The notes under the pieces: model-generated
What the model saw: the letters and a program-made list of their open reading frames with translations, nothing else
Database searches by the model: none
Told to the model about the DNA's origin: nothing
Shown here: positions 1-64,000 of the stretch, in pieces
How the letters are laid out: each line of letters opens with the position of its first letter
How positions within the stretch are numbered: the stretch's first letter is position 1
Assembly: GCA_964057225.1 (NCBI GenBank)
Contig: OZ059897.1
Coordinates: forward strand, 11,656,001 to 11,720,000
Length of the DNA stretch: 64,000 nucleotides
Direction: 5' to 3'
Source of the DNA: Auanema rhodensis
Taxonomy: Eukaryota; Animalia; Nematoda
Translations under genes and position numbers: made by a program

Positions 1-1846
1 GAATAGAAGCAATAATAAATAAACAAAAGAAGATACATATTCCTAGTCGTCCATCTAATTTTGTTTTATATTTCTTAATACTCTGAAATTATTTTAATAA
101 AATAACAATTTTTGTCATCTTTTCTTCTTCTTTTTTTTTTGAAATAAAAATTTAATTTTTGAAAAATAATAATAATGTATCTATCTCATACCACTGGATT
201 TTGATTGTTCATTATAAGAAACGGTCTAAAAAACTAAATAAAATTGTTTTTTTTTATTAAAAATAAGATAATTAGATAAAAAATAAAAGAAAAATATAAT
301 TATTATAAATTATTCTTAAAATTAATAAAAAATATTGGTTAATAATAGATCTAAGAATCAAGGATAGTTCGAATGAGAAGTTAATTTCTTCGATTTGGCC
401 GTAGTAAACTTAAGGTCGAAAAACGAAAGATCGCTTAAAGACACTTACGATATGAAAAGAATCATTGATTATGTGAGTATTATCCAAAAACAACGGAAAA
501 AGAAGAAAATAAATCCAAATAATCATAAAGAAAGTCTTGAAAAAATAAATTTGAAAATAAAAAAATGGGAAAAATGAGCAATGAAGCGTTTGAATTTCAG
601 TTATATTGAGAAAGACATATAGACATAAAACATTGTTCAGGTTGAAGTTGTTTTTGTTTGAAGTTTTTAAATTAAAACAGTAGCAAATTAGAACGAACAA
701 GTTTTATTTCCAAATAAATATATAACAAGTACATTGTAATCATTTCAATTAAAATGTAACAATATACTTTTTGTTTTGTTTTTTTGTTTTAAAAGAATAG
801 AAAATATTTCCGATTGAATGATTAAGTTTATAAAATATAATAGTTATTAACATTTTATTTTATAATTAAAATTAAAAATTATTTATAAAAATTGATTTTG
901 ATGATCAAGGAAACAGAAGAAAGTTTCATCAGAAACTGACTAGGATGTTTAACTGAGCCGATATTACAATTGTTGAGATCAAGACATCGGCGAGAACACC
1001 ATAGAAACTGCTTAGGTAAATACTGTTAAGAATCTTCAATGTTCTGATATTATGAGAGCTTTAAGTATGTTTCAAAGAACAATAATATAATCTTATTACT
1101 TATTTAATTAAAATTAAATAATTTTAAATCAATTATAATATATTTTATAATATTATTATTATTATAAATAAAAGATTAATTGATTGTTTTAAATAGTTTT
1201 AATTAACTGAAAATGTATATGTTTTCTTAATTCTTCTTCAAATATTTGTGTAAATACATGTATGCTGTCGATTATATGAAGTTGAAAAGAAAAAAGAAAT
1301 ACGGGGATGGTTCAAGAACACTCTTAGAAGATTAAGATTAAATATATGAACTAACAGGTCATATGTTTAAGTTTTGAACTTTTTCATTAAATATTTCCAA
1401 AAAAAAACATTTTCTAATATAAAAGTACAAAAATGTATGTTCAAGTATTGAGTGTGAATGTGAAACTTTGAAAAGAACTGAAAAAAAAAAGTTAAGTGTA
1501 AGAGAAGAGAATAGAATTTGATTATAACGTTGAAAACAAAAGAGAAAGAAAAGATAAACTTCAACTAAATGAACATTCGGCGTAGAGTCATGATGTCAAT
1601 GGAGAGAAAGAAAAAGGGAGAGAGAGAGAGAGATAAAGAGAGAAAGAGAGAGAGAGAGAAGAGGGAGAGGCAGAAAGATAAAGAGAGAGAGAGAGAGAGA
1701 GAGAGAAAGAAAAATAAAAAAAAGGTTAACATTCTAAGAAATAACAGTTTAACAAGAAATTTTGTATTTATCATTCTTCGTTATTGTCTATATATTGGTT
1801 CATCTTGTTCAGATAAAAACAAATCAATGAAAACGATGAAACTAAC

Positions 1847-2617
1847 CGGAGGATTTTTAGTAAAAACCTTCTGAACTCCACCTCCAGTTAAGCTACCACT
1901 TCCACGATGATAATCTCGGATAGAATTTGGTGAATCAGATCCCAAAGACACAGTTCTTCAAAAACTTTTATTTTTTCAAATATCGATGTGTTTATGAAAG
2001 ACTGATATACCTGATTGATCCTGCATCTTGTTGTTGAGAATTCATTGTTTGATTCTAAAAATAATAAACTGAAACAAATAAATGAAATCTGTCCAAAATG
2101 GAATATTATTCAGGGCTTTGAGTAATAATAACAGAAAATCCTGTTTAGATTACATGTCAAATAAAACAAATTTTGTTTTTTTAAAATTGGAAAATCAAAA
2201 AAAAAAGAAGAAAGAAAGTTGAAATGATATAAGCTAAATGAACTAATACAAGCTTTAGTTAATTATAATAAACTTTAATGATTATAAAAAAACAACTATT
2301 AAATATGAAAATTAAAATATTTCTGATGTAAAACAAAAGTTTTTGTTAAAACATTTTCATTTTAGAGGGAATTGAATGTCACCCATCCATCTAAACAGTA
2401 TAAAGAAAAAGAGAAAAATAATCTTTCAGAAAGAGAAATCGAGAAAAGAAGAAAATAGACTGAAGAAGAAGAAGAAGATGAAGAAGAGAACAATATAAGA
2501 AGTTGTGAAGTTTCAGAGAAATAAAGAAGGGGATCTTACCTTATCATCTTCTTGAGAAAAATGAGAAAGAGCTGAACTATGACCAGGAAATGGGTTAATC
2601 ATATAATGAACTTTCAT
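1847..2617 (-). CDS. 5' exons of an unidentified protein-coding gene continuing toward or past the window start
   Basis: Three phase-compatible GT-AG exons (2540-2617, 2011-2054, 1847-1955) give MKVHYMINPFPGHSSALSHFSQEDDK-NQTMNSQQQDAGSIR-TVSLGSDSPNSIRDYHRGSGSLTGGGVQKVFTKNPP, then donor GTTAGT. No domain recognised. Confidence 0.55.
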
Positions 2618-3579
2618 TTGAATTGTCTATGATATCCAGCTGAGTAAGCTTCTTCAAAGCCAAATAATCTGTTATCAGCTCAATGTCAAAAAACAATGAG
2701 TGTATGTATGTATGTAATCCTTTACAATAATTTATATTTTTTGATTGAATATGATGAAGAAAAAACCGTTTGGTGTGTATCTCTGATCTATAAATTATTT
2801 GAGAAAATATTGAAATAGTGTTAGTGTTGTCAAACCTTCAAAACCAAAATATACTAATATATAAATTGAAGTTCCACAGATTATTGCAGATTTTCCAGTT
2901 ATCCTGGTGCAAAAAAAGGTTTTTTTTCTTTTTTTTTTCGAATGAAAAGATATAGATGGATAGATGTATATAGTATATAGTATATATATATAATAAAAAA
3001 CTGGCTTTATGAAGAATAAATAAATGTTTTTGAAATGTTCCGTCGTCCGGTTGAAAGGATAGTTCTATTATCTTGTACGAGATATGAGAGAACATTGATA
3101 CAAGGATAGTACAGAAAATCAAGGACAATTGATCAATTCACCTAATTTCATTACATTTTTTTATTCTTAAAAGTTTTTTTTATTAATTTTAATAATAAAT
3201 TTTATTTTCAAATTTTGTTTTTGTATATAATTCAAATAATTATATTATATCTATTGTTATTATATAAATTTTAATCAAAAAATTAATTTAATAAACAGGA
3301 ATAAACAAATATTTATATATATTTTGAATATTTTTTAAAACAAATATAAAATTTTATTTTTAAAAATAATAAAATAGAAATTTAAAATTAAATTGAAGTA
3401 AATTCATCCATATAAGTCATATATATGTAGATAGAATGGATGTATTGATCATATGTCAACATTGAATTGAAAAGAGAAAAAACCTTACTGGAACATATCA
3501 ACTAACGAATCAATTTAGGTAGAAAATCATCGAAATTTCTTCTTTTTTTTTTGGTTTAAAAAGAAAAATATATTGTCTG

Positions 3580-6500
3580 TTATGATCTAAAATAATAAAG
3601 AACTGAAAATACGATCATAAATGTTATAGATTTAGTTCCAGAATATATGAACATAGTTAATAGAAGGGATAGTATTAGAACAAGTTGGAAAATCAGAAAG
3701 TAAATTAACGGATGACCAAAAATTAACTCAAATGATGGCCTGGTAGAGACTTCGCCAACTGAAACAGGATTCATTCCGCGATGTACTCGCTTAAATGTAT
3801 CTGAAGTTGAAATTGAATAATAAAATTTTATTTTCAATAAACAGATGTAACCTAAAATATGTTTTCTAGCTCCATTCCATTTATGTGGTCCAACAAGACG
3901 ATAATGTGATGGTGTTACAGGTCCCCAATACAGCTATAACATATGAAATATTAAAAAGAAAAGAAAATATAAATTATATGCTTATATAAAAAGATTATTC
4001 CTCTTTTTTTTTATAAATTTCAATATTTTAAGCTTTGTTTTATCTTTTTTAAAAAAAAAAAGAAAGATCTATTCCGGTATATATGGACTACAGAATGTCA
4101 GGATTCATGCTTAATCGCATCAGTGAAGCCAACATTGTCTGGCGATCAACAGCAGGTTTTTTTTTGTGAAACCTCGAAACTTCTACATGCGGTTTTGTTT
4201 CAAAATTCATTTTTCTATATAAATAAAGTTAATATAAAGATAATAATTAATTCTTAAATATATATTATATTTTATATTTAAATCTATAAATAATAAATTT
4301 ATAATTATATTTATTAAATATTACCATATATGCTAATTGTGGATCTTGTATGAATTTAATTGAAGGAATACATCCAATAATTGATGCTAATTGATCCATA
4401 TAATGAATGAAAGGAACCTATAAATAGCCTCATATCATGATTATCAAAGGTTAAAGCTCAATACTTGAAGAGAAGCTTTTCTTGCGGAGCATTTGAACAT
4501 ACTACAAATTTTTCTTTTTTCTTCTGAAAATTTAAGTTTTCTTCAACAACTTTTTGATTAAATTCAGTACGAAACCTTGAATACATTCAATCATTTCTGT
4601 TCGACTTGGAAGTTTAACACGATTTGCCCATATATGAGCACACATTCTACTTTGCATTTCACTTACAGTTGTTGTCGGCCCCATGGGATCAATCAATCCA
4701 ATAATCTATAGAAGAAAAATTATTTTTTTTATTTTTTTAAAAGAAAAAAAATTATTTTTGAAGTCTTACACCTAATGTATGATGTTTGTCGTCTGGTGAG
4801 AATATTCTTAAGTACAGGCTTAATTGATTATCGTCAACTTCAATGAATGGTTTATCATTCTCACGAATAAAATCAAAATCAAAGTTGAATCCTGTGCAGA
4901 ATATGATATCATCAATATGCTGAAATTGATTATTCGTCATTTATAGCTTTATAGCTTTATAGCTTTATAGTATACTATATATAATAGTTAATGAGCACCT
5001 CTTCAATATCATTGCTATAGACGACTGAATTACTTTCAAATCTATTGATTCCATTACGAATTTTTATATATCCACTATAATTGAATTGTATTTTGAAGAA
5101 TTTTCTCATTTCCTTTAGTTATTTTCAATACCTGCTCAGATGAAGAGGAAGATCATCAGCTAATAGAACTGGACTTTGACCTGGTAGCTCCGTAGGTTGT
5201 AGCCCGTATAACGAATGATCAAAAAAGTTTGTATAATCTCTATTTGTGACAAATCTCTTGACAGCATCTATAAAATGTAATATTTTAATTAAATCTCAAT
5301 CAGAACATGGAAACATCTGCTTTTCTTCTCCACCCACCACCACCACTCCTCTCTCTCTCTCTCTTCTTTCTTCTCTCTTTCATTCGTTTTTTTTTCTTTT
5401 TTCTCAATCTATTTGTTTCAAAAGGTCATTTGAACCACTTTTTTCTTGCTAATTTCCGTTGTTAAATTTAAAAAAAACTTTTTTTTTGTTTTTAATATGT
5501 CCTTCAGTTCATATACATGTGTTCAAACCCGTTACATCTAAATATAACGTTTAATCAAAAAGCTTTATCAGGGAATATCCTAGCTTTAAGATTTAAAATA
5601 CGTGATTTTTAGGAAGTTGGAAATCCTTCCTGCTTCTCTAACAAGTATAGATTTGCGGACATGAGACCATTGGGTCCTTCTCGACTCAAAAGTCTCCGCC
5701 TCTGGATTTAGCTGTTTCAGTTGAAATGCACGTAGGCCAACATGAATAGGATTCTTTTAATCTCTGACCAATTCTCTAGTTCTCACTGACTTATGTCTTG
5801 CAGAACATTTTCCATTTTGAACTTATAACTTTTTATTGATTTTTATATGTTAGCATGTACATATATATATATATATATATTATACATAAATATATAAAAT
5901 ACTTGTTTTACTTACTTGGGGAAATTTTTTGGATATGATCCATAAATCTGCTTCTAGTTACATCTCGAGGATAACCTTGTTTCACAACTCTACGAGTTAC
6001 CCATGTTCCATGTCTAGTCGATACATAGACCTATAACACTCATTGTATTACTATTATTGAGCATATAGCATGTTGCTTATCAGCTACCTGCTTAGCAGTT
6101 CTTGCCAATTCGCATGCTATATCACCTCCGCTGTTTCCCAAACCAACAATTAGAACATTTCGATTATAGAAACGTTGAGAAGTCTAAAAAGGCTTATTTG
6201 AAGGCAAATCTTCTAATGGACTCTCTATTTGATGCAATATTGATTAAGCTCTTTTGCCAGTTCTAGGTCAACTAAAGAAACAGCAGATGTTGCTGAACAG
6301 TTGGCTTATCAAACTCTCTATGTACTTATTGGCCACGTACGTGTGGTTAAACTCAATTTATTATAAGCAGAAAATTATTTTTAAAACTTGGTCGTACTTT
6401 GCATTGAGAACTATGATATATTCCTCCTTTAAACTGATCTATACCAGGATAAGTTGGAATATGAGGTTTAACATGATGACCATTGCAAACCATAACATAG

Positions 6501-7092
6501 CTAAACTGCATCGTATCTCTTGTTTTAGTTCTGTAAGCATTGATAGTTTTCATTTGTTTTCTCAAAGCATCAAAAAATGAAAAAAAAAATTACAACTCGT
6601 GCTCAGTTGTCACATCCCATGTACCATCTATCTCATAAGTCTTCGATTTTTTTACCTCAAATTACACAAAATAAATTATTTAAAAACATAAAACTATGAA
6701 CTTGCTTCAATAACTGATGTATTAAATTGAATACAAAGTTTCAAATTGAAATTCTTCGAATATTCTTCAAAATATTCTTGAAGTTGATAGTTTGGTAGAA
6801 AGTTTGGTAAAGCATCATTTGACATAGGAAAATCAGAAAATGTATTAAATTCTTTACTTGTATTCAGAATTGTTTTTCTCATAACAGTTGATGGAACTAA
6901 AATATGAAATTATTAGATGAAATTCATTCAGTTCTGAAAGAATTATCAACCTTCTTCAGAGAAATTCCATAATCCACCAATTATTTCATTTCGTTTCTCA
7001 TAACAAATAACATCAAACCCATATTCTTTTAAATTTTTGATAGCTGACAAGCCAGCAGACCCAGCACCTATTACACAAGCTTTTTTTGGCAT
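3580..7092 (-). CDS. fmo: Flavin-containing monooxygenase (class B FMO), multi-exon
   Basis: FAD motif MPKKACVIGAGSAGL; GGLWN; NTSKE..FSDFP; CNGHH; FMO fingerprint FKGGIYHSSQCK; NADPH motif VGLGNSGGDIA; IIFCTGF; SEMQSR; WGPVTPSHYRLVGPHKWNGA; hydrophobic C-terminal anchor ending at 3580. Confidence 0.93.
6334..6343. promoter_or_regulatory. Palindromic double HRE-like element (CACGTACGTG) in an fmo intron
   Basis: Perfect 10-bp palindrome with TACGTG on both strands; another GCACGTA at 5728-5734 in the larger intron. Motif match only. Confidence 0.35.
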
Positions 7093-8329
7093 ATTATAAA
7101 CTCCTATCTAAATCATATAAATAAATAAAACGAAAAAAAAAAGATTACAAAAGACTAAAAAACAACAAAAAATCCTTTAAATTCGTATAATAATTTGCAG
7201 AAAGAATGAAAGAAAAATAGAAAAAGTTGGTTTATTTGCAGCATTTACTGAATTTTGAACCGATAATTCTTCAGAATATACATTTTATCTAATGTCACAT
7301 CTATAAATGAAATCAATTATTAGTGATAACGACTAGTCTTCAGCGTAATAAATCTTTGATTGTCAAAAAATGTTTTTTATCCTTATCACTTAGTTGAAAT
7401 AGAGGACAAGAGGAAGATATACTATATAAAGTATATATGGATATGTAATTACATCTATAACTATCTATCTATCTATCTATATCTTATACTAATTATAAGA
7501 TTTATATATATATAAATAGATTAACATATAATTAATTATTAAAATAGATATAAGTAAAAGATTTTTTATTTATTTTTCATTCTAATACTGTATACTATAC
7601 TATCTTGCTTCGTTTTCTTTCCTTTTTTTCCCTCATCATCACCTCTTCTCTATTGATATTAACTATAATTCTATAATCTCTATACAACTCTTTATAATAT
7701 TTTGGACCTAATATGAAGCTAATATTCATTTAATCTGATGAAAATCACAAGTACTGATAAAAATTGTATTGATGATATATACATATTAGGTATTTGAAAA
7801 ATAGATTACAAGTTGTCAAAAAAAAAGAAGAAGAAGAAGAAGAAGTTTTTATTCTTTACATTTGACATCTTATCAAATTAACTCTCTTGGATATATTTAC
7901 TGTAATATATATTGGTGTGTAATAATTATATTTTTAGAAATCAAAAGAGATATTTGAATAATTTTAGTATTATTAACATAATCTATATAATATTCCTTCA
8001 TCTCTTTCTCTTTTATTCTTTTTTTTTCAATCTACTTACTTCGAAAGGTCATCTAAATCACTTGATTAGCTTTCAAATATGTATTCTATTTGATGTTAAT
8101 CCTATACACTCGTTCCCTTTACTACTCAGAGAACGGTCATTTCTTTTGTTTCAAACTCTCGTGATCTCTTCTCTTTTCCTTGAAAATGAAGTGACCTTAC
8201 ATGTCCCGCCTACCAAAATAACAGGATGGGTGCAACATTCAACGTATGTTAGTAGTATGTAATCTAGTACATTTGATTGAAACATTTGCAGAATATTTCT
8301 TCTTTTCCTTTCCAAATGTTAAAACATTT

Positions 8330-8337
8330 ATTTGCAT
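8330..8337 (+). promoter_or_regulatory. Octamer element ATTTGCAT (POU/CEH-6 type) upstream of aqp-8
   Basis: ATTTGCATA about 730 bp upstream of the aqp-8 ATG. An octamer drives excretory-cell expression of C. elegans aqp-8. Confidence 0.5.
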
Positions 8338-8656
8338 ATCTCTAATAGTTGAAGTTGCTCACGGAACTTCACTCAAGTTAACAACTGTGAGTATAATGTA
8401 CTCAACAATTCATTTCATTCTTATACAACTTTTATTTATTTAAAACTAACAATATTACTATGATTTTCAAATTTATGAAAGTTATCGTATACCGTTAACT
8501 TCAAAAGAAAAAAAAATCTTATAAAGTCAATATCATTTTCGAAGTATTATTCATTTTCCTTAAATTTCAGAAAAAGTTTTAACTTAAAACATATATTTCA
8601 ACTTATCATCATCCATCCATCTTCTTAAATCATATATGTCCTTCTCAACTTATATG

Positions 8657-8774
8657 ATAACTTGAGAATACGATATATACAATCAACAGTCATCATAATA
8701 TCAAGTTTCAAGTTCAAAAAGCATACTTCATTAACTAATATTTCATATAATTTATTAAACAAAAACTTTTTTTG
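8657..8774 (+). repeat. 118-bp direct repeat, copy 1 (upstream of aqp-8)
   Basis: Identical to 10897-11014 except one base (g8721 vs t10961). Confidence 0.95.
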
Positions 8775-9064
8775 CTGCTTCAAAACTTGAAAGAAAAACT
8801 TTTTTACTTACTTGCTTCATCATCAAATTTAACTTTCAAAATATTTTTCTGATAATAATATTAGGAAAACAATCATTTCTTATATAGTTATCTATTTATT
8901 TATGAAGAACTATGAAGTTTGAATACTGAATTCGTACATGTGTAGATGATTTTCCTAAATATATTCTTCATTGATTAAAATAATTTTTTATTTTTAATTA
9001 TTAATTTTCTTTAATATTATATATTATTTAATGATAAATATTATGTTTTTCAAATTATTTAGGT

Positions 9065-10336
9065 ATGGCACCACTCCAGGAAAGAGCTCGCCATTGGGCA
9101 ACCAAAAACAAATTGTACAGAAATTTGGTCTCAGAATTTTTCGGAACCTTTATGCTTCTTGTAAATCATTTAAATTGCAGACATCTAAATATTTGTATTG
9201 TTTTAGTTCATCGGAACATCCATTGTTTCACAATATCATTTGGGAGCTGGAAAAACAACAGAATATGTTGGAGTAAATCTTGGATGGGGATTTAACATCA
9301 TGTTATGTGTTATGGCTACTCAAAGATTATCAGGTACATATCAGTTATAAGCAATTTCTTCTAGAATATTTTCTTTAAGGAGGTCACCTTAATCCTGGAG
9401 TTTCAATCCTTCTGTGGAGCATGGGCCATATTCCATTTACTTGGTTCCTTCTGTACTGTGTCGCTCAAGTTGCTGGAGCTTTCTGCGGTTCCGCATGCAT
9501 GTATCTCTTCTACTATCGTGAGTTTTTTTTTTAAACATTTTATCATAATACGATCAAATTACATTATTTGGAAACAAATATTACTTCACATTTGTTTAAT
9601 ATTTTCATGTTTCAGCTTTGTTTAATGCTTTCGATGGTGGAGTTCGTGCCGTTGTCGGACCAACTGGAACGGCTGCTTGCTTTGCATCTTATCCTAATGC
9701 CGTAGCTTCCGGTTCATTCGTAACTTCATTTGTCGATCAGGTACTTTTTTTGTATTCAAGTTTACAACGATATCTTATATCTATATATAGATTGTTGGAA
9801 CTGGACTTCTTTGTTATTTCCTCTGTGTTGTCATTGATGAGCGTAATCAAATTCCAAAGGTCAGTTGTGAAAAATATGAATAAAAAGATTTTTTAAACTA
9901 TATTTAACTATAAATAGTTTGTTATTCTAAAATTAAAGGAAAAACTAATTTATAAATTCAAATTTTCAGAGATGCTATCCACCAATCTTTGCTGCTCTTG
10001 TCATCATGATCGGAACCGGATTCGGATATTACCTTGGATATCCAATCAATTCAGCTCGTGATCTTGGACCACGTCTCTTCTCAGCCTTCATCTATGGAAT
10101 GGATGTTTTCAAGTAAGTATCCCTCTAAGCTGTTTTTTTAATTTTTAAAATTCTCATTTAGAACACCGAACTCTACATACTTCTTGGCTCCAATTTTCGG
10201 ACCACTCGTCGGAGGATTATTTGGTGGATGGTTCTACAACCTTACTCTTGGAATTCATAATCCTGATATTGATGAAGAAGAAAAATCAGTTAAGGAAACC
10301 AATGAAACCAAAAAGTTGCTTCAATCAGAGCCATAA
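9065..10336 (+). CDS. aqp-8: Aquaglyceroporin, AQP-8 orthologue, 7 exons
   Basis: MAPLQERAR..LYRNLVSEFFGTFMLLFIG; NLGWG; SGGHLNPGVS; GPTGTAACFASYP; VIDERNQIP; LGYPINSARDLGPRLFSAFIYG. The RD after box 2 marks a glyceroporin. Close to remembered C. elegans AQP-8 along its length. Confidence 0.92.
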
Positions 10337-10896
10337 GTATTTCTCTTTCACAGTGATCTTTAGTGGAGCAAATTTAATTAAACTTTAATTAAAGTTCTTC
10401 ATCCGAATGTTTTTTAATCAATTATTCATTTTTTATTTTTAATTTGATTATTAGATGAAAATAAAAAAAAATTTTATTATTATTATTGTTATTATTATTT
10501 TAAAAAGAAAAGTACAAAACATCACAATATACATGTTTCAAGCAGAAAAACAACTAAGCTGAAACTAAAAAAAGTTTCAAAAAAATGCTGAGTAGTTTTG
10601 GTCTTTAACTCATTTATTTTCAACTTAGAATATGGCATAAGCTTCTAACAATAAGTGGTTGGTCATAATTCACTTGAAAAATTTCATTGATATTCTAAAA
10701 TGAACCCTTTTTAAGTTTTAATAATATATTCTTTTATACCGTAATTCATCGTCATTTCTTATATTTTCTAGTTTTTAAATATATATAATAATAAATAATA
10801 ATAATAATAATTTATAAAAAAAAGGAATTTAAAATATTTATTTTATTATTTGCTTTGTAATCTCAAAAATTAAATATAGATTAAAGAATTCAATTT

Positions 10897-11014
10897 ATAA
10901 CTTGAGAATACGATATATACAATCAACAGTCATCATAATATCAAGTTTCAAGTTCAAAAATCATACTTCATTAACTAATATTTCATATAATTTATTAAAC
11001 AAAAACTTTTTTTG
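10897..11014 (+). repeat. 118-bp direct repeat, copy 2 (downstream of aqp-8)
   Basis: Copy of 8657-8774, offset 2240 bp. Confidence 0.95.
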
Positions 11015-12491
11015 AAAACTTAAAGTTATAAATGAGATATAAGAATTATTAAAAATATATTATACATCTATTCATATATATCATATTCAAGATTTATATA
11101 TCATATAGTAAAGAATGTTGTTATATACATTAGTATACCAAGTAAGTATGCAGTAAATACATATTTATGATGTAAAATCAAGATTCAACATATAAAAATT
11201 TTAATATTTCTTCCGTAAAGATGTTTTCTTTCTATTTTTTATTATTAAATTGTATATGTATATTCTATATAAATATCTAACTAACTATATATAAGTTTGT
11301 ATATTTCATATTCATTATAGTATAAGATCTAATAGATTTGTATTACATATAACTAAAATATAAAGATTATTGTATATATTTATTATATTTTTATCATTTT
11401 ATCATATTATTTCTTCTTTTCTTTTCTTTTAAAGATTAAATATATTTCAAATTGATTTCTTTAAATGAATGATCTTCGATCATATAAAATTTTTCTCTTT
11501 TTTTCTCTTTAAAGAACTTAGATGTACAATGTACGGAAAATGAATGTATGGATGAATGATTCTGACATATACATGTATGTAAAACTTATAATTTTCCTTT
11601 AATATTAAAGAATCAAAAATGAATTATATGTATATCTATTTTAAGTAATATTATATAAAATAAATAAAAAAATATTTTTTCTTTTATTAAAAAATTTATA
11701 AAATTTATTATATATTTATTAATTTATATTATTATTATTATTATTATATTTAATAAATAAATTTATATAATATGTTGTGAATCTTAATTGATAATCATCA
11801 TATACATCAATATAAACTAATACTATATGTAGGATGTATGTAGATTGTATTATTGAAATTACAAAGACATAAGCTTAAGCTTATTTTTCTTCCTTTTTTT
11901 TGTGAAATTAAAAAGAAAAAAAGAATCATTTTGAATGTTAATTGAAATAATGAAATCAAATAAACTTAGTTTTTGATTGTAAATAAACAAAAAATTGAAT
12001 ATTCAGTATTAAAGATGATGAATATGCACATATCTTCAATAGAAAATGACTATTTAATAGCAAAAAATGTAGAAAATTTATTTGAAAAGAAAAAAATTGT
12101 TACAAATAATAATTTTTCATATTCAATTAAATTATTTATTTGAATATAGTTATTCTTATTTATATAAAAAGTTATTTATAATAAGATGATTCGTTAATAT
12201 TGCAAAAAAAAAGATTTTCAATTTTTGCTCTCTTAAAAGCCAAATCTATTCATATTTAAATTTCAGCTGTATTTATTTTGTATTGAATATTAAAAATTTT
12301 CTTCAAAATTGAAAAGAATTCAAATTGTGTTTATTGAAGATTCTTTAGCTCTTTTTGAATGAGTTAAAGGATAGCTTTAGAAACGAAATAACTATGACAA
12401 GCGTTTTTCTTACTTTTTTTTATTATAAATAGAAATATTGTTAATACAACTGCATGTTCATGATGTCAATAAACCTTGTTTAACTGTGTAC

Positions 12492-12526
12492 CTCTCTCTT
12501 TCTTTCTCTCTTTCTCTCTCTCTCTC

Positions 12527-12580
<54 letters not shown>
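12492..12580. repeat. (CT)n microsatellite
   Basis: Directly visible. Similar CT/GA tracts at about 1617-1706, 15876-15946, 40542-40617 and 43748-43823. Confidence 0.9.
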
Positions 12581-12971
12581 AGTCACTACTATTCTCATAA
12601 AGTTTCTATGCTTCTATCTGTATTAAGTATAAGATTCTAATATACATCTTTCCAAGTCATTTTATTTTTTTTCTCATGATATCTGCACAAATATTTTTGA
12701 GCTTTATGTCCGAAATAGTGGGCTTTTCCAACAAAATTTTCACATAAAATTCTTTCCATCAGCCAAGACATTCTTCAGAATATATAAGTTAATAAATATA
12801 CGAACATTTGAATTCAATTGTTAAATTGAAATTTTTTCATTCTTAAATTCTTCTTCAAGCAAATGTTTCATTATAGTATATTCCACGACATAAGTAACTA
12901 TTTTGAATTTTAATTTGTATATGTTTTAACTTTTTTTGTTTTTGTAAAGTTACAGCTGTTAACTTGTTTTC

Positions 12972-13015
<44 letters not shown>

Positions 13016-14382
13016 GTTATCTATAGTATCTGGAGTAGTTGGCTAACTGAAGTTGAATACTCAACTTATTATTTTGTTTATAACTTTATTTATTATCTTT
13101 CTTTTCATCATAATCATTTAGTATATATATATAATATATGTGAAAACTTTATAAAAAAACATTTTATTTATTTATTGAATATACTTTAAGCCAATAATTT
13201 GATGAGCAATGAGTAGAATCAGAATCAACCATTTACTTTATATGCCATATAATTATTTATTACTATATGTATATAGTATATATATTTATATTCATATATA
13301 TATATAGTTAGGTATATATATATATATGTTTTTTTACTTCCTTTCCCTTAAATGTTTTATAAGGTTCACTTGAGGTTCTCTTGTCTAGAAAATTGCTTAT
13401 TCCAACTTCCTTACCCACTTTCCATCTCTCTCTCAATCCCTCTATCTTATTTCATTTCTCTCTCTCTCTCTTTTTATTTCGTTGAGGGTACAGACTTTCA
13501 CTGATTACAGATGAGAACTCTAATTCTGACCTTTAAAATGTTTTCAAAATCAAATATAAAATGAAAATTGGTTTGGTTAACTTACTCAAACTATTTTCTC
13601 GAGTTCAACCAGCATTCAAACATTTTTCTTAAAAACTATTGAGGTGCAAGACATTGAAATCAATTGACTTTGACATCATTCAACATCTTTTTACTTTGCA
13701 AATATCAAAGCCAAACTTTCTTTTGTTTAAAAGTCTAATTACAACTTTTTCATGCTGTTTTCTTTTATTTTCTGCTGTGCGTTTATTTTAATAAAAAAAG
13801 AAAATCACATTTTTTTACATTTCTACGATCATTTTTTTGGATTTTTCATTCACATGTAACTCAGTGGGTCAATTTTTGCTTCCACGCTTTCACGCATATG
13901 AGTTTTGTGTTTTGTGAACCTGAAATTATGAAAAAAAAACTTTTTTTTCATATTTTCTTCACATTTTCCTAACATTTTCTCACATTACTATGTAGTTGTG
14001 TTTATTAAATACATGTTCATCTACAAGCATTTCATTCATTTCTTCTCTTAAAAATAAGATTCAAATTTTAATTTATATCTTTACTTAATTCCCATTTCAA
14101 ATATTATTAAGAAATGACAATAATAAGAATTCATAGAATTCTATATTCTTTAAACTGAATTCCTTATCTTTATTTCTCTTAAATATTAATATATAATATA
14201 ATATTATATATACTGAACTAATAAAAAGTAAAACTAAGCCGAGAAGAATATTAAGAAGTGAATAGCTATTGAAATCATATTAATATGTTTAACTTTATTA
14301 TTATTTTATATTTATATACATAGTATATGATATATTATATTTTATTATAATTGAATATGTTTCAGAATTATTTCAACCAAAA

Positions 14383-14978
14383 ATGGCATTCAACTCTACA
14401 GTTATTCTTTCTATTTTTCTAATTCTTGTTATTTCCTCTACATATGAAGCAAGAGTTGTAAAGGTTGGTATATGTATAAATATGTTTATATTGTTTTATA
14501 TTTTCAAAATAAAATGTACTTTTACATATAAAAATTTATTTTTATAATAGGTTTTAATTCCTCATTCTATTTGCAGCAAGTTCAATTATCTCGAGATATG
14601 CCATCATGGAGATCTTCTGTTCGTGTTCGCCAAGTAAGCATTTTCCTTTTTTTTTTTAATCAAAAATATATAATTTTGAATTGATTAATGATATATATAT
14701 ATATATATATGAAAGATATTCATCATATATTACTATTATAGTTATTTCTTTTATGTTTTAAATGATGAATATCAATTCAAAAACAACAAAGATTTCATTG
14801 TTAATAGGGGAACAGAGATTTTTCAACTTTGCTAATTAAGTAGTTTCAGATTCAGGGAAACTTCCCTCGACTCTCATCATTTCATGAAGGTGGATCTCGA
14901 CCACAACTATTTGGAAAATGGTTCAAGAGACAACCAGAAGAAGACAACTTTGATGATTCTGCCATTGAATCATATTAA
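14383..14978 (+). CDS. 88-aa secreted peptide, candidate neuropeptide precursor (3 exons)
   Basis: Exons 14383-14463, 14577-14633 and 14850-14978 (all phase 0, GT-AG) give MAFNSTVILSIFLILVISSTYEARVVKQVQLSRDMPSWRSSVRVRQIQGNFPRLSSFHEGGSRPQLFGKWFKRQPEEDNFDDSAIESY. Signal peptide, KR site, acidic tail. TTTCAG 17 nt before the ATG; AATAAA at 15182. Confidence 0.75.
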
Positions 14979-15625
14979 TCACATGAATAGATTTAACTTT
15001 TACACTAATTTTCCATAAATTATGTAAAAGTTTTTTCTTTTTCAAATCGAATCTTTGTATTTAAAACATTGAAAAAAAATTTTTTTTTCTTATGTCATAT
15101 GAAGCTAACATTCATTTGAATTGTTTAACCATATTCTTTATATTTAATTTGAAAATGATAATGGGCCCAGCAAAACACAACAATAAACATTTTGTTTCTC
15201 TCTTAATCTGTTTATTTGTCGAGATGAGAGACGATAAATTGTTTCAAGAAATTGAAGTCGATGTGTAAAAACAACCACTGAATTGAATATTAATGTGAAA
15301 AGATTATTCCCTGACACTGATACCGAATGTCTTCTTCCAATTACATATCTAGTTGGTTCGTAATTGCCTTAGTTATAGCACTATGTGATGCGAAGCAAAT
15401 GTTAACCTTCTTCCGAAAGAGACAAATGCTCAATGTCAAGAAGCTAAGTATTGAACTAATTAGTTTGCCAGAATCCATATTGACACTCGGTTATATTTTC
15501 GTTTAGGATAAGCATTTGCTTTATATTTCTAACAAAAATATTTATTTCGCATACATGTCAAATTTGTCTTTCATATGATATACCATATTTCATTTTTGCT
15601 TGTTACTAAGAATAGTTTCAGTCTA

Positions 15626-15875
15626 ATGCTTACGAACGATCTACCCTATGCTCATAAGGTTGCATTAAACACGAACTTAATTCGTATGAATATTAATAGC
15701 AACTTTTCTCATATCAACAGGTACATGAAATATCAAAATGTAGAAAACAATTGACATTTCTTTGTTTTTTTATTTCCAGATATCATATCTCTATTCTTCA
15801 AATTCGTCGAAATGGAGAAGAATTGAATGCAAATGATGAATATAAGGATGAGTTAGTTGTCCTTTTATTTCGATA

Positions 15876-15950
<75 letters not shown>

Positions 15951-18900
15951 CTCGGTCGCTCTAATACTTATTCAACAAATCCCAATGAAATTATAATCAT
16001 TTTAGTTATTCAAATCATATAAGACAACAAGCATTATATCATTTAATGCAATATGTGACTCAAACGCGAATAGAATTATTCGGAAGCAATTGGAGAGAAA
16101 ATATCTATGATTATGATTCAACACTTTATTCAGTTGGATGTAAAATAACTGAAGAACAAGGGTCCGTACCAATCATCTTGACAGAGGTTTCCGGTTACAA
16201 TAAGTGAGATAATTTTCCCCCTCAAATCTTTTAAGGAAATAAGTCGCATGAAGGATTCGTTTAAGAAATATTTCCGGTTTGCTATTAAAATTATACTTAA
16301 AATAACTTATATTGGAAAGGTATGATATTATTATGTATAAAATATTATAATAATAATAATTTTGGATTGATATTCCTAAAAATATGGAGAATATGAATGA
16401 AGAAAACAAACATCAGTTAATTGAATTTTATATTTGTGTTATAAATCAATATTTTCTTATTAGAAAGTAAGTTTATTTATTTATTATCTTCAAGACAATA
16501 ATATTTTCAGTGATTATATTTGTTTCTCAAATAATTATTTTGAAAAAGATGAACTCGATGAAAAAATGGTTTTCAATGCTTTACCCAAAATGCCGACAAA
16601 TCGTGTAAATGCGAGAAAAGAAAAGTTTTTTCCTGATGATCCAAGAATCAATCTGTATAACAACAATGATTTCCCTAATGATGAAATAGAGAAACTACCT
16701 TATCAAGCTTTTAATAATAATTTGATGGAACAACAATTCAATCACATTAATCAATATGAAGAAATATGTGAAACTTATAATATTCCTACCTATTATTGCT
16801 ATAATAATGGATTTAATACAACGTTCACAGCAAGTGATGTAGCATCTGAAGGAAGTTCTCGAGCATCAGATGATACTAGAACACCCGGAGATGATAAAGT
16901 TTTTAATAGGAAAGGCATTGAATTGAAAAATGGTTTTGAATGTAATTGCAAGTAAGTTCAATAAATAAATAAATTATATTATTGATTTTATATTATTTTT
17001 AATAGATTTCTTCGAACTGGAAGTCAGTTGAGTTTCTTTCTTGAAATTCACCAAAAGATAAATGCATTTTACAAAGAGCAATCTTTATTACATTTTATGC
17101 AACAATTCTTTAATCTTGATGACAATATCAAAGATTATCTTCAAAACGCAGAAATCATACAGAAAAAGATTAAAGGTAATAATAATTATTTCTTATATAA
17201 CATATAAATTAATTTACGTATTAGATAACACTCAAAATAAATTTTGAATAGAATATTTGAATAAATTTTTAAAACAAAAGATTCTATTTGAAATTACAAA
17301 TAAATATTTTGAAGCAAATTTCAAATATCATCGAAATCAAAGATGATTTTTGAATCTCGTCATACAAACGAAATAATAGGGAAGCTTTTTGTTTCTTAAA
17401 AAAAAGAAACATAACAAACAATTTTAATGAATTGTTTCTTATTTAAAAATTTTTTGACTTTTTTTCAGATATTGCTACAATAAATCTTGGTTGTCGAGAC
17501 ATCTGCTTTCCAGAAATAGAAACAGGATATTCATCTTCACAGTATATTTTTAATTACAAAGGAAAAACAACAACAATTAAAGAATATTATGAAAGTCGTT
17601 ACAACTTGCAAGGATGGTAAAGAATTTTATATTGAAAATTATAAAATTTATAATATATTTACATATTTAGTGACTTACTATGTAAAGAAAAAACAAATTA
17701 TTCTTGTCTGATTCCTGCAAATTTGCTATTAATTCCTGCAGGTCAACGTCTTAGAGCTGATGTACTGAGTAGTGCAATGGTAGCTATTGTGATATGAAAT
17801 TAAAACAAAAATTTATTTATTCTACTTTAGAATCGGAAAATACAATTATATAAATTGCATCCATTTGTATATAGGAGTAATATCATAAGTTTCATGGAAA
17901 ATTCTGGAATAGTACAAGCAGACAATGAACTTTTGAATGTTTTTGGGGTTATAGAGTTTAATAATTTATTGTTTTATATGCATATTCTTTTAGATTAATA
18001 TGGAACCAACGCTATATTCAGTCCAAGCAGAAGTACTGTATGCACCAGCCATTTGTTATGGAAACACGTAAACTTCTTTTTATATTTGAGCATTCACAAC
18101 AATAGCTATAGGGTAGAAGAGCCTGGAAATACTGGCTTCGTGGATGAAGCACTGACTCATAGACCACAGCAGTACTTCCGTCCTTCTATACTAAACGCTG
18201 ATATAGCTGTTATAATCTTAGATAACGCAATATCATCTTATGAAGCCAAGTAATTACCTTTTTCAAAAGTAATTAAGATCAATAGAAATATTTTATTTAG
18301 ATTATGCTTCGAAAAACTTATGAAATTATGCTCTGAATATGGACTTCGTCATTCAGGAAAAGTTATGTATTTCGAAGAATCGAGTAAAGATTGTTCAAAA
18401 ATTGAATCTTATATTAATAAGTAAAATATAAATCAAAATATAGTTAAATAATGAATAATGAAATTCAGGACATTTGTACAGTGTCAAAACACAGGATTTT
18501 TTGTTTTTATTGGAAGACGAAAGAATGATGCTTTTCGAGGTTGACTAGTTTCAATTTTAAAAAAATTATATATTTCAGATACTGTATTATTGTATGAAAA
18601 TACAGTACCAACATTATATATTGTTGGACAAACTTTATTTCAATGTGAAGAGAATAATACTGTAAAATTTATTTTTTATTGCAAAATACTTAATATATTC
18701 AGCATTCTATAAACCTAGCTATGAGAATAAATTTAAAATTAGGAGGAATCAACTGTAGTATTATGCCTCCTGAAATTTTAAAAATTCCTGACAGGTTTTA
18801 ATTATTTTTATTTCGTTTTATTATTCTGAAAATTTGCAGACACAATTATTTTAATAACAAAATGTTTATTGGTTTAAACATGTATAAACCAAATATCACA

Positions 18901-19961
18901 TGTAATGAAGAAATACAGAAAATTCCATCAGTAATAGGAGTAAGTCAATTAATTTCAATATAGTTAGTAAAACTTAATAAAAGCATAGATGGCATTTACA
19001 AATAAATTCCCAGCTCAATTAGAAGGATCATATTGGTATCAAGAATCTTCATATAACATCATTGTGTGAGTTTTTACATTTTTTTTAAATTTAATTTATT
19101 TTTTGTATTAGAAGACTAAGAGAAGTTACTATGCAAGCATTATATCAATATACTCAACATATGAATGAACTTCCAACAGAAATTATTCTTTACCGATGTG
19201 GATATTCACCGGAAGATGTGAATGAAATCAATGAAGAGATAGAACAAATTGATGAAGCTTGTAGCTTACTAGCTGAAACTCTTGGTATGAATAAGCCGAA
19301 GATTATTTACATACTTCTTAAAGAAAATCAAAATATGTGGTAAAATATGATCATAATTTCAGTTTTGCAATTTTTAATATTTTAGGTTATTTCAAGAGAG
19401 TCCTCACTATCATAAAGTATCACCAGGAACAGTTTTATTCAATGATCTCTTGGATAGTAAATATAAAGATTTCATATTGAAATCTACAAATACATTATCA
19501 GTTAAATATAATATTAATATTAATATTTGATATAATTTTTAGGGAATTAATTCAATGCCATATAGATATACTATATTAAGAGATGATTATAATACTAATA
19601 TAAGAACAATAGCTTATATAACGTATTGGCTTTGTTTTACTGATCAGGTAAATAGCAACATCACAGTTTTCTTCATTTCTCTTTGTTTAAAGGGAACAGC
19701 AATATGCTCTAAACAGCCATATGTTTTGCAACAGGCTCACGATTTATCAGTCAGAGGAAATACTATATGGAAGTCTCATATGTAAATTATTGTCAAAATA
19801 TACTTACTATGTATTTTTTTTTAATATTCAGAAATTATCAGGAAGATGCAACAAAAATGGGATATACAAATGATATCAATTATACAAACGAATATGATGA
19901 AAGCTTCTTTGAAAGAAAGTCAGTAGATTTTGGACCCAGTATTAATGGACATTTTTGGTAA
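15626..19961 (+). CDS. Divergent worm-specific Argonaute (WAGO-type); 5' end uncertain, possible extra exons from 15224
   Basis: N domain KVALNTNLIRM..RYHISI and IYDYDSTLYS; L1 GIELKNGF and INAFYK; PAZ TIKEYYESRY..IPANLLLIPAGQR; L2 FGINMEP..AEVLYAPAICYG; PIWI MRINLKLGGIN, MFIGLNM, LPTEIILYRCG, VSPGTV, YRYTILRD, TYWLCF, AHDLSVRG; ends GHFW*. Confidence 0.85.
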
Positions 19962-20315
19962 ATGTTATGTTAAGTGTTATGTTTGAAAAGAAATCTATTT
20001 ACTTTTGTTTGTTAATAAACATTTTTACTGCAATCTTAAAGACCATTTTTTAAAATTATTAATTTCAAAAATTGGGAAAAAAAAGTAATAATGAATAATT
20101 TAATATTATAATAAACCTGGACACGATTAGACAAACTAATTGCCTGTTCTCTGATAATTAATCACCATCTGGTTATTTAGTAATCTTTTATTGTAGATAT
20201 CTCGTAGATAAATCTCAATAAACATTACCAAAGCGTATAAAATAAAATTCATAACAAGTAAAAAATAACAATTTTCAACGAAAACAACAAACAAAGATAT
20301 AACTTATCATTTAAA

Positions 20316-21273
20316 TCATTTCTTTTTTGAAGAATCTTTCTTTTTTCTGTTGAAGTTTTTCTTACCACTAGTACCGCGAACCTTTTTCGCTTCTCTCGCT
20401 TTGATATCATTAAATCTGAAAAAACACATAGGTAAGTAGAGAAAATTGATATCATCATTCTTACGCTTTTCTCTTTTTCTGCTGAAAGTCCATATCTGCT
20501 AATAATTCATCAACCATATTGTTTTTCCTCTCAGCTTTAGTCATTCGTCCACTATAATAGTCTTCTGGTGCATCCACAACTCTACCAACCTGCATATTAT
20601 GAAATGAGTATTGCTCTGTTAAGTGTACAAACTTGGAAATATTTCGGTAGCTTATCAGTATCATTTTTTCTATAAAAGGCTAATGGATCAAGAGCTCTTC
20701 TCATCTGCAGAAGTTCAAGATCCATGCGCGCTTCTTCTGTCAACTCTGTTGCTGGCATGTCAAACCATTTCTTTCCTGCTGTTTTCTCCAATTCAATCTG
20801 AATTAAAATAACTTATTATAAACGGCGCATTGAAACCAAAAACCTTATTTTGTCTTTTAATCGCCCTTCGACCTGATGGCTTCTCACAAGGATTTTTTTC
20901 TAATCCAGGATGACACACTGCTTTTGATAATAACTGAAAACAAATATACATTTAAGGTTCTCCTATACACTTCACAGACCTTTTCTAATTTTTTATCTCT
21001 TGGTTGTTCTATTGTTACTATAGGTTTCTCAACTTCATCTTTTTCTTCTGGTCTATCCTCACCAGCGGTATCGAAAACAAAAAAAGAGTCTACATCCTAA
21101 AATGAATAATTAAATATTTTCATTTCATTAAAAAATTAGCTTACCACTTTACTGGATCCCTGTTTAGCTCTGAAAGAGCTTGGCACAGGTATTGTTTTTT
21201 TTGAACTTTCTTCATTGTCTGATTCTTCTACATCTGATTCCACTACTTTGAACAACTTTTTAACCTTAAGCAT
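20316..21273 (-). CDS. fcf2: Fcf2/DNTTIP2 pre-rRNA processing protein
   Basis: EKTAGKKWFDMPATELTEEARMDLELLQMRRALDPLAFYRKND..LPKYFQVGRVVDAPEDYYSGRMTKAERKNNMVDELLAD is the Fcf2 domain. TTTCAG acceptor 6 nt before the ATG; basic C-terminal tail. Confidence 0.92.
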
Positions 21274-21906
21274 TTCTACCTGAAATGGAGAAATGCTAAA
21301 ACTTGATTTAGTGAATGTTTACAGTTCTTGACAAAATTTATTTTATGTATAAGAATGATAAAAGGAATTAAAAAAATAATTGAACATTTTGAAACATGTT
21401 ATATCGAAAATAAAATAAAAAAAATAAAATAGAATTGCAATTTATAGGTAATAATATTGAATAGTAATGCATAATTTATATAAGAAACAAATTGAGATAA
21501 TTAATCATAGCAATTAGTGGTATCGTGTATCCAATGCTTTTAGAAGAAACGATATCTGAGCCAGTACCCCATATTGCGTCAAGTACGATGCAAGGCTAAA
21601 ACTAAGCCAAGTTTGCTCAATAAATGGCGCAAAATAGAACTATTGAATATTCTCGAATTTTTAAGCGTATTCGCTTGTAAGCATAGTATGCTGATATTAC
21701 ACATTCCATTCTATTATAATATTATATGAATCCAAGTAATACTTTTTTTCAAAATGTTAAAACCCAGACACCCGGATTACCTTTCGATTTAGCCTTCCAG
21801 ATTAAATTGAAATCGTTCTGATATTTTTTTGTAAACCTTTTTAAAATAAATAATAATTCTTAGAGTCTTACTTCTTAAAGGGCTGAAATAAAAAAATCCT
21901 GAAATG

Positions 21907-21936
21907 TTGGCGCGAATTTAGAGCGGGGGATTCGAA
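21907..21936 (+). promoter_or_regulatory. E2F site plus CDE-(4 nt)-CHR-like element in the fcf2/nasp divergent promoter
   Basis: TTGGCGCGAA at 21907-21916, then GCGG-GGGA-TTCGAA at 21923-21936. A second TGGCGCAAAA lies near 21625. Confidence 0.5.
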
Positions 21937-22068
21937 TTTCAACATGGCGTACTTTCATTTACAAGTAGTTCATACAGTCATTCCTTCAGTATTAGTTTGT
22001 GCTCTCTTCTGTGATCTAGTCGGATAACAGATTATCTTTATTTTAACTATCTTTTTTTTAGTTTAGTA

Positions 22069-24039
22069 ATGTCTGCTGTCGAATCTGCTTCCACCGAAAC
22101 TCCAGTGGTTGAAACTCCAGCGGTTGAAACTCCAGTGGTTGAAACCCCTGCAACAGAAACTCCAGTTGTGGAAACCCCTGCAACTGAAACTCCAGTTGTG
22201 GAAACCACAGCATCAGAAACTCCAGTTGTTGAAGCCGTTGCAACCGAAGCTCCCGCTGCTGAAACTGCTGTAGAGACAACTAAGACTACCGATGCTCCAG
22301 AAGTCGCTGTTGAATCTACTACTGAAACCACCGCTGAATCTGTTGCAACTCCAGTTGCATCTACTGATGCCACAAAGACAGAGGAAGAGACCAACACACC
22401 CGTAACAGAAGACTGTGCAGTCGCTGAGGAGACAGAGATTGTTTTAACCAAGGAAGAGTAAGTCTTATTTTTATAAGCGAACGTCATTTTCATTTTTGCA
22501 GAAAAATTACTAAAGCCAAGGAAATCTTCGTAGAAGGCAAGAAACATTATCTTGCTGGAAGTTATGATCTCGCTTCTGAAAAACTTAGCGAAGCCCTTAA
22601 GTTTGGGTATGTAATACATTAAAAAAATAATTTTTATTCTTGTCATTTTAGTGTTGAAGTATTCGGAGAATTCGGTGTCGAGAATTTCCATAACTATTAT
22701 TACTATGGAAAGTCGCTTCTCGAGGTTGGCAGAGCCGAGGACGACGTTTTGAAGACTGCTTTGAAAGATATGCCTCTCACCGAAGAAAATGCTAATGATT
22801 CAATTGATGAGGAGCAGTATGGAAATCCCGAGACTCTCTCAGGTATATTGATGAATATTTTGTTTTTTTATTCTTACAATAGCTGAAGAACGCGAGGAGA
22901 TCAAAGATCAAGTAGACGAAGCTTTGGCTGAGAACGCCAGAGATCTCGAGGTTTGACTATCGGTTTTTTTCGGTATATTTATAAAAATGTTGTTCTAAGA
23001 CTGGAAAGCCTGAAAATGCTGAGGGAACCGTAGATGCACCTGCAACTGAAACTGAAGCTACCACTGAAGTAACCACCGAGGTCACGGCTGAAACTACCAC
23101 AGAGACAGCTGAAAAGACCGCCACTGACGAAGAGCAGAAGGTCGAGGAGGCTGTTACTGAGACTAAAGAAGATGCTGAGATGGAAACTGAGGAAGGTGAA
23201 ACAGCTCCTACTGCTGAGGATGATAACATGGAGGAAGGTAGCGCTGAGGAGGACGATGAAAGTGAAGACCAACCTTCATCCATTCAGGCCGCTTGGGAAA
23301 TTCTTGAGGTGAGGTAGTTTTTTTGAGCGTTTATTTATCTATGCTATTAGGTCGCTCGCAAAATCTGTGATGCTCAGGAACCTACCAAGGACTGGGAGTT
23401 GAGCAAAGCTGATGTCTTGTTGTCTCTTGGAGAATGCTCTGTTGAAGATGAGAACTATACCCAAGCTGTTGATGATATCACTGTTGCCTTGGAGCTTTAC
23501 AAGAAGTACTTGGACACCTCTGATAGAACTATTGCCCGCACCTATGTCATTATGGCTAGAGCTTATAAGCTTAACGATGACTTCCTTGGAGCCAGCGAAC
23601 ATTACATCAAGGCTAAAGAGAGTCTCAGTTCCAGAATTGGTATATTAAGATTAATTTTTTGTCATTTGTCTATATTCATTTAGCTGCTCTTGACACCACT
23701 GAAGCTACCGAGGAGGTAAAGGCATCCAATGAGAAGGAGGTTGCCGAGTTGAAGGAGCTTGTTGCTGACATCGATCTTAAGATCGAGGATGCTAAAGAAA
23801 GTGCTCAACAGAGCGATGAGGTAATCAAGGAAATCTTGTTCATACTATGTTTACAATTTCAGAACATCGCGAGAATCAAGGAGCAGCTCGGACTTAACAC
23901 TGCCAGCGCCTTGTCAGAGAAGACTGATGCCCCAGCTGTTGATATTACTAATATGGTACGCAAAGGAGTTAAGAGAACTGCCGATAGCGCTCAAACTGAT
24001 GAATCCAAACGTCTTAAGGAAATTAACGCTGCTGAATAA
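22069..24039 (+). CDS. nasp: NASP histone H3/H4 chaperone (SHNi-TPR family)
   Basis: [22 protein letters not shown]; [10 protein letters not shown]; acidic insert; AWEILEVARKI; [23 protein letters not shown]; [15 protein letters not shown]; C-terminal [12 protein letters not shown]. Confidence 0.92.
22096..22230 (+). repeat. Coding 15-nt tandem repeat ([10 protein letters not shown] x9) in the NASP N-terminus
   Basis: GAAACTCCAGTGGTT-like units are directly visible. Confidence 0.85.
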
Positions 24040-24215
24040 TTTATATTTTCATCTTGTATATCCGAAATGATCTGATTTTTCCTGTACAATACCGGTTCTT
24101 AAAATATTATAATCGATGTTTGCTGTTTCAAATTTGCAATAGTGAAGCTTTCTACATTACTTTCTTGTTTTTCATTTTGTTGTTCACAAGTATTTAGTAA
24201 GTGGAAATCGGGCGG

Positions 24216-27200
24216 ATGAATGATTCGGAGTCTAACAATACTGTAGAAGTAAAAATGATAAGTGCTACCACTAAAAGTGTAGATTTTGATTTTTGGGAAA
24301 GTAATGATGAAGAAATTGTAAATATATTTGTTATACGATATTTCTTAAAGAACTTTAGGGCGTTTATCGTGAACATGCTTTGCCCGATGGCTCGTGTGAA
24401 ATAGCTGTAACGAAAGGTTGTGAAGTCGTAGTATTTCAAAGAAACGGACAAATAGTTCGCAGAATCGGTGTAACATTTGAAATTGTTGATGTTAGTTTGC
24501 TCAAAAAAGCTTAGGTAACTTTGTTCAATCAGGTTTTCTGGTTTCCGTGCTCATCTCGCTTATCCGGGGAAGAACCCGGTGAAAAAGTTGATTATCTCAC
24601 TCTTGTTGGCCAAAGAGAACTAGTTTTCTATCAAACAGAAGATGATCATCCATTTTATTTCAGTTTTCCTTTTAAGGTGGAATAGCTGTAATTTTGCTTT
24701 ACTCTAGATTATTTTAGATTCGAGGAGTTTTTCCTACAACTGATTGTCTAATTATTGAACGAAGTTGGGATCACCTTGTTAACAAAAATGAAAAAAGTGA
24801 AGATTCTATATATTTATATTCTCTAACTCATCCCTTAGATGAGTTAAGACCTATTATATATCGTGATGGAGGTTAACTACTCAACTCTATCGTTTTAAAA
24901 GAATTAATTTAGATCTGACAAATTTTTATATGCTGGTTTCTTCAAATCAAGTAGTGGATTGTTTTAGTTCGTGTATTTTAATTTATGATGATAATAAGAA
25001 GGTAAAATTGGGACTGTTGAAAAGTATACGTTTTCTTGTATAGGCACATGTTTTGTATAATATTCGTAAAGCAACTTCCGATGATTGTAGAATGATATCG
25101 GGCACACCACGAATTTTACCAGATAGACATAAAATTCAACCGTCACCCAAAACCAGTACACCTGTTTCAAGAGGTAAAATTTATTAATCTTTTTTAATTC
25201 AAAAAGGCAATAGAGTAAGAGAACGACGTTGGTCAGACATATTTTTGTTGTCTACTAAACGCAACAGTTGTAAATCACTGTGAGTCAGCAAACATGCTGA
25301 ATTATTGGGTGAACTGAGCCTTCTCAAGCTTGTTATATCTTGACTAGATCGTTGTGGTCTTGCTCGGAAAATACTACGACTTCGATAATGCATAACTGGT
25401 GATGGAGTGGTAGCGCTGTTGCTGTGTGAAGATGTTGGTGCAGAATATGCTTCAAATTAGTCTAATCAAAAGCAAAAAATATTGTGCTTATCAAACCTAT
25501 AGCGGGGGATAAATTAGGTTCCAGAAAATGAGAAGTTGATCGAGATCTTGTTGAGCGCAAGGATGCCATAGAAATAATACTACTGCAAAAGTAAAAACAA
25601 TATTATATATATTTTTAAAGATTTTTCTGACTTTGTAATACTTAATCTTAATGGCGTTTTCTCGGAAGCGCATCCTTCATATCCTCGTTTCATACTTTCT
25701 ACAACCATATTCATAAATTGTCTCCAAGATTCACATAATTCTTCTTCTGTGCTTTTTTCTGCTCTTGGTCTTATCCGTAAAATTCTTTTCAATCTGAAAT
25801 ATGTAGTTGATGGAAAGATGACTTGAACATTTTTATTTTTTAATCAAAATTCTATGTGGAACTCAGTCATGCTCAAATACGGGAAGGCTTCATTCGTTTT
25901 TCGAATATACGAATTTTCTAGAATTTTTCTCATGCAACTCACTTATTATCGTTATTGACCACATGCATGTAAGTCTTCGTCATAGCAATCGGCAATTGCT
26001 GTGCAAAAGGAGCCCAGTACGAGTTATCATTTCCCTCGTTCATATAATGTCTGTATTTCATGGTTAAAAAGATTAAACAAGTGAATAGATATACCTATGG
26101 CGGCTGCCCAGCCGAAAAGCCAATGTTTTTATCATTTCGGGATCACACTTATGAACTTTGATTAAAACGTGTAAAAAATCCCTGACCTGTAAGAGTTACA
26201 TATTTATTTTTACAAAACAGCTTCATAATACCTGTTGAATCATATTTGTAAATTGTGTATTTTCCCTATATGTGGAATGCATTGTTTCCGGCAAGTCAAC
26301 TAATGCCCATACCCATGTCGGAGTCAGTTCTGCTGCTTTGAGCCAAGCGTCGCTGAAAATTTTAATCTCTACATATACTTTCTCCTTGTTTTTAAGTAAT
26401 TTTTTGGGCAACCCTACACGATAATGTGGCTAAAATCAGTGTCTATTTCGGATGAAAGAGCTGCTGCTTAGCCGATTTCCTGAAGACGCCCCCGCCGTGG
26501 CAAATGTAATTGTGACGTAACTTGACTATTGGTCCCTTCTGTTCTATATTTGTTGGAAATTATACTGTTTTAGTACGATCAGAATTCTCCCCCTACTCAA
26601 AAGATATTTTGATTATAATATCCATAATTCAAGTATTTCATGAATATGATAATTGTTATTGCCATCAAATATTGTGCAGATTTTTCAGAACTTTTTATGG
26701 AGCAATGCTACATTCACATAGTGAATCTGCTTTTCCATTGAAGATCTGTCTCAATTTTCTGTTCATAATATTGAATAACAAATTATGCGAACAAGTAGAA
26801 CTAAAAGAAACGTACATGAAAACCTTTAGTACTAATTCAAAAAAATTGGAAATAATTATTTTTTTTGTGAAAGATTAGGAATAATGATATGACCAACCTG
26901 ATTGCATTATTTAGAATATTAGGATCATAAGAGTAAATGGTGTTCCAGGACTGTATTACATGCTTGCGATGAGTAGATAGCTGTCGTGCGCTTTGATTCC
27001 CCATTTCGAATAATTATATTACTATCAACTGAAAACTGTTTTCAATAAGTATCAAAAAGCAAAGGAATTAAACAAAAGAGAAAAGTGACTAGTTGCATAC
27101 TATGCGAAAGCTTGGACCTCTTGAGTTGAGGGTAATGCTGAAAGGAATGGGAGGAGCTACTATAGGAGCTTGTTAATGTGTTGACATTGTAGGCTTATAT

Positions 27201-30200
27201 GAGGTTATGTAGTAGAATGAATGGGAAAAAGCTAAATGAAATGTCGAGGTAAAGTATAAATCTGATATAAGCAGGAAGAACTGGTTTCAAAGCTGAGGTT
27301 TCTCCAAAAACGCTACATATAACACCTGCTGCAATCCAATTCAATTCCGAGCAAGCCTAACTTAATTTAGATCTTTGTGTCATCTCGTTTCAAGTATGTT
27401 TTGCCTTATTCACTCGTGTTAACGCGCACTGAAGGGATCATTTCACTACTAGGGGATTCCTAATGAGTCTACTGTTTCTCTAATTTCCGATTAAGTATCA
27501 GATATCGGATCAAAAGTTGCAAAATAATTGAAAAAAATAATGAAAACGGGGTAAAGGTCTTGATATTTTTATGCAAATGAACAATTTTTAATCATTCCTT
27601 CTTATTCTTTACTGAAGCACACATCTGGTTAATTACAACTGCATAAAGAATCTGCAATGACTTTAAGAGGCTTAAATTGCTGTTGGTCTTTCCCCGCTAT
27701 GTCGCAGTCTTCAACGGATCAGCTATGCTCAGAATATATATGAACATTACAATTGTTCTTAAGAATTTGTTTAAAAAATGTTTCTTGAGTTTTCTAAGAG
27801 ATAATAAAATTACAAGGGAATTTTAGATCTGATTCAACAAAAAGATATAATTATGTGATATATTTACCACGATTTTAAGGCCCAATGGCCCATATCCCAC
27901 AAGGTCGCACCACCAGAAGCATGAGACGCCTTGAAAGAACTAGAAATTTTCACATGGACAGCCCAGCTTTATCAGCAATTGGAACGCCGATGTAAGGCAA
28001 ACTTCGAGTTAATAGAAAGTATAAATATTTCAGGTCACATAACAAACCATCTTTCCGAGATTCTACAATCTCTTTCCGTTTAAGAGCTGCATCCCATTAT
28101 TCTATCAATGAGTAAATAAAACGACGAAAGTCCGAAGTTAGAAATTGTATTTAGGCTTCATCTAACTAGGGTATTAGAAAGAGAATTTGATAATGATTTG
28201 CTCTATGCTGAATTCTGTTTGGAATGTGTTTGGGTTGAGCCACGTAAAGAAGAATTTACATTTCCGGCTTGCAGGGTTCAGTAAAAATCAAAAAATATAA
28301 TGCTGACATTTGTGATTTAGGCATTTCTCTCTAAGTCGTTCATAGGGCATACATATATGAACTATGTTATTCGGCTCCCCGAGGGCATCAAAGGTTCGAA
28401 GTCCCAGTTACGTTCTATCCGACTTATTGAAGTTGAGAAGTCGTATGCTATATCAGGAAACCTACATTCAATAGAATGTGTAGATGCGACAGCCATGAAG
28501 GTACGCGGAAATTTAGACTCAAGTATTATTGTATTTTGAGGACATGTGCACGTTAGTTCTTTTCAATCATCACATATCAATTCATTCGGGAATCACTAGA
28601 ACTACTGATGTTTTTATAACTGTAATTTACTTTTGGAAATTCAGTTAACAACATTGTTTATTTAAGCCAAATAATGTCAATAACACTACTCAATGGCACA
28701 GATCAACATTTTTACCTTCTGCTATTGACAACACGTTTTCCTTAGTTGTGGGGAAATCTATTTATCAACTAACCATTCCTCCCATGTATCCATGCAAAGA
28801 TGGTTAGTCCCACAACAAAATTGATATAAGTGCTTATATATTTCAGTTGAAATGCTTTTCACCACCATCTTAGAAGCTCTTCCACAAGATAAAGCTATGC
28901 GATTAGCTGGAGAGTGGCGAAGTAATTTGAGTGAATGATTGAAATAATTAAAAAAGGGACTATTTAGGTCACACTCCTATTTCATTTCAAAAAGGTTCAA
29001 ACTGTTCTAGCATTCATAACACATATCTGTTTATACTGAAAAATATCGGCTTTGATATTCCAGCTGTTATTAACCAGGGAATGGTGCTGCATTCATATTA
29101 TCTCATTATCTTTTAAACTGCATTTTAGGACTCATCTTCTGATGACTCTGATGAAACTCAAGCAAAACAAAGACGTCCTTTAAGATCAGATGAACAGGTT
29201 ATTTCCGAACAATTTTGAAAATTATTGTTGTGTTTTAGAACTGGCAACAAGTATTATCGTTTGGCTCTGATTATCAACAAATGCCGTTTCCTTCGAATAA
29301 TGTTAGGGTCGTTGTTAATTCATCAGCTCTTTTATACGCGAATGTTTACATGTAATTACTCTAAACAATATCACTAAACAATTTTAATTGTTTTCAGCAC
29401 TTTCGCAGCTCTTCATGCTCATTGGGAAAATATATCTTTAGATAGGGGTCAGAAAGGCGTTCGATCCTCATTAGTTTGTTATTTGTATTCTGTAGCAAAG
29501 TAAGAGGATCTTCGAAGTATAGTTGTCATATTTTGATTTTCAGATTGTTACAACTAGATTCGTACATAAAGCTATACGAGAAAGTTTTTCCGAAATGTAA
29601 GACTTTGAAAGTAACATCAGCTGATAACGGATCTACAGGTACAGATTATAATGCCATTTCAAAAGAGTATTTTCTAATTTTCATTACCTATTTTTAGAAT
29701 ATTTTTTAAAAAGTTTGATAAATACTTACAATTCATTAAAACAATCTTACAAGTTTTATAAATCTTTTCAGAATTCCCTACCTCTCATGGTATTCGGAAT
29801 TTCAATCCAAATAAAGCTCTTAGTATTTGGCACACTGTTGAAACTTTTATAAACGATAATCCTATTACACCACTTCCTCTTTGCACTCCATTCACTGCGA
29901 AAGTTCTGCTTGGTTAGCATTTTACTGGATTATATATAATGTAATTTTGGTTGTTTTAGCTCTTGGTATCGGGGTTGGACGAATCAAAACGTTAAATGAC
30001 ATTCAAAGGCTATTGGGAAAGAATTGGTCGAAACGTTTGAAATTCGCTTCTGAAGAACAGACTAAATTTTTGGAGAAATTCTTAAATACCCGAGAATCCG
30101 TCGCCTCGAAGTAATTCAAAGAAATGGGCTTATTTCTCTAAATCTCAGATCTTAGATGTGTCTCTACTTTGCGCTTAACTGGAATTGGCTTACGGGAGAT

Positions 30201-33200
30201 CGAAGGATTCCCATCTTTCTTGGCTTTACTACTTGGTAGTATCATTCATTCCGACCATATAGCTTTGGATGCGTTCATATGCCGGACACCAAAAATTGAA
30301 ATGTTGTTAGGGAATCAGGACCTCATTTTAAAAGCCAATTTACAGATGCTTCCCCACTGAGGAACAATTCGGCGAAATAGCAACTACAAGATGGCCAACA
30401 GATATGAGATTGAGAAATGCAATAGAAATGCTTGATAGCTCGAGACCTGTGTTGATAAACACTGATAGCTTGTAAGTTGTAAATACTTAATAAAACATGA
30501 GTACTATTTATATTTGCAGAGGGTTAGGGGATCACGATCTCAGAGATGCCCAAGAAATGTTCTTGTCGGGATCTTCTATTCGATATCTCACCCAGTCTTT
30601 AGGAAGAGCATTCATTGATTTTAGGTGAGCTTTGATATACTACGTTTAAAATACTATTTTTAGAACTGCAACTCCTTCGCCATCAACAAACATTATTGTT
30701 CCTGATCTTTGTCTTACAGCTCGACTTTTTCCTTCAAATCTGAGTTTCGAAATACCCATCAGTGATGTATCCTGAATTTTTATACAAATTCTTTTATTAT
30801 TGATTGCAGTCGTTGAGACCGTTCCGAGAATGGGGAGAATTCTATAATGGGGTTGCTGCTGCATTGAAGTTAGCTGATTCTTCTCAAGTAAAAGTTGAGG
30901 GAGAATGGATAATGGCAATATGCAACAACAATGATAAGGTTTTAAAAATTAAAATTTAGAAGTGTAATTAATTAAATAATTTTCAAGTTCTCATCTGCCA
31001 CAAAAGCTGGGCTTTTGTATGGATTTGGTTTGAACGGTCATATTGTAAATACGAACATGTTTGATGTCCATGATCTCCTAGCTGCTGTTGAAGATTTCCA
31101 GTCGGTTGCCCTTATATTGGGATACGCTGCTTCGAGAATCGGTACTAATGACAGTCGGGTCTTCCGTATGATAACCACCCAACTTCCATTCTTAATGGGA
31201 CCAACTCTTCTACCTATCATGATTACTCCATTAATTCAGGTATAACAACTTCATTATCGCGTATTTCCTGTTATATATTTTCAGACAGCATCAATCTCTG
31301 CTATTGGACTTGTTTTTGCTGAATCTGGCCATATGAATATAACTAAAAAACTTGTGAATGAAGTTCGACTTAATTGAAATTGATGTTCGATCAGAGTACT
31401 TATTTTTAGATTGGTCGATCATCTAATCCTGAAGATGTTCCATCTGTTGATCGATATGCTTATAAGTTATCAGCTGGATTCTCAGTCGGATTGATATGTT
31501 TATCACTGGGTAGGGTTTATCTCAAAGCTTCTCTTGTTATTTCATATTCAGGTAATCAAATGATGGAGACCGATCCATGTTTCCAAGAGCCTCAACCTTC
31601 TATTATCAAGCGTTTAATCACTATGATGAATGGTGGACCCAGAGTAAATAAGACTATATCTATATATAATAAGAGTTTCATCATTATAGGATTTATGTGT
31701 GTTTCCCCAGCAAAATAATTCGAACAGCGATTATGTTCATTCTGGTATGAATCAGTTCACTCCAGATCCTTCAAGTCATATTTGGGTAGAATTTGGCTAT
31801 ACTTCGTTTTTACATGTTTGATTTTGAACAGGAAAAGGAAAATATTAACACTCATCTCACCGGACATCCAGCAACTGTTGCACTTGGGTTGATGTTCCTT
31901 CAAACAAATAACACTTATATGGCTGAACTCATGAGTTTACCTCAATCCATCTCGCTGTTAGAAGGCATACGTCCAGACCTCGTACGTTTGGAATTATTTT
32001 AAAGATTCATATGTGATATCATTGTAGGTTTTAGTTAGAGTTCTTTGTCGTAGTTTAATTATGTGGGATGAAATAGGAGATACAGAAGAATGGGTTCAAT
32101 ACCAAGTATGAAAATGTTTTTGTTTCGTATGAAAGTCATATTTAGGTCCCTGATGTTGTTTCCAAATTTTTGAGTACATCATTCAAATGGTCAGAACTTG
32201 GAGAATCTAATATGAGCAAAGAAGAAGACAAATACTGGAATAATGTAGTTGATAGAGAAACATTGGCACAGGTTTGGTCTCATGGAGTAGTGCTTTTTAC
32301 TATGTCAAAATAGGTTTATTTGTATGCTGTAACTGGCGCTTGTATGGCATTGACATTCAAACATATTGCTCATCCAAGACCTCAGAAAGTGAAAGTAATA
32401 GATATTATTGTAAGAGAAGAAATTGATTTTGAAAGTTTAAAAAGGTTTTTTAGGATATTTATTTGGATATGATTGCTCCCACTCGAAAAAACAAGTTATA
32501 TACAAGATTAACACAAAGTGCTGGAAGCAACGTTGTTAGCTTATGTATGAACACATTGCTAACATGCTTAGCTTTGGTATGAATTTGATTTTGACATGTT
32601 ATTTGGACTGCAAGATTCATTTTATCATTTTTCAGTTGTCCGCTGGAGAAGGTGAATTAGAACCTCTACGACTGGCACGTCTTTGGCGTATGCAAGACAA
32701 TGTACTGTCTTGGTCAAGAAGTATCAGGAAACACCAAGAGCAACTTGCTGCTCATCAAGCTATAGGTATTCTGTTCATGGGGAAAGGAAGGTAATAGTGG
32801 CTATTATAACTTATGTTTTATGTTGATTTATAGTTGCGGATTTAAAAACGACAAATTATCTATAGCTCTTCTTTTGATCTCTTTTTATCCTGTTGTTTGT
32901 CATAACATAACTGATAATAGGTAATCATGAGATATTTATAAAATTTCAATATTTCTTCCATTTTTAGGTTTTATCATCAACCATTACGATTCTTATGGGT
33001 TAGAACTGTAGAGCAAAGGCTTCTAATTCCTGTTTGTTATCAAACCATGAAACCAATTAGATGCAATGTTAAAATTTATTTCACAAATATGAAAACTCCT
33101 CAAGAAGGAAATGGACCCCTACTTTTGCCTAATTTAGATTTTATTGATACTATAGAAATAGGAGGAAAGTAAGCTCTTGTGTGCTTTCGTTATCTTTTAT

Positions 33201-33838
33201 TTTTTTTATCAGGAAGCATGAATTCATTCGTATAAACATCAAAGTTCCATCCGAACGAAAAGCTTTTGAACAAACTCTTTTCAAGAATTTTGGTAGAGTT
33301 AAAGTAAAACCGAGCGACGCGTAAGTTTTTTCTATTATTAGATTTAGTTCATTTTGTATTTTAGTTTTAAGTCAGAAATCCTTACTAGTGATTGGGTTGA
33401 CGATGAGTGGAACGTAGAAAATGTTTTTCAAGGAAACACCGTGAAAGATGATTTCAGTGTAAATGGTTTTGTAGAAGATTTAATGAACATGGTATAGTTT
33501 CCGGAATGTCAAGTTTTTATTTTATAACATTACAGTATGACCCCTTGATTACAAATGATCGAGCAAATATTCTTCGGTGGCCTAGTCTGGAAGCGTTACC
33601 TGCCATGTCTCATCATTTACGCAGTTGTCAAACAGTATGATTTTAAACCCGAAACCATTGATACCTTTCCGTTTTCCAGAATATGATACATGCAAAAGAT
33701 CCAAATTTGTTAAGTACAGATATTGAAATGACCCAAGCTATAGCTGAGTGGGCTGGAGAAGCGCAGCTAGGTTATCAATTAGAAACGGAGCTATCAAGAC
33801 TACGTGATCGTTTTGAACATAACATGAATGTAATTTAA
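24216..33838 (+). CDS. mat-2: Anaphase-promoting complex subunit 1 (APC1/MAT-2), dozens of short introns plus one 2.7-kb intron (25174-27879)
   Basis: YSLTHPLDELRP; RWPTDMRLRNAIEMLDSSRPV; AGLLYGFGLNGH; LILGYAASRIGT; YKLSAGFSVGLICL; PATVALGLMFLQTNN; LEGIRPDL; QAIGILFMGKGR; LLISFYP..DNRFYHQPLRFLWV (PC repeats and C-terminus). The start could instead be the ATG at 24255. Confidence 0.92.
25199..27004 (-). CDS. Nested globin-domain protein (about 308 aa, 7 exons), antisense in the APC1 intron
   Basis: Exons 26898-27004, 26232-26352, 26095-26186, 25943-26050, 25632-25793, 25497-25582 and 25199-25449 are all GT-AG and phase-compatible (927 nt). A helix LSTHRKHVIQSW; E helix FTNMIQQVRDFL; F helix LAFRLGSRH (proximal His, 26097-26099); G helix YWAPFAQQL; H helix ESWRQFMNMVVESMKRGY; N-terminus MGNQSA. 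Confidence 0.85.
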
Positions 33839-34137
33839 ATGTTGTTTTATATTGAAGTAATGAAAATAATTGCCAAATCTTTATTAGTATTTTAAAAATA
33901 ATTGTGAGGTATGGCACTTTACATAAACTTTGTATATATAAATATATATTTATATATATATATATATATACATTGCGTCTCTACTTAATTTCTTCAGATA
34001 AAGAAATATAAGTTGAAGAGACTAAAACAACATGATAATATAAAACATAATAAAACAAAACATACTACCCGACTTAGCTCTCACTGGTATTACTATATAT
34101 AATTCATGATTATAGAATGTTTTAGAACTAACACAAT

Positions 34138-37100
34138 TTAAATTTGAAAACTTTGGACAGGGTAAAGATTATCTGTTGAATCATGAGCTTGTTTAACACT
34201 CTTTAAGTGCCATTCGACTCTATGGAGATCAGCAAGGATTTGAGCATCACGAATTCTCATATCATTCTGAAATAAACACTTGAATTAACTTAAAACAATA
34301 AAATTGCTAAATTACCATTTCTCTCCTTAATTGCTCAAATAAATTGTTCCAATTTTCTTGCTTGCAGCTACTATTATCATGTTCAATAGATCTTGAGTCG
34401 GATATATCTGACTTGGAGGTTAGTGTTATAGACTCTAAAGAGTGATCAGGAGTTGAAGACCTGAATGCGATTAATTCTGTGAAAAATTAAATAATTTTAA
34501 TAATACCTGTCCATATCGAGACCGCTATCCGTTGTGGTCTCTTGGAGACTTGACTTAGGAGTAGTACTTATAAAATCATCTTCTATATTCGAACAGTAAT
34601 CTTCATCATTATACATCAACACGGGACCTCCACTGAAAAATAAATGATAAAATTTTGAAGACATACAAAGGAAATCAAAGCATACCAGGAGATATTCGAC
34701 GTATTATAACGAGAGCGAGAAACATCATCGCAAGATTCAGCTTGCTTTCTATTAGTCGGAAGAGTAGTGGAATTATATATTTTACGGAAAAATTTCTTTG
34801 TAGCTCGGAGGAATTTGGTATTATTCCCATCTGTTCGATTTAATGAATTTTTCATGGTTGAAGTTGAAGCGTCACAGTCTACAACAGCATTATGCGTATC
34901 TGCACCAGCACTTTGAGACCTGAATGCAAATGTCGTCAGAAAAATCAACAAAACCTTTGTAAAACCTGTGATGAGCTCGTTGCAAAGACGATTCTAATCG
35001 ACTTTTCCGTTTGTTAGATAAAGAGTAGTTCAGGTTATGGTCCAGTCGGAAAGCTGCTTTGAGTGTGTCAATTGCTTGTTGATCAGGAGCAGCTTCTCAA
35101 AAAATTAAGGTTACGTTGTTCAAAAAAATAAATAAGTAATGTTTTAAGAAAAAGTTCGAAAATCAAAGTAGCCAACTTTGAAACATCGAAACATATTTGC
35201 ACTTTGGCATTTTCGAACATTATTGAAGAATGCTCGCATTCGGGATTGTATTTGATGAAAAACGTTCATGAAACCACATAAACAGACAAGTTTCAATTTG
35301 TTGAAAGAACATGAAAACGATGAGATAATAGACAAACAAATTGAAACACGTCTGTTCCTGAATCCACGAACAAGAATGCGATTAAAATTAAATAATGTTG
35401 AACATTTAGCATGTATCATACCTCGGAGCACAAATTCGAGCAACATCTTGAAATAAGAAAATATTTAGATCAAGAAAAGAGGGTAAATGATACGTTTTTG
35501 TTTTAAATAGAGCAATTGTACAAAAAGCTTCTAAAATGAAACCAACTGCTCCTTTGCGGAGGAGAAGCGGTGTTCCTCTATGTTCTTTTTAAACTAGAAA
35601 GCAAGATAAATGGATTAAGGAACGCCATTTTCAAATCAGGAAATCAAAAATGTTTTTAACAGGTTATCAAATGTTGCAATGTTGATATTCTCATCACAGA
35701 AAAGAATAATAACTAAAGTTCATGTTTAGCAGAAAGAAATTTTACCTGACAAAAATCTTCTTAAAGGTCTCATATTTCCTCAGATATCTCTAATATTATT
35801 TTAGATGAATACACTATCAATAGTGAGTGAGAAAAATTTGTGGTGAATTTATGTGAGGGATAAGCATGTATGGATGAGAGGAGAAGAAAAGGAGCAGAAG
35901 GAGATTCGAGAGAACAAACAGGAAGCTGGCTTGAAGACTCTCATTGATGTATACAATTATTTGTCTGGGACAGAAAAAAATTCGAATACATGTTGTTAAA
36001 TCATTAGAAGTGGAGAACTAAATCCAGACAGTGGGGTGTATGACTCCACTCGGACAAAAAAATCCATTTTCGTCTTTAAGAGCTAAAAAAACTTCGCAAT
36101 CCCAGATGGATTGCTAAGAGCAAGATCTATTGAAGGGAATATAATTAAAGTTGTAGTAAAGATTCTATATAAGAATATGCAACTTAATAAGCTAAATCAA
36201 GATCATAAGACAAAGATTATGTAGTAGTTTTGAAAAATTATCAAGAGATGATGCGTTGTCGGCGAAATAGAGGAAATAACTCGTCTCTCAAACTTTCACT
36301 TGAAGTTCCGTAACAAGGCCGGCCTACGGCGTGAAAAGTATTTCAAGCTATTGCTCGAAAGCAATATATGAATGTTGACATAAGAAATTAAGTGGGAAAG
36401 AGAAATCAAGAAGGAAATAGACGGCATAGAAATAATTGAAGTGAATTAAAGATGAAAAGAGATTGTGAAAATTACTATATACGTTGTATAAATGTAAATA
36501 TTGCTAGTAAGAGTTTCATAGTTATCAAATGTTCTCATAAATTTAAAATATTTTACCTACTGATCCTTTTTGTCCTTCAATATATTCCACATATTCTGAA
36601 CTAGAATAACAATCGAGAGGATCGACAAATCGTTGGCTAACAGACAATGAGCTCGGTACAGCTCCTGAAAAATATGAAGATAATATAATAATAATAGAGA
36701 AAAAAAACGACAAACCTAAGCTACGCTGAGTATGGGTAGGATGTAATCGGCAAAGATTTGGACTGCTTTCTCCCATTCTTCGACTTTCACGATTAAGCTT
36801 GCTTAAACGGTAGTTATTGACAGAGAAATTATTTTTTTCTCGAAGTATCACTTCGTCAGTTCTGAAATCACAAAATTAGAAAACATAAAATTGTAAGCCA
36901 CAAATAAAATTAGTTAATACAAGTAGCAAAACAAAAAACTTAAAAGTGATTTCAGTAGAACACTAATGACAGTTGGTTTTGAAAATTTTTCAAAAAAAAT
37001 AAATAAAAATGATAAACATGAAGTATTAATATGATCACGAAGGAAGCGTCAGTCTGAGACAAATGACTGAGCAAACTAGAAAATCTATACATATATTCAA

Positions 37101-39478
37101 TCATGAATTTGAACCATATGTTTGACCGTTGGTATATGCCATAAAACACTTTGATACGTTTATACACTTAGACATATGGCGCTTATATTTATGTATAAGT
37201 TATTAGGATTGCATTTAGCGATGATTACAACGTTAAATAAAATTTGATTGTTATTAAAATAATTTATATTCATATTAGTAACAAGATGTGCGTTGAAGTA
37301 GCATTCAAAATTTGATTTAATCATCATCGAAAAATACGTTGTAGCAGCAATAGATAGATCAAAACGAGGAGTAAAATATTCAGAGAACCTTCAGCAGAGT
37401 CAGTTCAACATTAATATTTTTTGGATTAAGCAAACATTGAGTAGAAAACCGGAATACTGTGCGCATGAAAGCCTCATGGGTAAGCTTGCGCAGAGAGTGT
37501 CGTAAAGTAGTATATGATGTATTAAAGTGTATGATGCTAAGATGCTCCCATCTGAAAATGGGGAGGCGCAGATGAATCAAACAGATAAATCCAAAGATTA
37601 AAATTTTAATGTGAGCAGCAAGCTGGAAGAAAAAGATGATAGGGTCAGTAGAAAGATCCAATAGTATAAGCATGCTAACGAATGACATTGAGAGATAGAT
37701 GACAAACGCATGTGTTCAGTCATGAATTAAACTTCACAACTAATATATAAGATAGTGAAAAGATCTTCTTAATGAAAAAAAAGATAGAAAAAGAAACTAT
37801 GAAAAATTTGCCACAATTTCAGGAAAGATAATACATTCAGAACCACTTCAGAAATATGTAAGAAAACACTATGAAACAGAACATGAATATAGCTATTGAG
37901 CTTCCGACATTATTTAAACAAGAGCATCCCTATTATCGTGATCACAAATCTAAAAAAGTCTACTGGTTTCACTCGACACAGAATACTCCCTAACTCCTCC
38001 GTTTCAAGACCTTTAAAGAGCTCGCAGATATAGAATTTCGTACATTCGCATATCATTTGATATGATGAAAGCAAATGTGCTTGATTTTAGCTTGTAAGCA
38101 TGACTGATGTCATTTATTGCCTTCCCATTGACACAGGAATAAATACAATATGTAATAGAAAGAATGTTTCTTCTAGAAGCTTGAACTCTTCCTATCTTTA
38201 TTCGTATATCTTTCTATTTCTCAAATATATAGATGCTAGGTTGTATTTCATCTTCCTATTTGAGTAAATAAAATTGAGACTACGGATAGAAAAGAGATAG
38301 AGGCTTCTTGTAGATTTCAACACTATACCAGTAAATTCTTGTGAAAAAATCATATGGTTAACATAAAACTGACAAAATGTGTGAGAAACAAAAATAAAAA
38401 AAGAGGAAGAGAACATGAATATGTTATGTCTGACATCAACATTAAGTAGTTATGTTGTTCAGGATCATATCAAATACCGATTATAGATATACATATATAT
38501 ATGTATATACACATTAAAAAAAAACAAACAAATGACCTACGAGGAATTGAATTCATAAATAAGCAAAAAAATGAAAAATGGAAAAAAATTATTTTGGTAA
38601 AGCCGATTGCAAATCAAAATAATCTGACATAGTAGCATACCTGTATTTAGGGGGGGGGGGCAGGAACACTTTATTTGGAAAGTGAAGCAAGTTTCAAATA
38701 GTTCATTCATATGACCAGATATTAAACGAATTTACATTATATAGGAAGAAATAGACGCGATTGTCATCCTATGTCTAAATGTGTGACTGTTCTGTTTACT
38801 ATTCACAAGTGGATTACATAGGACTAGGAGAAAGAGAGAACAGTGAAATGATGATAGAAAGAAGAAGAGAGGGAGGAAGGGAGGTAGAGAGAGAAAAGAG
38901 AAGGCAGAGAATAAAATATTAAAGAGAGGATATGGTGATGCTATGAGAAGTGGTTAGCGGCGAGGATTCTACAGTTGCCCGGAATAGAGGTCGAATGACC
39001 TGTAAACGAGGCTGTTATATTTCAAATTATATGCAAGAGATCGACAATATAAAATAACTCAACTAGAGTAATAGTAAATTCACCGAAATTGGAATGATAA
39101 TTGCATAATGCATAATTGCTCAAATCAATTGATGCGAAAACAAAGTATAAATACTAAAAAGATTTAAATAAATGCTTTACAACCAATAATACTTTCAAAG
39201 ATTCAAGACAAAGTCATGAATTTTTCAAAATGAAAAAGCTGTGTTTAGCTTAAATGAAGAACAATACGATAATTTTGATGCCCAACATGTCTTTAGTAAA
39301 CAAAACTAATTTTTTTTGTGATAAACAACTATTTTTCAAAGCCAAGCAATAGTAAATGTAATAAGGCAGCCACAAACCTGAGATTCAAACGACGAGCCGC
39401 TCCAGCTTTCCATGTTCCAAAGGCAATGGAACGATACTGGCCTCGTTTGTTATAATACCAGTCATTCTTAGAATCCAT
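34138..39478 (-). CDS. Ser-rich protein with a C-terminal FAM167/LURAP-like coiled coil (8 exons)
   Basis: Open, phase-compatible exon chain from MDSKNDWYYNKRG (39478) via about 36717-36861, 36558-36664, 34967-35095 and 34686-34919 to WNNLFEQLRREMNDMRIRDAQILADLHRVEWHLKSVK..FQI*. Confidence 0.7.
38650..38660 (+). repeat. G11 homopolymer tract
   Basis: Directly visible in an intron of the FAM167-like gene. Confidence 0.85.
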
Positions 39479-40549
39479 ATATGGATAAACGAGCTATGAT
39501 ACAAGACAACTAACAGTTTATACCGATATAAGGCTGTAAGCACTTCTGAAATGAGAAAAAAAAATAAATTAAGAGAATGAACAACGTTTGTCTGTTACAA
39601 CAAACTTAAAAATCAATCACGACAATGGGCTTAAAAACTTCGGGAGAATAGTAAAAGTAATCATAACAAACAAGTTTCTGTACTATTCATAAGTACCATA
39701 ATAGAACATAAGATGAAGGTTTGAAAGTATGTTGAAAAATACAAAAATCAAAATTTAATTGAACATTTCACAAAAAAAAATTTGTTTTACAAATTATTTT
39801 GAATAAATCTAAACAATATTCGGCGTATTATCTTCCTCATCATCATCATCATCGAATATTACTATAGTAGTAAATCGATTATACGAATAGTAACTACAAA
39901 ATTTTCATAAATTTTGTACTTTGTGCTCAATTCTTTTTTATTTTTCAATATATTTATTATTATTATTTAAAAAAAATAAATAAAAAATGAAGATTTTAAT
40001 ATTTTTTCTTTTAGTATACAATTAAAATAAAATAATTTATACAAAAGAAAGACGAATCATCATCTAATGGCCTTGTTTTTAAGAGCTTTCTCTTTGATCA
40101 ACTTTATTTCGACTTGAAGCACGTGAATACGTGTGACGTTTTCGAGTGGCTGTGTGAAGAAGTAGGAGAAGATGAGGAGAATGACTTCCAAGTTTCTTTG
40201 CAATACACTCTCCAACTTTCTAACACTGTTCTTCTCTCATCCCACGTTCTGCTTTTCTTTTCTACTCAACTTTGGAGTCAAATTCAAGTTTAATGTACAT
40301 TCTCATCTCTTGACTCTCTTGTTTTATCTAGTCATAGGACAAGCTAACATTTTTCAGTAAGATAAGGTAAAGTATGAGATCAAATAAAACATAAAGAACC
40401 AAAATGATGAAATTACATAAGAAATAAAATCAACAATAACATTACTAAAATCATTCGAAAAGCCTAACCTGTTAAAATATTTTCTTCTATTTTATCAAAA
40501 TGTTTTTTTTATATGTTGTTTCATATCTTTTGATCACCCCATCTCTCTC

Positions 40550-40616
<67 letters not shown>

Positions 40617-43600
40617 TTAACTTTTTATTTCTCTGTTGTTCACTATTCTATATCTTTATCCTCATGAATGCATGATAGCTAATACTGAGAAAGAACATTA
40701 ACGAGATATGGATTGAGAAAGATTGTTCAGTATGATCAAATGGCTTTTGAAAAAAGTGTCTATAAAAGACACAATAGAACTATTTGAAAAGAAGATAAAA
40801 GAAATGTTATACAACAGTTAGAAATCTTTTTCATCTTTCTATATTTCTTCTTTTCTTTTTCAAATAAACTTTTATGAGGTAGATATAGTCTTAGTAATAG
40901 TAATAATGAATATTTAAAAAAAATAATCAAAAACATGATTTTTCTTCTTAAATCCAATAATTTTAATGATAATTAGTATAATAATCCAGAAAAAGAAACT
41001 AAAAAATGGATCTATACTTTAGTAAAGATGAGGTTAGCATATAGTGCGATGTTAGTAGCTTACACGTATCACATTCTTGTTTTGAAATCTGAGATATTCA
41101 ATTTCCATTTCTTTATATCTATCCATTTATTTGAAATATTCTTCAAATATGTAAGTTTATATAAGAAATGGTAATAGTAGTAGTAATAGTAATACTAGAC
41201 AATATAGAAATAGCTAAAGGTAAAAGAAACATTTTTGAACAGTTGACATTGTTTCAAATAGAAATTTAAAAGAATAAACAGTACACTATAGTGTTAAAAG
41301 TTAGAAGAAAGTATTCTTAGATTCTTTCTTTCTCTCTCTCTCTCTCTCTTTTTCTCTCTCTCTCTGTATGTTAATACAAAGGAAGTAACAACTAATCTCT
41401 AGGAATTATTTCTTGAAAGTAAATTTAAAGTTCTTAAAATTTATTTTAAGAACAAAGTAAACGTCGTATGAACAGAGTACATAACTTAAATAGTAAATAA
41501 TATAATATATATATATTGAAATATGTATCGAATAGAAAAGATTAAATAGTTCAGATAGATAAAAAATATTTTATATTTGATAAATAAATAACTATATTGA
41601 TTATAAATTGAATAGTTAATATAAAAAGATTGTTTGAACCGTATTCATTCAGGTTTTTTCTGAAATCAAATCTGAATAACTGTTCCACAGGGCATTAAGG
41701 AACGAGATGATTTGAAGACAGATGATACTCACGCACTAAGATGCACTAAGTCAAACAATTCAGGCCGGAAGAACAGAAAACCGGATACCATTCATCAGAC
41801 AGTCCAAGATACATGCAATGTATCTAATAATGAACGATAAAAAAGTGAAATTGAGGAGATTTAGACGGAAAAAAACGAATACATGAACTGATAAATGTTG
41901 AAGAAAAAAGTTCAGAGACAAGCGAAAATGATGAAAAGTAGGAAGAGATTGAGAGAAAAATGAAATAGAGGTGGGAGCTAATGTAAATTGAACTCAAGCT
42001 CGTTCTTGAGATGGGTGTTGAAGAGCATAAGAAAGGGTGAAAGGATAGATGGGGCAAACGAATGAAGAAACAAGCAAACAGTCAAAGTTTAATTGGTGGT
42101 TTCAGTGAAGTTCCTAGATCTACTTTTTGATGCGTCCGCTCAAACGAAAGTTGCAACTTGAGATATAAAAAAGTAGAAAGTGATGAAACTGAAAGATTTT
42201 ATTAACACATCATAAGGCTTAAGATAAGATTGAAGAAAATAATAAAATGTTACATAGAAGAGTGTAAAATAGGTTTTATTCTTCAACAAATTTATTTCAA
42301 AAACAATAAAAAGGTAACACAGATTCAGATTTAAAGACATGTGAAAATTGAGAGCATCGTGAATTGAAGAAATTATCTATTGTGTGAGTTAAATAGTTCG
42401 AGAAAATCAAGATTTGAGTTTGAAAAGCGAAAAGTGAAATAGAGAGGGTATGAAGAAAGGCAATACAGAGGGAGAGAAAAAGAAATGTGATTCCATCGAA
42501 AATGTCCAGTTTCGACATAAAAATAATAAGAGAAGGGGTGATCAACGAATTTGAAAAAAATGTCTCGAAATAATCCGAGAGATTGAAGAACTGAATTTTA
42601 AACTCCGGTCGATGAGAAAGAAGAACCGAGCATTTTATTATGTAATATCTGCTCAAATTGTGTCTGCATATCCATTGCATATAACCCTTCTCACCATTTA
42701 TCTTTATCCTTTATTTCTTTTCTCTTGTTATACTCTCCATTTTATCTTCGTTGTGGTTTGCCCTCAGGGCACATTACAACTACTAGAACAATTGGCATTT
42801 TGCCGAAAAGTGAAAGAAACATTAAGCGGTCAATTTATCCTCCTGAAGTTACAAGACGAAGAGAAAGTTTAAAAAGAGAAGAGAAGTAGATAAAAAAGAG
42901 TGAGAAAAATGAAGAAGAAGATAAATGAACAATGATTATGTGCGAAAATATGGTGAAAAACGGGAAAAAAAAAACGCTTTAGAAGTTATAGTTTTTTGTT
43001 GATGTTGTACTATGTAAACAATATTTATTTTAAAGAAAAAACCTTTTATCAAAATAGATTATTGATTGGAAATATGAGAAATATAGTTAGCATAGCAAAA
43101 CTGGTTGATAGAGAGAGTAATGATGATACAAGAAGTGACAACAGGACTGGAATAATTGTTTTGACTAATAGATTTCTGAGATTCAAATTGACGTATGCTG
43201 ACACATTGATGATAATTATTTGAATTTATAGCTTCAGGAAGAAAAATCCAAAGCAATTCACGTTTTTAACGAAATTTTGTTTGGAGAGTAGAGAGCTCGA
43301 TGTGCTAATAGAAGATGCAAGAAGAAATTAAAAAGTTATCGAAAAATACTTAAAAGTTTTGATCTTCATCAAGTGTTAAATACTTAAAAAGTTTTTTTGA
43401 ATAAAACATCCAGAGAGAGAGATATATTGAGAGAGGAGGCAGGTTCGGAGAAGAGAGAGAGAAGAGTACAGGTTTAGTAGTTTTCTTTTCCAGAAAATGA
43501 AGAACAGACATCACATACATAAGCAATATAAATGAATTTTACCCTCAATCTGTTTCTCTCTTTCAATCCTTCTTTATCTGTCTCTCTCTTTCTCTTTCTC

Positions 43601-43741
43601 CCTCCCTCTCTCTCTCTTCTTGTTCTCTTATACTACATATAGTATATTTCAATAATATTATAATGACTACTACTATAGAATGAATTGTAATAGATGAGCA
43701 TCAAACGATTGGCTCTGAAAATCAAAAGATTATACAGAGTG

Positions 43742-43790
<49 letters not shown>

Positions 43791-46700
43791 GAGAGAGAGA
43801 CAGGGAGAGAGAGAGAAAGAGAGATTTATATGAATATATTCAAAGAGTATTCATGTATAAGAGGGGGGAACTGTTCATCGATAACCATAATTCTCATAAT
43901 GCTCATATGAAATTAGTGATGAAATTGAAGTTAGTGGCGGTAATTATTCATTGAATAGAAATAAAAAATCTTATTTTCCATTCACTTAACTATATGTAAG
44001 TGACATTGTGCGAACATTGCATCTTAATCAAACTAGTTGTTTCTAATTAATGCTTTTATCTTAACCAAAATCAGTTCATAAACGACTAATAGGAAAATTT
44101 GAAGGGCATAAATTATTTGAAAAAACCATAAATTCATTTCCCTTACAGCTTAAAATTTCTTCAAAAACTTTAAAATATTAATTTAAGAGCTTAAACAATG
44201 CTTTTAAAGGTTTTAAATTATTAAAATCGAGAAGAAAGTAAATATTTTCATTTATAATCACTCTGTTAAATATAATATTATTCATTTTGTTTTATTTAAT
44301 AGTAATAGTAATATTATTATTTAAATATAAATTATATATATATTTGAACTTTATTAAAAATAATAAAATTTAAAAAAGGTATGATAAATAAATAAGAAAC
44401 AAACAATTTTTTTAAAGATTAAAATCAATAATTATCAACAAAATCAGAAAAATAAAAGAAACAAATAAACATTTATATAATAAATATAATAATAATAACA
44501 ATAATAACATGGGTAAAAAGGTTGAAAATGTTATTACAGAATATTTTGTATCGACAATGGAATAATGCCTATATTTGGTTGTTGAGTGTCACGAAGCACA
44601 AATACATATATATACATATATATTTCTAAAGATAACCAAGACCAAAGTTGTAACTATGTTTATTAAAATATTTTCTTTAAAAAAAACAACAATAAATCAA
44701 TAAATATATATTTATATTTTAATTTAATTCAAAAAATAAATAAGAGAGATAGATAGATGAATATACAGATGCATCTACATAGAAGGAATTGAATATGGTT
44801 CTTGTGGTTTTTCTGGGAATATAACGTTGTATGCCGTATGCTTCGAGCTGTAAATTCTTGCTAAGGATGAAGCTATATTGGGATGTATCATTTTCTATTC
44901 ATTTCAACTGTTCATCTTTATTCTGCCTGGGGGGAATCCCTTGGCCAATGTCAAATAAATGGCTTATCGACATGCTTCAAACGGAAATTTCGTCGTTTAA
45001 CCCTGAAACAAACATTTTTTTTTGTCTTTTTTTTCTTTTAAATGCCAAAATACATAAAAGTAGTAATGAAATAATATTTTTATCATAAATAAATTAAAAA
45101 AAACAAAAGAAACAGTTCTTTATAAATAACTAACTAACTATCTAACTAAATAATAATATAATGTTGATTGTTATTAACCTTTTAAAGATTTTCCTTCCTT
45201 CCTTCCTTCCTTGTCTCCCTCCTTTCTTCCCTCCCTACCCATTTTATTTCTTTTAAAAAACGAAATAACTTTGTGAACAATAGTAATCTTGTAATCCTTT
45301 CTGTATTTGATATTGAATTAAATTATTTTTTTTCTTCAAAAAATAGCCGGTTTTTTCATTTGTGCAATGTATGACTCTATTCTCGATTATCCTTTTCATC
45401 CAGTACGAAGCTTCTAGTTATTTGTTTATGTTTTCGATAAGAAAGTTAGATGAATAAAGAATATTTGTTATTTTTTTTACAAAATTGAAGTTCAAACATT
45501 TCGTTTTTTTTCTGTTTTTTCTTGAAAAAAAATTGTTTGTTCATTCATATCTATATGTAGTAAGATTCTTTTTTTTTTATAAAGAAAAAGAAGGGATACT
45601 TGAACGAGTGAATAATATGGAAAATAAAAATATATATTTAATCTATATTAACTAGCAATACTTAATAATATTATTAACAAAAATAATAAGATAATTTCAA
45701 GAGTCTGAGAGTATTAATAGAAGAAATAGAAAAGAAGAAAAAAAAGGTAAGGAAGCACATAAAATAAAAAATGAAGAGAGATGAGCAATTAAAGAGAAAG
45801 AGAAAGAGAGAGAGAGAGAGAGATTGAGAGAGATTGAGAGAGAGAGAGATTGAGGAGGGGGGAGTAATCGAGAACTAGAGTGAGAAATAGAATGAGAATT
45901 TTCTGATAGTTAGTTATTTACCTAAAGTATTGGATCTTCTCAATTGTGTTTTCAAAAAATTTAAAATCTGAATACAATATTGAAGATAAGAATTCTAGCT
46001 TGTGATTCAATTTCAATCATTGATATTTATAATTTTATTATTTATAATTAAAATATCTTAATAATAAATGAAATATGATTTTAATCAATATGTATGTTAT
46101 TTGTTTTTTTAAAATATAACTAACTATATAACTAACTATACATATATTTATAATATTTCTGAGAATTTGCTTCAAGTTATTTGAATTTCTCTTTTCTTTT
46201 CTGTCTGTCATTCACGTTTAAAACAAAAATATTATTTTTTGTTATGTGTAAAACGAAAAAATTTAGTTTAAAACTTAAAATTTAAATATATTATATTTAT
46301 TATATAAACTATATCATTCAATATATAGTTTAATACTGATATTATATTGGTTTTACTGTTTCATATACATGTATCATCATTGCTTTCTCTGTCTCCCTCT
46401 CTGTATGTTATTCTCATAGATGGAATTATATTCAATTTGTTTCTTTTACATTGTAAAAAAAGTTGTGAATATTAGGGAGAAATTGAACATTGAAAGAGCA
46501 GCTGGAACAAAGAAGTGCGAAAGATTGAAAGAAAAACAGAGAGAGAGAGAGGCAAATTGAGAGAGATAGAGAGAGAGTGAGTAGAAAAGAGAGAGAATTT
46601 TTGAAAAAATTTCGCAGCTGAAATGACATGATCTTTAAAGCTCATATAGCGCTGTGCTTTTAACTTTCAAAAATTTTCGGATGAAGAGCTATGATATGAA

Positions 46701-47891
46701 AGAATAAATGATCAAATATCATTTGTTTGTCTTTTAATTTCTTTCAACTTATTTTCTCTCATCTTTTCATTTTCATGTAATATGTTTGTCATCCCACCAT
46801 TATTCTTGATTTAAGAAGCTCAAAACGAGAAAACAACTATAATCTTTCTGGAATGCAAAGTTGAAAATACAAGTCAGTTTTTTGGTAGAAAAATCAAAAG
46901 AAAACGAAATCTATTACCGTTATTCTTCATTTCATTTCAATTATTTTTCACTGTCTAGTCTCTAGTCTGTCTCGATATCATTCCTTTTTACACTTCAGAT
47001 TCAAATCGGGTTTTGATACTCTAAGAATACAGACACTTCGTTAATATTTCGTTTATCTATTTTGATCTTAATGTAGTTTATAATCCTGAAACTTAAAAAA
47101 ACTCTGCATTTTTGGTTAAAAAAATTATTTTTATTTACATTTTAATAATAATAATAATATGTTTATTCATTCATTCAATTGAATAGGAAATGTAATGTTC
47201 ATGATTTGCTCATATTTTCTAATTCTTCAATAATCCCTATATTATATATCTTATAGTATATATATTATATATTTATAAATAACATTTATACATAAATAGA
47301 TATTTTACTACTTCTTCTTCTTCTTCTTCTTATTGTTTTTGTTTTTTTTTTCATAAAAAAATCATTAAAATTTAATTTTCAAACATATTTGATGTGAATT
47401 ATAATTCAAATATCTTTGTATATATATATATATATATATATTTTAATATTTTTTTATATTTTATTAATATCAATGGTGTGAAATGCTATGAAAATAAAAA
47501 AAAAAGTGAACAAACTACCGATATCAATCTGTCGAATCAAGGTGATTGAGACACTTATTATTAAAACGTTATATAAAGACATTGATGATGGAAAAATATA
47601 AGAAAAGAATCAGAAAAACATAGAAAAGTGAGAAAATTTGTCCTAAGTGCACATGTATGTAGTGTTAATATCGAATGATCGTATATTATTCTTGAATTCA
47701 TCGACCATTCTTCTTCATTTTTACTTCATCGACGTCAAAACGTGAACGTCATCGTCTTCTCCTTCTAATAATTTCTACTACTTCCCCCGCATATACCACT
47801 ATCACCACAGCACCAGAACGACCACCTAACACCATCATCATCTAATCATTCTCGAATTTTCGTTAACTAACACAAAAGCATGGTTCAAACT

Positions 47892-47922
<31 letters not shown>

Positions 47923-50900
47923 GTTTATTTGGCTATTTATCTATTTATCGATATAGAAATGATTTACCAGTAGTTATTAGGTTATGTGTTATAGAGAGCA
48001 GATTTTCTCTTTATCTTTTCATTCGTATTTAAGCCATTCTTTGTTAATCTATGCTTTTTTTATTTTGTTGAAAAAGTTGTTTATTATCAAGTAAATTCAA
48101 ATACTATTCCATATAATCTCTATATTTAAACTTTTTTTAAAAATTTATTTTATTTAAAAAGAAATATATATATCAATAGAATTAATATAGTATAACAAGT
48201 ACATGTTCTTTTATTTAAAAAAAAAGACATTTTTGATTGAAATTCAAAAATTCAATAAAATCATTCCTTCAACAGAATTGTAAAAAAAAACATTTGTCTT
48301 CTATAAATCCTTACTGTAGTTCAGTTTTCGTTGTATGTTCATTCTTTTTATTTCCTGTCCACTCCTTCACCCCCCCCCCTCTCCCCCTCTTTGCCTTTTC
48401 CCTCCCATTCTTTAAAGATTTTTTCGTCATCTTACTCACCAAACGACACTCTCCTGCTGGACACCACCACATGCACATATCTTTCTATCTTCTCGGCTTT
48501 CCTACACACAACCCTGGGCTTCCCTCAATTTCATCGTCTCTGTAGTGTCTCCACTCATGTCTTTATCTCTAATCTTTCTTTTTTCTCTCGTCCTCCCTAT
48601 TCGTTCACACCCACCTTGTCTCACTTCCTCTTCATAGATTTGCCTCTTTTTCCATATTTCTATCCCTTTTTTGTCGCTGTAAAAGGTTAAAAATTAAAAA
48701 AACAATATTATTTAATCTCAGTCTTATTATATTATATAATTTATATAATTATTAATATATTTAATTACTTAAAATGTCGAATATTCATTAATGTTAAAGG
48801 TATTTCCTCATTGATAGTTCAGCATAAATTTCAAAAATTTGTCACGTGTTTAAAGTCATGTGTCCTTCGTACTACGAAAGATCATTGCTCAATCTCACAT
48901 AAAAAACTCTTATCTAGAACTTTTCGAAGATGAAGAAGATGAAGACGAAGAGAATGCTTCCTACTCATTTACTTTCGAAGAAATTTTAGAAGAAACTTGA
49001 AGTTCATTATATATTTCTCAAATTCGAAATGATATGTGTAAAGATGAGTTCAAAACGTTCACGGTTTTAATAGACTTAAGTTTGAATTGAGAGAAGTTTG
49101 AATAAGGAGCTACAAACTTCAAGCTGGATATAACAAGGTTGCGAATATGCATATTTAATTTTGAGCGAATTTCTCTCATCGTATAAACAGAATATTATAT
49201 ATATATATGATGATGATTTTAAGATATATTTATTCATTTTTTATTTATATATTTGTCTAAAAAATTATTTTTCTTGTCTTCTGTGGTATGGCTTGTGACC
49301 ACATGACGTAGAAACGGAGAGTTAATCGGAAATGAAATCCAAATATCACACGAATTGCTACTTTTTGCTGAACGAATAGATGTGTGATCTGCTTTGCACA
49401 CCTTCTTGTTCTCAACATATCTGTTGGAAAAATCCTCTTTCTCCACCTCCCATTTATTCTTTTTCCTGTCGAGCTACCGCTTGTCAACTCTTGTTCATTC
49501 TATCTCTTTTTCTCTTCTTGTCGTAATGTTTCATCCTTGTCTCTTTTACATCGAAAAAAAAAAGAAAATCTTTAAAAATTCGCATAGCTCTTTGATGTAA
49601 GTTGCAACCCACAAATATTACACAATAATGCTAATGCTAATTGATTTCTAAAAAACGTCTTCTATATTTCAATATAAAAATATAAAATCATAAAACGATA
49701 GAAGATCTTTAATTTTATTTTGCAAAAAAATATTGAAAGATTTAGATGTATTAGATAAAAAACTAATGATTATTTGTATCAATCTGATGATATAAAACAA
49801 GAAAGATACCGAAAAAAACTTTCTTAAAGACATAGAGAGAAAGAGAGAGAGAGAGAAAAGGGAATAGAGAGAGAGAGAGAAAAAGAAAAGATACAGGGAG
49901 ATAGAGTGCCATCGTGAAGATGGCAGCTGAATTAGCGCAATCGCCATATATGGAACTGTCAACTGGTTCTATTTACTCAGCTCTTTCTTCGTAATCGTTT
50001 TTTCTTCACCAATTCTTCACTTTATAATTCACCATCATTTACCTCTGTATATACCTTTATTTCCCATCTTTTACCACTTCTTCGTTGTCTACTTCTCTTT
50101 TCCTCATGCTTTTATATTTTTTTTTCATCATCAGACTGTTCTAAGGGCAATTTCATTCCACTTACCTCAAAAGTATCTTATTTATGTCATTCTTTAATGT
50201 GTTCCATTTATACGAAAATAAGTGTGCTAATCAAATTTTTGCTCGTTCAACAAGAAGAGAAAGAAGAAGAAGAAGAAGAACTCTCCCTCGAACTTCTTCT
50301 TCTCTTGTCGTCTCAGAATGATTACAAGTGTCAGCTTTTTTTCTTCATTTTCTAACTTTCTTTTGCCTACCTTCCTTTTCTCCTCTACCCCCTACCATTT
50401 CACCCCCCCCCCTCACTTACACCCTCCTTTATTTCCTTTTTCTATCTTTCAATTGACAACTATTTACCTTTTATGGAAGTTGCCGCCTATCCTTGAAGCC
50501 TGAACACCCGCCTGAATGTCTGTCTAATTCTCATTTGCCCTGTTTCAATTCGCTATTTTCATGAAATGTTTTGTGATAATAAATCATTTCTGAAACATTT
50601 TCTTAAGCAAAATCTTTAAGTTTTCAGCTACATGTTGATGAATATTTTGTCTAATCTTCAAATTCTTGTTCACCAGCTACCCTCCCCCCCCCTTTCCGGC
50701 TATTTCCATTCAACTCGAATTCTACATCATTGTTTATTTTTTTATTTGTCATACGATATATTAAAAAAAACATCTAAATTCTCTCAGTCATACTTATACT
50801 TCTCTACTTCAAAACCAATTCTATTGTATTCAATTTTTCAGGTTTTTTCTTCTTCTTCTCTACAGCAACACATCCCTTCCACCCTATTCTTTCTCTCCCT

Positions 50901-52566
50901 TTACCACAGTTTGCTCAATTTTCTATTTTTTTTCCTGAGGAATTCACATATGTCACTGGAACATATAGTACTGAATATACTATATTTCGATGAAATATTT
51001 GATTTCCTTCTCTGATAGATAGTTCTTTTGATGAATTGTATCCACCTCTCCCCCCCCTCTCTTCTCTTCTCTTACTATGTATAAACCAAGAATCATTTCA
51101 TATTTCATATATTTCGACCTTTAATAATATATTCTATTTTTCATTCAATAATAATAAGTTTTTTCATTATTTCCCTCAAGTAAGTTAGATGGAAGAAGAG
51201 TTCCCCCCCCACCGACTTCTCTCTCTCTCTCTCTCAATATATCTCTCTCTTTCTTTTTTTCTCTTTCTCTCTGAAAAAATAATAGCAAATATATTTTTCT
51301 TCGTTAACCTCTTATATGCCTTATATTCTTTAGTGAACTAGGTCTCTTATATGGTCATGCAAACATCCTTTTCACGAAATACTTTATAAACGATTTTCCT
51401 GTAATTTTCTTTTTTTTTGTCCCTTAATTCAAGAAAATAACAAAACCATCAAAACGTATAAAATATAAATGAAAAAAAACAAAACAAAAAAAACAGTGTT
51501 ATGATTAGATTTTGTTTGACAGGAGGTTCAGATGACAACTTTGTCTGCTTTTTCTTGTCAATAGTTTTATAGATACAAATTATATTTTCTTTCTTTTACA
51601 TATTGTATTCTATTTATTTTAGTTTTTTACAAATTAAAAGTCTAAAGTTTCAATATTTGTTAACAAAAAATAGAATATATTTAGTTTTATTATAAAATAT
51701 AATTAATATAATATATAACTTGTTCTTGATATATTTTCTAACTTCTTACCTACTTATCTGTTCTACAACTCTCTTTTTACACACATACTTTTCTATTTCT
51801 CTCTTATTTTCTAGTTATCTTCCCTCATTCTAGTCCAATCTCTTTCTCTCTTTCTCTCTCAATCTCTCTATCCCCCCTCTCTATTTCTTTCCCTCTCTAT
51901 CAGTTCTTACTTAACAGATTGTATAAACTTATATATGTGTGTGTGACGAACTCTTTTTCTTCGAGTATTTCAGGTTTTCAACACTTTTTAGAATAACATT
52001 GGCTGTAAGTAATTGCTAATCAGTTAAAGTCTAGCCTAAACATATTACCAATATGTTTTCAACATTTTTTTTGGTCAAAAACCTTTTGTTTGCTTTTGAG
52101 TATTAAAAACTTGCTTTGTCTTTCTTCGTATATGAAAGTTAAATAATTTAAATAATATAAGCTTTTAAGTATAAAGCCTAAACACATTACCACATAAGTA
52201 GTACCACATGATGTTTAATATATATTCTTAATCATTAGAACCATTACAATGTTTTACTTAACCATCTTTTTCATATTTACCAACATATTCTCTCTATCAC
52301 AATGAACAGGAATTTTTTGCATTTTCATCAAAGTTTCGTTAATTATTTGTAAAATTCACTCAACCGTAATAACTGCTATAGAAATATGGTAAAATGTTTA
52401 ATTATCCATTGTATTTAGTGGGCAATTTAACCTTTTTTTTTTAAATTCTTTGATTTCATAGGTGTTAATCGAACAATAATTGTTTGATGTTAATTGAACT
52501 AAAGTCAAAACTTTTTATTTATTTTTGATTATAACTCTCTATAAGCTTGTCAAATATATTATATTT

Positions 52567-52573
<7 letters not shown>

Positions 52574-52615
<42 letters not shown>
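52574..52615. repeat. (TA)n microsatellite
   Basis: Directly visible. Confidence 0.9.
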
Positions 52616-52621
<6 letters not shown>

Positions 52622-53764
52622 TTTATTATTTATATATTAGAAAGTATTAACTATTATACGAATAGCTGACTGTTTGTTGTTAAATGTTAGTGGCATATTT
52701 TATTCAATTATTTTATTTAATTATAATAGAAAAGAAAGAAAAACACGTTTTTTCCCATAAATATATGAATTTATATATGAGCAGTTGATTTCTCTATTCC
52801 TTTACTGTCTCTCTCTCTTACTATCACAATAGAAGAGAGGAAACAGAACTACTTCATGACTTCGACAGCTTGACACGAGAGAGAGAAAGAAGAAGAGAGA
52901 GAGAAATAGAGACACAAAATCTAGCATGATTCACTTGCATTAGTCAATTGCGATTCAGATAGATTTTAAAAGATATAGTGATTCTTTAAAAGTTCCACAA
53001 AATTACAAAAAAAAATGATTGTGAGATCAATTTGATGGTTTTTTCCCAAATGAATAAAAAAAATCTACAGTATGATGAACCAATTTTGTAAAGTCGTCTG
53101 CTGCAAAGAACATTATATCGTTTCCATATTGTTCTCTCATTCTTTTCTTTTTTTCTTTTCCTCATCTTCATGTTTTTATTTCTTTTCCATCATCTTCATC
53201 ATCATCTTCTTACTTGTCTCTTCTGGTTCACTCCATCATTGACATTCCCTCTGTTCTCCTCCATCCTTCCCTCATATTTTCCTTTTTTAGAATTAAGCCA
53301 AAAGAATAATATGAAGACATTAATGTTTTTTCTTCTTATTATTAGGATATATTATTCTATAATATACTATAGTCTCTGATCATATCACGATTTCAAAGAT
53401 TATAATCTTATCATTTTTATAATTTTAATCATGAAATTCAAGCATTTTAAAGAAATTTTCAAATAAATTTGACTAAACACTGATGCATAAATCAAAGACC
53501 AATCTGTTCTTATATCTAATTATGATTTGACAGCGTCTGTCAAATTCTTTGCTCGAACATAAGTTGGAAAAAAACAACTTGGATACCCTGTAGTTTATTT
53601 TTCTTCAATTTCTTCTATTATCCAGTTTTTGTTAAATAGCTTCATGACATCTATTAACTTAGTATCAGCTTTCTTCAATTTAGATAGACATACTTTGCCT
53701 TCTCTCTATATCGTGAAATTCATTTTTCCACAAAAATTTTTCATTTAAGAATTATAATTATAGG

Positions 53765-56235
53765 ATGACTGGTGGAAAACATCATCAGTTATCAACAACG
53801 GATCAGCATGTTGCTGAAGGTGGTGCAGAAGGAAGTACGGAAGAGGGTATGGAGCGTCTTCAATGGTCGGGAAAGTTTGATTTCCTCATGAGTATGATTG
53901 CCTATGCCGTAGGACTTGGTAAGAAAATCAACTGCATAACCTAGATTGAAACGGATTTTCAGGAAACGTATGGCGTTTCCCTTTCCTCTGCTTCAAAAAT
54001 GGTGGAGGATCATTTCTTATGGCATACGCTGTGTTCTTCTTCTTGGCTGCAGTCCCCATTTTCATTATGGAAGTAACAATAGGTCAATATCTTCAAAGAG
54101 GAGCTATGGAAATGTGGCAGATGTGTCCAATTTTTAAAGGTTTCTATCAAATATACTTGTAAGATATATAGTGTTTATTTTTAATTTTATAGGAGTTGGT
54201 ATTGGTAATGTTGTCATTGCTTTCATGTGCATCGCATACTTTTGTGTGATTGTAAGTTGGGCAATCTTCTATATGATCTCATCATTTAGCTCAACATTCC
54301 CATGGGAAACATGCAATAATTATTGGTATTTATATAATTTTATAAATTAATTACATATAATTTATAATATAGGAATGATCATACATGTATTACCGGACGT
54401 GAAAATCAGTCCGCTCTCCTTAAAATTGTGCAAAATCTTTCCATCAGTAATGAGAAGACTCAATCATCTGTTGAACAATTTTGGGAGTAAGACTGAATCA
54501 TATAAGCTTAGAATTTCGAACTAAAATCTTAAATTTAAGAAATCGTGTACTTCAACAAACTCCTGATATTTCAACATTTGGAGGAATTCAATGGGAATTG
54601 TTTTTCATTATGTTAGGGGCATGGCTTATAATCTATTTTGCTTTATGGAAAGGAATTACTCAAGCTAGAAAGGTAGAAAATTATTATAATTTCTTATTAA
54701 AATAAAAATAAAAATAAAATTTAAATTATATAAATTATATTATAGTTTGTATATTTCTGTGCCTTGTTCCCATATTTCCTTATCTTTGTTCTCTTGATTC
54801 GTGGACTAACACTTGAAGGAGCATCAACTGGTATATATTACTATCTCAAACCGAATATGACAAGGTTATCGGATATAACAGTATGGAAAGATGCTGGAAC
54901 ACAGGTATGCTATAAGAAATTTTATTTATTAATAGATATCTTATACCATATAGGTTTTCTATTCTTATGGTGTAGGATTTGGAGCTTTAATTGCTCTTGG
55001 TTCTCACAATAAGTTCCACCATAACTGCTTCAGGTAATCAAATTTCTATTTTATATTTACATAAAATCAATTATAGAGATGGTTTCATCATGTGTGTCAT
55101 CAATGGATCAACATCCATATTAGCCGGATTTGCTGTATTTTCTATTCTTGGGTACATGTCCGTTGTAGCTCAGAAAGATATTGCGGAAATTGTAAAACCT
55201 GGTAATCAGACTTGATCATCTAGTTTTCCTTCAAATTGTTTCAACTCGTTCTTTTAAGGAGTTGGTCTGGCTTTCTTAGCATATCCTGAGGTATCCAGTA
55301 ATCTTCCTCTTAAACAAGTTTGGGCTTTCTTATTTTTCCTTATGATTACCATCCTTGGATTAGACAGTCAGGTAATTGAAATGAAAGCTCATCGAAACTT
55401 ATAAACAAAAACATTGAAGGTTTGTATGTTAGAAGGATTATTTACTGCATTAGAAGATACATTCCCTAATGTTTTGAGAAGATATCGTAAGATATCATTG
55501 GGAGTTATTTGCCTATTCTTCTTTATATTGGGTATTCCTATGGTAACTCATGTAAGATATACAGTTATTTACAAACTTGAAATATATTTCCCATCTCTAT
55601 AGTCTGGAGCTCATTGGCTCACGATTGTTGATGCTTATGGTGCTAGTGGATATGCTTTACTCTTCGTCGTATTCTTTGAAGTTATCGGACTTTCATGGGG
55701 CTTCGGTATTCTATTAATTGAAAAAAGATTCTTTTTAACTTCTCTCTTCATTGCTCAGGTGCTGCTAGAATTCGTGCTGCTCTAAAGGAAATGACTGGAG
55801 TTACAGTATCAAAAGCTTGGATCTATGTCTGGAAGTTTTCAGCTCCATCAACCAGTTTGGTTAGTTTTCTAAAAACAACATTTCCTTTGAATATTTTTTA
55901 TTTATTAAGATTTTGTTCTCACTTTGTTTGATTTTCTATCAACCAATCAAATATCCAACTGGTGAAGATTTCCCATTATGGGCCAACGTATTCGGATTCT
56001 TCTTATCCTCATGTTCCATGATAGTCATACCTTTATATGCAATCTATTATCTTTTCTGTAGTGGAGATAATCTAACTATCAAAGAGGTATTCAATATTTT
56101 TCAGTTCAAAATGTTATTTTTTAAAAATTTTAGCGTTTCTTACGGGGAATTCAAGCTCCAGATGATTTGAAGACAGGACGACCAGAAGTTGTACACAATG
56201 GAGAAGAAATGCGTTTTATAGACACTCGCGAATAA
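53765..56235 (+). CDS. snf-5: SLC6/NSS sodium:neurotransmitter symporter family transporter, SNF-5-like
   Basis: [61 protein letters not shown]; [17 protein letters not shown]; [11 protein letters not shown]; [14 protein letters not shown]. The family is certain; the snf-5 orthology is from memory. Confidence 0.88.
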
Positions 56236-57047
56236 GCTACGATTTCTTTCTATTCTTCTCTTTTTTTTTCTCTTCATCTTCTAAAGCAGAATCACTTCGA
56301 AAAATTCCGGTTGAAATACATTAGTCAGTTGAATTTTTTTTCGCCTTAAACTCGAATTAATGTAACTATACCAGTCGATCTGAATGTCCTAAAGCAGTTA
56401 TAATTTCCCATTTAGCTACAGAAAAAATATTTTCTTTTTCTTTTCTAAATCGAACGATAATTTATGGGATTGGTTTTATATATACATATATACATACCTA
56501 TCGTAATGATTCTGAAAGGTTGATTTGTCATAATGTTGATCTGTCATTTTTTCATAATAATTTACAAAGAAAACGAAAAAAAATGTGTATTTTTTTAATT
56601 TTTTGAGGACTTTCTACACAATTCCTACATCCGATTTCACTTATATATCTTGCTTTCCTTATTTTCTTTAATAATTGAAAAAGAAAAATTTATATTAACA
56701 TGCATTTCATAGAAGTTCTTTGTTTTAAAAGAAATAAAAAATTTCCAGTAAAAAAAGTTTGTTTTGTTTGATGATTTCTGTTAAAAGATAGAAAACGTTA
56801 ATTGAGTTTGAAAACGGAACAAATACATTGAAGAAGCAAGGTATATAATATAATATTACTGTAGTAATTTTTGTGTTCAATCATGCATATGTAGAATACA
56901 AACAATCCGGTTATTAAGTTGTAATAGTCGTGTTTTCTTTCTTTTTTTTCGGATGAAAATTAACTTGTTAAACTTAAAAATCTTTATTATTTTATGATTT
57001 ATAAACAGTTATTATTACAATATATCCAGGTTTTTAATATTCAGTTA

Positions 57048-60000
57048 TTAATGAAAAATATTCAAAAGATCTGTTGGTGTTCTCATGGAAGCATCTGGTT
57101 GATAACGACGTTCGGTTTTAACGATTGAAGAATCTAACACATATACAATACCATCTTGTAATAAATGGAATCCCTGAAGTAAAAAAATGAAATAATTGGC
57201 AAGAAAATAGATTTAGATATTTCGTTTTTTGCGGTTAATTGAATAAAAAAACATAAAATTGTTATTAGAACCGTTCTGAGCGATTCTGAATGAGGCACTG
57301 AATGTATGTACATACCTTCTTCTTAATTCGATGCAAGATCTTCGACATATTTTCTATTTTATAATCTAGGTCATACCTCAACTTTTGCTTCTTCTATATA
57401 TAGATCACCACTTCTTTCTTGAATTCGAATACTTTCACCAAGTTTATTCAAGATGATTTCAACTCGAATTTCATTCTTCTGGTGTTTCATGTCATGATCA
57501 CATAATGGACCTATAAGGGATATAAGATTCAATGTGAAATATATTTCAAAACACTACGTTCTACAGTATGGCGTTTGATAAATGCATCATTTGATGTTGG
57601 ATTCTGTTTTAAACGTCTGAATCCATTTTTGGAAAAAGCATCGTTATTTGGAGCAAATATAGTTCGAATTGATCTCATACTATCAATCTTACTTTCATCA
57701 CTTTCATCATACAAACTATAAACAGTAATTACATAAGATTATATGAATTTCAAATGAACATCTTACATCTTAAATGAACTTAAATCATCTCTTGATCCCA
57801 AAAATTCTTCAATTGTCATAACTGGATGACCAATTGGCTAAAAAACAATTCATTAATTATATATAATTTCATTTTTTGTCTACCTTATCCACAAAATGAA
57901 GAACAGAATTACATGAAAAGACACTCGTTCTCGATATAATACTACATCCAATCTAAATTTTTACTTGTATAACATATATACAAATATAAATTAAAATTTA
58001 CTTGGAAAGGTGTTCCGGTAGAATGGCTTCCTATTGAAATACGGACATTCAATGGACTGTTTGAATAGAATCTTCCAGCAAATATCTTGAAAAAAAGGTT
58101 TTACAAAACAAGTTCGAGAAAACATTTCTCTATTCTAACCGAAGAATTTCCAGCCGTATGTAGCATGATAGGAGATTGAGGAGTAAGGGAAACCAATTTA
58201 CCAATAATAACATTATCCATGAAATTATCAATCTAAAGTTACAAAACAATTAGTTTGTTTCAAATTCATTAGAAGTTACCTGACTATCATTCTGAGTTGG
58301 AGGCACAAATATAGTTAATGGTTCATCAATGTCTTTTAGATTTGACATTAAAACATCAGCTAATTCTGTATTATATTTCTTTAAACTTTCTTCCCATGGT
58401 ATTACTAAATAAAATAAAATAAAAAATAAATATAATTATAAATCTTACATTCTTCTTTCATAAGTAAATTATCAACAACATGTACAATTCCATTTTTGGC
58501 TACTAAGTTTGATTCACTGATACGAGCATTACCAATTAGAAGATCTTCTTCCTAAACTTTTTTTTTCGAATAAATATTTGAAATAAAAAGAAAATATAAC
58601 CATTTTCTGAAGATGATACATTTGTCCAGTTAAAGCAATTAATGGTCCATCATCTAGTTGATGAGCACATTTTGCTGATCTCAATACATGAGATCTATCA
58701 ATATCTAATATAAGTTAAATCAAATATTAAATAGATTTGTAAATATTTACCTTCAACACAAGATTTCTTTGATAATACTAATTGTTTTATTCTTTCAGGT
58801 AATTTATCAAATATTTCATCAGTAAAAGCCAAAGCAGTATAATATGAATCATCAGATTCAAGAAGTTCCCGAGTTGAATTAGAAAGAACTGAATAAATTT
58901 TAAATAAATATAACAATCAATATTATTATTATTGTATTACGTATAATTTAATGTAAAAATTTAAAAATTTAAATATTTTACAATCTTTTAATAAGAAATA
59001 ACTTACGATTTATGAATTTTTCGAAACGTCCATCTTTTTCCAATAATGTTAAAATATTTTCTGAAGCTGGTTTAATTATATCATTGGTTATATGTAAAAG
59101 ATTATGTTCTGATTTAATATTAACTTGTTGTAATTTAATACAATTTAGATATGTTTCCTAAAAAAATAAATTAAAAAGTAAAAATAATATTGAAATTACA
59201 GTTAATGCTCCTGTATGAGGTTGTAATACAATCAAACGATTATTATCTTCCGTAAAAATTTCTTGTTCAGGTTCCATCTCATAATCTGGTTTGATACCAT
59301 CAATAACAAGAATCTTAAATATAATATTAATTAGTTATTTCTAAAATATATATTTATAAACTTGAGAATTTGGTTGTATAATCAAAGTCTTCTTTTCATA
59401 ATTTGGTAAAGAAGTTATATTATTATTTTCCAATATTTCTTGAACATCATCCAATTTAAATTCTATAATATTAATTTGTTATTATTATCTATTATTAGAA
59501 TAATACCATTGTTACATCCTTTAGAAATATTATCAGTTTCATATCCTGCACAACATTCTTGAATTCTTGTAGTTTCTGTAGCATCCTGGAATTTGAATTT
59601 TTAAAAAGAAAGAAGAGGAAAAGCTCGATTACCTCTGATGATATACGACGTGTTATACAACGTTGACCATGTTTAAACCATTGACATTTCTTATGAAGTT
59701 TGAAAGTATCATTAGATTTGGATAATTTTGAATTAATTTCTCTTACACATACATGAGGTCTAAATTATTTTTTTTTCATAAAATCTTTTTCTATTTCTAA
59801 CTCATCTATCTTACCCATTAATATTTCCTTCTAATGTAGCTGGAATATCTGTTAGAGAATCAAATAATCCAAGTATTGACTTTGACATTGAATTCTTAGA
59901 TTTTGATTCTTTGGAATCAAGAGGATCGCGAATATTTATATTTTTATTTTCTTTTATATCAATATGTGATTCAAAGTGAGAATTGGGATTATTCTATAAT

Positions 60001-60549
60001 AAGGATTATTTCACTTCAAATTTCATTTTACTCACTTTAACGATTTTATCACCAACAATACCCAATAAACGTCCAAATAAGTTTTGAGCCTAAATAAATA
60101 AATAAATAAATAAATAATAATAATAGTTAAATATAATTAAATAAATATCTGATATCTACATACCAAATTTGAAACAGATGTAACTTTTTGAAACATATCA
60201 ATAGTCTCATCACTATCAATACCACGATGTCTATTCTAAAATATATTTTAATTTCTTTTTATTTTTTAATTTTAAAATACAAAATATAAGAAGATTTCTG
60301 CTTACCGATGGTACTACTCTTGTTCGAGTTTGCATATTTCCTTCTTCATTGCTATAGTCATTCTATAAATGATATTAACTATTACATATTGCAATTGAAA
60401 TGATAAACCTGATGAACTTCAACAATACGCGGAGACTTTGGTACATCATAGTCATCAGATGAATCATCGAAGATATCACATAACAAACATTCTTCACCGA
60501 ATGTTATGGTAAATAAGGTTGTAATGAAGATAAGTAATAACAACCTCAT
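57048..60549 (-). CDS. Secreted fasciclin protein (EMI-like Cys domain plus FAS1 repeats; TGFBI/periostin-like)
   Basis: Signal peptide MRLLLLIFITTLFTITFG; GPHVC..ECCAGYE (EMI-like); FAS1 motifs YTALAFTDEIF, LVAKNGIVHVVDNLL, TIFVPP, TIFAPNNDAF, DGIVYVLD. Confidence 0.85.
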
Positions 60550-61096
60550 AAGCTATAATAAGTTTTAAAATTTTATTTTAATTTGAATAAAAACCTTTTT
60601 TTCCGGATAACAAGTATACGCAGACAATAGAAAAACATATAAAGAATCCGTCAGAATCTATTTCTCCTCCCACATTCTCTATGACATTGACCTCTTTTCT
60701 TAGTAAACTGTCAGAAAATGGTATAACAATATTGGAAGAAGATACATAAAAAAATTATAGGAAAGGTAATTTGATGAGTACAAATACATTTTGTGATAAA
60801 TTGAAGAAAATAAATTTCAAAATCTATAAAGAAATCTTGTTTTTTTTCCTTTTAATTACATCTATTAACTAGATTAGTTTATCAGAATGAAAAAATAATG
60901 TCTTTATTTCAATCTATTATTTCATTTCTATTCATTTTTCTTGAAAATCAACTTTTTAGAATCTAAGTTAGGATCGAATATTCTCTTAAACCAGTATATC
61001 TTGTCTTAATATATATTATATACATATCTGAATTGTCATCTTTATATATAAATGAATGATTAAGAAGAATATTGGAAATTTTTAAAGTTTAAGTAA

Positions 61097-61129
<33 letters not shown>
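61097..61129. repeat. (GAT)n microsatellite
   Basis: Directly visible. Confidence 0.9.
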
Positions 61130-61133
<4 letters not shown>

Positions 61134-61723
61134 ATTATCATTTTTTCTAATATGTGTCAACGTTATCACAATGTCGTTGAATCATACAATTTGTGATTTT
61201 ATTTTAAATGAAAATACTGTTTTTTGATGTTTAAAAACTATTTATATTTAGAATTATATGATTATACAGTATAGTATATGTTATATAGAAAAACATATAG
61301 AAAATCTTAAAGCTTTAACTTAATATAATTAATTGATTACAAGGAATAATTATATTTATAAAGATTATTTATATTGATATAATCAAAATAAAATATTATA
61401 TTATTCATATGTTTATGATTATAATTAGAAGAATGATTTCATCCATCCATAAGATTCCGATGTAATGTTTGATTAACTTGACTATTATCCAAAAAAAATG
61501 ACGAAGAGAACTAATTCAATAGAAATAGGATTAGTGATACATTACGATAAACTTCTCTATTATCTCCATTATTGTTGTCATCGACATCGTATGAATATAG
61601 ATGATGCATTCAGAACAAGCTTGATCTCTTGTGTCTTTGTTCCGCCTACTTATAGCTCAAGATTGGTGTTCAAACTTACTATTTGACATCATGCATTATT
61701 CGACATCAAGAAACTTTTTTAAA

Positions 61724-64000
61724 ATGAAGAATTTACTATATATTCTAATATGTATTTCAATAATTCACACATCTAATTCTGTTATAAATCCACCAAATGA
61801 ACCATCGAAAGCAACAACTTCTGGACTCCTAGAAAATGCTGGATATTCATGCCGAACACAACAATCACTTCGATTGGATCGACGACTACATGGAAAGCCT
61901 GAAGTAGGAGAACCACCTCTTGACATTACAGTTTTAGATGAAAATGATAAACCAACTTCATTTTATACTCCAAATAAAATTTATAAAAGTAAGTTGCCAT
62001 GCTTTCTTGCTATTATTATATTTGACCTTCCAGTTAAACTGATTGCTTTTGTGTACTTCCGAGGGCTATTGCTTCAATCACGACTATGTACTCCATCTGG
62101 ACAGATGATAGGATCACTTCGTGGTGGACGATTCATCAAAAACGAGAAATGGATAGATTATGGTAATTCAATTTGTTTTTTCAATTAAATCAAATGGTTT
62201 TAAGGGATCGATTATCAGAATTGTTATAACTTTCATTCAAATGATTCTATCACACACATTAATGATGATAAGAAGTATGAAATGGAGATCATGTGGACAT
62301 CCGACCGTCATCTAGGTTCTGTCCAGTTTTTGTAAGTTTTTCTAAAGCTTTCAAACGAATTATCACCTTTTCCATAATGTTTTTTTTAGATTAACAATAG
62401 CCAAAGAAAATAATGAGTATTGGGAACGATGGGCTTCTCCGACAGCCTTTCTTGAATATTCAAAAGAATCTCATGAAGACTTGAAATCTAATGAAACGGA
62501 AACATTTCGGAATAATGAAACTACCATCATTCCATCTATTACAATAGAATTTGATAATAACTTGGCTTCAATTACTAATCTTAATTCAACAGCAACCGAA
62601 TCTGATAATGATTTGATTAATGGAAATGATACATTCATTATTGAAAGTGCTTCAAATTCTGAGACAATTTTTAAAGAAAATTTAGAGAATGATGGAGCTA
62701 TTCTAGGTAAGTTTCATCTATTTTTCGATTTTTATGAAAATTTTGTTTAGATATTCTTGAGAGTTCAAGTACATTTAAAGAAACATTTGAAACACCATCT
62801 GATGGTTTACCATTTGATTCTTCTTTGTTTGATGAAGTCAACACGTTTTCTACCATATCTTCTGACATTTTTGAAACAACTCCTTCTTCCACGTTTCCAC
62901 CAGAGCCAGTACACACCCCTCGTGCACCTAAGGCAACCAAGGTTCTCCTTCGATTAATGATGAATTAAACTAAAAAACAAAATGAATTTCAGAATGTACC
63001 TATTGCAACTGAGGATCAAATAATCAATGAAGTGACAGAAAGAGTTTTCAAGAAGTATGTTCCTGATAAACAAACAGGTCTTCATACCGATGATGTTCAT
63101 TTTTTGAATTCACATGCTCACCTTCTTCGTGACTTTATTGCTCAATCTGATGCTGAAGGTATGTAATTCAGAAGATTAGTTACATCATGTAGAAAGTATT
63201 TAGAACTATGTCATCAGTCAAATCCCTGTGAGAATGATGGAGAATGTACTGTAGTTGATCGAAAGATTAAATGTGAATGTGTGACAGGATATGTAGGAGA
63301 TCGATGCAATGGTAATATATATTATATAATATATTAATATATATGAAATTTATATATTATAGTTAGTGATGCTTGTATAAATCATGGTTGTTTGGAAGGA
63401 TCATATTGTGTAAATGATATGAAAGGAAGTTATACATGTAAATGTAAAAAAGGATTTGTTGGCTCTTACTGTCAATGTTTGTTTTTCATTATTATATTAA
63501 ATAATAAAATTAAACTATTAAGATCAATGTTCTAAAGATCAATGTTTAAATGGAGGAGAATGTATTATGAGAGGAAGTGCAGAAATTGCTTGTAAATGCT
63601 TACCTGGATATAGTGGCAATAACTGTGAAAGAGGTATAAATCTTATAAAAATATAAATAAATACTTAAATGATATTACAGAAATTAATGAATGTAATTAT
63701 AATCATTGCATGAATGGAGCGGGTTGTACTGATCTTGTTAATGATTATAAATGTCATTGTTCTGAAGGATGGATGGGCAAAAATTGTGATAGTATGATAG
63801 TTACTTCATTAACTTGTGTTCGAACGTTTCATTGATAGGGCCATGTCAGGATGTTTACGGATCTTGTAGAATTTGGAAAAGAGAAGGTCAATGTGAACTC
63901 ATGAGAGGTACAACTGACTATTTCGATGTCAATTGTGCTGCATCATGTGAACAATGCATATACAATAATTCCACACGTTAGATTAGTATTTTCTTATAAT
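61724..64000 (+). CDS. Secreted Reeler + S/T-rich linker + 4 EGF + ShKT domain protein, truncated at the window end
   Basis: Signal peptide MKNLLYILICISIIHTSNS; Reeler motifs FRGLLLQSR..GRF..ITHINDDKK..MWT..VQFLLTI; EGF repeats CHQSNPCENDGEC..CVTGYVGDRC through EINECNYNHCMNGAGC; ShKT PCQDVYGSCRIWKREGQC..NCAASCEQC. Confidence 0.85.

Follow-up and report, generated by a model that had tools for sequence, protein, structure and literature searches.

Can an Argonaute that appears to have lost both its slicer residues and the pocket for the 5' end of its guide still be a working protein, and would it still hold a small RNA? The nematode Argonaute family is known for its fast turnover, and programmed DNA elimination has been reported in the genus Auanema. 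In a stretch of 64,000 nucleotides from Auanema rhodensis (assembly GCA_964057225.1, contig OZ059897.1, positions 11,656,001 to 11,720,000; hereafter the window), a sequence-only reading had described such an Argonaute at 18490-19961 and proposed that it might be a guide-less scaffold, bind an unusual 5' end, or be decaying.

The segment at 18490-19961 is real but covers only the MID-PIWI end of a gene that spans 15626-19961 on the + strand, on which all features described here are located. The gene model, based on splice sites, phases and open frame, comprises 21 exons and 20 introns, all of them GT-AG and 39-307 nt long, with a CDS of 2772 nt that encodes 923 amino acids; all codons are open, as had been claimed for the coding exons. 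A TTTCAG acceptor precedes the candidate start codon (ATG at 15626) by 4 nt, and an alternative in-frame ATG is present at 15575, while the protein ends in GHFW as previously quoted (19947-19961 including the TAA stop at 19959-19961), i.e., on a Trp where human AGO2 has Ala, with an AATAAA following at 20014. An ACGTG...CGGTTG promoter element is absent throughout the 64-kb window. The predicted protein keeps the four-domain N-PAZ-MID-PIWI architecture, with N-domain/L1 in exons 1-4 (15626-16951, aa 1-269), including an Asn/Gln/Glu-rich stretch in exon 4 (16511-16951, 146 aa), PAZ and L2 in exons 5-9 (17006-18067, aa 270-475), and the MID domain with the region of the 5'-end pocket in exons 10-14 (18112-18794, aa 476-642), ahead of PIWI.

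Profile and homology searches with single exons as queries point to the Argonaute/PIWI superfamily. The 75 residues of exon 17 alone match the Pfam Piwi profile PF02171 with 35.3 bits (cut-off 28.9; profile positions 129-199), and exons 14 and 19 give weak Piwi matches that are collinear with it along the same profile. In addition, exon 17 aligns to residues 630-698 of Drosophila Piwi, and its ESM Atlas neighbours are Piwi-domain clusters, most commonly from Nematoda; by these matches the protein carries the Piwi (RNase H-like) domain characteristic of the superfamily. For PAZ, the match of exon 6 to PF02170 is a 48-aa piece that stays below the cut-off of 28.8 (E 0.023, 15.1 bits), and the same exon aligns to the PAZ region of the Argonaute chain VbAgo (235-264, ...EYYE.RY...). 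Exon 3 (16007-16201) weakly matches PF25128 HRDE1_NRDE3_N (E 0.059, profile positions 71-113 of 158), and PDB sequence searches with exons 3, 12, 13, 15, 20 and an exon 19-20 read-through returned nothing useful. We infer from the PF25128 match, the sole hint of clade, that the protein most likely belongs to the worm-specific (WAGO) branch; it resembles HRDE-1, NRDE-3, WAGO-1 and WAGO-3 in domain order, nematode origin and the lack of a DEDH tetrad. With human AGO2 and the AGO clade (YKQK, DEDH) it shares as landmarks the K566/K570 strand (562-580), the YRDG-type strand, AH....R and the PAZ motif EYY..RY.

The first part of the earlier claim, loss of the slicer residues, stood: Asn, Cys and the final His lie exactly where they had been read. 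N656 in KMFIGLNMYK (18877-18879) occupies the first catalytic Asp position (human AGO2 D597), an assignment made within a 33-aa exon by motif and by the collinear positions of exons 14, 17 and 19 on the Pfam Piwi profile. C731 in LYRCGYS (19197-19199) takes the second (D669) and, when aligned to Drosophila Piwi, falls on the catalytic Asp in FYRDGVS. The fourth position is kept as H867 of AHDL (19738-19740), assigned by motif and spacing, though PDB searches with this exon gave no match; R872 follows five residues later (19738-19755 for the pair), the spacing of human AGO2 H807/R812. E695 in YQESSY (19043-19045) is a candidate glutamate finger (E637), as suggested by its distance of 36 residues, compared with 32, to C731. 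With two of the four catalytic residues thus replaced and a tetrad that reads N-E?-C-H instead of the DEDH/DEDD of slicer-competent Argonautes, the protein is predicted to be unable to slice.

The 5'-end pocket turned out to be less degraded than proposed. Its four residues had been aligned to R, L, L and R, and anchoring by HMMER on human Argonautes gives other assignments. The segment NLAMRINLKLGG aligns to residues 562-573 of human AGO1/2/3, and the alignment of the K..K strand (MRINLKLGG) spans residues 562-580, so that R620 and K624 (18724-18738) correspond to human AGO2 K566 and K570 with both charges basic. It follows that the "last K to R" of the earlier reading is the conservative change from K566 to R620, and loss of the canonical fourth pocket Lys is rejected since K624 aligns to K570. 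The equivalent strand of C. elegans WAGO-3 is likewise basic (K658/K662) and has been mutated to block RNA binding (bioRxiv 10.64898/2025.12.19.695459).

For the remaining three positions, two registers have to be considered. Counting without gaps from the HMMER anchor and the published human AGO2 numbering places F583 (18533-18535) at Y529 (His in WAGOs), V587 (18584-18586) at K533 and I599 at Q545, with Q602 at Q548; a register shifted by 7 places Y590, V594 and Q606 at the three pocket positions instead (Gln candidates within 18620-18643). The shifted register requires two compensating 7-residue indels, the gap-free one none. Whether the aromatic residue and the Gln are lost depends on the register, and an aromatic for 5' stacking would be available in either, as F583 or Y590. 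However, no [HY]xxxK motif occurs anywhere in the MID region, and therefore the Lys of the H/Y-K pair is lost whatever the register. By alignment the pocket reads F-V-I-K or Y-V-Q-K, departing from the WAGO motif HKQK, and the second-position Lys of the AGO-clade YKQK is missing from all registers. According to a 2026 review, HKQK is present in every WAGO of nematode clades III-V (PMC12908457), whereas the Auanema protein has F..V or Y..V with a register-dependent Gln.

A further change affects KENQNMW, which is present as quoted earlier (aa 772-778, 19317-19386). Its W778, encoded by a codon split by intron 17, appears to replace the conserved Arg of N/H-T-R-F/L-F in Piwi and AGO proteins (R714-type), with the alignment to Piwi ...TRSMN stopping one residue short of it; this Trp in place of the channel Arg also sets the protein apart from WAGOs. 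The claim that the 5' pocket is lost therefore holds in part: the H/Y-K Lys, the R714-type Arg and possibly the Gln are gone, but K570 is kept, K566 has become Arg, an Arg sits at R812 spacing and an aromatic residue is at hand.

Most WAGOs act without cleavage by recruiting partners. Among the explanations that we weighed, our tentative preference, held at somewhat short of even confidence, goes to a structurally intact but very diverged Argonaute that is lineage-specific, WAGO-like and non-slicing and whose anchor for the 5' end is weakened or altered. We infer that such a protein would still load a small RNA, with the 5' nucleotide stacked on F583 or Y590 and fewer phosphate contacts holding the guide, as the pocket would retain its basic half (R620, K624, R872) after losing the H/Y-K Lys and possibly the Gln, and the Arg lining the guide channel would now be a Trp. 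This weaker and more hydrophobic pocket may have a lower affinity or an altered preference for 5' chemistry, and the protein would act without cleavage through partner recruitment. WAGOs in which HK is mutated to AA no longer bind small RNAs (PMC12908457), and loss of the Lys, together with that of His/Tyr in one register, could therefore prevent loading altogether.

The strongest competitor, though rather unlikely in our view, is a silent or dying gene, i.e., a duplicated Argonaute gene, unexpressed or inactivated not long ago, on which constraint is relaxed and whose frame has not yet been hit. Many RNA-contact residues have changed together, with both catalytic Asp, the Lys of the pocket and the R714-type Arg replaced and the C-terminus altered. 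The protein is rich in Asn, Ile and Tyr (FYMINK 0.38 vs GARP 0.16), and its GC3 of 0.21 is on par with the intron GC of 0.20 and below that of the neighbouring Fcf2 gene (0.31-0.36), which fits very low expression. There is also precedent in C. elegans wago-5 and wago-11, which are gene-like Argonautes treated as pseudogenes and not detectably expressed as protein (PMC10101689); the Auanema gene resembles them in looking like an Argonaute gene, and differs in that its frame and all its splice sites are intact over 21 exons.

Also in keeping with a silent gene, our searches detected no close relative, orthologue or paralogue with exon-sized queries or with the gene model against the window. A phmmer search with exon 17 (75 aa) against 1.84 billion representatives returned 0 matches at E<=0.001, at a database size where ca. 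54 bits are needed and only relatives of more than roughly 40-45% identity are detected. Word-index searches with exons 17 and 4 gave no match in an index whose length filter leaves out full-length Argonautes, and neither did a metagenome scan with exon 17. The same scan with an exon of the neighbouring Fcf2 gene yielded five loci, none with an Argonaute beside Fcf2, while tblastn of the gene model found no paralogue in the 64-kb window. The exact product of a neighbouring 130-aa ORF is not on record.

Against a silent gene stand the coding features themselves. In a genome of 29% GC, where a random frame meets a stop about every 12 codons, 923 codons are open and all 40 splice signals are intact, without a single stop, frameshift or lost splice site; shuffled versions of the CDS contain 77 stops on average and the other two frames 58 and 113. 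GC at the three codon positions is 0.40/0.31/0.21, and this periodicity is seen separately in the N-L1, PAZ-L2, MID and PIWI parts. A non-coding region or chance ORF is rejected, and the composition is not neutral at all codon positions as a pseudogene's would be. Since GC1 and GC2 differ strongly from the introns in each of the four domain blocks, any loss of constraint would be recent relative to the depth of the residue changes. The hydrophobic strands of MID and PIWI also keep their motifs (FFVFIG, KMFIGL, IILYR, IIYILL). Decay in its long-standing form, one of the outcomes offered earlier, is consequently unlikely.

An ordinary 22G-RNA-binding WAGO is harder still to reconcile with the data, and we consider it unlikely. 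By this account neighbouring residues (R584 beside F583, or Y590 with Q606) keep the pocket working, and its apparent loss arises because a very diverged sequence is compared with human AGO2. K624, R620 and R872 are indeed kept, the shifted register restores Tyr and Gln at the canonical 16-residue spacing, PAZ is recognisable, and the N-domain weakly matches the HRDE-1/NRDE-3 family. However, no register supplies the Lys, the one that restores Tyr and Gln pays for it with the paired indels, and HKQK is reported to be invariant in WAGOs, with HK to AA abolishing loading (PMC12908457).

Quite improbable, too, is a functional eukaryotic Argonaute that does without the H/Y-K Lys and either selects unusual or non-phosphorylated 5' ends or works guide-free, with hydrophobic residues replacing the remaining pocket positions in one register. 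It would be a natural exception to the rule that all WAGOs carry HKQK and, if it selected 5'-OH ends, a eukaryotic counterpart of MpAgo-type binding. MpAgo of Marinitoga piezophila and two relatives prefer 5'-hydroxylated guides, which shows that a non-canonical MID pocket can still bind a guide (PMC5435312). However, MpAgo is a bacterial, active nuclease of unrelated sequence, and the likeness would be one of mechanism and not of family. Least probable of all is an Argonaute-fold scaffold that has given up small-RNA loading to serve as a protein-interaction or decoy module: the slicer residues, pocket Lys (possibly Gln) and channel Arg (W778) are lost, the C-terminus is altered and C. elegans WAGO mutants with HK to AA or KK to AA fail to load RNA (PMC12908457; bioRxiv 10.64898/2025.12.19.695459), but the PAZ signature is still there, as is half of the set of residues that bind the phosphate, which a scaffold of this kind would have no reason to keep, and our literature search turned up no guide-free full-length eukaryotic Argonaute.

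The weakened-anchor Argonaute that we favour bears on a question left open by the 2026 review, namely why WAGOs use HKQK and whether this motif sets their specificity for 5'-triphosphates (PMC12908457). If the gene is naturally maintained, an Argonaute without the Lys, and perhaps without His/Tyr and Gln as well, would offer a natural test of what the pocket residues are needed for; if it is silent or unconstrained, it would merely be another decaying member of the nematode Argonaute family.

The Argonaute gene extends beyond the previously described stretch at 18490-19961, which holds only its 3' portion, and runs on the forward strand from 15626 to 19961 in 21 exons whose splice signals and phases were checked by script. 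All 20 introns are of the GT-AG type (39-307 nt, mostly 40-55), and the coding sequence of 2772 nt yields 923 amino acids up to a TAA stop at 19959-19961, with an AATAAA 53 nt downstream. The candidate start ATG at 15626 is preceded by four bases by a TTTCAG acceptor that could be a trans-splice site, and a second possible in-frame start is found at 15575. The window has a GC content of 29%, and shuffled versions of the coding sequence contain a mean of 77 in-frame stops (minimum 54), and 58 and 113 stops appear when the real sequence is read in its other two frames; the openness of the frame is therefore not due to chance. Exon 4 (16511-16951, forward strand) is unusually long (146 aa) and presumably lengthens the N-L1 part by about 60-80 residues compared to typical Argonautes; between the N domain and L1, it includes a low-complexity stretch rich in Asn, Gln, and Glu. 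Searches for family matches and relatives of this exon returned neither. Long (CT)n and (ATT)n microsatellites occur at 15880-15950 (intron 2, including one (CT)n run of ca. 35 units), 12490-12590, and 12965-13015.

A small three-exon gene (14383-14978, forward strand), which lies ca. 650 bp ahead of the Argonaute start, begins like a signal peptide (MAFNSTVILSIFLILVISS...), has ...GKWFKR... as a C-terminal motif, and may encode a secreted peptide or neuropeptide-like precursor. Downstream, a convergent Fcf2 pre-rRNA-processing gene (20316-21273, reverse strand; two exons matching PF08698 with 78 and 44 bits) has its last coding exon ca. 350 bp from the Argonaute stop, and its exons are ca. 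60% identical to those at three metagenome loci (L001-L003) with no Argonaute adjoining. A 130-aa ORF with acidic repeats (22069-22461, forward strand) overlaps a 214-aa ORF on the reverse strand, shows only weak low-complexity Pfam matches, and had no gene recorded in an exact-product look-up across the collection. The bipartite element ACGTG-(35-65 nt)-CGGTTG has no match on either strand of the whole window, and neither half-site occurs within 14000-16100.

As judged from its domain matches, the gene product is an Argonaute and probably belongs to the worm-specific branch. Family searches were run exon by exon rather than on the joined protein, and exon 17 (75 aa) alone matches Pfam Piwi with 35.3 bits (cut-off 28.9). 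Weak Piwi matches in exons 14 and 19 are collinear with it (profile positions 49-66, 129-199, and 245-274), exon 6 weakly matches Pfam PAZ and aligns with the PAZ region of a PDB Argonaute chain, and exon 3 (16007-16201) weakly matches PF25128, the HRDE-1/NRDE-3 N-terminal domain (E 0.059). The ESM Atlas places exon 17 next to Piwi-domain clusters, most commonly from Nematoda. No paralogue is present within the window, and a phmmer search with exon 17 against 1.84 billion representatives gave no match at E<=0.001, which for a 75-aa query requires ca. 54 bits and excludes only relatives above ca. 40-45% identity in this exon. The word-index search, whose length filter excludes full-length Argonautes, was blank for both exon 17 and exon 4, and metagenome scans returned nothing relevant to the Argonaute. 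These blanks suggest, without proving it, fast divergence or lineage restriction.

Slicer-dead, fast-evolving Argonautes are frequent among nematodes. The sequence-only reading had called both catalytic Asp positions lost, and its codons were right. Asn656 (18877-18879), in KMFIGLNMYK, closes the hydrophobic strand at the position of the first Asp, as placed by motif and collinear Pfam coordinates, and Cys731 (19197-19199) lies in LYRCGYS, which HMMER pairs with FYRDGVS of Drosophila Piwi; His867 is retained in QQAHDLSVRG. E695 (YQESS), 36 residues ahead of C731 compared to 32 in human AGO2, is a candidate glutamate finger. With two of the four tetrad positions replaced, the protein cannot slice; this loss is real.

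The same reading had all four 5'-pocket residues of the MID domain replaced. The sole tool-derived anchor for the pocket register, NLAMRINLKLGG, aligns with residues 562-573 of human AGO1/2/3 (AGO2 numbering), with R620 corresponding to K566 and K624 to K570. The fourth Y-K-Q-K residue is therefore kept, and the supposed Lys-to-Arg change is a conservative one at K566. The remaining positions were placed by the established AGO2 numbering (Y529, K533, Q545). A gap-free register puts F583, V587, and I599 there and Q602 at the Q548 position; it has some support, as FFVFIG and the next Lys fall exactly at AGO2 LVVVIL-PGK, a segment that agrees with the known AGO2 residue numbers. Among shifts from -10 to +10, the +7 register alone restores more than one canonical residue (Y590, V594, Q606) at the cost of two compensating 7-residue indels. 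No register in this range supplies the Lys of the first pair, and residues 476-640 contain no [HY]xxxK. The absence of this Lys is thus real, while the last Lys is kept and the other assignments depend on the register. R872 follows His867 by five residues, as R812 follows H807 in AGO2. In KENQNMW-LF, Trp takes the place of the Arg in the conserved N/H-T-R-F/L-F motif; the Piwi alignment (...TRSMN) stops one residue short of this Trp. The protein ends in GHFW. The pocket therefore retains its basic half (R620, K624, R872) and has an aromatic residue available for stacking, but lacks the first-pair Lys, and its Gln is doubtful. The original observation is partly confirmed, and its interpretation partly supported.

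The most likely of four readings, which we hold tentatively, is a WAGO-like Argonaute, specific to its lineage and unable to slice, that still binds RNA by way of an altered or weakened 5' anchor. A duplicate gene that is silent or relaxing is less likely, and an ordinary 22G-binder with substitute residues in its pocket is improbable. Codon-position GC is 0.40/0.31/0.21 at an intron GC of 0.20, i.e., third positions are at neutral composition and the first two far from it, which argues against long-standing decay. This periodicity repeats separately in the N-L1, PAZ-L2, MID, and PIWI blocks, and the composition suggests that the frame was still being maintained when the residues changed. In favour of a silent duplicate, GC3 falls short of the 0.31-0.36 seen in the adjacent Fcf2 gene, as would fit weak expression; the protein is enriched in AT-codon residues; and wago-5 and wago-11 of C. 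elegans are precedents for Argonaute genes that look gene-like yet are silent (PMC10101689).

According to a 2026 review, YKQK is kept in primary nematode Argonautes and HKQK in all clade III-V WAGOs, for reasons that are an open question, and HK-to-AA substitutions abolish small-RNA binding (PMC12908457). The Auanema Argonaute carries neither motif but keeps the second half, which the two share. The positions of the K658/K662 pair of WAGO-3, which was mutated in order to prevent loading (bioRxiv 10.64898/2025.12.19.695459), are basic here, too. The non-canonical MID pocket of the bacterial MpAgo group, which prefers 5'-OH ends and has not lost guide binding (PMC5435312), can be likened to this one by analogy only. 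A guide-free scaffold is the least probable reading. The gene would be of far greater interest with evidence of its expression, of constraint, and of an unusual RNA cargo.

Follow-up and report, generated by a model that had tools for sequence, protein, structure and literature searches.

An orthologue of C. elegans glb-4, encoding a divergent predicted globin, lies antisense within the large intron of APC1 in Auanema rhodensis, as in other nematodes

The single large intron of the Auanema rhodensis APC1 gene contains, on the opposite strand, a complete gene that we identify, with a probability of about 95%, as the orthologue of C. elegans glb-4 (C09H10.8): single-copy, transcribed, composed of seven exons and encoding a divergent predicted globin of 308 amino acids. 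The window, i.e. the whole stretch of DNA analysed, comprises 64,000 nucleotides of contig OZ059897.1 (positions 11,656,001 to 11,720,000, forward strand), and plain coordinates refer to it. The initial annotation presented this as a hidden gene. It is in fact neither hidden nor new, being glb-4 in its known place: the family member was described in 2007-2008 (PMC2228317, PMC2576238) and has an annotated counterpart in Auanema sp. JU1783. C09H10.8, one of 33 C. elegans globins, measures 344 aa; it lacks a pre-A extension, continues for 120 aa past helix H, carries an insert of 22 aa between G and H and has Ile at E7, and it is up-regulated in dauers (PMC2228317). Under the number globin 4 it is recorded as expressed in the nerve cord and in neurons of the head and tail, with a Ka/Ks of 0.0115 (PMC2576238).

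The list of open reading frames for the minus strand of 25199-27004 holds fragments only. When the sequence was read with its splice sites, a minus-strand gene running from 27004 to 25199 was obtained, with seven in-frame pieces, GT..AG borders and 308 codons. Introns 1 to 6 measure 545, 45, 44, 149, 49 and 47 nt, all of them GT..AG. The features of the nested gene are:

27005..27879, minus strand: 5' UTR and putative promoter, wholly inside the host intron and about 66% alignable to Auanema JU1783
26898..27004, minus strand: exon 1; ATG at 27004-27002, N-myristoylation-type start MGNQSAR..., helix A; joint 26352/26898 in three of four runs
26232..26352, minus strand: exon 2; helices B-C and CD region, ELTPTWVWAL motif; RNA joints on both sides
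26095..26186, minus strand: exon 3; helices E-F, ending at the proximal His of LGSRH; RNA joints on both sides
25943..26050, minus strand: exon 4; FG loop and helix G; joints 26050/26095 and 25793/25943
25632..25793, minus strand: exon 5; G-H insert and helix H, W..F...V..MKRGY; acceptor joint 25793/25943
25497..25582, minus strand: exon 6; start of the Ser/Arg-rich tail, SIISMASLRSTRSRS, a motif invariant in the alignment of orthologue tails; donor joint 25449/25497
25199..25449, minus strand: exon 7; stop codon at 25201-25199, conserved RSRSIFR, RRLSSPN and QRRSLTLLP; joint 25449/25497, and contigs over 25208-25449
25180..25185, minus strand: polyadenylation signal AATAAA, found by pattern scan and in the sequence, with no second copy in the nested gene; distance to the APC1 splice donor 6 nt

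We used assembled contigs from four runs of one study as RNA evidence. The run type is listed as a guess, and we take all four to be RNA-derived because their contigs skip introns. CT..AC joints, equivalent to GT..AG on the minus strand, were found at 26352/26898, 26186/26232, 26050/26095, 25793/25943 and 25449/25497, corresponding to introns 1, 2, 3, 4 and 6. The joint of intron 2 was reported as 26184/26230, and moving the cut by +2 gives 26186/26232. Five of the six predicted glb-4 junctions were thus recovered in spliced contigs at the exact bases, each in one to three of the four runs. The splicing of a gene of about 308 aa at 25199-27004, which the initial annotation had done by eye, proved exact, and the junction check that it proposed was borne out for these five joints; the sixth, between exons 5 and 6 (25632/25582, intron 5), was absent among the RNA joints listed for the four runs, as was the 3' end of the gene. 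That junction is probably placed correctly, with its donor at 25631-25630 (GTCAGA), judging from the reading frame, the RLSIT-N-SII motif (present in 13 of 15 orthologues) and the identical layout in Auanema JU1783. A genome search found exons 2 and 5 each in single copy and no glb-4 paralogue.

One contig extends to 27044, which gives the nested gene a 5' UTR of 40 nt or more; no RNA contig from the four runs covers 27093-27827. At 545 nt, intron 1 (26353-26897, minus strand) is ten times the usual local size and may be regulatory. It also contains a 118-aa plus-strand open reading frame (26522-26878), which is without support. At the other end of the gene, only 6 nt separate the AATAAA (25185-25180) from the APC1 donor, and therefore the 3' end of the nested gene probably overlaps the APC1 exon in a tail-to-donor arrangement. 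The cleavage site would fall within that exon.

The host gene is represented in the window by the following features:

25042..25173, plus strand: APC1 exon before the big intron, ending ...GTPRILPDRHKIQPSPKTSTPVS; defined by RNA joints, 93% identical to the Auanema JU1783 locus
25174..27879, plus strand: APC1 intron holding the whole nested gene, 2,706 nt; GT..AG joint in four of four runs
27880..27991, plus strand: APC1 exon after the big intron; defined by RNA joints, 95% identical to the Auanema JU1783 locus
30976..31242, plus strand: open frame with an exon of the APC1 PC-repeat region, matching human ANAPC1 1172-1245 (E 2e-10) and yeast Apc1 (E 1e-5)

The joint of the host intron was reported as 25171->27878, and with the cut moved by +2 it delimits an intron of 25174-27879. 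Nine neighbouring APC1 introns, as skipped in RNA contigs, measure only 40-45 nt. Of a contig of 5,036 nt, about 3.9 kb of mRNA remains to cover about 5.4 kb of genome downstream, which would leave no room for a second large intron. These results uphold the proposal that the gene lies on the opposite strand within the sole large APC1 intron. The identity of the host was likewise confirmed: 30976-31242 holds an exon of the PC-repeat region with homology to APC1 of human and yeast, and the syntenic host genes of other nematodes carry Pfam APC1 domains. An upstream exon (24718-24867) gave a weak match to human APC1 179-225 (E 0.03-0.25). Pfam searches with ten APC1 open frames and nine RNA-defined APC1 exons yielded only a faint ANAPC1 match (PF12859). 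A six-frame scan of the genome with PF12859 gave no match; as the control genomes gave none either, this negative is uninformative. The APC1 exons that follow the intron had no match among PDB sequences.

The exon after the big intron holds DSP...GTP, and the exon before it ends with the sequence given above. This exon border lies about 75 residues past the match to human 179-225, which would put the intron near human residue 300, with the weak upstream match as the only anchor. The 300s loop of human APC1 is CDK-phosphorylated. The intron position, anchored from the upstream side only, is compatible with an interruption of this loop, the placement that the initial annotation considered plausible.

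Homology searches were run exon by exon or with full-length orthologues. Exon 5 alone (53 aa), searched against a representative library, retrieved a 304-aa C. briggsae protein at 83% identity together with several fragments. When this C. briggsae protein was used in a word search, the proteins retrieved included CBR-GLB-4, one of 344 aa from C. elegans labelled 'GLOBIN domain-containing protein' and one of 308 aa from Auanema sp. JU1783; strongylids, Pristionchus, Ascaris and Toxocara also yielded orthologues. In exon-by-exon BLAST, all exons aligned in order to GLB-4 proteins, with 35-100% identity per exon across two nematode clades. The assignment to glb-4 rests on this collinearity of every exon with GLB-4 proteins and on the single copy in the genome. 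The 304-aa C. briggsae model departs from all other orthologues after ...SPAIG (residues ~227-304) and has no match to exon 7; the last intron appears to have been mis-spliced or read through in that annotation.

In C. elegans GLB-4 the seven exon pieces are found in the same order, with 74-87% identity over the core and 44% in exon 7, and the MGNQSAR start, the RLGxRH proximal-His motif, the G-H insert and the tail motifs are shared. Its gene, too, lies antisense inside APC1, beside a SHNi-TPR gene. The C. elegans protein differs in having a tail about 36 aa longer than that of the window protein and a probable Ile at E7 instead of Met. Its gene lacks the 45-nt intron 2 of the window (26186-26232), exons 2 and 3 being contiguous at 10154-10363 of the extracted locus. 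Comparison of the two loci indicates that this intron is a gain or loss within the family.

A close relative is the 308-aa 'unnamed protein product' of Auanema sp. JU1783, with an identical layout of seven pieces. Identity is 100% in exons 2 (residues 37-76), 3 (77-106), 6 (198-225) and 7 (227-308), 97% in exon 4, within 88-97% in exon 5 and 88% in exon 1 (residues 1-35). The non-coding DNA of the two is only about 66-73% alike, so JU1783 represents a different species or a deep lineage. There, too, the globin lies between APC1 exons on the opposite strand; the annotation differs in that two gene models, of 1434 aa and 272 aa, flank it in place of a single APC1. These models occupy 3144-9085 and 11565-12644 of the extracted locus, and the 272-aa model runs into the last exon of the globin.

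The initial annotation suggested a profile search with PF00042 as one way to recognise the globin, and this search fails even on full-length orthologues. PF00042 matched no single exon at E <= 10, and Pfam searches with each exon gave chance-level matches only. The 304-aa C. briggsae protein and one other full-length orthologue likewise had no match to PF00042 at E <= 10. In a six-frame scan of the genome, PF00042 found nothing at this locus and 13 exon matches elsewhere. PDB sequence searches with exons 5 and 2, and with a profile of 15 orthologues, returned no globin. The name 'Globin family profile domain-containing' on listed orthologues derives from a profile other than PF00042. The 13 matches elsewhere in the genome represent some eight or nine loci (including C7:13993387-13993711, C6:10882683-10883231 and C1:8014526-8014945). 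Since divergent members such as glb-4 escape the PF00042 scan, the true globin count of the genome must be higher.

Because sequence profiles detect no globin, the evidence for the fold comes from structure prediction. An AlphaFold2 model was built for residues 1-200 of the Auanema JU1783 orthologue (88-100% identical per exon), in place of the joined protein of the window itself, using an alignment of 15 orthologues; it reached pLDDT 77 and pTM 0.77. The model has helices at 2-26, 29-45, 68-87, 92-109, 119-140 and 158-182. In Foldseek, the best 50 matches were all globins, with leading neuroglobin matches at TM 0.74-0.77 (by target) and C. elegans GLB-12 (PDB 4bja) at rank 40. VIA-align superposed the model on neuroglobin with Z 14.9 and an rmsd of 2.7 Å over 143 of 148 residues, and 689 of 1000 chains scored Z >= 8. 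The protein is thus predicted to have a 3-on-3 globin fold, and the globin assignment of the initial annotation holds in that the modelled core of the JU1783 orthologue superposes on neuroglobin along its full length. Vertebrate neuroglobin and cytoglobin (PDB 1q1f, 6h6c, 2dc3) resemble the model in the 3-on-3 fold across the whole domain (Z 14-15, rmsd 2.6-2.8 Å), with only 12-17% sequence identity. GLB-4 differs from them in the predicted lack of a distal His and in three additions: an insert between helices G and H, an N-terminus of lipidation type and a tail that is long and disordered.

The putative haem-pocket residues were examined in the alignment of 15 orthologues, in which the globin core shows 74% mean column identity. 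L102 (F4), G103 and H106 (F8) are invariant. The F4 Leu and F8 His fall in the model helix 92-109, and exon 3 ends ...FRLGSRH, in agreement with the proximal His (LGSRH) proposed initially. At the distal position neither His nor Gln occurs at E7, all orthologues having M/I/L at residue 73 and I/V at 74; the E7 region is Met-Ile in the window protein and Ile-Ile in C. elegans. The globin domain would span approximately residues 8-184, as a divergent 3-on-3 domain with an insert between helices G and H, and may bind haem via H106. We found no paper demonstrating haem binding by GLB-4.

Outside the globin core, the start MGNQS[AT]R occurs in 11 of 12 orthologues with a complete N-terminus and fits the N-myristoylation pattern. 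The Ser/Arg-rich tail, about 110 aa long, carries four basic-Ser motifs that are invariant in the orthologue alignment (SIISMASxRSxRSRS, RxRS, RRxS[ST]PN and RRS[LI]T). The MGNQS start may anchor the protein to membranes through myristate, and the tail may be regulated by basophilic kinases. By analogy with C. elegans globins, the gene would be expressed in neurons and the protein would have a role in signalling or redox sensing, not in oxygen carriage. C. elegans GLB-12 and GLB-26 are N-acylated globins thought to signal and not to carry oxygen. They belong to the same nematode globin radiation and share the MG start; they differ in being separate paralogues, with no sequence-level match found.

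Two other readings of the gene product were weighed. One holds that the fold was kept and haem binding lost, leaving a membrane-tethered scaffold or signalling adaptor whose working part is the conserved, phosphorylatable tail. The tail motifs are indeed among the most strictly conserved blocks, no sequence profile detects the globin, and E7 is hydrophobic (alignment; PMC2228317). However, the whole core is itself strongly constrained, at the mean column identity given above and with a Ka/Ks of 0.0115 (PMC2576238), and neither F4 Leu nor F8 His varies across clade V and the ascarids. Moreover, a hydrophobic E7 is compatible with function, as working globins of this kind exist and Glycera haemoglobin is among the structural matches. 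In Glycera haemoglobin, E7 is Leu. We consider loss of haem binding unlikely. We give next to no credence to the other reading, a decaying or non-coding antisense transcript with accidental open frames. Low contig depth and the lack of a Pfam match could be cited for it, but seven in-frame exons with canonical splice sites, 35-100% identity per exon across two nematode clades and the syntenic arrangement all speak against it, and in practice the RNA joints and the orthologues refute it. A pseudogene or an accidental open reading frame was rejected on the same grounds of splicing and conservation.

The nesting itself was found to be shared among nematodes. In the C. elegans reference (BX284602.5, chromosome II, 11.10-11.12 Mb), glb-4 lies wholly within an opposite-strand APC1 gene (mat-2) of 1815 aa, which carries the Pfam domains APC1_N, APC1_3rd_nematode, APC1_4th and APC1_C_nematodes; a SHNi-TPR gene and a complex I 51K gene are close by. 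Using tblastn with the APC1 exons of the window, we located N-terminal APC1 on one side of the globin and on the opposite strand in all four species compared (C. elegans, Auanema sp. JU1783, Pristionchus mayeri and Toxocara canis). Downstream APC1 was found on the other side of the globin by tblastn in C. elegans and Auanema JU1783, and by the Pfam APC1 domains of called genes in Pristionchus mayeri and Toxocara canis, the latter also giving a marginal tblastn match (E 0.014). The synteny check proposed initially thus places the globin inside APC1 in all four. The initial annotation had itself stated that novelty would drop if the nesting were already annotated in many species, and this is the outcome: it is in the C. 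elegans reference annotation and is common to Pristionchus and Toxocara.

As the nesting is common to clade V and ascarid nematodes, it is older than their split, and it was inherited from their common ancestor. A recent insertion into the APC1 intron was rejected by the synteny across four genera. We found no paper on the depth of this conservation across Caenorhabditis, Auanema, Pristionchus and Toxocara, and a literature search on a nested globin or mat-2 returned nothing relevant. A gene with Pfam SHNi-TPR (NASP-like) adjoins APC1 in both C. elegans and Auanema JU1783, so the synteny extends past the nested pair. In the window, TPR-like open reading frames lie just upstream of APC1 (23399-24039, plus strand). 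Further upstream, a low-complexity repeat at 22047-22691 has long open reading frames on both strands (ETPVVETPA... on plus, GVSTTGVS... on minus), and probably encodes a Thr/Pro/Val/Glu-rich repeat protein.

Passive retention accounts for the conserved nesting most simply and economically, because a gene can hardly leave the intron of an essential host without disrupting it. It might instead be that selection keeps the two genes interleaved, either because glb-4, transcribed in post-mitotic neurons, and APC1, transcribed in dividing cells, interfere with each other, or because the 3' end of glb-4 masks the APC1 donor. The persistence of the arrangement from Toxocara to Caenorhabditis is in keeping with such selection, as are the AATAAA 6 nt from the APC1 donor, with probable transcript overlap, and the neuronal expression of C. 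elegans glb-4 (PMC2576238). Yet conservation is expected under passive retention as well, as any breakpoint that freed the globin would cut the essential host. In addition, the same runs contain contigs for both transcripts, although RNA from whole animals does not distinguish individual cells. The initial annotation had suggested that the two genes could be expressed in a mutually exclusive way; the proximity of the AATAAA to the APC1 donor may bear on this idea. We regard selected antisense nesting as quite improbable. More doubtful still is its fuller form, in which a neuronal globin within the intron interrupting the N-terminal Ser/Thr-Pro-rich loop of APC1 would have been held there by functional coupling, through interference or donor masking, since before the divergence of clade V and the ascarids.

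Passive retention of glb-4 inside APC1 remains our preferred reading, and the conserved nesting could serve as a stable synteny marker. Globins of the GLB-4 type go undetected by Pfam and PDB sequence profiles, only structure revealing them, and automated annotation can split APC1 around the nested gene, as in Auanema JU1783. Were functional coupling nevertheless true, the arrangement would constitute a built-in switch between proliferating and post-mitotic cells.
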